DNA of 64,000 bases from Marinicella sp. (GCA_965230295.1 OZ246001.1:3680001-3744000); one strand, 5' to 3'; shown: positions 1 through 64,000, counted from the first letter of the stretch. Numbers and translations: made by a program. Notes: generated by a model from the sequence alone, not told the origin.

Positions 1-828
1 GAACCAACCGATGACATTGGCTTTACAGGACATGAACATGACATCTTGACCAAGAATATTTACATGAAAGCAAGGTATTATGATCCTGAACGTGGCAGGT
101 TCATGACACCAGATCCGATTAGAGACACAAATAGTTATATTTCTGCGACAAACAACCTGTATCAATATGCGTTAAATAATCCAGTTAATAAAATAGACCT
201 CACGGGTCAATATTCAGATGACCCGCCGTCGCAAGTTAATTCTGAAGATGATCCGCCGCCTCCATACAGGCGCAGCAAAGCCAATCCAAGAGCACAAAGA
301 GTTGCAAACGAGAAATCATTTAAAAAGTGGCTGGCCGAAAATGATCCTTCTGGTCTGATGTTTTTTGAACAAATGGAAGTGAAGCAGCACCAGTGGGAAA
401 TAGAAAAATATTTGAATGATGTTGGTGCAAACCCCAAGAACCCGCCTTTGGCAGTTAAGTTGGCCATTTGGCTTTTTATTGATAAAAATGCCCATTCAGA
501 CTGGGAGAGATGGACTATTGAAAGTGACGAAAACTCAAAAAGAGAAGCACAGTGGTATGGGTTTATTAATAAAGCAAAACTCTCGAAAGGAACAACTTTT
601 GTATATGAGGCATTGCCAACTTCAATGGGAGGTTGGACTCCTGAATATGCAGCATTCGTAAAAGAAAGACATTCAATCTTGGAGAAAAAACATTTTAAAA
701 CATATAGGCAAGGACAAGCAATGGGTAAAACTGCAAATGTTATTACATTTGCAGGCTTGCCAATACCCGGTGTAGATGAAAGGTTGAAACTGGTTGGGGC
801 AATACTGATTGAATTGATAACAGATTAA
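1..828 (+). CDS. RHS repeat-associated core plus C-terminal domain (5' part outside window)
   Basis: Frame is open from base 1: GFTGHEHD...YMKARYYDPERGRFMTPDP...NLYQYALNNPVNKIDLTG, the classic RHS core and cleavage motif, then about 200 aa of unrecognised sequence. Confidence 0.9.
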   Translation, partial: EPTDDIGFTGHEHDILTKNIYMKARYYDPERGRFMTPDPIRDTNSYISATNNLYQYALNNPVNKIDLTGQYSDDPPSQVNSEDDPPPPYRRSKANPRAQRVANEKSFKKWLAENDPSGLMFFEQMEVKQHQWEIEKYLNDVGANPKNPPLAVKLAIWLFIDKNAHSDWERWTIESDENSKREAQWYGFINKAKLSKGTTFVYEALPTSMGGWTPEYAAFVKERHSILEKKHFKTYRQGQAMGKTANVITFAGLPIPGVDERLKLVGAILIELITD

Positions 829-3800
829 TGGATAAGGTAATGATAAAAATTAAATTAATAAAAAGTAAGCTGTTGGCCATGGTGCTGATAATGATAGTTC
901 CATTTTCAAATTCGTACTCAGAAATTCACTCGCTCACATCGGCTTCGAATCAAATTGGTGAAACTTCTTCAATGAAAGGAGTTAAGTATAATGAGTATTC
1001 TGGTGCAATCAAAATAATTGGTGAATCATTGAAGTTCAAAGAGCTTAGGTTGCCTATCACTTTTTCACAGTCTGATGAGCAAAAATATACCAGATTGGGA
1101 ATGAACAATGATATTCCTGTTTCTTATGGAAATGAACATTTTGTTTTAAGCGAAACATTTGCGGCAGGATGGGATATTGGTTTTGGCTATCTTCAAGTGA
1201 AAAGGCCAAAAACTGAGCAAACCATAACCGATTGCACTGAGCTCGCAACACTGGATCCAAGTTTAGAATGCTCGGCTGCCAGAGGTCTTATCGAATACAT
1301 TTCTCCTGAAGGTGGTAGAAGTGAATTTGTGAGAGATTATTTGTTTACTGATTATGAATCAGAAACAGAACAAATAATTGGCGATGTGCGATTTATAGAT
1401 AAAAATTTAAGAAGAATATTAACTTCAAAAAGTTCAAGTACTCATTTCACAAGTAACTCGTATTTAATGCTTTTACCTGATGGTAAGAAAATTGTTTTTG
1501 AACCTGTTTTTCAACTGGCAGAAAATGACCCTGAATTAAGCGTGATGAGGTTTTACCCTACTCAAATCATTTCTCCTATTGGAGAAGAGTTTAAAATAAA
1601 GTATTTAAATGGTCTTAGAAAAGAGTTACCAGCAAATTTCGATTCATCTACATTGGCTGAAAATCTCAATACCAACCAATTGTTACAACTGGATTTTTTT
1701 AATTCACGGATATCGGAAGTTTCTGACAATACCGGCAGGAAAATATTAATCAACTACTCTGAATACCCTGTTACTGATTCTCCTCTTAAAAACCTGAGAC
1801 CGAAGGAGATTTTTCTAGATAACAGTCCCACCCCTGTAAGGACTTTTGAATACGGGGTTATTAAAGTTGGAACCATGGATATCAACCATGTGGTTTTGAA
1901 AAGCATTACTTACAAAGATGGCAATGTTAAAAGTTTCGATTTTGAGAATGATCCCGGGTCCATTTACTCCAGCGGGAACAAAGCAAGACCCTATTTAAAT
2001 CGTTCCTATAACAGTGATGGGTCGTATGTGGAAATTGAATACAGTCCCTTGTCTGACAAATACTGCGAAATTCAAAGAACAGGTTTTTCAACAGGTCTGG
2101 TGAAATCTATATTAACCACGAAAATTGACTCTATTAAGGCGTATGATGCCAACAGCGTTTTGGATAAAGGCTATGAGTTCAGTTATATTGAAAACACTGG
2201 GCTGAACTTAAATGATCATTTCATTATCACAAAATCTTCTTTGGATGATACTGAACTTGTTACAACAAGTTATTTATCAGAACCGGTAGGGGAGACTTTT
2301 GACTGCATGAGTGGACAAGGAAACAGTGCAATTTGTTGTGATGTGAAAGTAGGAAATCAATCAGGTAATTCGGTTTTTCAGTATCTAACAACGGCACGGA
2401 AACAGGTTAATGGTTCAAAAATATCAAGAGTAACAAAATATATTAATAATGAAAATCAAAGCTCCAGCATGACTGAGAAGTGGTACTACATCAATGACAT
2501 GCGTTATGTGGGAAATGACCAGATCACTCCTATCTTTTCAAACAACTCATTACCAGTAAATAGAATTATCCAGGATAACGGGATTTTGGCACCTGGCCCT
2601 TTTCTGAAACAGTACTCATTTAAATATGATAATGCTTATAAATATGATAACAGTGAAATTTGGCACAATAAAAAATACACATATTTTTTTGATGAAGATC
2701 AAAGTGTACTTCATGGTTCCTCAGAGCTATCTATTAGAGACATGCTGAAAGTGTCAGATGAGACGAGTTGGGTGGAAAAAAAGCAAGCTGGTGTTGATCC
2801 TTCATTTCAACCGTCGACACAAAATTTGATAACTAAATTTCATTTTGACAATACAGTGAAGCATGAGCCTGATGATTTTGTGATAGATGAGTTTAAGTAT
2901 TGGTTCAATGACTATAACCAAAAAGAAGTTTTATATAACTTTATCAATATGAATCTAAGCCCTGTCAGTGCGCTCATATCAAAAACGGAAAGAAACTATC
3001 ACCCAGATTTTCCCAGAACCACAGAGTTTATCAACTATTCACTCGAAAACGAACAGACATCGCTGCACACAGAATATTACGACAGTTCCACAGGTCATCA
3101 GAAGAATGATGAACATTTTGGGTTCCCCATATACACGTATAGAACCAATGATTTATTTAAAGATTATTATAAAGATTATAAATATGGATTACCAAAAACG
3201 ACAATCAACAATCAGAATGCTACAGATGGGTCTGAAAATTTAGTGCTCTCTGATTTCAACCATGAAGGTCAACTATCAGTACATGCAAGTAATGGTGAAG
3301 TTAAAAAGTACGATTATGGATTGGATGGAAGGGTTACTCAGATTGACTCTGGAACGGCTGTGATCAGCTATCAATATAACGAGCCAAATAGTGAAGATTT
3401 GTGGGTTAAAACATCTAAAGATGGTGTGTTGATAGAGCAGGTGGATTTTGATCACTTCAAACGTGTCGTCAAGAAGTCAACAATGTTTCATGATAATTCC
3501 GTTCACTTGACAATCAATGAATATGACAGCGCTGGCAGATTAATCGGTTTGACTAATCCACTTGGCGGTTTTCATAAAAATGTATACGATGTCACAGGAA
3601 GGTTAATCAAAAAAGAACATTATGATAAAAATTGTAATTTGCATTCAGATTGCAATTTAATGAAAAGCGAATTGATCAATTATGATTACACACAGGAATT
3701 TCCCTATTATGAGACTACGGAAACCATTACATATGAAAACGGTTCTGAATTCAAAGTTATCAGAATTGAAGAAAATGATTTGATTGGAAGACCTATTAAA

Positions 3801-6800
3801 ACGCAGTCAATGAAAGAATCTGTGAGTTCAAATCAAAGGTCAGAGATTACTGGAACGGAGTTTTCTTATGATTACCGAAACTCAAGTGAAGATGGTTCTA
3901 ATTCAAAACTACATGTCTCAAAACAGAAATCTATTTTAAATCCCTTAATGGTGCGTGAGTTTGGGTATGATTTAATAAACCAAACAAGATGGGAAAAACA
4001 CCCTGAGATTAACCAGAATGATGTTGTTTCTTATAAATATAATAACAAGGGGATGCTTGTACAAAAAGATACCCCTGCTAAATCATTCACATTTGAATAT
4101 GATGCTGCTCACAGGCTAGTAGGCGTAAAAGATGAACTGGATGAAGAAAATAATCTGATTGATTTTATATATGATGAATTCAATAATGTTGTTGAACAGT
4201 CTATAAATCTATATGGAAAAAAAGTAAAAACCATATTTGAAAATTTTGATGAGAATAATAGACCAGGTAAAGTCATCACAGAAATTCCTGATGTTTTACC
4301 TCCAGCTACAGATTTATTTCCTGATAAATACTGGTTACTAGCACCAACATTAAACCTGAATTGGGATCCAAACCCGGCTGATTCCTATACCGTGTTACTC
4401 AAAAGATCAGATGCCAATATGGCATTAAGGTTTGAGTCTTTGTTACAAGATGACATCAGAATCACTCCCGAAAAGATCATTTCCTCAATAAGAGATATTA
4501 AACGAGATCATAGATTTGAAGCCACAAAATATGAGCAAGCTTTGGGTGAAGGATATTTGTTAAAACCGGAATTTTCTTATTCGTGGAGGGTATTATCAAA
4601 TTCAAATAATGGAGAGCCTATTTTTCCCAGTGAATGGATTCCTTTAACAAATCCCATCAATCCAAGCGACTGTCATATTGGTTTCTTTAACGTAGAAAAT
4701 GGGTTGAATGAGGGAGCGCTGGTTGAATGGGAAGCCAGGAACTGCGATAAAAACCTACATGTTTTGCAAGTTTTTGCTTCTACTGCAAATGACAGTGAGA
4801 TATCCGGTGAATGTCAGTTTGACAATGCGGAGTATTCAGCACATATGGTAGGCCGTGAAAGAGCATTGTTTATGTTGAATGGCTACGACATGGTGGATGG
4901 GATGCCTGTATTCGCTGCGAATCCTGCATCACCACAATGCAGCGGTGTAAATAGTGCTGAATTCTGGGCTGTATTGAAGGACAAAACATCTGGCGAAATC
5001 ATTCATGAATGGTCGAGAAGAGAAGGGCGTGTCATCAGTGGTCAGGTTTGTTCTCTTAGAAATGTAAATGTGATTCATGGCCTTTCTGGCAGAGCACCGA
5101 TCATCAGTTGGTATGCAGAGAATTGTGACAATAACACTTTGCAGGTTTTGGTAGACAGTCAATACAATTCAGAACGACCCGAATGTCTGTTGGAGAAATG
5201 GCATTGGATAGAAGCAGAACAACTTGGAATGGATGGACAAATCAGGGCTCACTTCATGTCAGAAGGTTATCAAAACAACGATGGTATAGCTTGCCCGCCC
5301 ATTGAAAAGACATCGTTATTGGTTAGAATTTTGGATGATTCTCAAAATGTTGTTGAAAGGTATCCATTTGAAGTGTTTGCATATCCAGACGATAGCCAAT
5401 GCAGGACACGTATTTTTAATGGTGGTTCAGCGCCAGGAATCGCACCATTAGTGGAGTGGGAAACCATTAACTGTGATGACTATGATGTAAGAGTGACACG
5501 AACCAGCGTTGGCGGAGTAGAGGACAGTCAATGCTTTTTACATAAAAACATCTGGAGTACTGTCAAAACTGGACCCAAGTTCGCTACATTCATGACAGAA
5601 GGCTTCGATAGAATTGGAACATTCTGCGAACCCCAGTATGAAATAGACTTCACGATTGAAGTGCTGGATCCCAATACAGGCTTAAGAATCAATGAGAATG
5701 ACAGTTACCACACATTAAGGGTTCAAACCAAAGGGCTTGAATACTCTGATTCTCAGGAGTGCCATATATTAAATTATGGCGTTTTCGATGGTTATGCCAA
5801 CTCGTCACCGATGGTTTCATGGAGCACAACTCCTGGCTGCGCCGGTGGAAAAGTAAATCTTAAAATCAACAGCTTACACCCGAACCCATCTGAAGGACTG
5901 GATCCGGTTTGTGAATTGAATGATGTCACCTGGCTTAGCCAACATTATGGTCCTGCTGCATTAGAGTTCGCAACTGTCGGTTATGATCAGAATTTTATAG
6001 ATGATGGCACACCAGGTTATCGATGCCCTAAAGACAATAATAATCAGACCACGACAATCAATGAATATGAAGTATGGGTTGAGGTAGTCAACAGTTTTGG
6101 GCATGTGGTCACTCAAACTGATAAAAAACCAGTTTACTACGAACCTCATATCAATCAAAACAACACAGGAGTTTGCTCGATCACACCAAATTCATTTGAA
6201 ATAATCAGCCAGGGTGGAGGTAATAACGCCCCAGCCATCAACTGGCAAACAGACTGTAATGTTGGTGGTAGGTATTCGGTCAATGTGTTGGCCAGTTCAC
6301 TGAGTGATGATGATCCAAACCCTCAACCCAGCAGGAACATGTTTGAGATAGCTGGTGCGCCATTTAATATTACACTTCCTGATTTATGTGGTTTCCAAAA
6401 TGTAACATTTGCTGCAGATGTGATGGGACCAAGACCTGCGTACTTTTTGAGGAATGGTTACCACAGCTACAGACACGACCACGAAAATATTTGTAATACG
6501 CACTCTGCTAAATTCCAGGTAGTCATTACAGATACAGTGACTGGAAATGTTATTGACATGACAGAACCATTACTGGTCAGCTATCAGGGTGAATATTCAA
6601 AAGATCCGTTGGTGGATAATTGTTTCCAGGACAGTTGCCATGAGCTGGATGATGATGCTAATACAAGTCTTTCTCAACCAGACAGTGGTTCAACAGCTGG
6701 TGTAATAGATAATCCTATTGCTACAGTGCAAGGCGTTGACTTGGTTGTTTCTCACTTATCCATATCAAATATCAATCCTTTCGTTGGAGATGAAGTGACG

Positions 6801-7484
6801 GTGAACTGGAAGATATTTAACAATGGAACTCAAACAGCTACATCTACTGACGTTTACTTTCAATTAAAGGGATACAGTAGTGCTTTACATGATATGACTG
6901 GAGTGATTGCACCACAACAAGAAGTTTCAATGAGTAAGACATTCATTGTGCCCGATGATTGGAGGGGCAGTGAAACAGTCTATGTGAAAGTAAATCACTC
7001 ACAAAGCTTATCAGAATCAAATTATGCAAACAACCTCGCTTTTTTATACCTTAATATCAGTGAGATGTTACCTGATATTGAGGTTGGGCTTTTTGAAATA
7101 ACTGGAGTTGATAGCATCAGTTTTACAAAAGCCATGAAGTGCTGGGACAGGGAAAACCCTATTTTACTCAATGCAGGTGGCACCTTAAGAATGTATGGTA
7201 CGATAATAAATGAAGGTATAATTTCTGTTCAAGAACAACAACATGCAGATAAATTCTTTGGGTACGATTTAACAAGTAATCAACCTTTAACCAATGTTCA
7301 GTTTCTCAATTTACCCGCAATTGATGTGGGCGAAATTGTATCAACTCCTTTAGAATTTACATTACCTAACAGTTTAAGTTCAGGCAATCTGATTAGGCTG
7401 GTTTATTTAGCTGACTATGCCAACCAAATCGCTGAAATAGATGAACTGAATAATGGTGCGGTTTGTTATTTAAAAATTCAATAA
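828..7484 (+). CDS. Large secreted RHS/YD-repeat protein with five Cys-rich modules and two C-terminal CARDB/Ig-like domains
   Basis: N-terminal hydrophobic signal; YD repeats (YDSAGRL, YDVTGRL, YDAAHRL); CARDB-like DLVV...ESNYANN and PDIEV...EIDELNN. The start overlaps the upstream stop (TAATG). Confidence 0.8.
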   Translation: MDKVMIKIKLIKSKLLAMVLIMIVPFSNSYSEIHSLTSASNQIGETSSMKGVKYNEYSGAIKIIGESLKFKELRLPITFSQSDEQKYTRLGMNNDIPVSYGNEHFVLSETFAAGWDIGFGYLQVKRPKTEQTITDCTELATLDPSLECSAARGLIEYISPEGGRSEFVRDYLFTDYESETEQIIGDVRFIDKNLRRILTSKSSSTHFTSNSYLMLLPDGKKIVFEPVFQLAENDPELSVMRFYPTQIISPIGEEFKIKYLNGLRKELPANFDSSTLAENLNTNQLLQLDFFNSRISEVSDNTGRKILINYSEYPVTDSPLKNLRPKEIFLDNSPTPVRTFEYGVIKVGTMDINHVVLKSITYKDGNVKSFDFENDPGSIYSSGNKARPYLNRSYNSDGSYVEIEYSPLSDKYCEIQRTGFSTGLVKSILTTKIDSIKAYDANSVLDKGYEFSYIENTGLNLNDHFIITKSSLDDTELVTTSYLSEPVGETFDCMSGQGNSAICCDVKVGNQSGNSVFQYLTTARKQVNGSKISRVTKYINNENQSSSMTEKWYYINDMRYVGNDQITPIFSNNSLPVNRIIQDNGILAPGPFLKQYSFKYDNAYKYDNSEIWHNKKYTYFFDEDQSVLHGSSELSIRDMLKVSDETSWVEKKQAGVDPSFQPSTQNLITKFHFDNTVKHEPDDFVIDEFKYWFNDYNQKEVLYNFINMNLSPVSALISKTERNYHPDFPRTTEFINYSLENEQTSLHTEYYDSSTGHQKNDEHFGFPIYTYRTNDLFKDYYKDYKYGLPKTTINNQNATDGSENLVLSDFNHEGQLSVHASNGEVKKYDYGLDGRVTQIDSGTAVISYQYNEPNSEDLWVKTSKDGVLIEQVDFDHFKRVVKKSTMFHDNSVHLTINEYDSAGRLIGLTNPLGGFHKNVYDVTGRLIKKEHYDKNCNLHSDCNLMKSELINYDYTQEFPYYETTETITYENGSEFKVIRIEENDLIGRPIKTQSMKESVSSNQRSEITGTEFSYDYRNSSEDGSNSKLHVSKQKSILNPLMVREFGYDLINQTRWEKHPEINQNDVVSYKYNNKGMLVQKDTPAKSFTFEYDAAHRLVGVKDELDEENNLIDFIYDEFNNVVEQSINLYGKKVKTIFENFDENNRPGKVITEIPDVLPPATDLFPDKYWLLAPTLNLNWDPNPADSYTVLLKRSDANMALRFESLLQDDIRITPEKIISSIRDIKRDHRFEATKYEQALGEGYLLKPEFSYSWRVLSNSNNGEPIFPSEWIPLTNPINPSDCHIGFFNVENGLNEGALVEWEARNCDKNLHVLQVFASTANDSEISGECQFDNAEYSAHMVGRERALFMLNGYDMVDGMPVFAANPASPQCSGVNSAEFWAVLKDKTSGEIIHEWSRREGRVISGQVCSLRNVNVIHGLSGRAPIISWYAENCDNNTLQVLVDSQYNSERPECLLEKWHWIEAEQLGMDGQIRAHFMSEGYQNNDGIACPPIEKTSLLVRILDDSQNVVERYPFEVFAYPDDSQCRTRIFNGGSAPGIAPLVEWETINCDDYDVRVTRTSVGGVEDSQCFLHKNIWSTVKTGPKFATFMTEGFDRIGTFCEPQYEIDFTIEVLDPNTGLRINENDSYHTLRVQTKGLEYSDSQECHILNYGVFDGYANSSPMVSWSTTPGCAGGKVNLKINSLHPNPSEGLDPVCELNDVTWLSQHYGPAALEFATVGYDQNFIDDGTPGYRCPKDNNNQTTTINEYEVWVEVVNSFGHVVTQTDKKPVYYEPHINQNNTGVCSITPNSFEIISQGGGNNAPAINWQTDCNVGGRYSVNVLASSLSDDDPNPQPSRNMFEIAGAPFNITLPDLCGFQNVTFAADVMGPRPAYFLRNGYHSYRHDHENICNTHSAKFQVVITDTVTGNVIDMTEPLLVSYQGEYSKDPLVDNCFQDSCHELDDDANTSLSQPDSGSTAGVIDNPIATVQGVDLVVSHLSISNINPFVGDEVTVNWKIFNNGTQTATSTDVYFQLKGYSSALHDMTGVIAPQQEVSMSKTFIVPDDWRGSETVYVKVNHSQSLSESNYANNLAFLYLNISEMLPDIEVGLFEITGVDSISFTKAMKCWDRENPILLNAGGTLRMYGTIINEGIISVQEQQHADKFFGYDLTSNQPLTNVQFLNLPAIDVGEIVSTPLEFTLPNSLSSGNLIRLVYLADYANQIAEIDELNNGAVCYLKIQ

Positions 7485-7501
7485 AATTTGATAGGACTAG
7501 G

Positions 7502-7532
7502 TTAACTGCTGGTCACATAAACCGGCAGTTAA
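7502..7532 (+). terminator. Stem-loop, probable terminator
   Basis: TTAACTGCTGGT-7nt-ACCGGCAGTTAA just after the stop codon. Confidence 0.6.
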
Positions 7533-7731
7533 TTCCTACTTGCATTAAAATTTCATTGAATAAAATATTTCTCTCAATTTTTTAAATTAAAAGGGCAGAT
7601 TTAATTGAAACAGAGAATTATCTAGACTCGAATTTTTATATGCTACAAAGAATAGGGTAATGTGAATCTTTGATTTAATAACGTCCTTTAATTTCATATC
7701 CTTGCTATATAACCATCTCAACCTTTTATCC

Positions 7732-7776
7732 TTGACATAAATAGACACTGTCAATAATATAGTTGCATATTGCAAC
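7732..7776 (+). promoter_or_regulatory. Sigma70-like promoter and palindromic operator of the MarR-family gene
   Basis: TTGACA (7732)-17 bp-TAATAT, followed by GTTGCA-TAT-TGCAAC (7762-7776). Confidence 0.6.
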
Positions 7777-7788
7777 CAATACCTAGAT

Positions 7789-8232
7789 ATGATCAACCAA
7801 TCAATAGAATATAACTCAACCTCAAGGCTGGTGAGTCTTTTGGAAAGACACTCTATTGCACACTTAAAAAGATCTTTGAGCTCCAGTAACTTAAATATCA
7901 CTGTGGAGGAATGGAAGGTATTGTTTTACTTGTGGTATGAAGATGGTTTGAATCAAAATGACATAGCTGCTCGAGCCAATAAAGAAAAAAGTACGATCAC
8001 CAGAAAGATTGATTCACTTGAGAAAAAAGGGTTTGTGAAGAGGATTACGTGTGATTCTGATGCCAGAAACAAAAAAATTGAGCTGACAGAAAAAGGGAAA
8101 TCAATAGAACAACAATCGATGGATTTGGCCAATGAAATCACACTATCTATGGAGCAAGGTATTCCCGATAATGAGATTTTATTCTTCAAAAAAATTCTGA
8201 AATCAATGATCGGAAATTTACAGCTTAATTGA
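7789..8232 (+). CDS. MarR-family transcriptional regulator
   Basis: 147 aa; wHTH KSTITRKIDSLEKKGFVKR and DARNKKIELTEKG. Confidence 0.92.
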   Translation: MINQSIEYNSTSRLVSLLERHSIAHLKRSLSSSNLNITVEEWKVLFYLWYEDGLNQNDIAARANKEKSTITRKIDSLEKKGFVKRITCDSDARNKKIELTEKGKSIEQQSMDLANEITLSMEQGIPDNEILFFKKILKSMIGNLQLN

Positions 8233-8278
8233 AGATTATTATGTATCAGTACATTGAAAACTATTTTTTACGTCATTA

Positions 8279-8293
8279 GTTGCAAAATACAAC
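8279..8293. promoter_or_regulatory. Second copy of the putative MarR operator
   Basis: GTTGCA-AAA-TACAAC upstream of the dipeptidase gene, matching 7762-7776. Confidence 0.55.
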
Positions 8294-8341
8294 TTTTATT
8301 ATCTTAACATAAAAACTGAAATGCCAATGAGGGTTTTTAAT

Positions 8342-9529
8342 ATGAAACACAACAGAAGAAATTTTATCAAAATGGCTGGAGCGACCTCAGTTTCAGCCTT
8401 GCTCTTTAATTCCGGGTCATTGATGGCTTCAAACAATCAATCCAATGTTGTAGACCTTTCTCAGAAGTATTCAGCGAGGGCCATAGAAGTGGTTTCTCAA
8501 TCAACAAATATAGATATGTTGGCAACTTTTGAAGATTGGTTTAACCAAAGAAACGGCGTTCCATTAGGGAAAGTTTGGAATACGGTTCCAAATTCATTCA
8601 CCAAGCAAGATTTTGATCTTGTAAAAAGTTGTGGCATAGATATTTTTGGGTGGGGCAGCATGAAACCCAGCTTCGAAGACATGCTGATGTTCATCGCATC
8701 ACAAAATGGAATCATTGCATCTAATTCAGAATATTTTCAAAGAATTGATAGCGCTGCTTCGTTCACAGAAATGAGAAAGCGTAACAAAATTGGTATGCTG
8801 ATAAGCAACCAGAACTCAAGCCATTTCAGAGATGTAGATGATGTGAATTTATTTCATGGTTTGGGGCAACGAGTATCCCAGTTGACTTATAACGGGAAGA
8901 ATAGATTGGGTAATGGTGCATTTGATGATATGGACTCAGGAATAACTGAGTACGGGAAAAGGGTGGTTGAAAGGATGAATCTCGTTGGTATGGCGGTCGA
9001 TGTTTCTCACTGCGGTGACAAAACAACACTTGGTGGAATCGAAGCCAGTAGCTCACCCGTATTGATTACACATGGTGCTTGTCGTTCTATAGCCAAAGGT
9101 GTGGCCAGGGCCAAAACTGATGAAGCCATCAAAGCAATGGCCAAAACAGGAGGGGTTATTGGTATTCCTATATTGCGGTTTATGATCAGGGAAAAGGAAC
9201 CGGTCAGCTTAGATCATTTCTTGGATCACATTGACCATGTTGCTCAGTTGGTTGGCATTGAATATGTAGGAATCGGCAGCGATCAAGGGTTATACACTGA
9301 AGATTTTGGCCCTAAAGAATGGAGAAAGTCTCGTTTGGAAAATGCCCCTAAAAAATATCAAACACACACCAACAGTGATTACTTACTAACCATAGAAGGG
9401 TTGAATCACCCACATCGAACCTATGACATTGTCGAAGGTTTAATTAAACGGGAATATAAAGATTCAGATATTCAATTGGTACTGGGCGGTAATTTTGAAC
9501 GGGTTCTGAAAAAAATATTTACACATTAA
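8342..9529 (+). CDS. Tat-exported membrane dipeptidase (peptidase M19)
   Basis: NRRNFIK twin-arginine signal; QLTYN, VDVSH, ITHG, HIDHV, GIGSD, LGGNF motifs. Confidence 0.9.
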   Translation: MKHNRRNFIKMAGATSVSALLFNSGSLMASNNQSNVVDLSQKYSARAIEVVSQSTNIDMLATFEDWFNQRNGVPLGKVWNTVPNSFTKQDFDLVKSCGIDIFGWGSMKPSFEDMLMFIASQNGIIASNSEYFQRIDSAASFTEMRKRNKIGMLISNQNSSHFRDVDDVNLFHGLGQRVSQLTYNGKNRLGNGAFDDMDSGITEYGKRVVERMNLVGMAVDVSHCGDKTTLGGIEASSSPVLITHGACRSIAKGVARAKTDEAIKAMAKTGGVIGIPILRFMIREKEPVSLDHFLDHIDHVAQLVGIEYVGIGSDQGLYTEDFGPKEWRKSRLENAPKKYQTHTNSDYLLTIEGLNHPHRTYDIVEGLIKREYKDSDIQLVLGGNFERVLKKIFTH

Positions 9530-9543
9530 TTTAAGGTATTGCA

Positions 9544-10887
9544 ATGAAAAAACTACTGACTTTTACCGGCATAATCATACTTCTCTATATTCAACCAGGG
9601 CATTCTGAGAAACCAGCTTCAGATCAAAGTGTTTTGCTCAAAGACGGTCAAATCATAGATTTGGTGACAAATGACGTTCGAACAGGTGACATTTTAATCG
9701 AAGGAGAAAAGATATCCTTGATCAACACAGATCAGCAAAACAGCTTGTCCGCAGACGTTACTTATGATGTCAGTGGACATTTTATAATACCAGGCTTAAT
9801 CGACAACCATGTACACATCACCCACGGCAGTTATGATGATGCAAAGGAATTGCTTATCCTTGCTTTAAAAAATGGCGTCACTGGTGTCAGGGACATGGGT
9901 GGGGACGGCAGAATGCTGGTTTCATTGAAAAGGAATACTTTATTAAAGGAGTTTAATGGATCAGATGTGTATTTTTCAGCCATTATTGCCGGAGAAAAGT
10001 TTTTTGAAAATGACCCCAGACCTGCCAGTGTAGCCCTGGGTGCTACTGCAGGACAGGTGCCTTGGCAATGGTCCGTTAATGACAAAACAGATTTCGATGA
10101 CATTGTCGCTAAAAGCAAAGGATTGGGGGTCACGGCGATAAAAATATACACCGACGTCTCTCCAAAACAAATCAACAAAGTGACCAAAGCTGCAAAAAAA
10201 CAAGGTTTGAAAGTGTGGGCGCATGCTGCCATTGCACCTGGAAGGCCGATAGACATCATCAACTCTGGGGCCGATGCGGTTTCACATGTTGGAGATTTCC
10301 TTCAATATCAGGTTGTGGATGTCATAAAAGATCGATATGCCTTTAAAGAACCTCAAGATGCACAAGCGTATCGAGATTATGTCAATTCAGTGGATGTTGA
10401 AGGGAAGGACCCTGAGGTCATGAAAGTCATCAAAGGCATGCTGAAAAATGACACTGTCATGGATGCCACTTTGTGGGTGTATCAAAGGAAAGGCGAAGAA
10501 ACCCTGAATCGAGCACAACAAATGACCAAGCTTTTATATGACAACGGAGTGCAAATAGGTGCCGGTTCTGACAACCTGGCCAGTGAGGGAACAGTCAATC
10601 TACATACCGAACTTGAATTGTTGGTTGATGCTGGTTTATCAAATTTTGATGCATTGAAAGCAGCAACAGTCGTGAATGCAAATAGTATTGGAGTAGAAAA
10701 TGAGGTTGGTACCATCGAAGAAGGTAAGCTGGCTAACTTGGTTGTACTAGAAAAGAGTCCTTTGGAATCAATAAGTAACACAAGAAGTATAAAGTATGTT
10801 ATCAAAAGAGGCAAGGTGATTAATGGCGAATCTTCTGTGAATAAGGCTGATGCCAATACCGAAAAAAACCAGGCTCAAATTCAGTGA
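9544..10887 (+). CDS. Secreted amidohydrolase-family protein
   Basis: Signal peptide; PGLIDNHVH, GVTGVRDMG, IKIY, GSD, GKLANLV. Confidence 0.9.
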   Translation: MKKLLTFTGIIILLYIQPGHSEKPASDQSVLLKDGQIIDLVTNDVRTGDILIEGEKISLINTDQQNSLSADVTYDVSGHFIIPGLIDNHVHITHGSYDDAKELLILALKNGVTGVRDMGGDGRMLVSLKRNTLLKEFNGSDVYFSAIIAGEKFFENDPRPASVALGATAGQVPWQWSVNDKTDFDDIVAKSKGLGVTAIKIYTDVSPKQINKVTKAAKKQGLKVWAHAAIAPGRPIDIINSGADAVSHVGDFLQYQVVDVIKDRYAFKEPQDAQAYRDYVNSVDVEGKDPEVMKVIKGMLKNDTVMDATLWVYQRKGEETLNRAQQMTKLLYDNGVQIGAGSDNLASEGTVNLHTELELLVDAGLSNFDALKAATVVNANSIGVENEVGTIEEGKLANLVVLEKSPLESISNTRSIKYVIKRGKVINGESSVNKADANTEKNQAQIQ

Positions 10888-10908
10888 CTCCATACCCTCT
10901 TGATTGGC

Positions 10909-11883
10909 TTACGATTGAGGCTCATTGGCATCAGTCAGATATTCAGCACATATTCCTCTGAAAGAATTCATGAAGTCATTCAAGTGTGCTGCGGAAAACC
11001 GGTAGTTTATCGGTAAAACTTGCGGGTTCTGTTGCAGTCGTCGATCGATCTTGTCATATACCCGAGGAGGTAATATGGCCGTGTGTTTCGGATTCAGTGA
11101 AATGAATTCAATCAAGTGATCAGTGATTTGTAGATCTACACATTGATCGGAAATATGGATATTCAGCAATGATTCCACATTGTTTTTGATCTGCGTGCAT
11201 ATGCCTTGTTCAAATTCAAAAATTTTGATGACACGTTCTTTGTTTATTTTTTCACCCAATTCAGAATCATCAATCTCGATGATCAGTTTTAGCAAAGGTA
11301 ATTCTGATTGTTCTGAAATCTCTTGCACTTCTTCAAAGTGAAATCCTGTTGTGATGAGGCAGCGTATGGAAGGTTGTAGTCTGACTCTGTCTAAGCTCAA
11401 CATATCAATACTCATTGGCATGACAGGCATATTGATGATATTTTCCAGTTCATTGGCATGGTAACCGGACTGATATCTTGAGCATTCGATGAATGCAATT
11501 TCAGGCTCATTTTTTAAGCCAAAACTGGCCATGTTAGCGACACTGGACAAAACGGTTGATGGCAAGAGTTTTGATTCCCTGCGAATTAACTCGGTGATGA
11601 GCTTTTGCATATGAAACAGTTCATGCTGATGCTGATTCAGATCATTGAATTCTGAGCTGCCAATGACGTAATACCCGCTGGTACCTTTGGATTGAATGAA
11701 ACCAGCCGCTTCCAGGCGTCGATAAACAGCCATCACTGTGATGCGATTGACTTCCCAAGCTTTTTCAGCTTGCCTCACAGAAGGCAGTTTTTCTCCCACT
11801 TGCCATTGTCCGGTAGCCAAGGCATATAACAATTGCTTGTGGAGGGCTTCAGATTTTCCGTGTACTGTGCTTTTGATACTCAT
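10909..11883 (-). CDS. GntR-family transcriptional regulator
   Basis: GEKLPSVRQ...VNRITVMAVYRRLEAAGFI...GYYV wHTH with a long C-terminal domain. Confidence 0.85.
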   Translation of the reverse strand: MSIKSTVHGKSEALHKQLLYALATGQWQVGEKLPSVRQAEKAWEVNRITVMAVYRRLEAAGFIQSKGTSGYYVIGSSEFNDLNQHQHELFHMQKLITELIRRESKLLPSTVLSSVANMASFGLKNEPEIAFIECSRYQSGYHANELENIINMPVMPMSIDMLSLDRVRLQPSIRCLITTGFHFEEVQEISEQSELPLLKLIIEIDDSELGEKINKERVIKIFEFEQGICTQIKNNVESLLNIHISDQCVDLQITDHLIEFISLNPKHTAILPPRVYDKIDRRLQQNPQVLPINYRFSAAHLNDFMNSFRGICAEYLTDANEPQS

Positions 11884-11988
11884 TGTTCACCATTATAGTT
11901 TTATTTTTCCGTCAATTAAACATGGACAACTGTTATATTTTACATTACAGTTTGAGAAATTAAAATAAACATCGTTAAAGAGGAACCT

Positions 11989-13077
11989 ATGTTAAAAGGC
12001 AACAAAAAATGGACGAGTCTGTTTTCAGTTATCTTGACATTGATGCTGCTGCCTACCGCCTGCACCCACAAAAAACCGCACAATGAGGCTAAGTCCATTT
12101 ACATCCGCGCAGCATTGAACGGCGACTTGTCTGACATCAATAATCAGCTGTCACAAACGACTGGAGCAGAAGCAGTCCTCAATGACTTTGAACATAAGTT
12201 CATTGCGAAGAACCATGGAATGGCAGTGGAGGATATTAAAGACGCTTTGATCAAACAAATCCTGTACACGTACATCGAATACTGGCGCCAATCATTGCTG
12301 AACCCCCAAATGCTTGAAGCACATGAATCAGCGCTTAAGTCTCAATTGGTGGAATTGGCAATCAAGTATTTGGATTTGGCACCATCAACTGCCTATGAAG
12401 AAATCAAAAAGCCAGTCACTGAATACATAGAAAGCAAAGGTTATGGTGTGCTGATATTTGGACGAATCCAGCCTTTGATTGATGTGTTGATATGGAGAAG
12501 CAACGACCAAAAGTCTTACAATGTTGAGCTTACAGACTCAATACAGCCTGTTGAGGTGATGCAAATCGGCGATTTCATCAGTTACGGGTGGAGTCACTAT
12601 GCCACACATGGCGCTGCATCTACAGGTGGTTGGGCCTCACCAGACATGTTGTACTGCGTGTGTGATGGCTATGATGAAGAATCAGAAAAATACCAGGTTT
12701 CATACCTTAAACATGAGGCCCGCCATTTTGCTGATTATCAGATATACCCTAAATTGGAATCAGCAACACTAGAATACCGGGCCAAATTAACTGAACTGGC
12801 GTTTGCTGATGAATCAATGCACCGCTTACTCAAGCATTTCAGTGCATCCGGGGTCAAAGACACGGCCAATGCGCACCCCCTCGCAAACTGGCATGTCATT
12901 GAAGACATGGCCCATGCTTTGAACAAGGAAGTTGATGACAAGCATCGTTTTGACTGGGAGTCCATCGATGTGAGTACAATTCAAAGCACAGCCAGAAAGC
13001 TGTTGAAGCAGAATGACGCGTTATTGCAAAGCCTGGGACCTGAAGAAGTCACCAACACCATTCACCCGCAAAATTAA
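11989..13077 (+). CDS. Putative lipoprotein with HExxH motif (possible zinc peptidase)
   Basis: Lipobox-like PTAC; LKHEARH followed by a downstream E (LEYRA). Confidence 0.55.
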   Translation: MLKGNKKWTSLFSVILTLMLLPTACTHKKPHNEAKSIYIRAALNGDLSDINNQLSQTTGAEAVLNDFEHKFIAKNHGMAVEDIKDALIKQILYTYIEYWRQSLLNPQMLEAHESALKSQLVELAIKYLDLAPSTAYEEIKKPVTEYIESKGYGVLIFGRIQPLIDVLIWRSNDQKSYNVELTDSIQPVEVMQIGDFISYGWSHYATHGAASTGGWASPDMLYCVCDGYDEESEKYQVSYLKHEARHFADYQIYPKLESATLEYRAKLTELAFADESMHRLLKHFSASGVKDTANAHPLANWHVIEDMAHALNKEVDDKHRFDWESIDVSTIQSTARKLLKQNDALLQSLGPEEVTNTIHPQN

Positions 13078-13088
13078 ATTCATTGATT

Positions 13089-14270
13089 TTACTTCTCAAG
13101 CCTTTGTAGCCATCTTTTAGCAAGTGAAAATTCAGGGTCAATTGTCAATGCTTTTTCGATCATGAGTCTGGCATTTTCAGGCTGACCCTGTGCTCTGCGT
13201 ACAAGACCCATTCCGAGATAAGATTCCTTCCCTCCAGGATACACTTCTAAGGCATATTGAAAGATTTTTTCTGCGGCAATTAAATCCTTGCTCATTATCG
13301 TGTGAAAACCAAGGTTAAATAGGACCGATATAGGTGTCTTGATTTCATACCCGTATCGTTTTGATAAGCTATCGAAATGTTGAGTCACTTTATCCAACGA
13401 TTCCAGGTTTTCACCGGGATTGAAGGGGTTGAAGTCAGGATATAACGCAAGAAGAAACTTTATAAAATCCATCGCTGGTACATGTCCCTGGTTCACCAAT
13501 TCATCCACTTTATAGGTAAGGCTCTCTGGTTTATGGTCCGCTAAAACACGTATGAATTCAGAAACGTCATTTGTTAATCCTTCATCATCGCTGTAAATGA
13601 TGTGCAAAAACCTGTTTTCCAAAAGCTTTTTTAACGGACCTGATTTTATTTTTTGTTGAAGCACTTCCGGTATAACCATAAGGGATGGGCTACTTGCAAA
13701 GTAGCTATTAAACAGAAGGGGGTTGTTGAGTAGGGTGTAAACAGTGAAAAATCCACTGTTAGAACCGCCATAAAGGGCTCTGAATGGAGCAGTCCGGTAG
13801 TTTTTATCAACGTGTGCCATCAACTCTGTCTCAAAGAACTTGATATAACCATCTGGAATTGTAGTGTCCTGATTTTCCCTTGTTGGTAACAAAATACGAT
13901 TTCCTTCAGGTAAATCTATTCCAATAAGTATCATCTCAGGAATTTGTCCTTCGCCCATATAGTCTAGTGTAGAAGCCAGCATGGCGAACCGTGCCTGGTA
14001 ATCTGAACCCAGCATATACAGCACGGGATAGGACTTTCTGGAACTGTGGTAGTTCGCAGGTAAATGGATTGACAGTGGCACTGTTTTTCTTAACACTTTT
14101 GACTGAAGTGAAGTTTTTTTTCCTAAGGTAACGGCTGGTTTATTGTGTTTTGCCGAAACAGCACCAGTAGCAAAAGGTAGTTCGTGTGGTTTTACCTTAC
14201 CGGCCTGAGTTTCAATGAAAACCTGTGACAATAAAAAACATAAAATTAAACTTTTTTTCATATTCATCAA
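13089..14270 (-). CDS. Secreted alpha/beta-hydrolase (esterase-like) with C-terminal TPR
   Basis: YPVLYML, GGSNSG nucleophile elbow, ASSPSL, GH; TPR-like helices at the C-terminus. Confidence 0.8.
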   Translation of the reverse strand: MMNMKKSLILCFLLSQVFIETQAGKVKPHELPFATGAVSAKHNKPAVTLGKKTSLQSKVLRKTVPLSIHLPANYHSSRKSYPVLYMLGSDYQARFAMLASTLDYMGEGQIPEMILIGIDLPEGNRILLPTRENQDTTIPDGYIKFFETELMAHVDKNYRTAPFRALYGGSNSGFFTVYTLLNNPLLFNSYFASSPSLMVIPEVLQQKIKSGPLKKLLENRFLHIIYSDDEGLTNDVSEFIRVLADHKPESLTYKVDELVNQGHVPAMDFIKFLLALYPDFNPFNPGENLESLDKVTQHFDSLSKRYGYEIKTPISVLFNLGFHTIMSKDLIAAEKIFQYALEVYPGGKESYLGMGLVRRAQGQPENARLMIEKALTIDPEFSLAKRWLQRLEK

Positions 14271-14360
14271 TTCCTCTCTATAAAAGAACGCCTGTGGTTA
14301 AAGACAGGTTCTGTAAATTCAATAGAAAACAATTGTAGATGGGTGAAAATTGAAAGACCT

Positions 14361-14388
14361 GAAGTCAGGCTGATTTTTGCCTGACTTC
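14361..14388. terminator. Perfect stem-loop
   Basis: GAAGTCAGGC-8nt-GCCTGACTTC. Confidence 0.55.
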
Positions 14389-14532
14389 TGAATGATTTAA
14401 ATATTTATTCAGGATGTTAACGTTTTCCATGATGGTACAAATACACTGCAGGCATTAATTGTGTACACACACTGATCCATGGTGATTTGACGATGTAAAG
14501 ATTTCATTCAATCAGAAAAATTTAAATTGAGG

Positions 14533-15183
14533 TCATTCAAAGCCATCCCTGAAGATCAAATCAAGGTCATCGATAAACTCAAAATCATCTATGGCGACAT
14601 CACCTTCGCTCCCTGTTCCTGAGTGGACATGACGGAATCGCAGAAAAATCGATTGGGGTACAAAATCTGTGAGATCAACAGTCATCTTTTGCCACAGGTC
14701 AATGTTGTCACTAATGGGTTGTATGACATCAATTTGAATGGGGTTAAGCCCTGCATTCAATACATCGATATGGAGTAAGCCAACGTCCTGTCCAAACATG
14801 TGATACCAGAAAGACGCTTGCGGATTTTGGGTGTTGCTCAGCTCCAAAAAGGGGGAGATTAAAATGCTGACACCCATTTCATTAGAGCAGGGTGATGAGA
14901 CGGAGTGAACATACAAGTAAAACCCAGATTCATCCCCCGTCGTGTGATCAACATCCGGGCCAGAATTGGGTGAGGCGGTCGGCCCTTTGTTAGCCAACCA
15001 GTCTTTGTCATCAAAAAGATCCTCATTGAACCAGCCCAACGCATTGATTGGGCATGAGACTGTACAGTCATCTATACAGCCCGACTCTGATTCAAAGTCT
15101 TCGAAATAGGGCGGCACAACCGCTTGCACCTTCGTCACATATCCCAAGAACACGATCAATACGACTGTGGTTTTGAAATTCAT
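14533..15183 (-). CDS. Secreted MAM-domain protein with C-terminal IFRDGFE motif
   Basis: GPDVDHTTG...GFYLY, FWYHMFG, GDVAIDD are MAM signatures; ends DLIFRDGFE. Confidence 0.85.
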   Translation of the reverse strand: MNFKTTVVLIVFLGYVTKVQAVVPPYFEDFESESGCIDDCTVSCPINALGWFNEDLFDDKDWLANKGPTASPNSGPDVDHTTGDESGFYLYVHSVSSPCSNEMGVSILISPFLELSNTQNPQASFWYHMFGQDVGLLHIDVLNAGLNPIQIDVIQPISDNIDLWQKMTVDLTDFVPQSIFLRFRHVHSGTGSEGDVAIDDFEFIDDLDLIFRDGFE

Positions 15184-15307
15184 ATCCACACCCCGAAAAT
15201 TGTTTATTAGTTTGGTATTCAAAAAGAGTATTTGTAGTATAGCAAGCCATTACTTTAATATAAAAAATTGGATCAGTAGTTCAAATCACTTATAAAAGTT
15301 ATTTCTA

Positions 15308-16465
15308 ATGAAAAATATCAGTTTAATACTTGTTCGTGTTTCTTTACTCATTGTCATGGTTATCGCAGGATTCTTGGCCTTGTTCCCTGAATGGTGGGAC
15401 TTGCGTGACATGCATGCCTCATCCCAATCAAACAAGCCAAGCACCCACCTGCAATCAGATCAGGTTGACCTGGCTGCTTCAGAACAACTCCAAACATTGC
15501 ATACTGAAAACCCGCAGGAAGCAGCTGCAGAGAGTAAGGAAATAAAATCATCATTTGATCTTCAACAAGTGAAACTGGAAGAACCCAAACAGACGCCTGA
15601 GAAAAGGCCAATGAGCTATAAAGCGTCAGCTACAGCATTTCCAGATGCATCATTCAGATCCTGTGTTGAATTCAGAATGCGCAGAGAAGGTGTTCTGGAC
15701 CCTTCTGATATCACCAGAATGGACTGTAGTTACAAAGAGGTCTCAGATGTCACTGGTCTGGACCAATTAGCTGCCCTAGAAGAATTAATCCTACAAGGGG
15801 TTGATGTTGAATTCATAAAATTGGGGCAACACCCTAAATTGAGAAGCATTCTGATCACCGAAACGGCTGTCAAGAGCCTTGATCTGACTCATGTTCACAG
15901 CTTGCAATCATTGAATGTCAGTCGTAATAGAGGCCTTAAAGAAGTGGATCTGCCAGTACAAAACACCATCAAACGATTGGTCCTGGATACCAATGCTTTG
16001 AGTGCTATCCATGTGCCCGACAGCGAGATAACACAGTTCATCTATCTACAAAAGAATCAATTGGAATCAGTGCATTTAGGCCATATGCCTCAGATCAAAA
16101 AGCTGGATGTCAGCCACAATCAGTTGTTAAGTCTAGATACATCTCATATGGCATCATTATCCAGTTTGATGGCAATACACAATCAATTGACCACAATAGA
16201 CATCAGCCAAAACAAACAGTTGAGTGAACTATTGATCGCTCAAAACAACATCCAAGAGTTGGATTTATCTGATCACCGAGAAATCAAAGAACTGATGTTG
16301 TTTGATAATCCAATGACACTTCCAAAAGTTAGCCATTTGAGCAAGTTGGCCGACCTGGCCATAGATGAAGCCCAGTATCAGGAAATGAAACAATCAAAAA
16401 CTGTCCTACCCTTTGAAGCAAAAGTCACCAAAATGAAACATGTGCAGATATTAAGAAAAAAATGA
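15308..16465 (+). CDS. Membrane-anchored leucine-rich repeat protein
   Basis: N-terminal TM; LxxLxVSHNQLxxLD repeats; FPDxxFRxCV LRR cap. Confidence 0.85.
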   Translation: MKNISLILVRVSLLIVMVIAGFLALFPEWWDLRDMHASSQSNKPSTHLQSDQVDLAASEQLQTLHTENPQEAAAESKEIKSSFDLQQVKLEEPKQTPEKRPMSYKASATAFPDASFRSCVEFRMRREGVLDPSDITRMDCSYKEVSDVTGLDQLAALEELILQGVDVEFIKLGQHPKLRSILITETAVKSLDLTHVHSLQSLNVSRNRGLKEVDLPVQNTIKRLVLDTNALSAIHVPDSEITQFIYLQKNQLESVHLGHMPQIKKLDVSHNQLLSLDTSHMASLSSLMAIHNQLTTIDISQNKQLSELLIAQNNIQELDLSDHREIKELMLFDNPMTLPKVSHLSKLADLAIDEAQYQEMKQSKTVLPFEAKVTKMKHVQILRKK

Positions 16466-16706
16466 ATAAGGCTGTGGTTTTAAGTTTGGACTAAGGTCTT
16501 TACCCATAAATTAAACACAACCGTCATTGAATATTGTCCTGATGACAAGCAGCGTAAGAATGAGGTTGCAGAATTTTATGGGCCAGAGCAACTTTAAACT
16601 CCCTTAAAAATCACTGCCAACAGATACAACAAGCCACATGTTTCATATATTTTCACGCACTATTGTGCTATGCTGATTAGTCAATCAATAATTATTATTG
16701 GGGGGT

Positions 16707-17669
16707 ATGAAATTGAAAATATTCCATTTTATTGTCTTGATACTGTTTAACCCAGTACTTATTGCTGGAGAAGTTGAAGGAATGGGTGATGAATCTGGAG
16801 ATCGTGCTGATAGAGCAAGCGATAGAGACAGAGCAGGCAGCGGCGATCGTGATCCCGGCGGAAACAGTGAGCCTGGAGGAAGAGACCCAGGCAGTGCTGC
16901 AGATAGAGAAGGTCCAAGAGATCAAAGTCGTGCTCTAGAAACAGGAAGAATTGAAGTACCTGAGCCGCCACCAATGAGACCTGAAAAGAATCAACCACCT
17001 GAGCCTATACAGGCACCACCTAAAAACGAATCAAATTCCCAAGGTGGGAACAATTTAATAGATAGAAGTCCTGGTGATGGTGGATCCCAAGATCACCGTG
17101 ATAACCCTGCTAATTCAATTAACTCTAAACCTGCCGGTCCTTCGAGTTCGAACAGTTCTCCAAACCAAAACGAATCTGTTGGAACGCCAGTATCCAGAAT
17201 TGAACAGGCAAATAGAGCAAAGAACCTAGCAAACATTCATGGCACGAACGCAATAAATTTAATGAAACAGGCAATGAAGGCTGAAGAAGATGGAAATACT
17301 GATTTAGCTATAACTCTATTCATCGAGTCATTGGAGGCAAATCAAAAAGCTAATTTAAATGCTGAAATTGCAGAAGCACAACTAAGGTTTTCAAAACTTG
17401 AAAACACAAATAATAGTTCAAATTCAGAACCTGAGACAATCGCAGAAAAAGTGGCAAAACAAGCCACAAAAGAATTAATTACTGGTTCACCTGGTAAACT
17501 TGGTAGAGCTCTAGGAGCAGCTGGTGCTGTATTTTCATCTGCTGAATTAGACACCGAAGGAAAAGGTGAATCTGTTGGGTCTGGATTGTCTTTGTATGAA
17601 TTGAATCTTCATAGATCACTAAAAGAAATAGAGAACATGAAAACATTCCCTGATCAAGAAGATCCATGA
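16707..17669 (+). CDS. Secreted hypothetical protein with low-complexity G/D/R/P/S/N N-terminal half
   Basis: Signal peptide; disordered stretch followed by a helical domain; no family recognised. Confidence 0.6.
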   Translation: MKLKIFHFIVLILFNPVLIAGEVEGMGDESGDRADRASDRDRAGSGDRDPGGNSEPGGRDPGSAADREGPRDQSRALETGRIEVPEPPPMRPEKNQPPEPIQAPPKNESNSQGGNNLIDRSPGDGGSQDHRDNPANSINSKPAGPSSSNSSPNQNESVGTPVSRIEQANRAKNLANIHGTNAINLMKQAMKAEEDGNTDLAITLFIESLEANQKANLNAEIAEAQLRFSKLENTNNSSNSEPETIAEKVAKQATKELITGSPGKLGRALGAAGAVFSSAELDTEGKGESVGSGLSLYELNLHRSLKEIENMKTFPDQEDP

Positions 17670-17692
17670 ATAAAAAGTTCAACAAAAAGATA

Positions 17693-17855
17693 ATTGGACA
17701 GACAACTAAACTGCGAAATTTGATGATTTTAAAAGTGGTTAATTTTATTACAGTTGCTGAAATAAATTGACAAGTAAAGTACGAAACTTTTGATAAAACG
17801 CCCCAAAAATAGGCCAATCATTTTTTGACAACTTAAGTACTGAACTTTTTGTCCA
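17693..17855 (+). mobile_element. Tn7-like left-type end with three spaced transposase-binding sites
   Basis: ACAACTAAAC (17702), ACAAGTAAAG (17770), ACAACTTAAG (17828); spacing 68/58 bp; closes with TTGTCCA. Same layout as 54467-54630. Confidence 0.75.
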
Positions 17856-18058
17856 TTTTCTACTTAAGACACTAATAATTTTCTGCTTACAAATCCACTG
17901 CTTTTCTGGGGGGTTACCCAGCTGCCTCGAATATTAATCGTCCGCTGATTTGATGAAAAACACATTGAAATCAGAAAAAAATTTGACTTTCATAAGGTAC
18001 TTTAAGTTAAGGATTGCATAATGGCTGCAACAACAATAATATTTTTGGAGAATTTAAA

Positions 18059-18514
18059 ATGAAAACAGCAGCAGGAGTCATCTTAATCATTGCAGCAGTC
18101 TTTAACCTCTTTGCCGGTCTGGCCTATTTGGGTGGGGGTGCAGCCACCACGGGTCTGAATAATGCCATGGACTCTGCAGTGATGCAGGAGATGCAACAAC
18201 ACATGACAGAAGAAGAAAAGGCCGAAATGAAACGTGTTCAAGGCGAAGTAGGTGGCGCTGGTATGGGTCTGATGGTTTTTGGCGTGTTTTTGCTAGTCAG
18301 TGTGGGTATTCTGATTGCAGGTGCGGTGTTTCTGTTCACCAATAAAAAACCTCAACTCATTGTCGTTGCTGGTGGCATGGCCATTATTGCTGAGGTCATA
18401 GGGATCTTGTTAACTGCCTTTGGTATCATCAACTTGATAGGCCTGGTAGGTGGTGTGTTGGCCATCATTGCAGCCAAATCCATGAGCGGTCAACCCTCCC
18501 CAGCGGTTGAATAA
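18059..18514 (+). CDS. Small integral membrane protein
   Basis: GGAG RBS; about 4 hydrophobic Gly/Ala-rich helices. Confidence 0.75.
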   Translation: MKTAAGVILIIAAVFNLFAGLAYLGGGAATTGLNNAMDSAVMQEMQQHMTEEEKAEMKRVQGEVGGAGMGLMVFGVFLLVSVGILIAGAVFLFTNKKPQLIVVAGGMAIIAEVIGILLTAFGIINLIGLVGGVLAIIAAKSMSGQPSPAVE

Positions 18515-18548
18515 CATCTTGAATAATTTAAGCAATAATTGATCAACA

Positions 18549-18573
18549 GAAGCAATCAAATCTTGGTTGCTTC
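18549..18573 (+). terminator. Probable terminator
   Basis: GAAGCAATCAA-ATC-TTGGTTGCTTC followed by ATTATTTTT. Confidence 0.5.
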
Positions 18574-18586
18574 ATTATTTTTGGAG

Positions 18587-19195
18587 CATGAATACGATCA
18601 TTGATGATTAAAAATCTGGTGCTGCAGGATTTGTACTACACACTGCGCAGAGCTCGTGGGGTTGGTGGTGTTTTTTTCCGCTTTTTGGCTGTGAATTTTT
18701 TCTAAATTTGGACAAGTCAATACCCAATAGTAGCCATGATGCTGTCCTGGTTGTTTGATGCAAAAACAGCCCAAGCCTTATTCATTGGCTGCCATCCGGC
18801 TTTTTCACTGTTTTATCTGGTGTCGATCAACACCGCACCTTTATTTGTGTTGTTTGCAGTCAGTGACCAAACAACCAATGGCATTTGCAGTAAATACTTA
18901 CGCTTTTTGTTGCCCGTTGTTGTCAATGCATTGAAATATACATTGGCCGATTCTGGGGTTGTGTCTTGTTGGTCTGGGCAGCCTATATCGCGATCAGTCT
19001 GATTGCTGCGCTGTGGGTGGTGGTGTCATTGATGATTTATACCATACCATTCATTTCAAAAAACCAGATCGATTGATGTTTTTGACTTCAATGGCTGTGA
19101 TTTTCTTAAAAATTATAGTTTTTCAGGCTTTTGAATCGCAAATGAAAAGTTGGCACTTTATGCAACTATGTGGTCACTGGTCCAAAAATGAATGA
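18587..19195 (+). pseudogene. Possible frameshifted membrane-protein gene
   Basis: Overlapping short hydrophobic ORFs in different frames with poly-T runs. Confidence 0.3.
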
Positions 19196-19431
19196 ATTTC
19201 TCAATTTGTGTTAATTTGGGTGTTAAACCTCTATAAATCATTGAATCATATTGCTTTTTCAAACTCACTCCTGGATTTACCGCTCTTAGCACATTTCTTG
19301 GGTTGTGCGTTCAAGAAAAAGAACATCAGGATTATATCAGAATTAAATCAGGGCTTTGTTGTGATGTTCATTGACAATGAACAGCCATGCAATATCAAAC
19401 TAATGAAATAACAAAACAGGAGAGATTAGAA

Positions 19432-21309
19432 ATGAAAAAAATATTGATTGCCGGAATGATTTTGGCAGGAAGCGTTTCAGCTAATGCCACAAATTTTTCA
19501 AATTTAGAAGAACATACAATACATGGCATGTTGGCTATGCAAGAAGCCAATAATAAAGTTTCCAGTGGAGATGTTGCTACAGTTGGTCCAGTTAACTCTT
19601 CTTGTGATTATAACTTTGGTACAAACAGGATTCAGGACGCCATTGATTCAGGAGTCCCGGAAGTCAGAATTGCAGATGGTACTTATTTTGAAAACTTAAT
19701 CATCGAAGACATCAGTGTTACCATCAAGGGTGGTTATGACAATTGTTCTGATGCAGCCAGTGATATCTCAAACAACACGCTTCAGGTGATCAGAGGTGAT
19801 TCTACATCAGGTTTTCCAGTCATTCGAATCCTGGGGAGCAGTCAAAGAAATGTTGTGAATATAAGTGGACTAAACTTGACTGATGGTAATGGAACTACCT
19901 TTGTTTCAGGCGGAGGCATTTCAGCGTATTTAGCCGACGTAGAATTGAATATTGAAAAATCCTGGCTCAAGGGCAACACTGGGATTATAGGCGGAGGACT
20001 GGCAGTTGTCGAAGGTGACACCGATGTGACCTTGTCAGATGTCTGGATCGACAACAACAGCGCTACCGAAGGTGGCGGTATTTACTGCAAAGGCTCAGAT
20101 GCCTCAGTTCTTGTAAGTGATTCAGGTGATCAACACAATTCTGGGATATCAGGTAACACGGCAACCGCTGGTAATGGTGGTGGTGTATTGTTGATTGACG
20201 GTTGTCTAATGACCAGCTACAGCGGCACCTCAAGTGGGGGCCTGGATTATCGTGGCATTTCTGATAACCAAGCCACTGGAAATGGAGGCGGTATTGCAGT
20301 AACTGGTGGTTCTATACTCAACCTGCATGGTGCAGAATTTTGTGACTTTGATTGTATTGGTAACAATGACAACCCCGTTAATGTCAGTCGCAACATTGCT
20401 AATTCTGATGGAATCGGCACAGGATTAGAAATAGGTGGAGGAATTTATATCCAAGATGTCGAGAGTGTCGCCAACCTCAATAACGTCTTGATCCAGAACA
20501 ATGAAACCAACAGCAGCCACGGCGGTGGTATTGGAATCAAATCCGGTACTGTTACAGTAAACTCTGTATTCAATAACACGGTTTTTCAAGTTGATTGTTG
20601 GAGCCCAGGTTCATGCAGCCAAATTGATGGCAACTATGCTCACGTCGGTGGTGCAATATATGCTGAATCAAACAGTACAGTTAACATATACCGTACTGTG
20701 ATAATGAACAACAGAGCCAATGTGGGTACAGCAATTTATGCTGAGGGCAGCAATACAGTGATCGATACTGAAAGTTCTTTAATAGCCAACAATGGCGCTT
20801 TTGGCGTTGGTGGATTTTCTGACAACAATGCCATACGCCTGTTCGTAGGACCCAGTGCCACTTTTGATTTCACAACCATTGCAGATAATTCTTTGACCGA
20901 TGAAGTGATTGACAACTTAGCAAGTACAATCAATGTCGGGTCTTCTATCATCCATGAATCCAATGGCTTGACTATCTATAATTCATCTTCCACAATGGGT
21001 GAAACTTTTCACTGTACCATGGTACATGATTTAACAGGTGTTCCTTCAGGTGTCACAGGTTCCTATAATGAAGCAAATGATCCAGAATTTGTTGATCGTT
21101 TGAATGGTAATTTCAGAATCAACGCTTCATTATCTCCAGCAGTTGATTACTGTCACAGTACGGTAACTCCACCAAGTTTTGGCGATATCGATGATGAACA
21201 GCGGGGGCTTGATGATCCTATATCCGATAATGGTCCGGGTCCTTTTGACATTGGTTTCGATGAAACTTATGCCAATGAAATTATTTTTGCTGACGGTTTT
21301 AATAGGTGA
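19432..21309 (+). CDS. Secreted parallel beta-helix (Pmp-like GGGI repeat) protein with C-terminal IFADGF motif
   Basis: Repeated N-x-A...GGGI; SPAVD...DIGFDE tail; ends IIFADGFNR; AGGAG RBS. Confidence 0.85.
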   Translation: MKKILIAGMILAGSVSANATNFSNLEEHTIHGMLAMQEANNKVSSGDVATVGPVNSSCDYNFGTNRIQDAIDSGVPEVRIADGTYFENLIIEDISVTIKGGYDNCSDAASDISNNTLQVIRGDSTSGFPVIRILGSSQRNVVNISGLNLTDGNGTTFVSGGGISAYLADVELNIEKSWLKGNTGIIGGGLAVVEGDTDVTLSDVWIDNNSATEGGGIYCKGSDASVLVSDSGDQHNSGISGNTATAGNGGGVLLIDGCLMTSYSGTSSGGLDYRGISDNQATGNGGGIAVTGGSILNLHGAEFCDFDCIGNNDNPVNVSRNIANSDGIGTGLEIGGGIYIQDVESVANLNNVLIQNNETNSSHGGGIGIKSGTVTVNSVFNNTVFQVDCWSPGSCSQIDGNYAHVGGAIYAESNSTVNIYRTVIMNNRANVGTAIYAEGSNTVIDTESSLIANNGAFGVGGFSDNNAIRLFVGPSATFDFTTIADNSLTDEVIDNLASTINVGSSIIHESNGLTIYNSSSTMGETFHCTMVHDLTGVPSGVTGSYNEANDPEFVDRLNGNFRINASLSPAVDYCHSTVTPPSFGDIDDEQRGLDDPISDNGPGPFDIGFDETYANEIIFADGFNR

Positions 21310-21329
21310 CCATTGATTTAAAATGATCC

Positions 21330-21360
21330 AAAAGCCTCGTAATCGTAATACGGGGCTTTT
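21330..21360 (+). terminator. Rho-independent terminator
   Basis: AAAAGCCTCGTA-7nt-TACGGGGCTTTT. Confidence 0.75.
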
Positions 21361-21691
21361 CATTCTTAAATCAAAAGTCCTATCAGGAAAAAGGGGATCA
21401 GCAACAGCTCATGAACATTTTCCATGAGGTGGAGGGTTGACCAACATTAGTGAAAAATTACACAAAAACTGAGATATGGTACTGATATCAATAGAAATAT
21501 TCCAAATTGTCTGGCTTCATTCTACTTTCAACCCAACTGTCTAATATGGAAATCTATATAGATATGCATGTGAAAACTATATAGTTTTAAAATCAATAAC
21601 TTAAAAGATTTACTTTAATACTTGATTAAGTAAAATTGTTAGAGCAAAAGATAAATTAAATTACTCAAAATGGTAAATCCACTCACTTGGA

Positions 21692-22117
21692 TTGATGAAT
21701 TACTTAGATAAAAAAGCTCCGGGCATAGCACCAGAAACAGTCAAAAGATCACTAGGCCTTCATGACTGCCAATATAGATATTTGAGTGATATTGTATTCC
21801 CGAATAGAGGAAAACTTCATTATTCAATATACGAATTATTCATCCTAGAATTAACTAATCACCTAAAAAACAAGGGAAGACCAGTTGTTGAAATTGGATT
21901 AATTAACTGGGAGTTATTTTCTGAAAAGATGAAGAAGAATGGGATCTTCAATTACCTAGGCCTACATCTTATAGTTGGCTATACTAATGAACGCCTTGCC
22001 GAGTATGATAAATTGTCAGATATTAAGTCAAGGGGAAAGAAATCTGATTATCTAAATTTGAATAAGTTTCTAGTTCCATTTATTGACTCATTGTCTAATC
22101 CGCTCAATAAGGGGTAA
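21692..22117 (+). CDS. Hypothetical protein, probably 3'-truncated
   Basis: Its stop codon is supplied by the Tn3-type repeat (GGGG-TAA). Confidence 0.4.
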   Translation: MMNYLDKKAPGIAPETVKRSLGLHDCQYRYLSDIVFPNRGKLHYSIYELFILELTNHLKNKGRPVVEIGLINWELFSEKMKKNGIFNYLGLHLIVGYTNERLAEYDKLSDIKSRGKKSDYLNLNKFLVPFIDSLSNPLNKG

Positions 22118-22147
22118 TGACCACATAGCTGCAAAAACGGACATTTG
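22111..22147 (+). mobile_element. Tn3-family (Tn4651-like) terminal inverted repeat
   Basis: GGGGTAATGACCACATAGCTGCAAAAACGGACATTTG; related copies at 40591, 42401-42447 and 44176-44222. Confidence 0.75.
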
Positions 22148-22263
22148 TTTACTTCTTTAAACTTGACTTCATGTCAAAATAGATTTCAAAGAATTTATTA
22201 AAATCTCTGACTATTCAAATTTCAGTAAGTAATTAAGTTTCAATAGCAGTGAAGCCTATATTA

Positions 22264-24630
22264 TCATTCACACACATGTCCTTGAATTTCAGTTAAACGT
22301 GTCATGTTTAACTCACCATTTTGAAATTCGTTTGAGTTATCAGGCATATACTCAAAGGAAATGTTGTTATTATCTAAATAAGTTAATGAAAGGCTGCCCC
22401 ATTGGCTATTAATCAAGTCTTCAGGGTCAAAGGACCAACCATCATTCGCCAGTGGGTCAAAAAAGGAAGCTCCATTAAACTGGTTTAATTCGATCATAGC
22501 CATGTTATTGGCACTTAAAATTCCAGAGCCAACTAACCAAAATTGTTGACCATCATGATTAACAAACCATGCCACATTGATTTGATCTTGCTGATTGTTA
22601 TCAGTCATGTGAATAAACAAACCATGCCCTGATTGATCAGGATTATAAAAAGAACCGCTGTAGCAACCTTTTTGTAAATCAGATATTTCAGATAATTGTA
22701 TTAACTCAATTGAACCTGTTCCAAATTCAGAAGCATTGGCAGACCAATTCAAGTTCATTGAATTAGCCGTTTCAAAGTCTAATGTTGCCTGTCCCCATTG
22801 GGTCAAATTGACATCTTGGGTGTTAAAATCAGGGGGAAAATTTGTACCATCTGCAATATGCAGATCAATGGATATTGGTTGACCTTCAATGATTTCTCCA
22901 ACTCCTCCCACCCAAACAGGATTTGAATCATGGTGCGTAAACCAATACATATTCAAACGATCATTTTCGTTTTGAGAACCATTCAGCTTTTCCAAGAAAA
23001 TTCCGTGGCCTGGAGTTTCGCTGTTATACCAAGAACCCGAAATGTTTTCTAAGCTCACATAATTTTCAAAATGGAACTTTGACAAATCATAACTATTTAC
23101 TTCATCATTTCCTCTAAAGAAGTACTGATCTTCAATCATCACCAGGGATCCCATGTTACCTTTGTCTGTTAGGTTTTTAATAAAATGAAAAGAATTATCA
23201 TCACCGCTCATAAACCATAGTTCATCAGGACTGTCTACGGGCCTCATTAAAGAAATACGATAATATCGTTTGATGAAAAAAGCATCTTTCTCATTTAACA
23301 TGTTAAATTCACTGATCCTATCGTACTCACCGCCAGTAAATAGCAGTGTTGCAGGGGTTGTTTTATCTTTTAATTCCCATATTTCTGGCTCCCCTTCTGA
23401 GTTGTTTACCCAAAATAATATTCTGTCATCGTTCATATCCATGATCTCTAACTTAAGGTCAAAACGGTATCCGTTTGGGGAATCATCTGCAGTAGAATTA
23501 TCTGGCAAAAGAAGCAGTGAAGAATGCATCATTGTGGATTCAGCTGTTCCCTCAGTGGTCCATAGCTTGCGTCCATTTACACCATCTATTGCGGTAAAAA
23601 ACATTGTGTCTTTATAGAAGAAGAAATTTGCTGGATATGACCCAGCACCTGGTTCAGTGTCATTGATGTCTTTCAATAAAATGGTGCCTCCATTTGACCC
23701 GTCTGTTACCCAAATTTCCCAGCCGCTTTGTTCATCTGTGGCCACAAAATACAACAGATTGTTATGGACAATGTAGTGATAGTCATCATGTACTGGAGAC
23801 TCGGTGATTGGCCCGATTGATTTTACAAATGAAGTTCCACTTGCTATGCCATCCGTTTTCCAAAGCTCGACAACCCGATCTACATTTTCAAATGTAAAGT
23901 AAACTTCATTATTAAATACTATGTTATTAAGATTGATTGAAGACCAAGAATGCCCTTGTAAATCAAAGAAAGGCTTGGTGCCCTCAATTGTTCCATCTGT
24001 GGACCAAAGCATCTTATTCTCACCGTTTGAAGTCATGAATATTAAACTGCCATTTAATTCTGCCATGTAGCTTATATTTATTTCATAGTTGGTTAAAATG
24101 AAAGTTCCAGCATTTGACCCATCAGATACCCACAGAGAAAAACCTGACGAGGTCCTTGTTGTAAATAGCAATTTGTCATTGAATATTCGATAATTTGCAA
24201 TATTAACCCAAAAATAATCTTCTGGCTCAAATAGTCTTTTTACCATCGCAGTACCTGAGGCTGTACCATCAGTCTTCCATAATTGCCCACCAATGGATTG
24301 TGAAACACGATCATAGAAAATTTGATTATTAAATATGACTCTATCACTGAATTCTGGACTCCTAATAGAAGCCACAATTTTGTTACTATCATTCAATACT
24401 TGGACTGTATCATTTGTTACATTTGACTTCCAAAGTGTCCCATTAAATTCAGTCCAATAAACTTCATCATTTAGCTTGAACAGTAATTTGGGAAAAGTGT
24501 TTTCAACTACTGTTGATTGATTAATATTTGGTATGTTTTGATTTTCAGAATTATCAGCTTCAAAATAATGATTCTCGGGTATTGAAGCATCAATTAATGA
24601 TGAGAATAGAAATAAAATTATTGTTTTCAT
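22264..24630 (-). CDS. Secreted ELWxxDGT-repeat beta-propeller protein with two C-terminal SGSWYN...GHG repeats
   Basis: QLWKTDGT, ELWKTDG, EIWVTDG, KLWTTEGT; ISGSWYN...GHGIF and YSGSFYN...GHGLF. Confidence 0.85.
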   Translation of the reverse strand: MKTIILFLFSSLIDASIPENHYFEADNSENQNIPNINQSTVVENTFPKLLFKLNDEVYWTEFNGTLWKSNVTNDTVQVLNDSNKIVASIRSPEFSDRVIFNNQIFYDRVSQSIGGQLWKTDGTASGTAMVKRLFEPEDYFWVNIANYRIFNDKLLFTTRTSSGFSLWVSDGSNAGTFILTNYEINISYMAELNGSLIFMTSNGENKMLWSTDGTIEGTKPFFDLQGHSWSSINLNNIVFNNEVYFTFENVDRVVELWKTDGIASGTSFVKSIGPITESPVHDDYHYIVHNNLLYFVATDEQSGWEIWVTDGSNGGTILLKDINDTEPGAGSYPANFFFYKDTMFFTAIDGVNGRKLWTTEGTAESTMMHSSLLLLPDNSTADDSPNGYRFDLKLEIMDMNDDRILFWVNNSEGEPEIWELKDKTTPATLLFTGGEYDRISEFNMLNEKDAFFIKRYYRISLMRPVDSPDELWFMSGDDNSFHFIKNLTDKGNMGSLVMIEDQYFFRGNDEVNSYDLSKFHFENYVSLENISGSWYNSETPGHGIFLEKLNGSQNENDRLNMYWFTHHDSNPVWVGGVGEIIEGQPISIDLHIADGTNFPPDFNTQDVNLTQWGQATLDFETANSMNLNWSANASEFGTGSIELIQLSEISDLQKGCYSGSFYNPDQSGHGLFIHMTDNNQQDQINVAWFVNHDGQQFWLVGSGILSANNMAMIELNQFNGASFFDPLANDGWSFDPEDLINSQWGSLSLTYLDNNNISFEYMPDNSNEFQNGELNMTRLTEIQGHVCE

Positions 24631-24774
24631 TTGGTGCTTTTAAATTGTTTGAACAAATTGAATTCACCCCTTTTGATCTCAATATATTATTCGATCATCT
24701 CATTCTAAATTGTTTCTTTTTGTATTTAATATGTAGGATTGTGTAATGATTAACTTTGAACCAGTAATCACGAA

Positions 24775-24852
24775 CTATGTATTCTCTTTCAATACTTTTT
24801 GAACTGTTCCGGTTCCAATACTAAGTTGCTTTGCTATTTTAATCATGCCCAT
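24775..24852 (-). pseudogene. C-terminal HTH remnant of a serine recombinase
   Basis: Translates MGMIKIAKQLSIGTGTVQKVLKENT*; 5' part replaced by an IS fragment. Confidence 0.55.
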
Positions 24853-25102
24853 AGCAAGTTCGCATTGATCCCTTTGCGACGGCACAGAGCTGATATGCTG
24901 TCCTCGCCACGCAGCCCTTCGATCACTATGCGAATTTTATCTTCGGCTGAATAATGTTTGCGCGTACGACGACGGATGTCTCGTACGGTTTTTCTGCTTT
25001 GGTTTTCTTCATTGTTTACTCCAGTATTTAAAGTTTACAATGAACCGAAACTATCTCTTAGTGATTTGGCCTATTTGGTCCATATGGTGCTGACGGGATA
25101 CA
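24853..25102 (-). mobile_element. IS3-superfamily remnant (left end and frameshifted transposase N-terminus)
   Basis: Minus strand TVRDIRRRTRKHYSAEDKIRIVIEGLRGEDSISALCRRKGI; TGT terminus at 25102; locally higher GC. Confidence 0.8.
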
Positions 25103-25706
25103 GATGAAGACCATATCAGCGACCTACCCAATATTAGGAGAGTTATAAATATATCTATTCGCAATAGATCAATAACCTATGAACAGCTTCGAACTATAAA
25201 GCTACAATCAGGCCCTATTTCTAACGCAATGACATCAATGCTTGATATGCATAGCAATTACATTCATCCAATGCCTACACCAGCCCCTGAGTTCCCTAGA
25301 GTAAGTATAAACTATTACTACAACTCATACGGCACAGCCTATCCTGATAGTAACAATATCAGCTTAGTAACATTTGTAACTTGTGGTGACACAAAATTTA
25401 TAATACCTGGTGATGTTAAAAAATAAAGGATGGCAAGGCTTGCTTAGGCAGCCTGGTTTTATTGCTGACTTAAATGATGTGTCAGTTTTTATTGCATCAC
25501 ATCATGGCCGTGAGTCTGGCTACTGCCGAGATGTGTTCGACTATTGCTCACCAGATGTAATTGTTTTTTCTGATAGTAATATTCAACATGCCACCCAAGA
25601 AATGAGTTCAACATATGCTAATTATGCTAGTGGCATGGACTTTGATGGAACAACAAGGTACGTTGTTTCAACTCGAAACGATGGTGACTTATATTGGGAT
25701 AGATAG
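25103..25706 (+). pseudogene. ComEC/Rec2-like metallo-beta-lactamase-fold hydrolase fragment
   Basis: DEDHISDL immediately after the IS end; NNISLV, IPGD, ASHHGR; frameshift in a poly-A run near 25420. Confidence 0.75.
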
Positions 25707-26129
25707 ATTTGTCATCACTCAAAATGGTAAGGCCTGAGTTTTCTAAACACACTTTTGTCTCGCTTATTCAAAAAGAGGGCATACATGATGACTTTGATTT
25801 TTATGAATCGCCAGATGACTTCTATACAGAAATATGGACCAACTTATCTGGTTTGAAAATGGCTTTATGAACGGTTTTTCCGACATTAAATAAACAAAAA
25901 TACATCTAACCTTAGGAAATAATAATTAATATCTTTCAGCAAAAACGGATTAATGCAATTTATTACGTTTTAAACCTAACAACTATTAATCAAACCGTGA
26001 CTTTTGGTAAGACTCCGCCCGCAGATCCATTAATGTATAATTTTCCTCATTTATATCGATTGATTTAATTTATAGCATCAAACATGTTATAAATGTCTTT
26101 TATTTAAGTTTATGTGCGGGCGGATAAGT

Positions 26130-27041
26130 ATGTTCAGAGTGTTTTGGTTCAGTTTTCTTTTTTCATTGCTGTTAATTTTAGTGGCTTGTGCTCCAACAGA
26201 ACAAAAATCTAAGCCAACCAAAGATGAACCCATTGTAGAACAGCCTTCAGAAACAGAGCTAGTAGATCCTGAGCCAGTAGAACCTGAACCAGTAGAACCT
26301 GAACCAGTAGAACCTGAACCAGTAGAACCTGAACCAGTAGAACCTGAACCAGTAGAACCTGAACCAGTAGAACCTGAACCAGTGGAGGCTGAAGCGGTAA
26401 AGCCTAGACCAGTAAAGCCAGAGCCAATGCAAGTGGGAACACACACTCTGAGAGGCAGTGTTGTATTGGATCAATCTAAGCTGAAGCGAAAGAATGCAGT
26501 TGTTGAGAATACAGTTGTTTATTTTGTGCCCGATTCCCTGGTGTCAAAACCGGTTCCCATGAAAGCAGAAATCAGCACTCAAAACAAGCGATTCAAACCA
26601 AACGTATTGGCAGTGACCGTTGGCAGTGAGGTGCTGTTTCCCAATATGGACCGGATACTACACAACGTTTTTTCTGTGACGCCAGCGAGTGAATTTGACC
26701 TGGGCCTGTATTCAGCAGGTACTACCCGTTCTGTTACTTTCAATGAACCAGGAATTATTTATGTTCACTGCAACGTGCATCATGCCATGCAAGCCGATCT
26801 CTTGGTTTTGGACACACCACATTTTGTTCAGGTAGATGATCAAGGGCGTTTTGAGTTATCGAATTTGCCTTCAACAGCAGGCACATTAAACTTTTGGCAC
26901 CCTCGTGCCCCTTTAGTCAATTTACGAGTCGATGCAGATACCGATGGAGAAGTGCAAAAACAAACCATTCAAGTGACACGTGTAAAAGTACCCAAACACA
27001 CCAATAAATTTGGCGAATCATATCGACCTACGAGAGATTAA
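26130..27041 (+). CDS. Lipoprotein with Pro/Glu linker and cupredoxin (MauL-like) domain
   Basis: LVAC lipobox; (PVEPE)n; FPNMD...HNVFS and CNVHHAM type-1 copper ligand pattern. Confidence 0.8.
   Translation: MFRVFWFSFLFSLLLILVACAPTEQKSKPTKDEPIVEQPSETELVDPEPVEPEPVEPEPVEPEPVEPEPVEPEPVEPEPVEPEPVEAEAVKPRPVKPEPMQVGTHTLRGSVVLDQSKLKRKNAVVENTVVYFVPDSLVSKPVPMKAEISTQNKRFKPNVLAVTVGSEVLFPNMDRILHNVFSVTPASEFDLGLYSAGTTRSVTFNEPGIIYVHCNVHHAMQADLLVLDTPHFVQVDDQGRFELSNLPSTAGTLNFWHPRAPLVNLRVDADTDGEVQKQTIQVTRVKVPKHTNKFGESYRPTRD
26274..26378 (+). repeat. Coding 15-bp tandem repeat, 7 perfect copies
   Basis: (CCAGTAGAACCTGAA)7 with degenerate flanking units. Confidence 0.97.
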
Positions 27042-27043
27042 TA

Positions 27044-29035
27044 ATGACGCGAAATACAGGTATTCGACTTAGCACTAAGATGACCATTGTGGCAGCGAGT
27101 TTGGTTATTATCACTTTATTGATTTCGATTTTCATCACGCTGTATTTTGGTAATCAAATGGCCAATGAATCAATCAACAAAAAACTTGATTCCAGCCAAT
27201 TGATTCAACAAGAATTCAGTACGCAGAAACTTCGACAATTGGAGCTGGTCTCACTGCTGATGGCATCTGACCCTGCATTTGTGGCTTATGTTGCCCAGAC
27301 CATATTTGATCTTGAATCTGGCGAACAACCAGATGTCGCATCCATCAGTGATTTGCTGTTAGAGAGAAAACAACAATATGGTTTTGATTTGGCAGTCATT
27401 GCAACAGCAGATGGACAACAATTAGCCAGATCAGATCAAGCTATGGCAGCTCCACGAGATTTACAAGACATGGATTTGATGGCAAAAGTCATGGTTGAAT
27501 TGTTGCCAACCAGCGGGTACTGGTTAGACAAGGAGCGCATTTATCAGGCAGCGATTGTTCCTTTAGCTCGGGGCAGGAACTTGATAGGTTTTTTGATTAC
27601 AGGTGTGGTTGTAGACAATAGTTTAACTGACACTGTTGCCAATCTAACAGGTACTGAGGTGCTGGTGATAGCTAACGAGAATCCATTAAGGGCTTTAGCA
27701 AGTACATTAGATCTTGATTTGACATCTACTATGTTGGATAAACTGTCAAATCGAGATTTGACTTCTGCGGCGTTAGCTAAACTGAGTATCAATAATTTGA
27801 ATTTGGCGATCAAGCAACAACCATTAACTGAAATAGATGGCATCAAATATGTTTTAGTCAATGGCGTTTCGGTTGATCAAGTCATAGCTCCATTTGCGCA
27901 AACAAGAAACCTCATATTAATGGCTGGTGGTGTGATCATCGTCTTTGGCCTTTTGATGGCGAGGTTACTGGTGAACCAGTCTTTGTCTCCATTAGAGAAA
28001 ATTTCACAAGCGACCAGACAAGTGTCTTTTGGGAACTATTCTGCCAGTTTCCCTAAGAAAGTTGGGCGTGACTTGGCTGATCTGAGTGGCTCAATCAATC
28101 AATTAATCCAGAATCTTAGGGGCAGAGATTCATTGGCCGCGCACATGGTGGAGATGAGTAAAAAATCAGATGACGTTATCAAAAGGCATCAAAGTCCACA
28201 AAAAGAACTCATCAAACCAGGAAAAGTTATTAACAATCGCTTTGAAGTCATAAAAAGTTTGGGCGTTGGTGGCATGGGCGCAGTATTTCAAGCTTTCGAT
28301 AAAGAGCTTGAGGAAGTTGTTGCTTTGAAAGTATTGAAAACTAAAAAAGCCGAAGAGTCAGAAATTAATTTGCTCAAAGATGAGATCAAAGTTGCCAGAA
28401 GGATTTCTCACCCAAATGTGGTTCGCATACATGATTTTGGGCAATTGGCAAACAACGTTTTTATCTCTATGGAATACGTTCAAGGTTACACCATTGAGCA
28501 AATTTTGAAGTATGCCAGAAAGTTGCGTCCACAAGCGGCCAAGCATGCAGCCATGCACATCTGTGAAGGCCTCAATGCCGCTCATAAAGCTGGGGTCATT
28601 CACAAAGACCTCAAGCCAGCTAATATCATTGTCGAGCTGGATTCCTCAATCAAACTGATGGACTTTGGCATCGCCTCAGTAGATCACATGATCAGTGGCC
28701 AAAGGTCAGATGAAATGGTGAGTGGTACTGCAGCTTATATTTCTCCAGAACAAGCTTTGGGCAAAGGGTCTGATGAGCGAACAGATATTTATGCTTTGGG
28801 TGTATTGATGATGGAACTGTTCATTGGCCAAAGACCGTTTTACGCTGCCACAGAGGAAGATTTGATGATGAAACACGTCAATGAAAAACCATTGGCTATC
28901 TCGTCTCAATGGGCTGATGCACCGAAGAGGCTGGACCAATTAATTCTTAAGTGCTTGGCGAAAAGCCCCAACGATAGACCGCAGTCTATACAAGAAGTGA
29001 TCAGCGAGCTTAAACAGATCAGTTTTTCAGGTTAG
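27044..29035 (+). CDS. Membrane sensor: periplasmic domain, HAMP and C-terminal Hanks-type Ser/Thr kinase
   Basis: Two TMs; HAMP-like SPLEKISQATRQVSFGNY; GVGGMG, VALK, HKDLKPAN, DFG, GTAAYISPEQ. Confidence 0.92.
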   Translation: MTRNTGIRLSTKMTIVAASLVIITLLISIFITLYFGNQMANESINKKLDSSQLIQQEFSTQKLRQLELVSLLMASDPAFVAYVAQTIFDLESGEQPDVASISDLLLERKQQYGFDLAVIATADGQQLARSDQAMAAPRDLQDMDLMAKVMVELLPTSGYWLDKERIYQAAIVPLARGRNLIGFLITGVVVDNSLTDTVANLTGTEVLVIANENPLRALASTLDLDLTSTMLDKLSNRDLTSAALAKLSINNLNLAIKQQPLTEIDGIKYVLVNGVSVDQVIAPFAQTRNLILMAGGVIIVFGLLMARLLVNQSLSPLEKISQATRQVSFGNYSASFPKKVGRDLADLSGSINQLIQNLRGRDSLAAHMVEMSKKSDDVIKRHQSPQKELIKPGKVINNRFEVIKSLGVGGMGAVFQAFDKELEEVVALKVLKTKKAEESEINLLKDEIKVARRISHPNVVRIHDFGQLANNVFISMEYVQGYTIEQILKYARKLRPQAAKHAAMHICEGLNAAHKAGVIHKDLKPANIIVELDSSIKLMDFGIASVDHMISGQRSDEMVSGTAAYISPEQALGKGSDERTDIYALGVLMMELFIGQRPFYAATEEDLMMKHVNEKPLAISSQWADAPKRLDQLILKCLAKSPNDRPQSIQEVISELKQISFSG

Positions 29036-29062
29036 TTGCGTGATGTAAACATTGCAATCTAA

Positions 29063-29093
29063 AGTCTGCATTGAATCATTGTAAATGCAGACT
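29063..29093. terminator. Hairpin between convergent genes
   Basis: AGTCTGCATT-11nt-AATGCAGACT. Confidence 0.6.
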
Positions 29094-29106
29094 GTGTCAT
29101 GAAATT

Positions 29107-29532
29107 TTATTCATACGTCACGTCTTCTCTCATAGGGGCAAATATAGCTAACACTTTATTTTGTAACCTAAAAGGAACTTGTGCATCTTCCATCGCCAAT
29201 ATAAAGTCCTCAACAAAAACGTCGTATTCAGAATATTTGATGTCCATGCCACTGTGAGCTTCCACCATGTCAAGGCCCTCATAAACACAGGGCCCACCTG
29301 TTTCCATGCAGATTTGGTCGACAATTTTAATGTGTAAGTCTTCACGGTCTGTTTCTTCAAATAAAAAATCAATTTTTGGATTGGTCAAGATACGATCCAA
29401 CAAATTTTTTGTGATATTTTCAATGACTGGTTTTCCCCCAAGCTTTTCATACAAAGTCTGCTCCGCCCAACTGTTCATAGCAGTGAATAAAAGTATCAGT
29501 CCCAATACTTTGATTTTGAATTGACGCCTCAT
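29107..29532 (-). CDS. Group 1 truncated hemoglobin with signal peptide
   Basis: TLYEKLGG, GGPCVYEG, proximal His in MVEAH; signal ending SWA. Confidence 0.9.
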   Translation of the reverse strand: MRRQFKIKVLGLILLFTAMNSWAEQTLYEKLGGKPVIENITKNLLDRILTNPKIDFLFEETDREDLHIKIVDQICMETGGPCVYEGLDMVEAHSGMDIKYSEYDVFVEDFILAMEDAQVPFRLQNKVLAIFAPMREDVTYE

Positions 29533-30384
29533 TTAAAAACTCCCATTGATAGATAGGTATAGACCTTTTTGGTCAGGCAATGTGGCTATGGTTCCAAGGT
29601 CTACATAGGCTGCAACAACTGAAACATGACGATTCGGCACCCAGGCCACGAAAATATCTCGCCAGTGATCTTCGCCGGCAAAGCTCAAATTAGAACGCTT
29701 TTGGCGAAAGTCAAATCCAATCGCCCAGCTTTTATTTAAAAACATACCAATAGAGGCTTCGGCATTGATATGCCGGTTACCTAAGTCTCCACCAAATCCT
29801 AGCAAACCCAACTCATTGGCTTCCGTTGATCGCAACGTCAAAGTGGCAAATCCATTGAAACCCCATGGTTTACCCAAAAATAATTTTGTTGCACTTAAAT
29901 AATAATCCAAACTACTGTCATCAGTGGCTCCAGCGACAGAAGGAATGAGAAAGTCACGGTTTTTTTTGTGTTGAACCCCAAATGAGATCTGTGGCATTTT
30001 GGTGTAGACTAGATTTCCTGCCAGCCTGACTTTTGCCCCAATCACGTTTTGTTCCAGAGAAGCTCCAGGTAAACCCAATGCTGGGCCTAATGTGACCAGG
30101 TCAAGCTCCTGGCGAGCAACTGATAATTCGAGCCTGTTGCGCCAGCCTAGAGATGCTCCAATCATGTCAAATCTATAATCGTCAGTATCCACGTATGTAT
30201 ACGCGGCAGTCAAATCAGTTTCATCGCTTTCACCATAACCTGCTATGGTTGCCCAACTCACGATACCACTACCTGAAGAACCTTCTACTTGCATGACAGC
30301 ACCAGTACCAAGTTGTCTGCTTCCAGCAAACACTTCTGGAACTACCCCACAAAGGATTACCAAAGAAATAAATATTAACTTCAT
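29533..30384 (-). CDS. DUF3034-family putative outer-membrane beta-barrel
   Basis: GTGAVMQVEGSSGSGIVSWATIAGY, ANELGLLGFGG, AAYVDLGTIA; terminal Phe. Confidence 0.8.
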   Translation of the reverse strand: MKLIFISLVILCGVVPEVFAGSRQLGTGAVMQVEGSSGSGIVSWATIAGYGESDETDLTAAYTYVDTDDYRFDMIGASLGWRNRLELSVARQELDLVTLGPALGLPGASLEQNVIGAKVRLAGNLVYTKMPQISFGVQHKKNRDFLIPSVAGATDDSSLDYYLSATKLFLGKPWGFNGFATLTLRSTEANELGLLGFGGDLGNRHINAEASIGMFLNKSWAIGFDFRQKRSNLSFAGEDHWRDIFVAWVPNRHVSVVAAYVDLGTIATLPDQKGLYLSINGSF

Positions 30385-30915
30385 TAAACTACACACACTC
30401 TTTAACTATGTTAGAAAGATAACATGAAGCGGATAGGAAGAACAAGTTTTGAACCAGAATGGCAGCAAAAAATTAGAATTTTATTTATTTTGAAGCATAA
30501 TTTTATCTAAAGCTTCCGTAGTGTCACTTATTGTCAAATCCGTCAAGAAGTAATGATACGTTAAATAGCAAAGATTGCCTCATGCAAGGTTGGTATAGTT
30601 GCTATTACTAGAAACCACCCAACGTCTAGAAAAGTTAATTAATTATCCGTTGTTCCAGTTTCCAAAAGAAATCAATTGATTGCATATATTCATAACTGCA
30701 AATTCAGCCATTGAAAAATTAATTGAGTATGAAGACACAGGCTCAAGATCTCGCCTGATCGATCAAGTAAGAAAATATTTAAATATTGAAGCTTTTGATG
30801 AAGAGGCAGACTTATTACTAGGTAGCTACCTCAAAACTGTAATAACGAATATACATTTATTGCCTTCAAGGTTTTGAAGTGAACTATAATCTGATTTTTC
30901 CTAAAATTATCTGAC

Positions 30916-31347
30916 ATGAAAGTAGGATGGTGTGAATGGGCCAGTTTGCCTGAGCTTGGCATAGATCAAATAAGAGTAAAAATAGATACAGGTGCCAAAA
31001 CGTCTTCATTGCATATTAACAGCAGTGAAGTTGTAGAAAAAAACGGTGAATGTTTCATTAGATTTCATTGTGAATCTGATGGAATTCAGTCAAAATCCAT
31101 TGTCTTTGAATCTATAATAATAGATCAAAGAGACGTCAAAAGCAGTTCGGGAACATCTCAACTTCGACACGTCATAGAAACCGACATAATAATTGGTGAC
31201 AAAAGGTGGCCGATTGAAGTGACATTAACGAACAGAAAAAAAATGAAGTTTAAGATGTTACTTGGCCGCGAAGCAATGGAAAATATCACAGTCAAACCAC
31301 ATAAAAAGTATTTACAAAACAAACCAAAAGAGGACATCACACAGTGA
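30916..31347 (+). CDS. RimK-associated putative protease (retropepsin-like, RimB type)
   Basis: [23 protein letters not shown]; overlaps the rimK start. Confidence 0.88.
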
Positions 31348-32249
31348 AAATTGCTCTGTTATCAAGAAACCCGAAGCTATATTCAACAAGCCGATTGGTC
31401 GAAGCTGCCATTGAGAGAGGGCATGAAATCAAAGTGATTGATATCCTCAAGTGCTACATGAACATCACCTCAAACAAACCTGAATTGCATTATGATGGTG
31501 AAAACCTAACTGGGTTTGATGCGGTAATCCCTAGAATTGGGGCATCCGTAACATTTTATGGAACGGCTGTTTTAAGGCAGTTTGAAATGATGGGCGTTTA
31601 TCCCATCAATGAGAGTGTGGCGATCACGCGCTCCAGAGACAAACTGCGATCATTGCAATTGTTAGCACGAAAAGGAATTGGTCTGCCAGTAACAGGCTTT
31701 GCCAATTCACCTGATGACATTCCTGATTTGATCAAAATGGTCGGTGGCACTCCCTTGGTGATTAAATTATTAGAAGGCACACAAGGCATTGGTGTTGTTT
31801 TGGCTGAAACAAAAAAGGCCGCTGAAAGTGTAATTGAGGCTTTCATGGGATTGAATGCCAATATAATGGTTCAGGAGTACATCAAAGAGGCGGGCGGTGC
31901 TGACATAAGGTGCTTGGTGGTTGGTAAGAAAGTAGTTGCTGCCATGAAGCGACAAGCACAAGAAGGCGAGTTCAGATCAAACCTTCACAGAGGTGGGAGT
32001 GCAAGCTTGGTAAAGATTACACCTGAAGAGCGCAAAACAGCAGTCAAAGCAGCAAGCATCATGGGGCTCAATGTGGCCGGCGTGGACATCCTCCGATCTG
32101 ACAACGGGCCATTGGTTATGGAAGTCAATTCATCACCAGGCCTCAAAGGAATTGAAGAAGCGACTGGGAAAGATGTGGCTGGCATGATCATCGATGAAAT
32201 TCAAAAAAACGCCAAGCCACACAAAACCCGAACCAAGGGCAAGGGCTAA
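31344..32249 (+). CDS. rimK: Ribosomal protein S6 L-glutamate ligase
   Basis: [51 protein letters not shown]. Confidence 0.97.
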
Positions 32250-32345
32250 TAACGCCAATAGATTCAGAAGCAACCCCGAATCAAAATCACACTAAACATT
32301 TAACCGTAAACGGTTATTCTCGTCATCCCAAAGTTTCAAATTGGG

Positions 32346-32559
32346 CTACTTGGAGTGGCAATCAGGAGCGCAGTAAAAACAACTATCAACTTGAATAAAA
32401 TAAGCTCTTGCAGAATTGACTGCACTTTGACAATTTATGTGGTTCCCAAGTTGTATTTTGTTTTCAATATAAGACAAATATTTACAGTCGTTATCTAGAC
32501 TATATACTTCATGCTCACCGGTTGGTTGCGTATTTTTATTGATGATATAACCTTGGCAT
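32346..32559 (-). pseudogene. Small Cys/His-rich protein with +1 frameshift near its start
   Basis: ATG CCA AGG, one extra T, then YIINKNTQPTGEHEV...C...CFYCAPDCH; the span is 214 nt. Confidence 0.5.
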
Positions 32560-32717
32560 TCGTATCTCTTATAACTATGACTAAAACATAAAGAATAACA
32601 ACGATATAAGTGTATCAATCTTTAAAAAGCTGCAAAAATTTAATGCAAATACCAAGCTGTGATTACTATTTAACAGTTTTGTGTCATAATCTTTTTTGAT
32701 TAAAAAGAACTATTCAG

Positions 32718-33593
32718 ATGCTTGATTTTTTAAATAAACCATTAATTATTCTGAGTGAAAACAACTACATCACTTGGTGGCAAATTATATTGGCAGTTTT
32801 GTTGCTGGTTTTGGCTTGGATTCTGAGTAAGTTTATCTCAAAGAAATTGGTAGGTAATATTTTGGGCAGGTCTGGTTTGAACCAAGACAGTGTGGCCATC
32901 ATACAGAAAGTCATATTCTTTACCTTCCTTTTAATAGTTGTCATATTTATTTTATCCTTTTTAAGGATTCCTTTAACCGCTTTTGCATTTATCTCTGGTG
33001 GTGTAGCCATTGGCTTTGGATTTGGAGCCAAGACCATCATTGAAAATTTTCTCAGTGGTTGGATATTGATGTCAGAAAGACCCATCAGAATTGGTGACTT
33101 GGTTGAGGTTGATGGGCAATACGGAAGTGTTATTGAAATTGGAAATCGATCCACGATGATTAAACGTAATGATGGTGCTCACATGGCTATTCCAAATAAT
33201 CAAATATTGGAATCCCAGATCATCAACTTAACCATTAAAGACCCTGACATCAGAACCTCGGTGAGGGTAGGGGTTGGGTATGACAGTGACCCTGAACAGG
33301 TTGCAAATTTATTGTCACAAGTGGCATCCGAACATTCATTGGTTCGAGGCACCCCTGAGCCCAAAGTCATATTTGAAGACTTCGGAGACAACGCTTTGGT
33401 GTTTGATTTATTCTTTTGGGTGTCCATTCAATCGGGCAAAGAATTAAGAGAAGTTAGAAGTGAAATCAGGCATCAAATATCGAAGATGTTTAGAACACAT
33501 GGTATTGTGATAGCTTACCCACAACGTGATGTTCATTTATACTTGAAGAACTCAACCACAAATCAACTTTTAAATGAGCAAAACGATGAATGA
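32718..33593 (+). CDS. MscS-family mechanosensitive channel
   Basis: GGVAIGFGFG, ERPIRIGD, IPNN, VGVGYDSD, IAYPQRDVH. Confidence 0.93.
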   Translation: MLDFLNKPLIILSENNYITWWQIILAVLLLVLAWILSKFISKKLVGNILGRSGLNQDSVAIIQKVIFFTFLLIVVIFILSFLRIPLTAFAFISGGVAIGFGFGAKTIIENFLSGWILMSERPIRIGDLVEVDGQYGSVIEIGNRSTMIKRNDGAHMAIPNNQILESQIINLTIKDPDIRTSVRVGVGYDSDPEQVANLLSQVASEHSLVRGTPEPKVIFEDFGDNALVFDLFFWVSIQSGKELREVRSEIRHQISKMFRTHGIVIAYPQRDVHLYLKNSTTNQLLNEQNDE

Positions 33594-34542
33594 ATCGGCC
33601 AAATCACTTCATTTACAACTGGATGGAAAAGGCAGTGCTGAGCAAGTTAAAAAACTGGAAGTCACCAACCACGTTCGGTGGAGTCATATCAATCCTTTTT
33701 CATCGCAAACCAAAAGCTGGCTGAAACAAATACCAAACCTAACAGAACAAGCCAAATCAATGCTCCTGGCTCGGGAAACCAGGCCGCGTATGGTGCCAGA
33801 AGATAAGTCGATTTCGCTTTGCTTACGAGGAATCAATCTAAATAACGATCAATCTCCTGAGGATATGATTGCGATCCGCATTTGGTTCAGTGAACAAATG
33901 ATCATCACCAGTTGTGGCCGCAGCAGCCAATCCATCACCAGAATAGGGCAAGCATTGGGCCGAGGCGATGGTCCAAAGACAACAGCTGATCTTTTGATGA
34001 CGCTGATTGAGCAGCTGGGGCTACTAACGGTTGAGTTCATTGAGAAAATTGATCACTCATTAGATCAAGAAGAAGATGGTATGGAGGTTAATTGTTTTGA
34101 GCAATTCATTCCTAAAATGAGTCAGCTAAGAAGGCAAATCGCAGCCATCAGGCGATTTATGGCACCTCAAAAAGAAGCACTGGATCGTTTATACCGATCA
34201 AAATCAAAGTTGTTTAACGAAAACTTTTATGATGAGCTGTATGTCCAAATTGATCAGTTTACATACCTTTTAGAGAATCTGGACTTGTTAAAAGAACGTG
34301 CCTTGGTTTTACAAGAACAGTTCATGGCAAACATAAGTCATCAACAGAACAGTCGTTTGTATTTGCTGGCGATCATTTCAGCCATTTTTTTGCCTTTGAC
34401 TTTCCTATCGGGTTTGTTGGGTATGAATGTTGGGGGTATGCCTGGCGTTGATGCACCAACAGCTTTTTGGATCGTATCAGGGTTCTGTTTGGTGGTAATG
34501 CTGGTTTTGATGCTTTGGTTCAAAAGAAAAAACTGGTTTTGA
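33574..34542 (+). CDS. zntB: CorA/ZntB-family divalent cation transporter
   Basis: ETRPR, LRGINLN, FLPLTFLSGLLGMNVGGMP, two C-terminal TMs. Confidence 0.85.
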   Translation: MSKTMNESAKSLHLQLDGKGSAEQVKKLEVTNHVRWSHINPFSSQTKSWLKQIPNLTEQAKSMLLARETRPRMVPEDKSISLCLRGINLNNDQSPEDMIAIRIWFSEQMIITSCGRSSQSITRIGQALGRGDGPKTTADLLMTLIEQLGLLTVEFIEKIDHSLDQEEDGMEVNCFEQFIPKMSQLRRQIAAIRRFMAPQKEALDRLYRSKSKLFNENFYDELYVQIDQFTYLLENLDLLKERALVLQEQFMANISHQQNSRLYLLAIISAIFLPLTFLSGLLGMNVGGMPGVDAPTAFWIVSGFCLVVMLVLMLWFKRKNWF

Positions 34543-34579
34543 ATGAAAGGCTGAATCCATCATATCCACATAATTACTC

Positions 34580-36337
34580 ATGTCACCTATTTCTCAATCA
34601 AAGTGTTTGAAAACTCTACAATGGTTGATTTTATTTTGGGTATTTATGTATGGCAGATCGGTCCAAGCGGCAACGCCTATTGTGATCACTGGTGTCGACT
34701 CAGCACTCAAAGACAACATTGAGTTGTATCTTGAAACACATGCCATGACATGTAACAACAACGATGATGACATCGAATCATTCATAAGAAGTGTCCCCAA
34801 AAAGGTTAAGAAGGCAGTTCGGCCATTTGGTTACTATGACCCATTGATGGCTATGAAGCGAACTGACTCTGATAATTGCTGGTCAATAGAGATAATCGTT
34901 GAACCTGGTGAACAGGTCAAGGTTCGCAAGCTTGAGCTGAAATTGACTGGAGCTGGGGCCAACACTGAACCTTTCGTTCAATTATTGCAAAACAAGCCGT
35001 TTCAAATAGGGCAAGCCATTAATGACAATGAATATGAATTGTATAAATCGAAACTGATCAATGCAGCATCAGAACAAGGGTATCTTGATGCCAAATTCAT
35101 AACTCAAATCATTGATGTTTATCCAGAACAATTGGCAGCTGATATCACATTGTTCTTTGACACAGGCAATCGATACAAATTAGCATCACTTGAGATCAAT
35201 CAGGCGCCTGAAATTCTGAATATTGAATTCATTAAAAGTATGATTCCGCTCAAAGCCGGCCAGTTATTTTCGCAAGCAGATTTGAATGCTGTGCGGAAAA
35301 AGCTTCAAGCCACTGGTTACTTTAAACGCATACAAATCAATTTGGATGTTGAGCAAAGGACAAACGGGGAGGTTCCCATCCAGTTTGAATTGACACCCGC
35401 AGATCGCATCAAATATTCTGTGGGCCTGGGATTTTCAACTGATACCGGTCCTCGAGTTAGTTTGGATTACACCAACAGCCGGATTGGTCAGTTTGGATAC
35501 AAATTCAATGCCAAAACCAGCTTTTCTGAGGTCATTTCTGAAACAGGATTAGGTATACAAATTCCCAGTAAAGACCGTCCTGTGAACAAGTGGTTTCAAG
35601 TCAATTTTGGGCATCGGCATGAGCACACTGATGCAACAAACAGTGATGCCTTGAAGCTGGGAATCAGCCAAACCCGCATCAAAGACAGCAAATGGCAAAA
35701 CATCAACTACCTTGACTGGGTGGATGAGACCTTTGAGATAGGCAAGAATCAATCAAAAAGTACAATGTTTGTGGCAGGAACCAGCTGGTCTTACATCAAG
35801 GCCGACAGCCCAACCCAGCCAAGTAGAGGATACCGACTGCAAGCCGAATTGAAAGGAGCACTTGATAATGTGGTATCAGACACGTCGTTTGCTCAAGCAG
35901 CTTTTTCCTACAAAGGCATTCAATCAGTGGGTGAACGCAATCGCTTTATATATCGTGCTGAGGTAGGCACCACATGGGTGGACGATTTTACTTCTTTGCC
36001 AAGCAGTTACCGGTTTTATACAGGTGGTGATCAATCAATCAGAGGGTTTGATTATGAGACCTTAGCCCCAATAGATTCTGAACAAAATGTGATTGGTGGC
36101 AGGCATAAAGTTGTTGCCAGTATTGAGTATGAGCGCCTTATATCCGGGCCATGGGCTTGGGCCACATTCATAGATGCCGGCAATGCGTTCACCAATGACT
36201 TTAAAATCGAAAAAAGTGTGGGAATTGGCTTGCGTTGGTTTTCTCCTGTTGGATCGGTGCGACTTGATTTGGGATTTCCTATTGATCATGAAGATCAAAC
36301 ATTCCGGTTCCACATAACCATAGGGCCTGACTTGTGA
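34580..36337 (+). CDS. tamA: Omp85-family autotransporter assembly protein TamA
   Basis: POTRA region; RFYTGGDQSIRGF; GLRWFSPVGSVRLD; coupled to tamB. Confidence 0.92.
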   Translation: MSPISQSKCLKTLQWLILFWVFMYGRSVQAATPIVITGVDSALKDNIELYLETHAMTCNNNDDDIESFIRSVPKKVKKAVRPFGYYDPLMAMKRTDSDNCWSIEIIVEPGEQVKVRKLELKLTGAGANTEPFVQLLQNKPFQIGQAINDNEYELYKSKLINAASEQGYLDAKFITQIIDVYPEQLAADITLFFDTGNRYKLASLEINQAPEILNIEFIKSMIPLKAGQLFSQADLNAVRKKLQATGYFKRIQINLDVEQRTNGEVPIQFELTPADRIKYSVGLGFSTDTGPRVSLDYTNSRIGQFGYKFNAKTSFSEVISETGLGIQIPSKDRPVNKWFQVNFGHRHEHTDATNSDALKLGISQTRIKDSKWQNINYLDWVDETFEIGKNQSKSTMFVAGTSWSYIKADSPTQPSRGYRLQAELKGALDNVVSDTSFAQAAFSYKGIQSVGERNRFIYRAEVGTTWVDDFTSLPSSYRFYTGGDQSIRGFDYETLAPIDSEQNVIGGRHKVVASIEYERLISGPWAWATFIDAGNAFTNDFKIEKSVGIGLRWFSPVGSVRLDLGFPIDHEDQTFRFHITIGPDL

Positions 36338-39300
36338 CCAGACGCATCATCAAAGTACTGTTGGGAACCATATTATTGGTGTTATTGGTGGTTGGTATGT
36401 TGTTGGTGACCGTTTTGTATACACAAACTGGTAGTAGGTGGGCCATCAACCTTGCTTTGGGAGACGAAGTCAGTGTTCAAGGTATTGAAGGCACTCTGGG
36501 CAGTGAACTTAATATTCAAAACATTCAATTACAAGTGAATGGATGGCATATTGATGTATTGGGGTTTCGATATCAATTGGAAGACATTCGTTGGTTCTAT
36601 CAAGGAATTTCCTTGGTTCAAGTAGAAATGAAATCAGTCCACATTAAACAACCAGTGGTCACAGGTGAACCAACTGATACAGATCAGTTTGATGGCTTTG
36701 ACTTACCCGTGGCTGTTGAGATTGCAGAATTAAATATTAAAGAATTGGTGTTCATAGACCCGGAATGGAGCGAAAAGGTAACGAACATAGCCACTTCGAT
36801 TCAAGCCAGGAAAGGCCAAATATTCATTGAAGATTTAGTTGTAAATCACCCGAATCTGTCATTGCAAGCCACAGGCTCATTGGGGTTAGGATCTGAACTG
36901 CCGGTCAACATGCATGCACATTGGGAACTGAAGACCAATACCAATCATGTTTCTGGTGATGGCAGGTTAACAGGAGACATGAATCAGTTGTCTATAGATC
37001 AGGAAATAGAGCTGCAACATCAACAGTTACATGCCCCTTTAACAGTGCGAAGTAATGTGAATCTTGAAGAACAGTGGCTGGAAATAACCGTTAATTCGGA
37101 TGCTTTTAATATTAACTTGTCAGATCATGGCCAATCTGAATTGACTGATGTGCAACTGAAACTAGATGGCTGGGTCAATGATTACAGCTCCAATGGTCAA
37201 TTCAATTGGCATGCGAATCAGATTGAATCAGCACTGATCAAGTTCCAAGCAAACGGCAATAAAACCGGCATAGATATCCATTCTCTTTCAGCACATTGGG
37301 GTGATAGTAGCTTGCAGGTACCATCTGAACTGACTTGGGATGCAGGTGCTATTAGAATAATCTCTCAACTTCAATTGATTGATTTCAACCCTGATATGTT
37401 AATTGCTGGTTGGAGTGGTCAGATCAATGGTCAGGGTCAAATCAGCGCAAACTTAAGTGAAATGACTGAAGTGGTGCTGAGTGACTTGATGCTAGAAGGA
37501 AGTCTCAAAGAACAGCCATTCAGTCTGAACACGGCAGGCCAGCAAATGGGACAGACGTGGCAGATCACGCCTTCAACTTTTACTTTAGGCCACAACAAAG
37601 TGAGTTTTGAGGGCGCTTTGAGTGAAAACGATGTCGATGTGAATTTCAGATTTGATCTGGAAGATTTGTCTGGGTTAAGCAGCGATTTAAACGGTGGTAT
37701 TTCTGGGCAACTTGATCTGTCAGGCCCAATTAGAGCAGTTTCCTTGAAGAGTCATATTCAGGGGGATCATTTGAGATATTTTGACCATCAGGTCAATGAT
37801 ATTGACATCAAAGCTGAAGGCATGTGGCCAAATGATATTAAAATCATAGGTTCAACTGGTTTGATAAAGACTGGCCAACAGCAGTTCAATCAGTTTACAT
37901 TCTCTGTGAACGGGACAACCACTCAGCATCGATTACAAGGTCGATTGTCAGGTGATGATGTCAGTAGTGCCTGGAAAGTGATGGGTGGATGGGATACTGT
38001 GAGCAAACAATGGCTTGGTAACATTCAAGAGCATTGGTTTGAGTGGCATACAATTGATCAACGATGGGAGTTATCTGAACCTGCTCAATTAGAACTTGGT
38101 CTTTACAACGCCTTGAGTGAATCGTGTTGGTACACTGCGGATAATGATTCATTTTGTCTCAGTGCCACTTCATATCCAAGTGACTCACAGCACTTAGCCA
38201 AAATCACCATGAACCAAATGAACATTGGACTATTTAGTCCATGGCTGCCTCCTGATTTAAGGGTCTCTGGGCATCTGCAAGGGCATGCAAACCTCAAGGT
38301 CCAATCTAGCACGATCCGCCTTGAATCGGATATTCAGCTCAATAACGGGATGCTACTTTATGCTGAAAACAGTGACAATCCCTACATCACAGACATCACA
38401 GGTGCTCAGCTACTAGCCACCCATGAAGGAGATTCCTCTAGCATTGAAGCCAATGTGACATTAGCAGATGGTTCGTTCTTGCTAAGTAAAGCCAATGTTA
38501 ACGTTAATCAGCAGGGGGAAATTGAGCTGAATTCGACTTTAGCTGGGACAATGCAAAAGTCTCGATACTTGGCTTCGTTGATTCCCCAGGTTGCGACCAT
38601 ACAAGGAAGCCTGGAACTTGAGGGAAATACCAAAGGGGCGGTTACAAAGCCACAAATTGATTTAACGATTCATCAACCCGATGGACATTTAACCCTGGCT
38701 CAAACCGGAACACGCATTGAAAACAATCGCTTTAAACTCAGTCGCCAAGGCTCGAGTCCAGCTGACTTCTCATACCAAGGAAAATCAGGAGATGGAGAAT
38801 TAAACATATCAGGACAATTGGATTGGGGTAAAGCAAATGGTTGGCAGATTAATGCTCATGCTTCAGGCAGACAATTCCCATTGCTGAACCGTCCTGAAAT
38901 CTCTTTAACCGTATCCCCTGAGGTGACGATACAGGCTGATGCTGAGCAAGCGAACATCACAGGTAAAATGAACATCAACCAGGGCAGAGTAGAAATCAAA
39001 CAACTGCCTGAAGCAGCCATTGAAAGCTCGCCGGATGTGGTGGTTCATAGGTCTAAGGAAACTGAAGTTGACACTCCTTATCAAACATATTTCAACATCC
39101 AAACCCAGATCGATGATGTGATGAAAATCGACGCTTTGGGTCTGGTAACGGATCTTTCAGGGGGGTTACGAGTAAGCAATCACAATGCAAACTCTTCAGT
39201 GAATGGATATGGTCAATTAAGCTTGAATAATGGCACCTACAAAATATATGGCCAATCTTTACAGATCAACCAAGGTAATTTAATGTTCAATGGCCCAATC

Positions 39301-39795
39301 GATAACCCCACGCTTGATGTGGTGGCCAGCCGTCTGTCTATAGATCAATCCGTCACTGCAGGCGTTTCATTTGGCGGAACCGTAAACAATTTGGAAACTT
39401 CACTTTATTCAGATCCCACTTTGTCAGACCTGGAAATTTTGTCTTACATATTAACCGGTCGTGGGTTGAATGAAGACAATGATGTCAATTCAGAGCAACT
39501 GGCGCAAGCGGCTTTGCTATTAGGCTTAAAACGCGGTAGCCCGGTGTTCAACGAAATTCAAAACAAACTGGGCATTGATGTATTGGCGATCAAAGAAGGC
39601 GCAACACAAAGTGAAAGTTTGATTGAAGCTGGTAAACAAATTAATGATAAATTATACCTTGGATATAACCACGGCATATTTAATCGGCTTGGGTTTTGGG
39701 TGTTACGCTATCAAATTAACCAGGCATTGAAATTGGAGTCGACCCAAGGTGAAAACCAGTCAGTTGACTTGATTTATCAACGAAAGAAAAAATAA
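36334..39795 (+). CDS. tamB: Translocation and assembly module TamB
   Basis: N-terminal TM, long beta-rich body, DUF490-type C-terminus (FNGPIDNPTLDV, ILSYILTGR, AGKQIN). Confidence 0.92.
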   Translation: MTRRIIKVLLGTILLVLLVVGMLLVTVLYTQTGSRWAINLALGDEVSVQGIEGTLGSELNIQNIQLQVNGWHIDVLGFRYQLEDIRWFYQGISLVQVEMKSVHIKQPVVTGEPTDTDQFDGFDLPVAVEIAELNIKELVFIDPEWSEKVTNIATSIQARKGQIFIEDLVVNHPNLSLQATGSLGLGSELPVNMHAHWELKTNTNHVSGDGRLTGDMNQLSIDQEIELQHQQLHAPLTVRSNVNLEEQWLEITVNSDAFNINLSDHGQSELTDVQLKLDGWVNDYSSNGQFNWHANQIESALIKFQANGNKTGIDIHSLSAHWGDSSLQVPSELTWDAGAIRIISQLQLIDFNPDMLIAGWSGQINGQGQISANLSEMTEVVLSDLMLEGSLKEQPFSLNTAGQQMGQTWQITPSTFTLGHNKVSFEGALSENDVDVNFRFDLEDLSGLSSDLNGGISGQLDLSGPIRAVSLKSHIQGDHLRYFDHQVNDIDIKAEGMWPNDIKIIGSTGLIKTGQQQFNQFTFSVNGTTTQHRLQGRLSGDDVSSAWKVMGGWDTVSKQWLGNIQEHWFEWHTIDQRWELSEPAQLELGLYNALSESCWYTADNDSFCLSATSYPSDSQHLAKITMNQMNIGLFSPWLPPDLRVSGHLQGHANLKVQSSTIRLESDIQLNNGMLLYAENSDNPYITDITGAQLLATHEGDSSSIEANVTLADGSFLLSKANVNVNQQGEIELNSTLAGTMQKSRYLASLIPQVATIQGSLELEGNTKGAVTKPQIDLTIHQPDGHLTLAQTGTRIENNRFKLSRQGSSPADFSYQGKSGDGELNISGQLDWGKANGWQINAHASGRQFPLLNRPEISLTVSPEVTIQADAEQANITGKMNINQGRVEIKQLPEAAIESSPDVVVHRSKETEVDTPYQTYFNIQTQIDDVMKIDALGLVTDLSGGLRVSNHNANSSVNGYGQLSLNNGTYKIYGQSLQINQGNLMFNGPIDNPTLDVVASRLSIDQSVTAGVSFGGTVNNLETSLYSDPTLSDLEILSYILTGRGLNEDNDVNSEQLAQAALLLGLKRGSPVFNEIQNKLGIDVLAIKEGATQSESLIEAGKQINDKLYLGYNHGIFNRLGFWVLRYQINQALKLESTQGENQSVDLIYQRKKK

Positions 39796-39836
39796 ATGTT
39801 ATCTAGTCCACTTTGAAATTGTCATACCGTGGAAAT

Positions 39837-40076
39837 TTAATCAGTTTTGACTGCACCTTTAGGCAGAGTCTTTGCCAGCACAAAGTAACCGGCAACAGCC
39901 GATAGCACAGAACCAACAAGAATCCCTATCTTTTTATCAAAAATCAAATTTACTCCAGTTTCTTGATAGGCAAGGGTGCTAATAAACAAACTCATGGTGA
40001 ACCCAATGCCACACAAAATAGCTATCCCATAAAGTGAGCCATAACTTGCTTTTTCTGGAAGCTTTGCGAACCCAAT
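39837..40076 (-). pseudogene. nhaA: 3' fragment of Na+/H+ antiporter NhaA
   Basis: Minus strand IGFAKLP...LCGIGFTMSLFI...IGILVGSVLSAVAGY...*; no upstream part; not in the ORF track. Confidence 0.88.
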
Positions 40077-40112
40077 TGGAGAAACGAGTTTGAAAATTAA
40101 ATAAAGAGTTGT

Positions 40113-40541
40113 TTAGACATTAATTATGTCTGGAATCTTATCTTTGGTTCTTGAGGCATCCGCAGCAACCCTTTTCGAAATAATATTGGCACTTGAATCA
40201 TATGATAAAGTCCCGGTATATTTACGAGTAACTTTCAGTATTCTGTTTCTGCTTGCCGGGTTGTCCAGTTTGAGGTATTTATATCTGTCATAGTTACATT
40301 TTGGCAAGAACCTCATCATATATCTTGCTACAGGGATTGGTATTTCACCAAGCATCCTGAATCTGCCAATTCTGTGAAGTGTCTTGATATGAACCAGAAT
40401 TGCAAGTCTTGCCATTGGTTTCCTTGCTGCTTTTAATGCGAAGTCTATCTCATTTTGGGAAGGCTGGAAATATAACTCAATCTCCTTGTTAGTATAAGAT
40501 GCCTTTAAATCCCTGTAAGCTGTTTCGTTAGCTGCCGTCAT
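40113..40541 (-). pseudogene. tnpA: N-terminal (DUF4158-like) fragment of a Tn3-family transposase
   Basis: MTAANETAY...YFQPS...EIDFA...RLAILVHIKT...DIINV then stop; only 142 aa. Confidence 0.8.
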
Positions 40542-40590
40542 TACTTAATTGGTCAAATGTGAACATTATATAGTGACAAATTAGAATAAA

Positions 40591-40627
40591 GTGGTAATGA
40601 CCACATAGGTGTAAGAACGGACATTTG
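40591..40627 (+). mobile_element. Tn3-family terminal inverted repeat (one G-to-T change in GGGG)
   Basis: GTGGTAATGACCACATAGGTGTAAGAACGGACATTTG. Confidence 0.75.
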
Positions 40628-40664
40628 ATTATAAAAATAGCAGAATAAACAGTCTTTTATTAAA

Positions 40665-40701
40665 TGGGTAGATACCTCATAACTGCAAAATTGGGTATCT
40701 G
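40665..40701 (+). repeat. Degenerate copy of the Tn3-type repeat
   Basis: GGGTAGATACCTCATAACTGCAAAATTGGGTATCTG; 26/36 ungapped identity to the 22111 copy by hand count. Confidence 0.5.
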
Positions 40702-40946
40702 CACTCTGCAATTAATGACCAGTCTAAAAAAACAAAATAGAATAAAATAAGGTTTCAGTAACATTTTGAACCAGTATGTTGAGCTGTTTCTTTTTGTATC
40801 AATTTTGTTTTAATTTGTTTCATGCCAAATATATCTATTAACAAAAATTATAGGATGTGACCCAGAAGGTGAGAATAGTTTTAAACCATTAAAGTTTTGT
40901 TTACATGGTTTTTTTGTTTTTTTGATGATTTATCACAGGAATTTAT

Positions 40947-42338
40947 ATGAAATTAAAACGTATTCACCTTTTGTTTCTTTTATTTTTTTCTCAACATTGC
41001 ACAGCTGTAAATATTTCTTATTCAGGAGATGGAGAAGTTTTAATTTTTCCATACTATACCGTAAATAATGGATTAAACACCTTGTATACAGTTGTAAACA
41101 CCACGCCGGATACCAAAGCATTGAAGGTTCAATTTTTAGAAGGAGATAACTCCCTTGAAGTTCTTGATTTCAATGTCTACTTGTCAGCATACGATGTTTG
41201 GACAGGTGCTTTAATACCATCAATATCCAATCATGCTGGTCACGTTGGCGAACCTTCGGCTGCTCACATTACCTCTGATTCTTCTTGTGCCCCTTTCTTG
41301 GTTAAAGCGCCTGCTACTCAAGAACTCTTGCCATTTACTATCGACACTGACATTGCAGCGTCAAACAGAAACATGCTTCGTGTAAGAGAAGGTCATATAC
41401 AGATAATTGAAATGGCCACATTCACCGGATCTGCAGTTGATTGGGCAGATCATGGTACTCATGGAGTGACTGTCGGTTGTGGCCATATTCTAGGAGATTT
41501 GGCTGATAATGGAATGTGGGATTCTGGTGGAGAAGAAAGTCCAACAGGTGGGTTGTTTGGATCTGCATCATTGATTGATGTGGCTCAAGGAATCAACTAC
41601 ACGTATGATGCATTGGCCTTGGTCAACTTTTGGCAAGGAAACGCCTATCATACACCACCTGGTGACCTATTACCTAACATCAGTGATGCATACCCAGAGT
41701 CCAAAATATTATTGGATTCTGGCGAAGTTGTTACATCACAATGGAATACAGGTTTTGAAGCGGTCTCTTCAGTATTGATGAGCGCTCATGTCAGGAATGA
41801 ATACGCGCTTGAACCTGCAGCGAATGGACAATCTGAGTGGGTGGTGAGTTACCCAACCAAGCGGTTTCATATTGAAAACGAACACAAAGCCCCTTTTGTT
41901 TCTGACTGGGATGGCAATGAAGCATGTGAAGATTTGAATATTCTTATATTGGACAGAAATCAACAAAGAGAATTCGATTGGACATGTGGTGTTCTATGTC
42001 TCCCAGACGATTACGGACCAAAGCTATGCCATTCTGGCAATGTGGTAGAGTTTCTACTACCTGGTTCCACTGCTGAACAGTCATCTCGTGTTTTGGGGTC
42101 AAGTAACCTACTGCAAGTTACTACACCATCTAATGCAAGTACCCAAAGTGGCTGGGCATTGATTGATTTCCTTGATAATGAGCATATTTTGTCATCTTTA
42201 GAAGGCAACCTGTTCTATGGGCTTCCAACCATTGGCTTTTCGGTTCAAAAATACACCAACGCTCAGGCTGGGGATGGATTGCTGGCGCAGTATGGAGGGG
42301 CTTTTAGTCATAAATTAAAAATGGAAGTTGAGCAATGA
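40947..42338 (+). CDS. Secreted/cell-surface protein of the GxVLIxPYYTV type
   Basis: Signal peptide; GEVLIFPYYTV, KALKVQFLEG, LDFNVYLSAYDVWTG, EWVVSYPTK, GLPTIGF. Confidence 0.7.
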   Translation: MKLKRIHLLFLLFFSQHCTAVNISYSGDGEVLIFPYYTVNNGLNTLYTVVNTTPDTKALKVQFLEGDNSLEVLDFNVYLSAYDVWTGALIPSISNHAGHVGEPSAAHITSDSSCAPFLVKAPATQELLPFTIDTDIAASNRNMLRVREGHIQIIEMATFTGSAVDWADHGTHGVTVGCGHILGDLADNGMWDSGGEESPTGGLFGSASLIDVAQGINYTYDALALVNFWQGNAYHTPPGDLLPNISDAYPESKILLDSGEVVTSQWNTGFEAVSSVLMSAHVRNEYALEPAANGQSEWVVSYPTKRFHIENEHKAPFVSDWDGNEACEDLNILILDRNQQREFDWTCGVLCLPDDYGPKLCHSGNVVEFLLPGSTAEQSSRVLGSSNLLQVTTPSNASTQSGWALIDFLDNEHILSSLEGNLFYGLPTIGFSVQKYTNAQAGDGLLAQYGGAFSHKLKMEVEQ

Positions 42339-42400
42339 GCCTCAGGGTTAGGTGTTTAGTATACAGAGAGCTATCACACCTAGTTGGGTTCTGTTCTTTA

Positions 42401-42447
42401 GGGATAATGCCAAATGCCCGTTTTTACACCTATGTGGTCATTACCCC
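42401..42447 (-). mobile_element. 47-bp double-ended Tn3-type repeat
   Basis: GGGATAATGCCAAATGCCCGTTTTTACACCTATGTGGTCATTACCCC. Confidence 0.8.
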
Positions 42448-42504
42448 TTTATTAAGTATTTCAGCAATCATTCAATCTAACTTCAGCAACTTTAGGGATT
42501 ACAT

Positions 42505-44172
42505 ATGAACATAAAACGTATAAAACTGGTCGTATTGGTGGCTTTTGCTTATCAATCAGCCATTGCACAATTTGACTCAACCATAAATCTATCAAGTCTG
42601 GATGGGACCAATGGCTTTACGCTAAACGGAGGCACAGTGAATGAACACAGTGGCCGAACAGTCAGCACAGCTGGTGATGTCAATGGTGATGGGATAGATG
42701 ATTTGGTTATTGGAGCTATTGACGCTGACACAAATGGTAACAGTTCAGGTGAGAGCTATGTGGTGTTTGGCACTACCGATGGATTCCTCGATACCATAGA
42801 CCTTGCTGACATTGGGGCCAGTGGTTTAACCCTAAGCGGTGTGGCAGCGAATGATCTCAGTGGTTTCTCTGTTAGCACAGCTGGTGATGTTAATGGTGAT
42901 GGGATAGATGATTTGGTTATTGGCGCTCCTGACGCAGACCCAAATGGTGACGACTCAGGTAGCAGTTACGTAGTGTTTGGAAATAGCACTGTCAATGGTT
43001 TTCCCTCTACCATAAATCTATCTGACCTTGATGGGACCAATGGTTTTACCCTAAACGGTGTGGCAGCGAATGATCTCAGTGGTTTCTCTGTTAGCGCAGC
43101 TGGTGATGTCAATGGTGATGGTGTTGATGACTTGATTATTGGCGCTCCTGACGCAGACCCAAATGGTGACGACTCAGGTAGCAGTTACGTAGTGTTTGGA
43201 AATAGCACTGTCAATGGTTTTCCCACGACCATAAATCTTTCTGATCTTGATGGGATTAATGGCTTTACCCTAAACGGTATAGCAGCTAGTGATAGAAGTG
43301 GTTTCTCCGTCAGTGCAGCTGGTGATGTTAATGGTGATGGGATAGATGATTTGATTATTGGTGCTCCTATAGATGATTTGATTATTGACGCTCCTGACGC
43401 AGACACAAATGGTGACGAATCAGGTAGCAGCTATGTGGTGTTTGGAAATAGCACTGTCAATGGTTTTCCCACTACCATAAATCTTTCTGATCTTGATGGG
43501 ACCAATGGTTTTACCCTAAGCGGTGTGGCAGCGAATGATCTCAGTGGTTTCTCTGTTAGCACAGCTGGTGATGTCAATGGTGATGGTGTTGATGACTTGA
43601 TTATTGGCGCTCCTGACGCAGACCCAAATGGTGACGACTCAGGTAGCAGTTATGTTGTGTTTGGAAATAGCACTGTCAATGGTTTTCCCACGACCATAAA
43701 TCTTTCTGATCTTGATGGGATTAATGGCTTTACCCTAAACGGTATAGCAGCTAGTGATAGAAGTGGTTTCTCCGTCAGTGCAGCTGGTGATGTTAATGGT
43801 GATGGGATAGATGATTTGATTATTGGCGCTACTGAAACAGACGCAAATGGTACCAATGCTGGTAGCGGCTATGTGGTGTTTGGAGATAGTACTGTCAATG
43901 GCTTTCCCACTACCATAGATCTATCTGGCCTTGATGGGACCAATGGTTTTACCCTCAACGGTGTAGCAGCGAGTGATGGTACTGGCTTCTCAGTCAGCGC
44001 AGCTGGTGATGTCAATGGTGATGGTGTTGATGACTTGATTATTGGTGCTCCTGACGCAGACCCAAATATTAACCCCAATGCTGGTAGCAGCTATGTGGTG
44101 TTTGGTGATGATGGTATATTTGCTGATGACTTTGATAATGACCCTCTTTTAGCAAGGAGTAAAAACCAATAA
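42505..44172 (+). CDS. Secreted FG-GAP/integrin-alpha beta-propeller repeat protein
   Basis: Seven AGDVNGDGxDDLxIGA...YVVFG repeats; near-terminal IFADDFD. Confidence 0.93.
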   Translation: MNIKRIKLVVLVAFAYQSAIAQFDSTINLSSLDGTNGFTLNGGTVNEHSGRTVSTAGDVNGDGIDDLVIGAIDADTNGNSSGESYVVFGTTDGFLDTIDLADIGASGLTLSGVAANDLSGFSVSTAGDVNGDGIDDLVIGAPDADPNGDDSGSSYVVFGNSTVNGFPSTINLSDLDGTNGFTLNGVAANDLSGFSVSAAGDVNGDGVDDLIIGAPDADPNGDDSGSSYVVFGNSTVNGFPTTINLSDLDGINGFTLNGIAASDRSGFSVSAAGDVNGDGIDDLIIGAPIDDLIIDAPDADTNGDESGSSYVVFGNSTVNGFPTTINLSDLDGTNGFTLSGVAANDLSGFSVSTAGDVNGDGVDDLIIGAPDADPNGDDSGSSYVVFGNSTVNGFPTTINLSDLDGINGFTLNGIAASDRSGFSVSAAGDVNGDGIDDLIIGATETDANGTNAGSGYVVFGDSTVNGFPTTIDLSGLDGTNGFTLNGVAASDGTGFSVSAAGDVNGDGVDDLIIGAPDADPNINPNAGSSYVVFGDDGIFADDFDNDPLLARSKNQ

Positions 44173-44175
44173 CAA

Positions 44176-44222
44176 GGGGTAATGCCAAATGTCCGTTTTT
44201 ACACCTATGTGGCCATTACCCC
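44176..44222 (-). mobile_element. 47-bp double-ended Tn3-type repeat
   Basis: GGGGTAATGCCAAATGTCCGTTTTTACACCTATGTGGCCATTACCCC; 44/47 identical direct repeat of 42401-42447. Confidence 0.8.
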
Positions 44223-44488
44223 AAATTGGGAGTTTCGCATAAATAAATTTTGATGGCCCTGCATCTGGGTATGAAAAATGGAAAGAAATACAAAAAGACA
44301 ACTTAGTCTATGCAGTCGGCCAAGATCATGGCAACTGGGCTAAACTGATAATAAGTAATTACATAGCTTTCAATATCACATGGTTGTAGCCTTGTCTGTT
44401 AATTATAAAATAACTAATATTTGTGAACCATTGATTATGGAATGGGATATGGAGCACTTTATCAATATTTTGTGCTATTATTTACTGC

Positions 44489-44516
44489 TGTTCCACAAAC
44501 GACCGTTTGAGTGACA
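44489..44516. promoter_or_regulatory. Putative res subsite of the serine resolvase
   Basis: TGT...AAACG-AC-CGTTT...ACA dyad immediately upstream of the ATG. Confidence 0.55.
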
Positions 44517-44518
44517 CT

Positions 44519-45133
44519 ATGAAAATTGGTTATGCAAGAGTTTCAAAAGCAGATGGTTCTCAGCAACTTGATCTTCAAATTGATGCACTGATAGAAGATG
44601 GGGTTAATAAGAAGCAAATTTACTCAGATAAAGCTTCAGGGAAACTTGATGAAAGACCTGGTCTTGAATCTTGTATTAAAGCATTAAGGAACGGTGATAC
44701 TTTGGTTGTATGGAAACTAGATCGACTCGGAAGAGATTTAAAACATTTGGTGACGACTGTTCATTCACTATCAGAGCAGGGCATCGGATTTAAAGTTTTA
44801 ACAGGGCAGGGGGTAAATATTGACACAAGCACGCCTTCAGGAAAACTTGTCTTTGGAATTTTCGCATCGCTAGCTGAATTTGAAAGGGAGCTAATAAGGG
44901 AAAGAACTATGGTTGGACTTAAAGCAGCAAGAGCTCGTGGCAAAAAAGGTGGAAGAAAATTCCAACTCTCAGTACATCAAGTTAAGTTAGCCCAATCTGC
45001 AATGAAGGACAAATCTACAAATGTTTCAGAGTTATGTAAAGAACTCAAGGTTTCAAGACAAACTTTATATAGGTATATAAATCCAAATGGTAGATTGAGA
45101 GAGTATGGAAAAAAAGTACTCAAAGTAAAATAG
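44519..45133 (+). CDS. Serine resolvase (TniR/Tn5053-like)
   Basis: IGYARVSKADGSQ, VWKLDRLGR, LAEFERELIRERT, GKKGGR, C-terminal HTH. Confidence 0.93.
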   Translation: MKIGYARVSKADGSQQLDLQIDALIEDGVNKKQIYSDKASGKLDERPGLESCIKALRNGDTLVVWKLDRLGRDLKHLVTTVHSLSEQGIGFKVLTGQGVNIDTSTPSGKLVFGIFASLAEFERELIRERTMVGLKAARARGKKGGRKFQLSVHQVKLAQSAMKDKSTNVSELCKELKVSRQTLYRYINPNGRLREYGKKVLKVK

Positions 45134-45181
45134 TTAATTGATTGCTATTATTTCTAATAGTTTTTTTTAAGATTTATATGC

Positions 45182-46147
45182 ATGGAATACGACGTTAAGA
45201 TCAGCAATATTTTTTTCTCTGGATATTACGGCCAAATCAAGGCACTTAAAGTAAATACGAGTAAGGTTATGTATTTACCTGATGCAAACCTCGTTCTTAA
45301 TCTATTGAGATACTCAAACAACTCAATTAATAAATTACCAAAAACATACAGGGAGTTTTTAAGAGTTTCTAGAAATAGAGTTTTTGTAAACTGGAAGAAC
45401 CGCAAAAGCTTTATTCCAGTTAACCCATGTTTAGCTGTTATGGAGTTAACCAAACAAAGTAAAAGTAAAAACTATTCAGAATATGTTCAGTTATTTAATG
45501 AATTTTTTAAAAATGTATACCAAATTAGCAATTACAGTCATGATTGGGTATTTTCAACATATGAAAGCGTTTATAACATAATCAATAGCTCTTTAATTTC
45601 TTTAAAAAAAACGATCATATTAATTTATTCATCAATCTCCAATAATGAAAAACCAACTGATGATGAAATAATAGACGGTTGCAAGATATTGATTAATTCA
45701 ATTTTATTAAGTAAACATGAACTATCAGTAATTGGTGGCCCACTTCTTTATGTAGGCATCTTTGCAATAGCAGGAAGTCCAGATGCCCGACAAATTTTAA
45801 AATTTAATGCTTTGAAAAAAAAAGAAAGTTCACTAGTTGCCGAGAATGTAGCCTGGGACTTCCTTTACTTAATGCAAGTCGATATCAGTTATTATTCAAA
45901 CAATTATGCTAATACTATTTTGTGTACAAGTGACAAAAACCTAAATAGACTAATCAGTTCTAGAAAACATGAAGGGCCTAGATATTCTTACTCTGAAATA
46001 ATGACAGGAAAAAATTTAATTGCTACAGGAGATTTAATTCCATTTAAGTTGAACAGACTCAGAAATACAAAACTAGAAATTACACTAATGGAATTGATTA
46101 AAGAATTTCATGAAAACATTAATAGTAGTATAAATAGCAATCTATAG
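45182..46147 (+). CDS. Hypothetical protein, possibly PIN-like
   Basis: LPDAN near the N-terminus, then E, WD and CTSD acidic motifs in PIN-like order; AT-rich. Confidence 0.55.
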   Translation: MEYDVKISNIFFSGYYGQIKALKVNTSKVMYLPDANLVLNLLRYSNNSINKLPKTYREFLRVSRNRVFVNWKNRKSFIPVNPCLAVMELTKQSKSKNYSEYVQLFNEFFKNVYQISNYSHDWVFSTYESVYNIINSSLISLKKTIILIYSSISNNEKPTDDEIIDGCKILINSILLSKHELSVIGGPLLYVGIFAIAGSPDARQILKFNALKKKESSLVAENVAWDFLYLMQVDISYYSNNYANTILCTSDKNLNRLISSRKHEGPRYSYSEIMTGKNLIATGDLIPFKLNRLRNTKLEITLMELIKEFHENINSSINSNL

Positions 46148-46204
46148 AAATTATAACTATCATAAAGAGTATTGAATTTTGCATTTTGTTAAAACAGTTT
46201 AATT

Positions 46205-46963
46205 ATGCTTGATAGATTTTTAAAGGGTGAATTAAGTTATAAACTCTCAAACATAAATAAGATTTTATTAACCAGAATTGAGTCAGAAGATTATGATTAC
46301 TTACTTTCTGTTAATGAGTCAGATTACATTGAGCACTTAGTTTCTGAATACGCAATAGAGCCAATAGATATTCATTTTGACGACATTTATCTATCAACAT
46401 CAGAAGATATGATACCAGCAGAAATGTTTGGTCCTGAATTTAATGTTAGAGCTGGAAAATCATACAAAAAACAAGTCATAAGTTTTCATTTACCCATAAG
46501 TGGAAATACTAGCCTAATACGTAGCCTCTTAGAAAGCACATCTCTAAAACTTGATAGAATTGACATTGAAGATCAAGAAATAGTAATAAATATAATCAAT
46601 TTCAAAAATATTACAGACGAGATTAATTCAACAAAAAATTTGGTAATCTCTAAAATTCAAGAAAGATTGACCATTTTTATAGAACAAATTGAGTCCTTTA
46701 ATGCATCTTTATTCTCGAAAATTGAAAAAACTTTATTCGAACGTAAAAACAATATCCTTCAAATGACAGGAATTCTAAAGTCATTAAATGTACCAATTAA
46801 AAAATCTCCAAATACTCCAAAAACTTTTTCAATATCACCAAAAAGAAAAAAAGTAAAAATAAGGAAACCCAAAGTTAAAAGCGATCAATATCAGCCAGAA
46901 CCAACAATTGACAAAGCTATCTACTTTGAGATGTTAAAGATTTCTTGTTTATCGAATTGTTAA
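46205..46963 (+). CDS. Hypothetical protein, probably 3'-truncated
   Basis: Coiled-coil region, basic linker, then PEPTID...YFEMLKI followed by an abrupt stop. Confidence 0.55.
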   Translation: MLDRFLKGELSYKLSNINKILLTRIESEDYDYLLSVNESDYIEHLVSEYAIEPIDIHFDDIYLSTSEDMIPAEMFGPEFNVRAGKSYKKQVISFHLPISGNTSLIRSLLESTSLKLDRIDIEDQEIVINIINFKNITDEINSTKNLVISKIQERLTIFIEQIESFNASLFSKIEKTLFERKNNILQMTGILKSLNVPIKKSPNTPKTFSISPKRKKVKIRKPKVKSDQYQPEPTIDKAIYFEMLKISCLSNC

Positions 46964-47260
46964 AGAGTTTGTTTATTTTTCTGAAGTGAAAGTAAATGTT
47001 TTTCAAGGATTTGACTGGGATGTGTTCGCCTTAGAGTTAACCTCAATTCCAATATTAGAATTAAGAAAATGTCACTTTTATATAAATACATTAACTAAAA
47101 AACTGAAAGTTATTCAAAATAATGAACAACTAAAAATCATAGACAGAGGAGAACACATAAAATCTTTGGATAGAATAACATGTGAGCATATTGATTCATT
47201 AATGTGTTTTGGCACTACTTAGTTAATAACTGGCATCTAGTAGTATTGTATTTTGAAGAA

Positions 47261-47563
47261 ATGAATATCAGGCAATTTAAACCTATTCACCCAGGAGAAT
47301 TCATAAAAAGGATTTATCTTAAACCTTATAATCTGGGCATAAATCAAGTAGCAAAAAAATTATGTGTAAATCCATCAACTTTCAGTCGTTTAGTAAAAAA
47401 ACAATCCAAAGTAGTTCCTTCCATGGCACTAAGACTAGCAATTGTATTTGGTTGATCTCCTGAAAGCTGGCTGTTGATGCAAGCGAATTATGATTTAAAT
47501 TGTGAAATTAAAAAGATTGATCTAAGTAAATTTAATCCCATCAACTTTAATAAGCTTACATAA
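47261..47563 (+). pseudogene. higA: HigA/VapI-type antitoxin with internal TGA
   Basis: PIHPGEFI...MALRLAIVFG*SPESWLLMQANYDL; homology continues in frame past the TGA at 47453. Confidence 0.88.
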
Positions 47564-47726
47564 ACTTAAAGACAGTGTTCAAAAGTCAATTTAGATTCAT
47601 TTAGAAATAATATGTTTCTTGGTAGTCGATCTGACCGTAAACTGTTGGTGAGGTAGTCGTAGAGGGTAAGTAGAGCCAGGTTTTATTTGTTCTCAATTGT
47701 TTATATTCGTTGTAAAATATACAAAT

Positions 47727-48467
47727 ATGTCAATTATATTACCTATGATACTAGATAAAACTAACCCGGCAATTAGAATCAAAAACTTGCTTTCAGCCGC
47801 TAATAAAATTACTAGTGACATTAAGTACCATGAAGTTTGGTGCCAGGTTTTTGAGTTAGGAAAAGATGATATTGAAGGATTAACTAAATGCTTTGGGATG
47901 TACTGGACAGAGTGTAAAGCATTGAGGAATGCTCTCAAGGACCAAGGGAAAGATGTAGATGATGATATTTACTATATTATTCATACCCAAATTGATGAAG
48001 TTGTTGATTATAGTGCTTTGTACCAACCATGGAGATCACACAAACAGAAGTTAATTCCTCCAGAAATGATAGCCGCATTGTCTATGTGTGGCACCTTTTT
48101 GGAAGATGATAACAAACATCTTAATCAAAAAGAGTATGATGAAATTGTAAAAACCATTCAAAAGTTGCAAAAGCAAATTGATGAAGGAAGTTTGTCAGAT
48201 ACTCTAAAAGTTTATTTGATGGGCCTTATTGAAAAATTTCATCATTCAGTAATTTCATACACCATTAATGGGTCAATAGTTTACAAAGACTTTTTGAAAG
48301 AGTTTGTTGGTGACATGTATGTCAATATGGGAACAATTAACGGTGCAAGCCCAGAGATTAGAAAGAGCCTAATGGAGCTGTTGAAAAAAATGTCAGAAAT
48401 AAACGGATATCATGACTTGGCTTTAAAGGTTGCAAGTGTTTTTGGGTTACCCAATCTAAAATCATAG
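47727..48467 (+). CDS. Hypothetical all-helical protein
   Basis: Long ORF; no family recognised. Confidence 0.65.
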   Translation: MSIILPMILDKTNPAIRIKNLLSAANKITSDIKYHEVWCQVFELGKDDIEGLTKCFGMYWTECKALRNALKDQGKDVDDDIYYIIHTQIDEVVDYSALYQPWRSHKQKLIPPEMIAALSMCGTFLEDDNKHLNQKEYDEIVKTIQKLQKQIDEGSLSDTLKVYLMGLIEKFHHSVISYTINGSIVYKDFLKEFVGDMYVNMGTINGASPEIRKSLMELLKKMSEINGYHDLALKVASVFGLPNLKS

Positions 48468-48474
48468 GTGTTCT

Positions 48475-49038
48475 ATGGAATATGAAAAAGAATTTAGAGA
48501 TGCCATAAAAAGAACTGTCGAATGGGGAATTGGAAATCCAAAATTTAATCAAACCAAAAAAGGATATATTAATAATAAATTTTTATCTAGTTTTCAGGAG
48601 AATGTAAAAGATAGTTTTGGTGTGTTGGGTTCAAAAGATCTGGCATTAAGATGTTTTGAATTTAATCTACAAATAAAACCACTAGTAGAAGACATGCTCG
48701 GAACAGAGGTTTTTTATACTCTTGGCTTCATAGACACTCCAAAAATTTCTTTTTTTAAATCTGATTTAAAACGATTAAAAAGCCACTTAAGTATTGGGAA
48801 TCATGTAAGTCAGCCAGTTCATTTACATTCTTGGTTAACATTGCCGTCACATGAAATAATTGATTCTACTTTTTTTACTTCATATGCAATCAAATACGAT
48901 ACCCCTGAAACAAAGTATAGTGTAGTTGCCAACCATCCTTCACAGCTTCAAGGAGGCATGGTTTATCGTCCTCAATTAGTTGGAGAGGCTTATTTGTTAA
49001 AGTCAGGAATATTGTCTCTTAAATACAACATTGATTAA
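48475..49038 (+). CDS. Hypothetical protein with possible Cys-His-Asp (transglutaminase/papain-like) triad
   Basis: LRC...HLHSWLTL...IIDST pattern. Confidence 0.55.
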   Translation: MEYEKEFRDAIKRTVEWGIGNPKFNQTKKGYINNKFLSSFQENVKDSFGVLGSKDLALRCFEFNLQIKPLVEDMLGTEVFYTLGFIDTPKISFFKSDLKRLKSHLSIGNHVSQPVHLHSWLTLPSHEIIDSTFFTSYAIKYDTPETKYSVVANHPSQLQGGMVYRPQLVGEAYLLKSGILSLKYNID

Positions 49039-49123
49039 TTGAATATGAGGGTCAACTATGAAAAGGACAATGAATGTAATAAATAGAGCTTTTGATACTT
49101 TAATATTCACTGGTGATCAATCT

Positions 49124-49663
49124 CTATTTGATCGATAATACAATGATTGAGAGAGAAATCAAAATAAAGATCAATTGCACTAAAACTAAGGTGCCAACAA
49201 TTTGAGTACACCTTATGGCGGTTCGAGGGGCAAATAAATTTTCTTTTCGATCAAGATACCTTAAAAACCATCTAAGATAGCCTGCCGATGAATCTGTTAT
49301 TGAATTTTTCAATTTTATAAAGTCTACGTTTTCAGACTGGTGCTGGTATTTGATGAAAATTTCATCGAGGTGTTTTGATTGAGAAACGGTTGCTTGTACA
49401 AAAACAATCATGTATTTCTGAATCACCATCAGTATTATTGAAATAAATAAAAAATAGATTGCTATCTTAATATTCGGAAGGATAAAGTATGATTCGATTA
49501 TTTTAAGGTTTGAGACAATCAAAACTATAGCAGCTGATAAACTTACGCCTACCCAATTGATAAATTTACCTAAAGACTCAACAGTATTCATAGACCCATT
49601 TATCAGAATGTCTTTTAGAATACTGACTTCAATCTCATTAAGTTCATTAATTTTGGTCATCAT
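49124..49663 (-). CDS. Hypothetical membrane protein (about 3 TM)
   Basis: Three hydrophobic segments. Confidence 0.65.
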   Translation of the reverse strand: MMTKINELNEIEVSILKDILINGSMNTVESLGKFINWVGVSLSAAIVLIVSNLKIIESYFILPNIKIAIYFLFISIILMVIQKYMIVFVQATVSQSKHLDEIFIKYQHQSENVDFIKLKNSITDSSAGYLRWFLRYLDRKENLFAPRTAIRCTQIVGTLVLVQLIFILISLSIIVLSIK

Positions 49664-49817
49664 TCTTCCTATTTCTTTTTATGTTCCATTTTTTAGAATT
49701 TTACTTTCAAACTAGCGGCATCCTTAATAAGTGGCTTTTGTTTGATTTGAGGTGAAGTTGGCGAGCCAGACTGATTCTTCAGGTATGGCTACTAACTCAC
49801 TACCCCTAGATTTACTT

Positions 49818-50708
49818 TTAACTTTGCTTAATTTGTCCACGATGCTTTTCTACCAAATCAAAAAATAATCTCGGTTTTAATTCTTCTTCACTAAAGCCTG
49901 TAAAATCAGATGCCTCTTCAAGATTTAGACTTGGGCATGGTTTAAACAATTCATTCCTTTCTGATACACCCTCAACTTCTGGAAAAACTGTAAGGCCCAA
50001 CCCTAATTTCTTTAAGTATTTTAAGTCAATAATTTTTACTACTTCTTTGGGAAAATTTATTTTCCATGATCTACATTCAATTAACATGTGATCTATATAA
50101 TTTATTATTTGTTCAGTAACATAGAACAAATACGCAGCTTTCAACGGGGTTAAAAGATCAACAACATAATTAGGATCAGCAGTCATTACAGGTTGCCTGT
50201 GTGTATCGCTTAACAATATTTGATTTGCCTCAATCATCATTTCATTCCTTTTGGTAAGCATGTTTTTGACTTGACTAAAGTTGCTATAGATTGACATTAT
50301 CCTTGAGATATCAAGGGCTTTGCGATCTGCATTATTTGTATTACCAGTTGTTAGGAATGTGTATTTTCCTATTTCAATTTCAAAATCTTTCTTATCAAAA
50401 TTGATTGGTGGGAAATTCAGAAACCGGTGTACAGGATGGTTTGGAAATTCGCTAGATTTGATAGTATGGTAATAGTTCGTTTTAGAATTTTGCAACTCTT
50501 GAATGATCTGTTCTATATCCAGAATAACTTTATTTGATAAGTATAATTTTTCTTTTTCATGCTCATGTTTCCAATTTAACTGAATTCCTGTTTTTGCAAG
50601 ATGCCAGCCCACATATAATGCTGTTAATAGTCCTACCATCCAACCTACAGCATTAATGGATAAGTCTGACAGTTTTGAAATAGCTATCATTAGTTCGTAT
50701 GGATACAC
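49818..50708 (-). CDS. Hypothetical protein with N-terminal TM
   Basis: One hydrophobic helix followed by a helical soluble domain. Confidence 0.65.
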   Translation of the reverse strand: MYPYELMIAISKLSDLSINAVGWMVGLLTALYVGWHLAKTGIQLNWKHEHEKEKLYLSNKVILDIEQIIQELQNSKTNYYHTIKSSEFPNHPVHRFLNFPPINFDKKDFEIEIGKYTFLTTGNTNNADRKALDISRIMSIYSNFSQVKNMLTKRNEMMIEANQILLSDTHRQPVMTADPNYVVDLLTPLKAAYLFYVTEQIINYIDHMLIECRSWKINFPKEVVKIIDLKYLKKLGLGLTVFPEVEGVSERNELFKPCPSLNLEEASDFTGFSEEELKPRLFFDLVEKHRGQIKQS

Positions 50709-50923
50709 CCGATAGTTCCTTTTTAAATGTACTTATTATAACACTTTGAAGATAAATAGAATCTTCAACAATTTTTTCTTACTCATCAAGCATTAAATCT
50801 GTGAGTTTGCTGGATAATTTTCTCAGCTTGGGCAGGCCTATTAATATTAAGAATTACTAGTTTTCAGGATAAAGGAACAGAGCTTATAAGCAGTGCTTAA
50901 AATTGTTAGACTGTTGTAATGAT

Positions 50924-51844
50924 TTATTCTGTGACATCAGGTCGGTCACTCCAATTACATACTCCACAACTCGTAAAATACTCTCCATCTTCACCAATAG
51001 AAATATCAAAATGAGATCTAATATTTCTGGATTTACATACTGGGCAACTTTTAATATCGTTAACTTGGTTTCGCTCAAACATCTGAATAAAATGGCCAAT
51101 TACAATCTGACATGAATGAATTGCTATTGATGAGGCAGTATTATCAGCATTTTTAGCATGAGTTAGCCAGTTAACAAGCTGCCAAGTTTCTTTGGCAATA
51201 TTTTTAAGATGTTGTCTAAGACTCTTGTTACTACTTCCACCACAAAGCAAATCCATAAGCAGTACTGACCACAAAATAAAATTCGAATCTTGGGGCGTAT
51301 CAATATCTTTTGGGATATTAATACGCCGTCTCAAGGAACTTATTAAAGCAATAAGCGCTTCTCTCAGAAGCATTCCTACTGCTTGATAGTCTTCAGCTTC
51401 AATTGCATTTGCATGCCTTTTTTCAGCTTGTTCTTCTCTACGCAGAACTTCGTCAAAGGGGCTTGGGTCATCAACATCAACTTCATTTGATCGGTCCCTA
51501 ATTCTCATCATTAAGCCAATATGAAATGAGAGCGTGTAATCAAGACTAGGGAAGTATTTTTGAGAATAGAGATTAGTCAGATTCGTTATCACCCACCAAC
51601 GATCTTTATCGGTAGTTACATCCCAAGTTTCATACACGTAGCCAAGCACAACATCCTTTTTTACTCGTTCTACATGCTGAATACTTTCATCCGACACTTG
51701 GCTTTTCACATAAGAAGCAATGTCAGATTCAGAATATGGATCTCGCTCAACGCTATATCGTGATAATTGTTCTGGAGGCACTGGGTGATCATGGATGACG
51801 CAATCCTCGGTGTTATCAGTATTTTTGCCTTTTCTTGATCCCAT
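50924..51844 (-). CDS. Hypothetical protein with helical (HEPN-like?) domain and C-terminal zinc ribbon
   Basis: GMLLREAL...VNWLTH; CPVC...CGVC. Confidence 0.7.
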   Translation of the reverse strand: MGSRKGKNTDNTEDCVIHDHPVPPEQLSRYSVERDPYSESDIASYVKSQVSDESIQHVERVKKDVVLGYVYETWDVTTDKDRWWVITNLTNLYSQKYFPSLDYTLSFHIGLMMRIRDRSNEVDVDDPSPFDEVLRREEQAEKRHANAIEAEDYQAVGMLLREALIALISSLRRRINIPKDIDTPQDSNFILWSVLLMDLLCGGSSNKSLRQHLKNIAKETWQLVNWLTHAKNADNTASSIAIHSCQIVIGHFIQMFERNQVNDIKSCPVCKSRNIRSHFDISIGEDGEYFTSCGVCNWSDRPDVTE

Positions 51845-51892
51845 GGTTACTTCCCAAAATTGTATTTTACTGTGCGATTTTTCATGTGATTG

Positions 51893-52567
51893 TTAGGTGG
51901 CATTGTGGACTTTAGTGATATCGTCGATTGTGCCAATTCGTATTAACTTATCAATAGCAGTTCCTTTCACTGTTTCCTTTTTAAAATTGTAACTGTGATT
52001 TAAGACTATTTGTTGCCTTAGCTTAAATCCATTTCTAGTACCAAAAACGAAACGATATTCTTTTTGATTTGCATACATTTCATCCTTTAAAAATGGGAGA
52101 ACCTTAGTGTCTTTTATATTTTCTAGAGTAGGGGAGTTAGGCTTATAATATATAACTTCACGAGAAAGTAAGCCATTCTTATGAGTAGATAGGCGTTGCA
52201 TAATAACTCTACGAAGTCTTCGAGCAAATTCCTCTGGATTTGTTATTTCAACACATGAGTCACATTTAAATTCATCGAAAAGCTCATTAGATAATTCTAA
52301 TGATGTACAAAACATGTATATTAAATCCGAGTCTGTTGAGTTTAAAATTGATGCATCATACTCAGCTTTAAAGTGTTTAGAGAGGTTATTAATTTTAATC
52401 TTGTTATCAGGGTTATCACGATGATGCGCTTCTAAATAATCTCCTCTTATTTTACCCTCAGCTTGCCTAAAATAAGTAAAGTTCCGAAAAAGTATATGAC
52501 CATTAGAAAGTACACTATCAACATACTTCGAAGGTAAATATTTAAACAGTCTTTCCGGATATTTCAT
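51893..52567 (-). CDS. Hypothetical protein, DUF2971-like motifs
   Basis: LFKY, MFCTS, FLK...YANQKEYRF. Confidence 0.6.
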   Translation of the reverse strand: MKYPERLFKYLPSKYVDSVLSNGHILFRNFTYFRQAEGKIRGDYLEAHHRDNPDNKIKINNLSKHFKAEYDASILNSTDSDLIYMFCTSLELSNELFDEFKCDSCVEITNPEEFARRLRRVIMQRLSTHKNGLLSREVIYYKPNSPTLENIKDTKVLPFLKDEMYANQKEYRFVFGTRNGFKLRQQIVLNHSYNFKKETVKGTAIDKLIRIGTIDDITKVHNAT

Positions 52568-52634
52568 TATAAAGTGTTTTATCACGAACAATATAAATAT
52601 TGTAATTATCAATACAATGGATGCTGAAGTAAAG

Positions 52635-52662
52635 GTTTTACATAATGCGCTTTTTGTAAAAA
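52635..52662. other. dif-like 11-6-11 tyrosine recombinase core site
   Basis: GTTTTACATAA-TGCGCT-TTTTGTAAAAA; arms 9/11 inverted; 53 bp upstream of the recombinase gene. Confidence 0.6.
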
Positions 52663-52715
52663 GTAGTTGTTCGGTGATACAATAAATTCAATACTTTTAT
52701 AAGCGACTTTATAAT

Positions 52716-53306
52716 ATGCCCAAAAGGCGAAATGTAAAAAGTAAGCAAGAAATGGCTTCAGATTTTCATGAGAGGCCCAAGGATTTTTTAAATGAGCCTG
52801 AAATGGATTTGCTACTAAAAGGAGCAAAGCAGGGGAGACATGGAATTCGTGACCACCTCATTCTACTTATGATGTATAGACATGGTTTGAGAGTCAGTGA
52901 GGCGATCAACATTAAGTTGTCTGACCTTAATTTGAAACAGTCCAGGATATGGATTAACAGATTGAAGAATGGTTTATCTGTAGAGCAACCGATCGATGGA
53001 ATTGAATTAAGGGCCATCAAAAGATACCTGAGCACAAGGAATGATAAGTTGCCATGGTTATTTATCAGTGAACGAAATCAACCATTAACCAGGCAGTCAA
53101 TAAATTACATCATAAAGTCAGCAGGTAAAAGGGCAGGGATAGGCTCCGTAAATCCGCATATGCTCAGACATTCATGTGGATATTACCTGGCGAACAAAGG
53201 ATATGACCTTCGATTAATTCAAGATTATCTGGGTCACAGAGATCCAAAGCATACAGTTCACTACACAAGGATTGCTGGAAAAAGATTTGAAGATTTATGG
53301 AGATAA
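52716..53306 (+). CDS. FimB/FimE-like small tyrosine recombinase
   Basis: HGLRVSE, RLKNG, HMLRHSCG, IQDYLGH, TVHYT: full R-K-H-R-H-Y set; 196 aa. Confidence 0.93.
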   Translation: MPKRRNVKSKQEMASDFHERPKDFLNEPEMDLLLKGAKQGRHGIRDHLILLMMYRHGLRVSEAINIKLSDLNLKQSRIWINRLKNGLSVEQPIDGIELRAIKRYLSTRNDKLPWLFISERNQPLTRQSINYIIKSAGKRAGIGSVNPHMLRHSCGYYLANKGYDLRLIQDYLGHRDPKHTVHYTRIAGKRFEDLWR

Positions 53307-53324
53307 AATTATTAATTATTAAAT

Positions 53325-54020
53325 ATGAAGTATATTGAAAACAAAGAATTTATTGACTATGAAGTGTCTAAGGATTTCATTTCAGGGTATTCCCTAGATC
53401 AAAAACGTGACTTTATCATTCTTACTAGCATCCACACAGATTTATTGCATCACCTGTTTTACTTTGATGAGCTGATTCCAGAAATTAAAAACAAAGCACC
53501 AGGTAATGAATACAAGAGATATTTATTCCAAAAGAATTTTATCGGTTTAATAAGCACGATGCATGAGGCTATTAAATATTTAAAACGTACAAATAAAGCT
53601 GAATCTATAACTTCTGAGATGGAATCATTTGATAGTCTTCTCGAAAAAGTTAGAAATAATTTAGGTTACCATTATTCTTATGAAAACCATTTCAAAGCAC
53701 TAATTGGGAATGTATTTGACATATACAATTCCAATAATGAAAACGGGTTAGTCGTCTTACTCTGTAAAGAATCCAACATAAATATTTTTACCGATGTAAG
53801 TGAATTAAAATGGAGATTAATTTACTTCATTACGCATAACCCAAATTGGATAGATGAATGCTCTGACAATCCAGCTAGCTACATAAAAGCAAAAATGCAA
53901 GAAATTGAGGATAATCCAGAAGTCTTTGACGATTGGTTCAATGATTTCCTATCAAAGACTGTGTCTACAGCAAAATCAATCGATAGTATATGTGCCAAAT
54001 TTCTAAACAGCCTGATGTAG
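53325..54020 (+). CDS. Hypothetical protein with HEPN-like Rx5H motif
   Basis: MHEAI...KVRNNLGYH in a helical protein. Confidence 0.6.
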   Translation: MKYIENKEFIDYEVSKDFISGYSLDQKRDFIILTSIHTDLLHHLFYFDELIPEIKNKAPGNEYKRYLFQKNFIGLISTMHEAIKYLKRTNKAESITSEMESFDSLLEKVRNNLGYHYSYENHFKALIGNVFDIYNSNNENGLVVLLCKESNINIFTDVSELKWRLIYFITHNPNWIDECSDNPASYIKAKMQEIEDNPEVFDDWFNDFLSKTVSTAKSIDSICAKFLNSLM

Positions 54021-54036
54021 TAAGGTAATCAAATTG

Positions 54037-54315
54037 TTAAATATCCTTCATTACTTTTACGCCTTTTAAAATTGGCCTGTGACCACTAGCTATTTTATTT
54101 GCAATTGATAGACCAAGTTGAAACCAGTATTCTGATTTATCTTCTCCGAAAAAGCTAAAGCAAAATTCCTTATCATCTGCATCAAATCCACCAATAAGAC
54201 ATCCACTCTGAAACATATCACCAGATTCAATTTCAGACCATTGATCTATAGATTTATTTTCTGCTGAAATCTCTTTACATATAATAATAAGTTCAGAATT
54301 GATTGGTATCTCCAT
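54037..54315 (-). CDS. Small acidic hypothetical protein
   Basis: 92 aa ORF with AGGA RBS. Confidence 0.65.
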   Translation of the reverse strand: MEIPINSELIIICKEISAENKSIDQWSEIESGDMFQSGCLIGGFDADDKEFCFSFFGEDKSEYWFQLGLSIANKIASGHRPILKGVKVMKDI

Positions 54316-54384
54316 AAATTTAATAATCCTAAAAGTGACGAATATACCATATGATTTTCATCTTCATAAAATTGAAAAATTCAC

Positions 54385-54464
54385 TGGACAAAAAATTCAG
54401 CACTTTAATTGGAAATTTACAGGTTTAGTTGGAAAAAGTTCAGCACTTTAGTTGGACATCCACA
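54385..54464 (-). mobile_element. Tn7-like right-type end with three abutting transposase-binding sites
   Basis: Minus strand TGTGGATGT-CCAACTAAAGTGCTGAACT...CCAACTAAACCTGTAAATT...CCAATTAAAGTGCTGAATT...TTGTCCA. Confidence 0.82.
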
Positions 54465-54466
54465 AA

Positions 54467-54630
54467 CATGGGCATACAACTAAAGTGCGAAATCTCATTA
54501 ATTTCTAAGCCATTGATTTTGTTGAGCATGATGAAATTAATTTACAACTAAAGTACGCAACTTTCTCAAATTTCATCAGGAAAGCGGGGCAGGTATGGCA
54601 TTACAACTAAAGAGCTGAACTTATTGTCCA
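54467..54630 (+). mobile_element. Tn7-like left-type end with three spaced sites
   Basis: ACAACTAAAG at 54476, 54544 and 54603 (68/59 bp); closes with TTGTCCA; faces the tniQ gene. Confidence 0.82.
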
Positions 54631-54817
54631 TTATTCATTAATGATTATGCATGGTTATGTAATTGGATAGGGTAAGGAGAGCCAATAATAAAAGCCTGTT
54701 TCTATTGCCTTTGCACATCAATTTCACCTGCTTTAGAAAATTTTTACGTCTGGCTAAACCGTCGAAATTAAAAACGATAAACAAGTAACGCAGTGGTGAT
54801 CGAATTGAGCTCCTTTT

Positions 54818-55189
54818 TTAACAGTTCACATGTCTCCGCATAGCCACTATGAACAAGATAAAAATGCTTGTTGCAACGATTACTGAAATTATGAGGCCAA
54901 TTTTATCAAAGTGATAGTAGGTAACCCCAGTTTGGATACTCATGAAAGGAATTAATATGCCCAAAAGATTTATTTGCCAGAAAATGGTGCTGCATTTTTT
55001 CTGTCTACTTAAGTAGAAGAACCAGACAGTCGTGATCAACACAATTGGTCCTGTAACGAATAAATGCATAATTAACTGCATTCCACTTGGTTCATGGACC
55101 ACCATCCAACCATGAAGCGACAGGTAGATAAGAGCTGCGTAGACCAGGTTAACTATAGACAGTGTTACTGCTGTTGCAAGACTTAACAT
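54818..55189 (-). CDS. Small 4-TM membrane protein
   Basis: Four hydrophobic segments; lies between two left-type ends. Confidence 0.65.
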   Translation of the reverse strand: MLSLATAVTLSIVNLVYAALIYLSLHGWMVVHEPSGMQLIMHLFVTGPIVLITTVWFFYLSRQKKCSTIFWQINLLGILIPFMSIQTGVTYYHFDKIGLIISVIVATSIFILFIVAMRRHVNC

Positions 55190-55352
55190 AATTCATCTGC
55201 TTATTAAGGATAATGGTCACAATTCTATCCTTCGAATTATAGTAAATCACATATATCATCAACTAGTATCACTTGACGATACTTAGTTTGAATCCTACTA
55301 GATTTATCAAATTTCATGGAGGTTTACTTATTTGATTTATTACTTAAATAAT

Positions 55353-55448
55353 TCTGGACTAACAACTAAAGTACGCAACTTTTTAATTTCTATCGAAGCA
55401 GTAAGGGTAGGGGTGACTTTACAACTTAAATGCTGAGTTTATTGTCCA
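55353..55448 (+). mobile_element. Additional Tn7-like left-type end, two clear sites
   Basis: TCTGGACTA-ACAACTAAAGTACGCAACT (55362), ACAACTTAAATGCTGAGT (55421), TTGTCCA; 59-bp spacing. Confidence 0.7.
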
Positions 55449-55755
55449 TTTTCTTAATAAATCACCATAACCATTTTAAACTTCTTGTTTTCTTTAATTT
55501 ACTAATGAAATTCGACCTTCTATTGTGTTGAAATTAACTTTTTGACAAGATTGAATATATTAATTACGTGTATATAAAATAGAAATTTAACTATTATTAA
55601 AAGGGTGTTTGACTTTAAAGGCCATATCCCAATTACACATTATATATCCATTTTCTAGTAAGTCTCAGGTTTATTAACGTTTAAGGCTTACAATATATCG
55701 TTTACTTTTAAATATTAAGCTATATAATTAGGAAAGGAATCTATAATGTGCAAAA

Positions 55756-56265
55756 ATGAAATTATTAGCTTTTTTATACATATCGCAATTGAGTGCAACA
55801 AATTACAACGATAATTCAGGTTGTGAACTTTTAGCAATGCAATTAAATAAAATTAAGCATGAAGCTTCATCATGGTCAAGCATTCTTAACTATGCAGAAA
55901 GTCTAAATTTTGATTATTCAAATAAGCAATCATGTAAAGAAATTAATTTTGCAGACAGCACTGAGTTACAGATTCAAGTAATTTATGGAAGTAAATATAT
56001 CTGGTATAAAGAAAATTCATGTATTCAGCTTATAGAACCAGAAAATAAAGTTTTAACAAACAGGGAAAGTGAGATCTTCAGTTGTTTAACAAACAGTATA
56101 GTTGTAAATACAAAAAACGAAACTATAAAACTGGCAAACAAAGAACAATATATCCCTGATGAAAATAAATGTGGAAGCACTTATTATTATGCGGAAATAA
56201 TTGATGACAAGGTAGTATATAAAGACTCTTGCGGTAATATCATTAAAAACCCAAATTTCAATTAG
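55756..56265 (+). CDS. Hypothetical secreted Cys-containing protein
   Basis: Short hydrophobic N-terminus; 6 Cys; directly upstream of the protease. Confidence 0.55.
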   Translation: MKLLAFLYISQLSATNYNDNSGCELLAMQLNKIKHEASSWSSILNYAESLNFDYSNKQSCKEINFADSTELQIQVIYGSKYIWYKENSCIQLIEPENKVLTNRESEIFSCLTNSIVVNTKNETIKLANKEQYIPDENKCGSTYYYAEIIDDKVVYKDSCGNIIKNPNFN

Positions 56266-56326
56266 TACTTTAAACTAAAAGTCAATTTTTCATTTTTTGA
56301 TTGTATTTATTACAAAGGGATTAACT

Positions 56327-59300
56327 ATGCGATACTTATTTTTATTCTTTTTTATTTCATTCACTTCTAACGCCTCCCAATTACTAAAACCTGAAGCGTT
56401 CTCTTGGGAAGAATTAGTTGAATTACAAAAAGATGTAATTAACAACTTTGACGATCACTATTTGTCACCTCAATGCTTTTCTACTTTAGAATCGTATAAC
56501 GGACTGAAAAGATCCCTTACTATACAAACAATACTTTGGAAAACGTATGTATGGGAAACATATGACATGCCAGATAAATATAATTGTATTGTTTTGTATG
56601 AAAACTATGAAAAAAGCAACCAGAGCCATAAAGTACTGACAATCGAAGAGAGTAAATCACTTCTTTCAGCATCAAAAGGGTTCAAATTTAAAGAGAAAGG
56701 ATTGTATGAGTTCTCTAATCACATAAACACTTACAATCAATCAACATACAAAAGTTTAAATAGAAGCAAGACAAATGTCGATGTAGATTATAACAATAAA
56801 AATGTATTTGTATCAGATGAATATACATCGGTTAAATTTCCATTAACGTCAGCTAGAGAAATTGGAAATACTGTCAATACACAAGTCGAGAAGAATGGCT
56901 ATGTACTTAGTGTTGATCATAATCAAACATTTTTGTACCCATATAACAATATAGTATTAACACAATCTGAGCATGCTGCTTGTAACCAGTTCGGGGAATG
57001 GTCTGCGTTCATGGTTCAATGGAATGTATCAGTCACAAACGCACATAATATTTATACTGGCTGTCAATTTGCTAGTTTTCTACAACAGCAAGTCTCAGCT
57101 CATTTAGACCAAAATGTCAGATTAACACACTACCCAATTATGGTTGCTGCAAATGCTCAGGTTGCAAATAATTACTTGCTAAATCCAATTGCAGGCAACA
57201 ATCAAGATTATGGAGCTATCCGATACTATCAAAGTTTTTTCAACCCTTTTTATATCGGATTAACAACTAATCTTGGGTTTCAAAAAGGTGACCGAATAAG
57301 AAATATTGGTTATCCAATGCAGTCAGTACCAAATAACTTAGGAATGAAGGAAGATTTTGCAGATTATACCCCTCTTATAGGAGGAGGGTATAACTTGCCT
57401 CAAGTTGTTTTTGATAAAAGGCCAAATAATAGGGTGTGGCCAGGACAAAGTGGCTCTCCTAGCTTCAGGAATAATGAATCAAATGCATTTGGTATGGTGA
57501 CTTTAGAAATAATCGGTACAGATGGTTTAGGAGTAATTAATGGTTTTACACCAAATCAGGTAACTGACATATTATCTTGGATGAGCTGGAATCCGACAGG
57601 TATCATTAGTTACCCAAATAATCCTGTACAAAACTCAACGTATAACTTAGTAGAAGTTCCAGAGTTTTTGGCAACAGTAACTCCTATTAATAATTATAGG
57701 ATGGATGGCACTATTGAAGAATCAAATAAAAACCTCGAGGATTTAATTACCTGGACTTCAAGTATCGATGGTGAATTTGGTACTGGAGGTTCTGTTACTG
57801 AAGAAGAGTTAAAAACTTCTCTATCAGGTGGATGGCATTTTATAACAACTAAAATTGATTCAAATGGAGAGCAAGCAGAGTCTAATGTTTTTATAAACAT
57901 AATTAAACCTTCAGGACAATTTACATCAAGTGGTTTTTGTATTGTTGACTTAGGTTCAAGTCAAACCAATTCTTGCCAATTAAATATTACATGGTCTGTC
58001 TCAAACACTCCAGCTACTTCTGTAGTATGGAATGAAACAACTAATACAGAGTTTGCAACAGGGAATAATGGGGGTAAATCATATACAGCGACTACAAATA
58101 CAACTACGTTTAAATTATATCCTTCTGATGAAAAAATAATACTACTTGATACAATTAACGCCCAGGCAAAAGTCCCAACTGGTGAGTTGACGGTTCCTTC
58201 TGCTCAATGCTCACTGCAACCTTCACCAATAGCGCCAGATGGAACGATGCGCAATCCCAAAGCCACACCTCCAGGGTGTGGAACAGAATTGTCCTGGTCA
58301 AATGTGCAATGGGCTTCACCTAGTATATTTTACCGACCTGCTACTGGAGGCCCATGGCAGTTATTGTACCAAGTACCTTGCCAACTAAATGGCGATGTGT
58401 GTGCAGGTTCCATCCATACCGATGATTATGCAACACCTGAGCTAATTTCCACTTCAGGGTATGAATTTAAGTTGGTTCAATTTAATGATGCAAATTCAGG
58501 AAATTTAACCGCCCCCTTCACAGTAACAGCCAAACGCTTTGCAGATGCTTATGAGTATGATGATGGATGGTTTGATTTGCCAGATAACTTATACAATGAC
58601 CTAGATGAGAGGTTATTGGCAAATGGAGGTACGATATCCAATCGAGTGGAACTGGGTCAGACTCATGCAAATCATAATTTTCATCGACCTGCTGCATATG
58701 ACTCAGGAATAGATATAGATGCTTTTGATATTTCCACTTCAAGTATGTCTGTTACACCTGCGACACAAGTCAATGCCAAAGTATTCAATATGGCCAGTGG
58801 TCTAGATGTGGATTTTGAAGTTCTGTGTGTTGGTAGTAAAAGGACTTCGATAAATGCTGAGTATAAAGTTGGTGTTTGGGAATTACCCGAAAGTCCCACT
58901 GTCTCAAATACTTCAGGAAGTGGGTTCAGGCAAATTACGTTTAATAGTGTTAAATTCAGAGATTATTATGACGGTAAAAACAATTATGTGGCTGGGTTTA
59001 TATGTGAATTTAACCAAGTGCGCGTTCGAAGAACCACCGGTACACCAGGAGAAAACCTTACATATGACTTTGTGGCAAGCCTTACGGACCAAGGAAATAA
59101 CCCAATTCTTGATAGTGTGGCAGCATTAGATCCATATACCTATAAAATTGAACTACTGGGTGAAAACTTTGGTACAAATCCAAGTGTCAGTCTCAGAGAT
59201 AATGTCTCAGGAAGTCAACCCATAGTTTATTCATCTGATTGGTTCCATAATCTAGGCACTCATGTGAGTACCCATATAAATGCAGGAAAAAACTTTATCC

Positions 59301-61210
59301 GCTTCCCAATTCTTGAGGCAAGTAGACAAGCTACATTTAAAATAAACGGACTGTGTTTCAAGGTTATAAGTGGAACGGATGAAAGTCCTGAACACTGTTA
59401 CAAGATTCCGTCTCGCAGCATTAAACCAAATTTTATGGGTGAACAATTACAAAGCTATATTCCTGTCAACGCAACACCACAGGACATTGATAACGATGCT
59501 TATACTGTAAAAACAAATGGAAATTTAATGAAGCTCTGGGGTAACAGTTGGAAAAAGCTCCCAACCAACTATACAGTGACACCAAATACTGAACTTGAAG
59601 TGGAGTTTAAATCCACACTTACAGAACCTGAGTTTAGTGGTGTTGGTTTCATTCACAATGGACAGTCAAATTTATCTAGCACCAGATTTTGGCAATTTTA
59701 CGGTACTCAATCATGGGGTAAACAAGAACATAATGATTATAATTCTGGATCTGGCTACAAGACATACAGAATTAAGATAGGTGATACGTTTACTGGACAA
59801 ATCTCTCACATGGTTTTTGTGACAGACAATGACAATCAACAAGCCGGTCAAAATGTAGTTTTTCGATTGCCTACTTTAATGGAAGGTTCAGGGTCAAGTC
59901 CTTCAGGAACATTAACGTCCACCAGCCCTTGCTCTTTAACTGGTACAAATACCTACTGTGATGTCACCTTAAGTGTTCAAAAGCAAGACACACCTTATTC
60001 CTGTATATGGAAAACGGCTCCTACACTGCAATTGGTTTCTTGTACTTCTGCGGACAGTTGGAATACCAATTGGCAATGGACCAATGTCAATGGACATACC
60101 ATGCAATTACGAGCTCATGACACAACACCACAGAGTGACCCAGGTTGGCCAGGAAATATGCAGACTTTATTCAATGCAGCTCCATTATTGGATGAAGAAG
60201 TTGTTGTTGCTCAACCAGCTGGATCAAATGCCTCTGGGTCACTAACTTCAAACAGTCCTTGTACTTTAATTGGAACAAATACTTATTGTAATGTCACTTT
60301 GAGTGTACAAAAACAAGACACGCCATATTCTTGCATATGGAAAACAGCACCGACACTACAGTTATTTTCTTGTACTTCTGCAGACAGCTGGAACGCCAAT
60401 TGGCAATGGACCAATGTCAATGGTCACACCATGCAATTGCGGGCTCATGACTCATCTCCTCAGAATGATCCAGGTTGGCCTGGAAATATGCAAACTTTAT
60501 TCAATGCTGCACCATTATTGGATGAAGAGGTTGTTGTTGCTCAACCAGCTGGATCAAATGCCAGTGGTACATTAAGTTCAAACAGCCCATGTACTTTGAC
60601 TGGAACAAACACCAGATGTGATGTCACGTTGAGTGTACAAAAACAAGACACTCCATATTCTTGTATATGGACATCAGCTCCATCAATTCAATTAGTTTCT
60701 TGTACTTCTGCTAATAGCTGGGACACCAATTGGCAATGGACCAATGTCAATGGACACACCATGCAATTACGGGCTCATGACACAACCCCTCAGAATGACC
60801 CCGGCTGGCCTGGTAACATGCTAACTTTATTCAATGCTGCTCAATTATTGGATGAAGAAGTCGTTATTGCTCAACCAGCTGGATCAAATGCAACAGGTTC
60901 AATGACTACTACTAGCCCCTGTACATTAACTGGATCAAACACGAGATGTGATGTAACTATTGATGTTCAAAAACAAGGCACTCCTTATTCTTGTATTTGG
61001 AAAACATCACCTACATTGCAATTGGTTTCTTGTTATGCAGCAGACAGCTGGACTACCAACTGGCAATGGACCAATACAGGTGGTCACACCATGCAATTAA
61101 GGGCTCATGATTCAACTCCACAGAACGATCCAGGTTGGCCTGGAAACATGCAGACTCTTTTCAATGCTGCTCCATTATTGGATGAAAAAGTAGTGATTGC
61201 TGTCCAGTAA
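56327..61210 (+). CDS. Large secreted trypsin-fold (V8-like) serine protease with accessory domains and four C-terminal repeats
   Basis: Signal peptide; TNAHN, QDYGAI, PGQSGSP triad; WTSSIDG Ig-like stretch; tandem 110-aa repeats. Confidence 0.78.
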   Translation: MRYLFLFFFISFTSNASQLLKPEAFSWEELVELQKDVINNFDDHYLSPQCFSTLESYNGLKRSLTIQTILWKTYVWETYDMPDKYNCIVLYENYEKSNQSHKVLTIEESKSLLSASKGFKFKEKGLYEFSNHINTYNQSTYKSLNRSKTNVDVDYNNKNVFVSDEYTSVKFPLTSAREIGNTVNTQVEKNGYVLSVDHNQTFLYPYNNIVLTQSEHAACNQFGEWSAFMVQWNVSVTNAHNIYTGCQFASFLQQQVSAHLDQNVRLTHYPIMVAANAQVANNYLLNPIAGNNQDYGAIRYYQSFFNPFYIGLTTNLGFQKGDRIRNIGYPMQSVPNNLGMKEDFADYTPLIGGGYNLPQVVFDKRPNNRVWPGQSGSPSFRNNESNAFGMVTLEIIGTDGLGVINGFTPNQVTDILSWMSWNPTGIISYPNNPVQNSTYNLVEVPEFLATVTPINNYRMDGTIEESNKNLEDLITWTSSIDGEFGTGGSVTEEELKTSLSGGWHFITTKIDSNGEQAESNVFINIIKPSGQFTSSGFCIVDLGSSQTNSCQLNITWSVSNTPATSVVWNETTNTEFATGNNGGKSYTATTNTTTFKLYPSDEKIILLDTINAQAKVPTGELTVPSAQCSLQPSPIAPDGTMRNPKATPPGCGTELSWSNVQWASPSIFYRPATGGPWQLLYQVPCQLNGDVCAGSIHTDDYATPELISTSGYEFKLVQFNDANSGNLTAPFTVTAKRFADAYEYDDGWFDLPDNLYNDLDERLLANGGTISNRVELGQTHANHNFHRPAAYDSGIDIDAFDISTSSMSVTPATQVNAKVFNMASGLDVDFEVLCVGSKRTSINAEYKVGVWELPESPTVSNTSGSGFRQITFNSVKFRDYYDGKNNYVAGFICEFNQVRVRRTTGTPGENLTYDFVASLTDQGNNPILDSVAALDPYTYKIELLGENFGTNPSVSLRDNVSGSQPIVYSSDWFHNLGTHVSTHINAGKNFIRFPILEASRQATFKINGLCFKVISGTDESPEHCYKIPSRSIKPNFMGEQLQSYIPVNATPQDIDNDAYTVKTNGNLMKLWGNSWKKLPTNYTVTPNTELEVEFKSTLTEPEFSGVGFIHNGQSNLSSTRFWQFYGTQSWGKQEHNDYNSGSGYKTYRIKIGDTFTGQISHMVFVTDNDNQQAGQNVVFRLPTLMEGSGSSPSGTLTSTSPCSLTGTNTYCDVTLSVQKQDTPYSCIWKTAPTLQLVSCTSADSWNTNWQWTNVNGHTMQLRAHDTTPQSDPGWPGNMQTLFNAAPLLDEEVVVAQPAGSNASGSLTSNSPCTLIGTNTYCNVTLSVQKQDTPYSCIWKTAPTLQLFSCTSADSWNANWQWTNVNGHTMQLRAHDSSPQNDPGWPGNMQTLFNAAPLLDEEVVVAQPAGSNASGTLSSNSPCTLTGTNTRCDVTLSVQKQDTPYSCIWTSAPSIQLVSCTSANSWDTNWQWTNVNGHTMQLRAHDTTPQNDPGWPGNMLTLFNAAQLLDEEVVIAQPAGSNATGSMTTTSPCTLTGSNTRCDVTIDVQKQGTPYSCIWKTSPTLQLVSCYAADSWTTNWQWTNTGGHTMQLRAHDSTPQNDPGWPGNMQTLFNAAPLLDEKVVIAVQ
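59900..61207 (+). repeat. Four coding tandem repeats, 330-bp period
   Basis: SPCxL...C...TPYSCIW...SC...NWQWTN..GHTMQLRAHD...DPGWPGNM..LFNAA.LLDE four times. Confidence 0.95.
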
Positions 61211-61216
61211 ATTATT

Positions 61217-61249
61217 GCGGGCTTGAATTATGTATCTTTTCAAGCCCGC
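61217..61249 (+). terminator. Rho-independent terminator
   Basis: GCGGGCTTGAA-11nt-TTCAAGCCCGC followed by a T-rich tract. Confidence 0.8.
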
Positions 61250-61347
61250 TCTTTATTTATTCATTAATTAACTTTTATCAGCGGTTTTAAAGATTTTAAA
61301 ACTAGTTGATTTGATATAATCCAATTTTATTGTTTCTAATTCTTCTT

Positions 61348-62397
61348 ATGATAGAAAACTATCTAAACCCAACAACAATTCAGCAAATAGATGGATTAAC
61401 ACGTACATTTGCTAGCAACAAACCGTTTAAACATTTGGTAATGGATGATTTCTTTAAACCAGAGTTTGCGGAAAAAATGCTTAATGAGTTTCCTCAGTTT
61501 GAAAAAAAACTTGCCATGAATGAAAACGGTGAAGTGGGGCGAAAAGCCGTCCATGAGAAAGTAACCGGAATAGGGCCAACATATCAGCAGTTGGACTCAT
61601 TAGCCCAAAATAAGGAATTCCTCAAATGGGTTGAGAAAGTTACAGGAATAGAGAATTTGATTTATGATCCCTATTACTTTGGTGGAGGTACTCACAATAA
61701 TTTATCTGGTCAAGATTTAGACCCGCATGTGGACTTTACCCACCATCCAATGACTGGCCATCATCGCAGACTCAATTTAATCGTTTATTTAAATAAAGAA
61801 TGGGATAAAAGCTGGGGTGGTAACATTGAGTTTCATAAAAATCCAAGATTAGAACCTAAGCACGACGAAATTATCAGCGTTGAACCCTTGTTTAATAGGG
61901 CTGTGATCTTTGAGACCAACAACATTTCATGGCATGGCTTTCCTCGTATCGAATTACCAGAAGCTCAAAAAGAGCTTTCAAGAAAATCATTTGCCTTGTA
62001 TTACTACACAGATCAGCGTGAGCAAAAGATAAAACCTCATTCTACAATCTATGTAGAAAGGCACCTGCCATCAAGATATGAAGCAGGGATGAAACTTGAA
62101 GCTACTGACTTGCTTGAAATAAAAACTCTGTTAAAACGAAGGGACCAACATTTAGAAAGGTTGTACAACAATATAACACATCTAATGACTGAGACCAGCG
62201 ACTTGAAATGGAGCCTTAGGCAAGAAAAAGAAAAATCTAAGCTTGCTGAAATTACTCAAAAGGAAGATTTAGTGGTTGATGACAAAGTAGACCAGGAGAA
62301 GCTAATAAATAGAATTCATGAATTAGAAAACTCTACTTCTTGGAAAATCACAGCTCCAATTAGGAAATTAAAGCGTTTGTTTTCAAAAAGCAAATGA
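61348..62397 (+). CDS. 2OG-Fe(II) oxygenase with C-terminal coiled coil
   Basis: PFKHLVMDDF, GGGTH, HVD...WHG...RKS; ends NSTSWKITAPIR. Confidence 0.88.
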   Translation: MIENYLNPTTIQQIDGLTRTFASNKPFKHLVMDDFFKPEFAEKMLNEFPQFEKKLAMNENGEVGRKAVHEKVTGIGPTYQQLDSLAQNKEFLKWVEKVTGIENLIYDPYYFGGGTHNNLSGQDLDPHVDFTHHPMTGHHRRLNLIVYLNKEWDKSWGGNIEFHKNPRLEPKHDEIISVEPLFNRAVIFETNNISWHGFPRIELPEAQKELSRKSFALYYYTDQREQKIKPHSTIYVERHLPSRYEAGMKLEATDLLEIKTLLKRRDQHLERLYNNITHLMTETSDLKWSLRQEKEKSKLAEITQKEDLVVDDKVDQEKLINRIHELENSTSWKITAPIRKLKRLFSKSK

Positions 62398-62537
62398 AAA
62401 GGTTTCTGAAACCAAAATGAATTAGTCAAAGTCATTCACAAAAATGTAATCACTTCCAATAAATCTATGGCTTGAAAGAATTGAACTCATATTGTATTTT
62501 CTGTATTCCGTATTTGGTATTTTAAAAAGTGAACAGC

Positions 62538-62711
62538 ATGGATAACAAAGATGATTTGAACAATAAAAGAAAGTCAAAAGTTGACCCAACTGTACTGAAT
62601 CTAAGAGATAAAGCATCTAAGCGAATGTTGCATCTCCTCAACAACCCTCCAGAACCAAATGGGTTCCTAAAACGCACTCAGCAAAACTATAAAGCTAAAG
62701 TTAAAACCTAA
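62538..62711 (+). CDS. Small protein resembling the C-terminal half of DUF1778/TacA antitoxins
   Basis: MLHLLNNPPEPNGFLKR motif; no RHH N-terminus. Confidence 0.4.
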   Translation: MDNKDDLNNKRKSKVDPTVLNLRDKASKRMLHLLNNPPEPNGFLKRTQQNYKAKVKT

Positions 62712-62754
62712 GGTCTAACCCAACCGCATTGACTGTATAAGGCATTTGAAATAT

Positions 62755-64000
62755 TCACTTACTCCGTAATTTTCTGCGCTCATATTCCAACTCTTGAGGC
62801 AGGATGACATCTATTTGCTTTTTCCTTATTGCAAGGGCTACAGGGAAGTCTACACAAGCAAGTTTTTTGATGATATTTTCTACTGTATCTTTAAACATAT
62901 TCCAACTAACAGTTTTCTTGTCTTGAAACATTTGAGCACTCCATACTATGTCATCTATGAGAGCTGATAGCTCAGCTTGCATCAATAACAAAATAATTTC
63001 ACCTGGTATCTTTATGTAAGTTTGTTGCCCTGAATTTGCACAGTTTTCAATAATCACCTTTTTGTTGAAGTTTCCATCTAGAACCACTGAATGGTTTGAG
63101 TATCGCTTGCGTAAGGCAGAAGCCAGCTGTAGTAGTTCCCACCAATAAATATTTTCACTTCTAAGGAATAACTCACCTTTACCCAAAGCAATCAAATAGA
63201 GCATCCAAGGCATGTATTCAACGCTAACTCCTTCATCTGTAATGTATGTCTCATAATCATTCAACTTATTGGCATCAAGCCGAGTTTGTTGTAGTAGAAC
63301 TTGCTCAAAATGCTTTTCAAGTATCAGTCTTTCTTTTCTTAAGTGGTCATCAGTAAATTTGAAAAGTTGATCATAAGGAACCGGTTTAACGTGACATGAA
63401 ACTGAGCTCATTTCAGGGAGCTTAATTTCCGTTATATGGGTCAATAATTTAAGCTCATTAGAGGTGAGCAAGTTCAACTGCCTCATTACTGCAAAAACCA
63501 CGGGGGATTCTGCATCAATGGCTTGTTTGTAATACTCTTGTTTAAAAAAAGGATGCTGTACACTTGATCGGCCTATAATCACTCTGGAAAGCAGCTTCTT
63601 GGCCCTGGCTTCAACGACTTGATCAACCAGTTCCAGTGCTTGGTATTCAAGCTCATTTGGATCATCATAAAACAAGTTTTTGAATTTCACATGGTAACCA
63701 CAGGTAGAACATTTCCGCAGAGCCACCTCTGAATAAGCAGACCATATTTGAAAGCATTCGGGACAACGATCCACCAGCACTTCTTTATGGACCGGGCATT
63801 GGTGAAGCCAATGACAATCAAAAGCATAGCTGTGGTAACCAGACCTCATACAACTAACGCAACATTTACTCGGCCTGTACCTTGTTTTTATGGGCTGAAC
63901 ATCACCAAAACTTTGCATTTGATTTGACTTTAAAAAATCCTGCTCAACATCACTTCCCAATCGTGCTAAGCCGTATTTACGCATGGAGGATGATTGTTCA
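62755..64000 (-). CDS. tniQ: TniQ/TnsD-family target-selector protein (5' part outside window)
   Basis: CVSC...YH...WLHQCPVHKEVLVDRCPEC...CSTCG zinc-finger pattern; frame is open to the window edge. Confidence 0.8.
   Translation of the reverse strand, partial: EQSSSMRKYGLARLGSDVEQDFLKSNQMQSFGDVQPIKTRYRPSKCCVSCMRSGYHSYAFDCHWLHQCPVHKEVLVDRCPECFQIWSAYSEVALRKCSTCGYHVKFKNLFYDDPNELEYQALELVDQVVEARAKKLLSRVIIGRSSVQHPFFKQEYYKQAIDAESPVVFAVMRQLNLLTSNELKLLTHITEIKLPEMSSVSCHVKPVPYDQLFKFTDDHLRKERLILEKHFEQVLLQQTRLDANKLNDYETYITDEGVSVEYMPWMLYLIALGKGELFLRSENIYWWELLQLASALRKRYSNHSVVLDGNFNKKVIIENCANSGQQTYIKIPGEIILLLMQAELSALIDDIVWSAQMFQDKKTVSWNMFKDTVENIIKKLACVDFPVALAIRKKQIDVILPQELEYERRKLRSK

What the first reader, a model, noticed from the sequence alone, without database searches (positions are those of the whole stretch)
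26130..30384. Copper lipoprotein, exported globin, DUF3034 barrel and receptor Ser/Thr kinase: candidate trans-envelope signalling system
Seen: two convergent, tightly coupled gene pairs sharing a hairpin. They encode a type-1-copper-motif lipoprotein, a TM-sensor-HAMP kinase, a signal-peptide group 1 truncated hemoglobin and a barrel ending in Phe. From recall (unverified here), DUF3034, globin and MauL-like genes usually cluster with a HAMP-GGDEF/EAL sensor. Inference: an uncharacterised O2/NO/redox sensing module whose output here is a protein kinase.
Basis: partly seen in the sequence, partly recalled or inferred. Interest (0 to 1): 0.75.

Follow-up and report, generated by a model that had tools for sequence, protein, structure and literature searches.

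The report
Globin–copper envelope module with kinase output
Four adjacent genes for a blue-copper lipoprotein, a membrane receptor kinase, an outer-membrane barrel and an exported haem globin form a conserved but unstudied bacterial envelope module, here wired to protein phosphorylation instead of the usual c-di-GMP enzyme.

Summary
Window 26130-30384 carries two convergent, tightly coupled gene pairs: a type-1-copper cupredoxin lipoprotein plus a TM / periplasmic-domain / HAMP / Hanks kinase, and a DUF3034 outer-membrane barrel plus a signal-peptide group-N truncated globin.

Among 77 other genomes with DUF3034, the globin is adjacent in 68, the cupredoxin lies nearby in 57, and all four genes occur together in 49. 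The usual sensor is dCache_3-HAMP-GGDEF-EAL (34 loci); a kinase output occurs in 14.

The kinase form is not confined to this genome. It is found in Marinicella and relatives, in several uncultured Gammaproteobacteria and in one Acidobacteriota MAG. It sits on one side of a single strongly supported tree branch.

The copper ligands (His-Cys-His-Met), the globin's proximal His and a Cys pair are invariant. One genome fuses globin and barrel.

What the module senses is not shown. A haem/copper redox, O2 or NO relay is my preferred inference, at about 0.4.

My literature searches found no description of the module. Earlier agents of this scan saw the GGDEF-EAL version in three other genomes.

The parts
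26130..27041 (+). Cupredoxin (type-1 copper) lipoprotein, 303 aa. Lipobox Cys20 with Ala at +2, a Pro-rich tether, then a cupredoxin plus beta-sandwich domain from about aa 104.
   Evidence: Pfam Copper-bind 22.1 bits, cut-off 21.2. H178, C214, H217 and M220 are invariant in 52 homologues. AF2 model pLDDT 94.3. Foldseek matches pseudoazurin, amicyanin and plastocyanin.
26261..26383 (+). 15-nt tandem repeat, 8.2 copies, encoding (PEPVE)n within the tether.
   Evidence: TRF reports 98% matches. Relatives carry other Pro-rich repeats such as KPEP and KPVET.
27044..29035 (+). Receptor Ser/Thr kinase, 663 aa: TM1, a periplasmic domain of about 250 aa, TM2, HAMP (aa 309-359), Hanks kinase (aa 400-652).
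   Evidence: Pkinase 3.9e-54 and HAMP 4.4e-6. Hydrophobic segments. Orthologues score dCache_3. Kinase motifs read from the sequence.
27149..27901 (+). Periplasmic sensor domain (aa 36-286), homologous to the dCache_3 domains of the GGDEF-EAL sensors.
   Evidence: Alignments A4 and A8. The profile of A8 finds 2257 clusters at E<=1e-30. The window protein itself gave no dCache_3 hit at E<=0.01.
29063..29093 (.). Inverted repeat (10-bp stem, 11-nt loop) in the 71-nt gap between the convergent pairs.
   Evidence: Not listed by the terminator scan.
29107..29532 (-). Exported group-N truncated globin, 141 aa. Leader of about 23 aa (…NSWA/EQ). Proximal His93. Cys75 and Cys82.
   Evidence: Bac_globin 1.1e-13. 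Best solved relatives are the Shewanella benthica TrHbN-2 entries. C75, C82, G86, M89 and H93 are invariant in 51 homologues.
29533..30384 (-). DUF3034 outer-membrane beta-barrel (283 aa from the ATG; the ORF also opens at GTG 30396). Signal peptide, conserved Gly-rich N-terminal segment, C-terminal Phe.
   Evidence: PF11231 335.5 bits. AF2 model pLDDT 91.6 with 12 long strands. Foldseek top hits FapF, NanC, OmpG and a COG4313 channel.

Best explanation
The four genes belong to a conserved, uncharacterised envelope module made of two sub-modules.

(a) A periplasmic type-1-copper cupredoxin, translationally coupled to an inner-membrane dCache_3-HAMP sensor.
(b) A DUF3034 outer-membrane barrel, translationally coupled to a Sec-exported TrHbN-type globin.

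In most Pseudomonadota the sensor ends in GGDEF-EAL. In Marinicella and a few other lineages the homologous sensor ends in a Hanks Ser/Thr kinase.

Most likely working (inferred). The globin, held at or near the barrel, reacts with a small oxidant or gas such as O2, NO or peroxide. It exchanges electrons with the cupredoxin. The redox or occupancy state of the cupredoxin is read by the sensor's periplasmic domain. The HAMP domain passes this on, and here the kinase phosphorylates unknown cytoplasmic targets.

In Marinicella the cupredoxin is an outer-membrane lipoprotein on a Pro-rich tether of about 84 residues, long enough to reach the inner-membrane sensor.

Shown: gene and domain identities, export signals, invariant metal ligands, co-occurrence, and one ancient split of output type.
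Inferred: the ligand, copper-haem electron transfer, and all contacts.

My odds: about 0.85 that this is a real conserved signalling module with a swapped output, and about 0.4 for the redox/gas relay.
For: **Identities.**

**Invariant residues.** The copper ligands H-C-H-M are invariant in 52 of 52 homologues, with a C-x2-H-x2-M spacing. The globin's proximal His and a C-x6-C pair are invariant in 51 of 51. The Cys pair fits an oxidising compartment.

**Export.** My script detected leaders on 45 of 51 globins, 27 of them with a lipobox. The other 6 were mis-parsed and show a leader by eye.

**Co-occurrence across 77 DUF3034 loci**:
- globin adjacent in 68
- cupredoxin nearby in 57
- sensor of the family in 52
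- all four in 49, which is 38 of 64 outside the window's own family

**Within the genus.** DUF3034 is in 12 of 23 genomes. The globin is in 11 of 23, all of them genomes that also have DUF3034. The kinase sensor is in those 11 plus 3 more.

**When the pairs are unlinked.** The cupredoxin lies elsewhere in 4 of 5 genomes, each time followed by a sensor.

**Natural fusion.** One genome encodes signal peptide, globin, linker and DUF3034 as one protein.

**Kinase form.** 30 loci with kinase-type sensors were found. The cupredoxin lies directly upstream in 27; the other 3 sit at contig starts. Barrel and globin are both present in 21.

**Tree.** 29 kinase-type rows are separated from 32 GGDEF-EAL rows by one branch with SH-aLRT 100.

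**Biochemistry of the nearest solved globin.** The Phe(CD1) variant of SbHbN forms an oxy complex and the ferrous form is five-coordinate (PMC11904497, section read). The window globin has Phe at the aligned CD1 position (my reading).
Against: - There is no experimental datum on any member.
- No contact between the proteins is shown.
- The two pairs are separable. Three Marinicella genomes (91-96% complete) and two MAGs have the cupredoxin-kinase pair but no DUF3034.
- Nine of the 77 DUF3034 loci lack the globin. Seven of these belong to a group in which 4 loci sit beside sigma-54 activators.
- In this window the pairs are convergent, so they are separate transcripts.
- Type-1 copper proteins are usually electron carriers, not sensors.
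- The globin's E10 position is not conserved and its distal pocket is hydrophobic, which the cited paper links with low O2 affinity.
- The window protein itself does not reach the dCache_3 threshold.
- No kinase substrate, FHA protein or phosphatase lies nearby.
Confidence: 0.55

Rival explanations
1. Two independent systems that often share an operon. The cupredoxin-sensor pair detects something of its own, such as periplasmic copper or the redox poise of the respiratory chain. The barrel-globin pair is a separate periplasmic enzyme unit, such as an NO dioxygenase, peroxidase or O2 reductase fed by periplasmic electron carriers. It would be co-regulated with the sensor but would not signal to it.
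For: - The pairs are separable and occur at distant sites in some genomes.
- In this window they are convergent.
- Periplasmic truncated-globin domains in cable bacteria are proposed as O2 reductases (PMC11976967, passages read).
- SbHbN reacts with peroxide and does not bind O2 reversibly (PMC11904497: abstract, sections).
Against: - The commonest layout is same-strand, in the order cupredoxin, sensor, barrel, globin, with the sensor between the partners.
- In the genus the barrel-globin pair never occurs without the sensor: 11 of 11 genomes with a usable contig.
- At the genome level they co-occur in 4 of 5 unlinked cases.
Confidence: 0.25
2. The barrel is a dedicated translocator or anchor that displays the globin on the cell surface, in the manner of an autotransporter or FapF. 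The module would then read an extracellular cue or capture haem outside the cell.
For: - The model has 12 long strands, and its best structural matches are the FapF polypeptide transporter and NanC. The autotransporter EstA also appears in the list.
- In the natural fusion the globin precedes the barrel, which is the passenger-barrel order.
- 27 or more of the 51 globins are lipoproteins.
- The invariant cysteines are closely spaced.
Against: - Nothing shows surface exposure.
- A folded haem protein is a poor passenger for a narrow barrel.
- The barrel has its own conserved Gly-rich N-terminal segment that may plug it.
- The structural matches are generic small barrels, with TM-scores of 0.45-0.5.
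Confidence: 0.1
3. A copper-homeostasis sensor. The cupredoxin-like protein reports copper availability as apo versus holo form, and the globin and barrel are accessory.
For: - The copper-site ligands are invariant.
- One locus (L073) has a copper-type P1B ATPase next to the cluster.
Against: - Only 1 of the loci scanned shows such a neighbour.
- The H-C-H-M set with amicyanin spacing is typical of electron-transfer sites (typicality is established knowledge).
- This reading does not explain the conserved globin.
Confidence: 0.07

Closest known systems
GGDEF-EAL version of the same four-gene module
   Same: It has the same cupredoxin, DUF3034 barrel and exported TrHbN globin, and a homologous dCache_3-HAMP sensor.
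   Different: The output there is GGDEF-EAL and here a Hanks kinase. The gene order there is usually one same-strand operon and here two convergent pairs. The cupredoxin there is usually soluble and about 220 aa; here it is a lipoprotein on a Pro-rich tether.
YfiBNR (TpbB) of Pseudomonas aeruginosa
   Same: The logic is similar: an outer-membrane lipoprotein and a periplasmic protein control an inner-membrane enzyme that has a periplasmic domain and a HAMP domain.
   Different: None of the protein families is shared. YfiBNR contains no haem or copper protein, and its output is a diguanylate cyclase.
TagQRST-PpkA threonine phosphorylation pathway of the P. aeruginosa H1-T6SS (recalled, not checked here)
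   Same: It is a Gram-negative receptor Hanks kinase whose periplasmic input depends on a periplasmic protein held by an outer-membrane lipoprotein.
   Different: The sensor domain differs (no dCache_3 or HAMP in PpkA, by recall). There are no metalloproteins. No T6SS, FHA or phosphatase genes lie near this locus.
Shewanella benthica SbHbN, a TrHbN subgroup-2 globin (PDB 8tls, 7tt9, 8ugz, 9yg7; PMC11904497)
   Same: It is the best solved-structure match of the window globin (E 2e-15 to 2e-14). Both have a hydrophobic distal pocket and share Cys at E16.
   Different: SbHbN has Tyr at CD1, His at B13 and Met at E10, and it lacks the second Cys of the invariant pair. In the main text of the paper, searches for signal peptide, periplasm, operon, lipoprotein and genomic context gave 0 hits.
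Amicyanin, pseudoazurin and plastocyanin (type-1 copper electron carriers)
   Same: The fold matches, the H-C-H-M ligand set is present, and the C-x2-H-x2-M loop spacing is the same as in amicyanin.
   Different: Here the cupredoxin core is embedded in a 200-aa two-part beta structure and encoded next to a sensor. Sequence similarity is marginal.
H-NOX or NosP haem sensors paired with c-di-GMP enzymes or kinases (recalled)
   Same: A stand-alone haem protein controls a separate signalling enzyme in trans.
   Different: Those sensors are cytoplasmic and belong to other folds. Here the haem protein is exported and accompanied by a copper protein and a barrel.

Membership tests
DUF3034 (PF11231) | Match to the family HMM above the gathering score | tested here: met
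   335.5 bits against 25, covering 254 of 255 positions.
DUF3034 (PF11231) | Outer-membrane beta-barrel: signal peptide, all-beta barrel, C-terminal aromatic residue | tested here: met
   AF2 pLDDT 91.6 with 12 long strands. Foldseek matches FapF, NanC and OmpG. Leader MKLIFISLVILCGVVPEVFA, and the protein ends in Phe. Localisation itself is not testable here.
Group N (group 1) truncated haemoglobin | Bac_globin HMM match and proximal His F8 | tested here: met
   51.9 bits against 21. H93 is invariant in 51 of 51 homologues.
TrHbN subgroup 2 | Groups with TrHbN-2 sequences; hydrophobic B10, E7 and E11; Phe at CD1 | tested here: inconclusive
   The best PDB matches are TrHbN-2 entries. Residues were read off that alignment (Leu B10, Phe CD1, Leu E7, Ile E11), but I built no globin phylogeny.
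Group N truncated haemoglobin | Binds haem b | not testable with these tools
   Needs purified protein.
Cupredoxin, type-1 copper (PF00127) | HMM above the gathering score, and cupredoxin fold | tested here: met
   22.1 bits against 21.2, which is marginal. AF2 pLDDT 94.3. Foldseek to plastocyanin gives TMt 0.81 and rmsd 2.0 A.
Cupredoxin, type-1 copper | His, Cys, His and Met ligand set | tested here: met
   H178, C214, H217 and M220 are invariant in 52 of 52 homologues and in 58 of 58 in alignment A9. Copper binding itself is not testable.
MauL-like protein | Homology to MauL of methylamine-utilisation clusters | not tested
   No MauL model appeared in the Pfam or NCBIfam output. Database names could not be fetched. 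One literature search gave nothing usable.
Hanks-type Ser/Thr kinase (PF00069) | HMM match and catalytic motifs | tested here: met
   184.2 bits. Read from the sequence: GVGGMG, VALK, HKD…N (Lys in place of the usual Arg), DFG and SPE are all present.
dCache_3 (PF14827) sensor | HMM match in the periplasmic region | tested here: inconclusive
   The window protein gave no hit at E<=0.01. The orthologue L025 scores 34.1 bits against 25.7, and most GGDEF-EAL homologues score as well. Precomputed hits exist for close relatives.
HAMP (PF00672) | HMM match after TM2 | tested here: met
   27.4 bits against 25, aa 309-359.
YfiBNR | Homologues of YfiB, YfiR and YfiN | tested here: not met
   The Pfam and NCBIfam scans of the four proteins show only the families listed above. 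The resemblance is in logic only.
TagQRST-PpkA | PpkA-type periplasmic domain, with FHA, phosphatase and T6SS genes nearby | tested here: not met
   No such domains occur in the kinase or in the neighbours at 21.7-36.3 kb.

The most novel reading that the evidence does not exclude
A periplasmic haem-copper redox relay. An exported globin docked at its own outer-membrane barrel passes its oxidation or ligand state, through a tethered blue-copper protein, to a Cache-HAMP receptor. The same input device has been plugged by evolution into c-di-GMP turnover, Ser/Thr phosphorylation and probably also His-kinase and cyclase outputs. This would be a new class of signal input for bacterial receptors. 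It would also give the first physiological role for DUF3034 and for the TrHbN-2 globins.
Probability: 0.3. Interest if true: 0.8.

Novelty: new variant of a known kind. Interest (0 to 1): 0.62.

Why it matters
If the reading is right, three things follow.

1. It gives a context to two orphan families. One is DUF3034. The other is subgroup-2 TrHbN globins, of which about 1500 sequences exist according to PMC11904497 (section read). It places these globins outside the cytoplasm, which changes how their odd biochemistry should be read.

2. It defines a metalloprotein-based periplasmic input for Cache-HAMP receptors.

3. It offers a natural experiment in output swapping. The same input is wired to GGDEF-EAL in 34 loci and to a Hanks kinase in 14 of the 77 sampled loci. 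Among the 150 best representative clusters of the sensor family, 9 carry histidine-kinase outputs and 4 carry nucleotide-cyclase outputs.

The kinase form gives a receptor Ser/Thr kinase in a Gram-negative with a definable periplasmic partner, which is rare. In the 2016 Cache census, dCache_3 with a Ser/Thr kinase was counted once in 883 proteins (PMC4822843, Table 1).

Tried and rejected
- **Complex prediction.** Cupredoxin domain (aa 104-303) against the sensor's periplasmic domain (aa 36-286), both with alignments. Result: no verdict, score 0.00 in both runs, controls not run.
- **Origin of the insert.** I tested whether the ~240-aa insert of the long kinase forms is a decayed GGDEF domain. 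hhalign gave probability 0.4 and E 0.15. Pfam gave one sub-threshold Guanylate_cyc hit in 1 of 7 inserts (E 0.004, 17.2 bits against 21.9). This stays unresolved. A decayed cyclase-homology domain is my guess.
- **Search for fusions.** Globin fusions among longer proteins: none with the single sequence. With the profile, one hit of globin plus DUF4394. These searches are weak. The L080 fusion seen was not recovered.
- **Export route.** Tat export of the globin: the window leader reads MRRQF, but an RR motif is present in only 3 of 51 homologues. Sec export is more likely.
- **Loss of c-di-GMP signalling as the reason for the kinase output.** Rejected. The genome has 35 GGDEF and 15 EAL matches, beside 21 Pkinase matches above the cut-off.
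- **Expression.** No RNA holder is listed for this stretch. No reads were laid.
- **Terminator.** The hairpin is not listed by the consensus terminator scan.
- **Literature.** Searches found no description of the module. One search only gave general Cache papers. Supplements were not opened.

Full report
**1. Observation.**

The cupredoxin gene (26130-27041, +) ends in TAA, and the kinase ATG follows 2 nt later at 27044. On the other strand the DUF3034 gene (30384-29533) ends in TAA, directly followed by the ATG of the globin gene (29532-29107).

The two pairs converge on a 71-nt gap. The gap contains a 10-bp stem with an 11-nt loop (29063-29093). It folds at -17.6 kcal/mol with z = -2.03. It has no T-run and was not listed by the terminator scan. 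The hairpin is therefore real but unremarkable.

**2. What the parts are.**

*Pfam.* The matches are Copper-bind (22.1 bits, cut-off 21.2), Pkinase (3.9e-54) with HAMP (27.4 bits), Bac_globin (1.1e-13) and DUF3034 (2.9e-100).

*Cupredoxin.*
- It starts with a lipobox leader (…LILVAC, Ala at +2).
- A Pro-rich stretch follows, including 8.2 copies of a 15-nt repeat encoding PEPVE.
- The C-terminal 200 aa fold with pLDDT 94.3. The core matches pseudoazurin, amicyanin and plastocyanin.
- In 52 homologues His178, Cys214, His217 and Met220 are invariant, with the spacing C-x2-H-x2-M.

*Kinase.*
- It has two hydrophobic segments, at about aa 13-35 and 290-310, around a loop of about 250 aa.
- It carries all Hanks motifs, with HKD in place of HRD (read).
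- Its periplasmic loop did not itself reach dCache_3. Its orthologues and the GGDEF-EAL homologues do.

*Globin.*
- Its best solved relatives are the Shewanella benthica TrHbN-2 structures.
- Across 51 cluster-linked homologues Cys75, Cys82, Gly86, Met89 and His93 (F8) are invariant.
- All 51 have an N-terminal hydrophobic leader. My script detected 45, of which 27 have a lipobox. The 6 it mis-parsed show leaders by eye.
- An RR motif is not conserved (3 of 51), so I infer Sec export with haem insertion in the periplasm.

*DUF3034.* It folds with pLDDT 91.6 into 12 long strands. It resembles small outer-membrane barrels such as FapF, NanC, OmpG and a COG4313 channel. Its most conserved part is a Gly-rich segment just after the signal peptide.

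**3. Co-occurrence.**

DUF3034 is patchy. It was found in 21 of 41 relatives, 22 of 400 sampled genomes of the class and 42 of 401 of the phylum; these counts include the window's genome.

I fetched the neighbourhoods of all 77 other genomes with a full match. I left out one 37-position fragment (G296) and the broken second copy in G540. Genes were called with my own ORF script and scored with HMMs built here, so start codons are approximate.

| Feature | Loci of 77 |
|---|---|
| Globin adjacent | 68 |
| Cupredoxin in the flank | 57 |
| Sensor of the family | 52 |
| - GGDEF-EAL | 34 |
| - GGDEF only or split | 3 |
| - kinase | 14 |
| - atypical (L024) | 1 |
| All four genes | 49 |

Outside the window's own family, all four genes occur in 38 of 64 loci. 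The usual layout is cupredoxin, sensor, barrel, globin on one strand. These genomes are samples and include relatives, so the counts are descriptive.

Of the 9 loci without a globin:
- one is cut by a contig end;
- one is L049;
- seven form a separate group (L054-L056, L058-L061), of which four sit beside PAS-sigma54 activators.

**4. The kinase form.**

Source names show that the genus is Marinicella.

A pattern scan of 185,579 species genomes with the kinase-type sensor N-terminus returned 30 loci.

- A kinase domain follows in 29. The other locus is cut.
- The cupredoxin is directly upstream in 27. The other 3 loci begin at a contig start.
- Barrel and globin are both present in 21.

There are two forms:
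- A short form of about 660 aa, found in Marinicellaceae, a Wenzhouxiangellaceae MAG and a Lysobacterales MAG.
- A long form of about 866-900 aa with a ~240-aa insert after HAMP, found in uncultured Gammaproteobacteria, two genomes of another family of the same order and one Acidobacteriota MAG.

A quick IQ-TREE of 61 sensor N-terminal regions puts 29 kinase-type and 32 GGDEF-EAL-type rows on either side of one branch (SH-aLRT 100). I left out L024, the GGDEF-only forms and exact duplicates. The careful search did not finish. The output therefore differs by one old event, not by a recent swap in Marinicella.

A profile of all 61 finds 2257 clusters at E<=1e-30 among 1.84 billion representatives. 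Outputs among the best 150:

| Output | Clusters of 150 |
|---|---|
| GGDEF-EAL | 77 |
| GGDEF without EAL (23 of them under 560 aa) | 27 |
| Kinase | 22 |
| Histidine kinase | 9 |
| Nucleotide cyclase | 4 |
| HAMP only | 1 |
| Fragments or not scanned | 10 |

The window's genome has 35 GGDEF, 15 EAL and 21 Pkinase matches. The kinase output is thus not a consequence of losing c-di-GMP signalling.

**5. Two sub-modules.**

Within the genus (23 other genomes):
- DUF3034 occurs in 12.
- The globin occurs in 11 of those same 12. The twelfth contig is cut.
- The kinase sensor occurs in those 11 plus G010, G012 and G017, which are 91-96% complete.

Those three genomes and two further MAGs have no DUF3034 anywhere (0 of 5). 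Three of the five are the same assemblies as G010, G012 and G017.

Conversely, in five genomes where barrel and globin stand alone, a cupredoxin lies elsewhere in four. Each is followed by a sensor, two GGDEF-EAL and two long kinase.

One genome (locus L080) encodes signal peptide, globin, a short linker and DUF3034 as one 456-aa ORF.

Flanking genes in the window are unrelated housekeeping genes (RimK, MscS, CorA-like, TamA). The flanks differ between Marinicella genomes, so the block moves as a unit.

**6. How it probably works.**

*Shown:* three exported proteins with invariant haem and copper ligands, genetically tied to a Cache-HAMP receptor whose output varies.

*Inferred:* the globin, at or near its barrel, reacts with a small oxidant or gas. 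The cupredoxin exchanges electrons with it. The cupredoxin's state is read by the receptor.

The Marinicella-specific change of the cupredoxin fits a protein that must reach the inner-membrane receptor. It has gone from a soluble protein of about 220 aa to an outer-membrane lipoprotein on a tether of about 84 residues, and the tether repeats differ between species. This too is inference.

Published work on the nearest solved globin shows a five-coordinate ferrous form. It also shows an oxy complex in the Phe(CD1) variant, which is the residue present here (PMC11904497; sections read).

I give the relay reading about 0.4. Three rivals are set out in their own section. The first treats the pairs as two systems sharing regulation. 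The second has the barrel display the globin on the cell surface. The third reads the module as a copper sensor.

The only complex prediction I could run gave no verdict.

**7. Comparison with what is known.**

- My searches found no paper on this module. DUF3034 occurs in only three papers, each with one passing mention (search listing only).
- In the main text of the SbHbN paper, searches for signal peptide, periplasm, operon, lipoprotein and genomic context gave 0 hits.
- Periplasmic truncated-globin domains are described in cable bacteria, fused to multihaem cytochromes (PMC11976967, passages).
- The 2016 Cache census lists one dCache_3 Ser/Thr kinase among 883 dCache_3 proteins (PMC4822843, Table 1).
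- Three earlier notes of this scan describe the GGDEF-EAL form in other genomes. I re-derived that association independently here.
- In logic the module resembles YfiBNR and TagQRST-PpkA (both recalled), but it shares no family with them.

**8. Verdict.**

The finding is a real, conserved and unstudied module. This window shows its kinase-output variant, together with a lineage-specific tethered cupredoxin. The domain families and the accessory-protein logic are known. The haem-copper-barrel input and its coupling to a Hanks kinase are new.

The function remains inferred.

Noticed in passing
L046, L049, L114-L121, L123, L125, L126, L128 (aa ~360-600 of the long kinase sensors): The long kinase forms carry a conserved ~240-aa insert between HAMP and the kinase domain. 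It gave one sub-threshold Guanylate_cyc hit (E 0.004) and no significant profile match to GGDEF. Cyclase-output members of the same sensor family exist (P0257, P0232, P0265, P0177).
   Followed up: partly
L080:8422-9792 (+): A natural fusion of signal peptide, truncated globin, a short Ala/Pro/Gly linker and the DUF3034 barrel in one 456-aa ORF. The same genome has a cupredoxin plus GGDEF-EAL sensor pair about 3 Mb away (L129).
   Followed up: partly
L054, L055, L056, L058 (and L059-L061): A DUF3034 subgroup without globin or cupredoxin. Four of these loci sit next to PAS_4-sigma54-HTH_8 activators.
   Followed up: no
L024:9661-11334 (-): A 557-aa protein downstream of a cupredoxin gene. It has a weak sensor N-terminus (E 7e-16) and only a partial kinase match, with no Pfam hit at 1e-5. 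It may be a decayed kinase sensor.
   Followed up: no
window 22264-24630 (-): A 788-aa exported protein with repeated LW.TDGT..GT motifs and no Pfam match. It lies in a lower-GC stretch (0.32-0.38 against about 0.42) upstream of the module.
   Followed up: no
window 25229-25706 (+): Two short overlapping ORFs (65 and 98 aa) with no Pfam hit. They look like pieces of one disrupted gene.
   Followed up: no
whole genome G000: 21 Pkinase matches above the cut-off in a 4.0-Mb gammaproteobacterium, many in ORFs of 840-990 aa. This is an unusually large Hanks-kinase complement.
   Followed up: no
L042, L062, L063 (family f205): A second HAMP-GGDEF-EAL gene (~800 aa) of the same sensor family lies immediately upstream of the cupredoxin gene, giving two paralogous sensors per module.
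   Followed up: no
P0223 (1045 aa): A kinase-type sensor representative with a C-terminal region that gives a weak Porin_5 match after the kinase domain.
   Followed up: no
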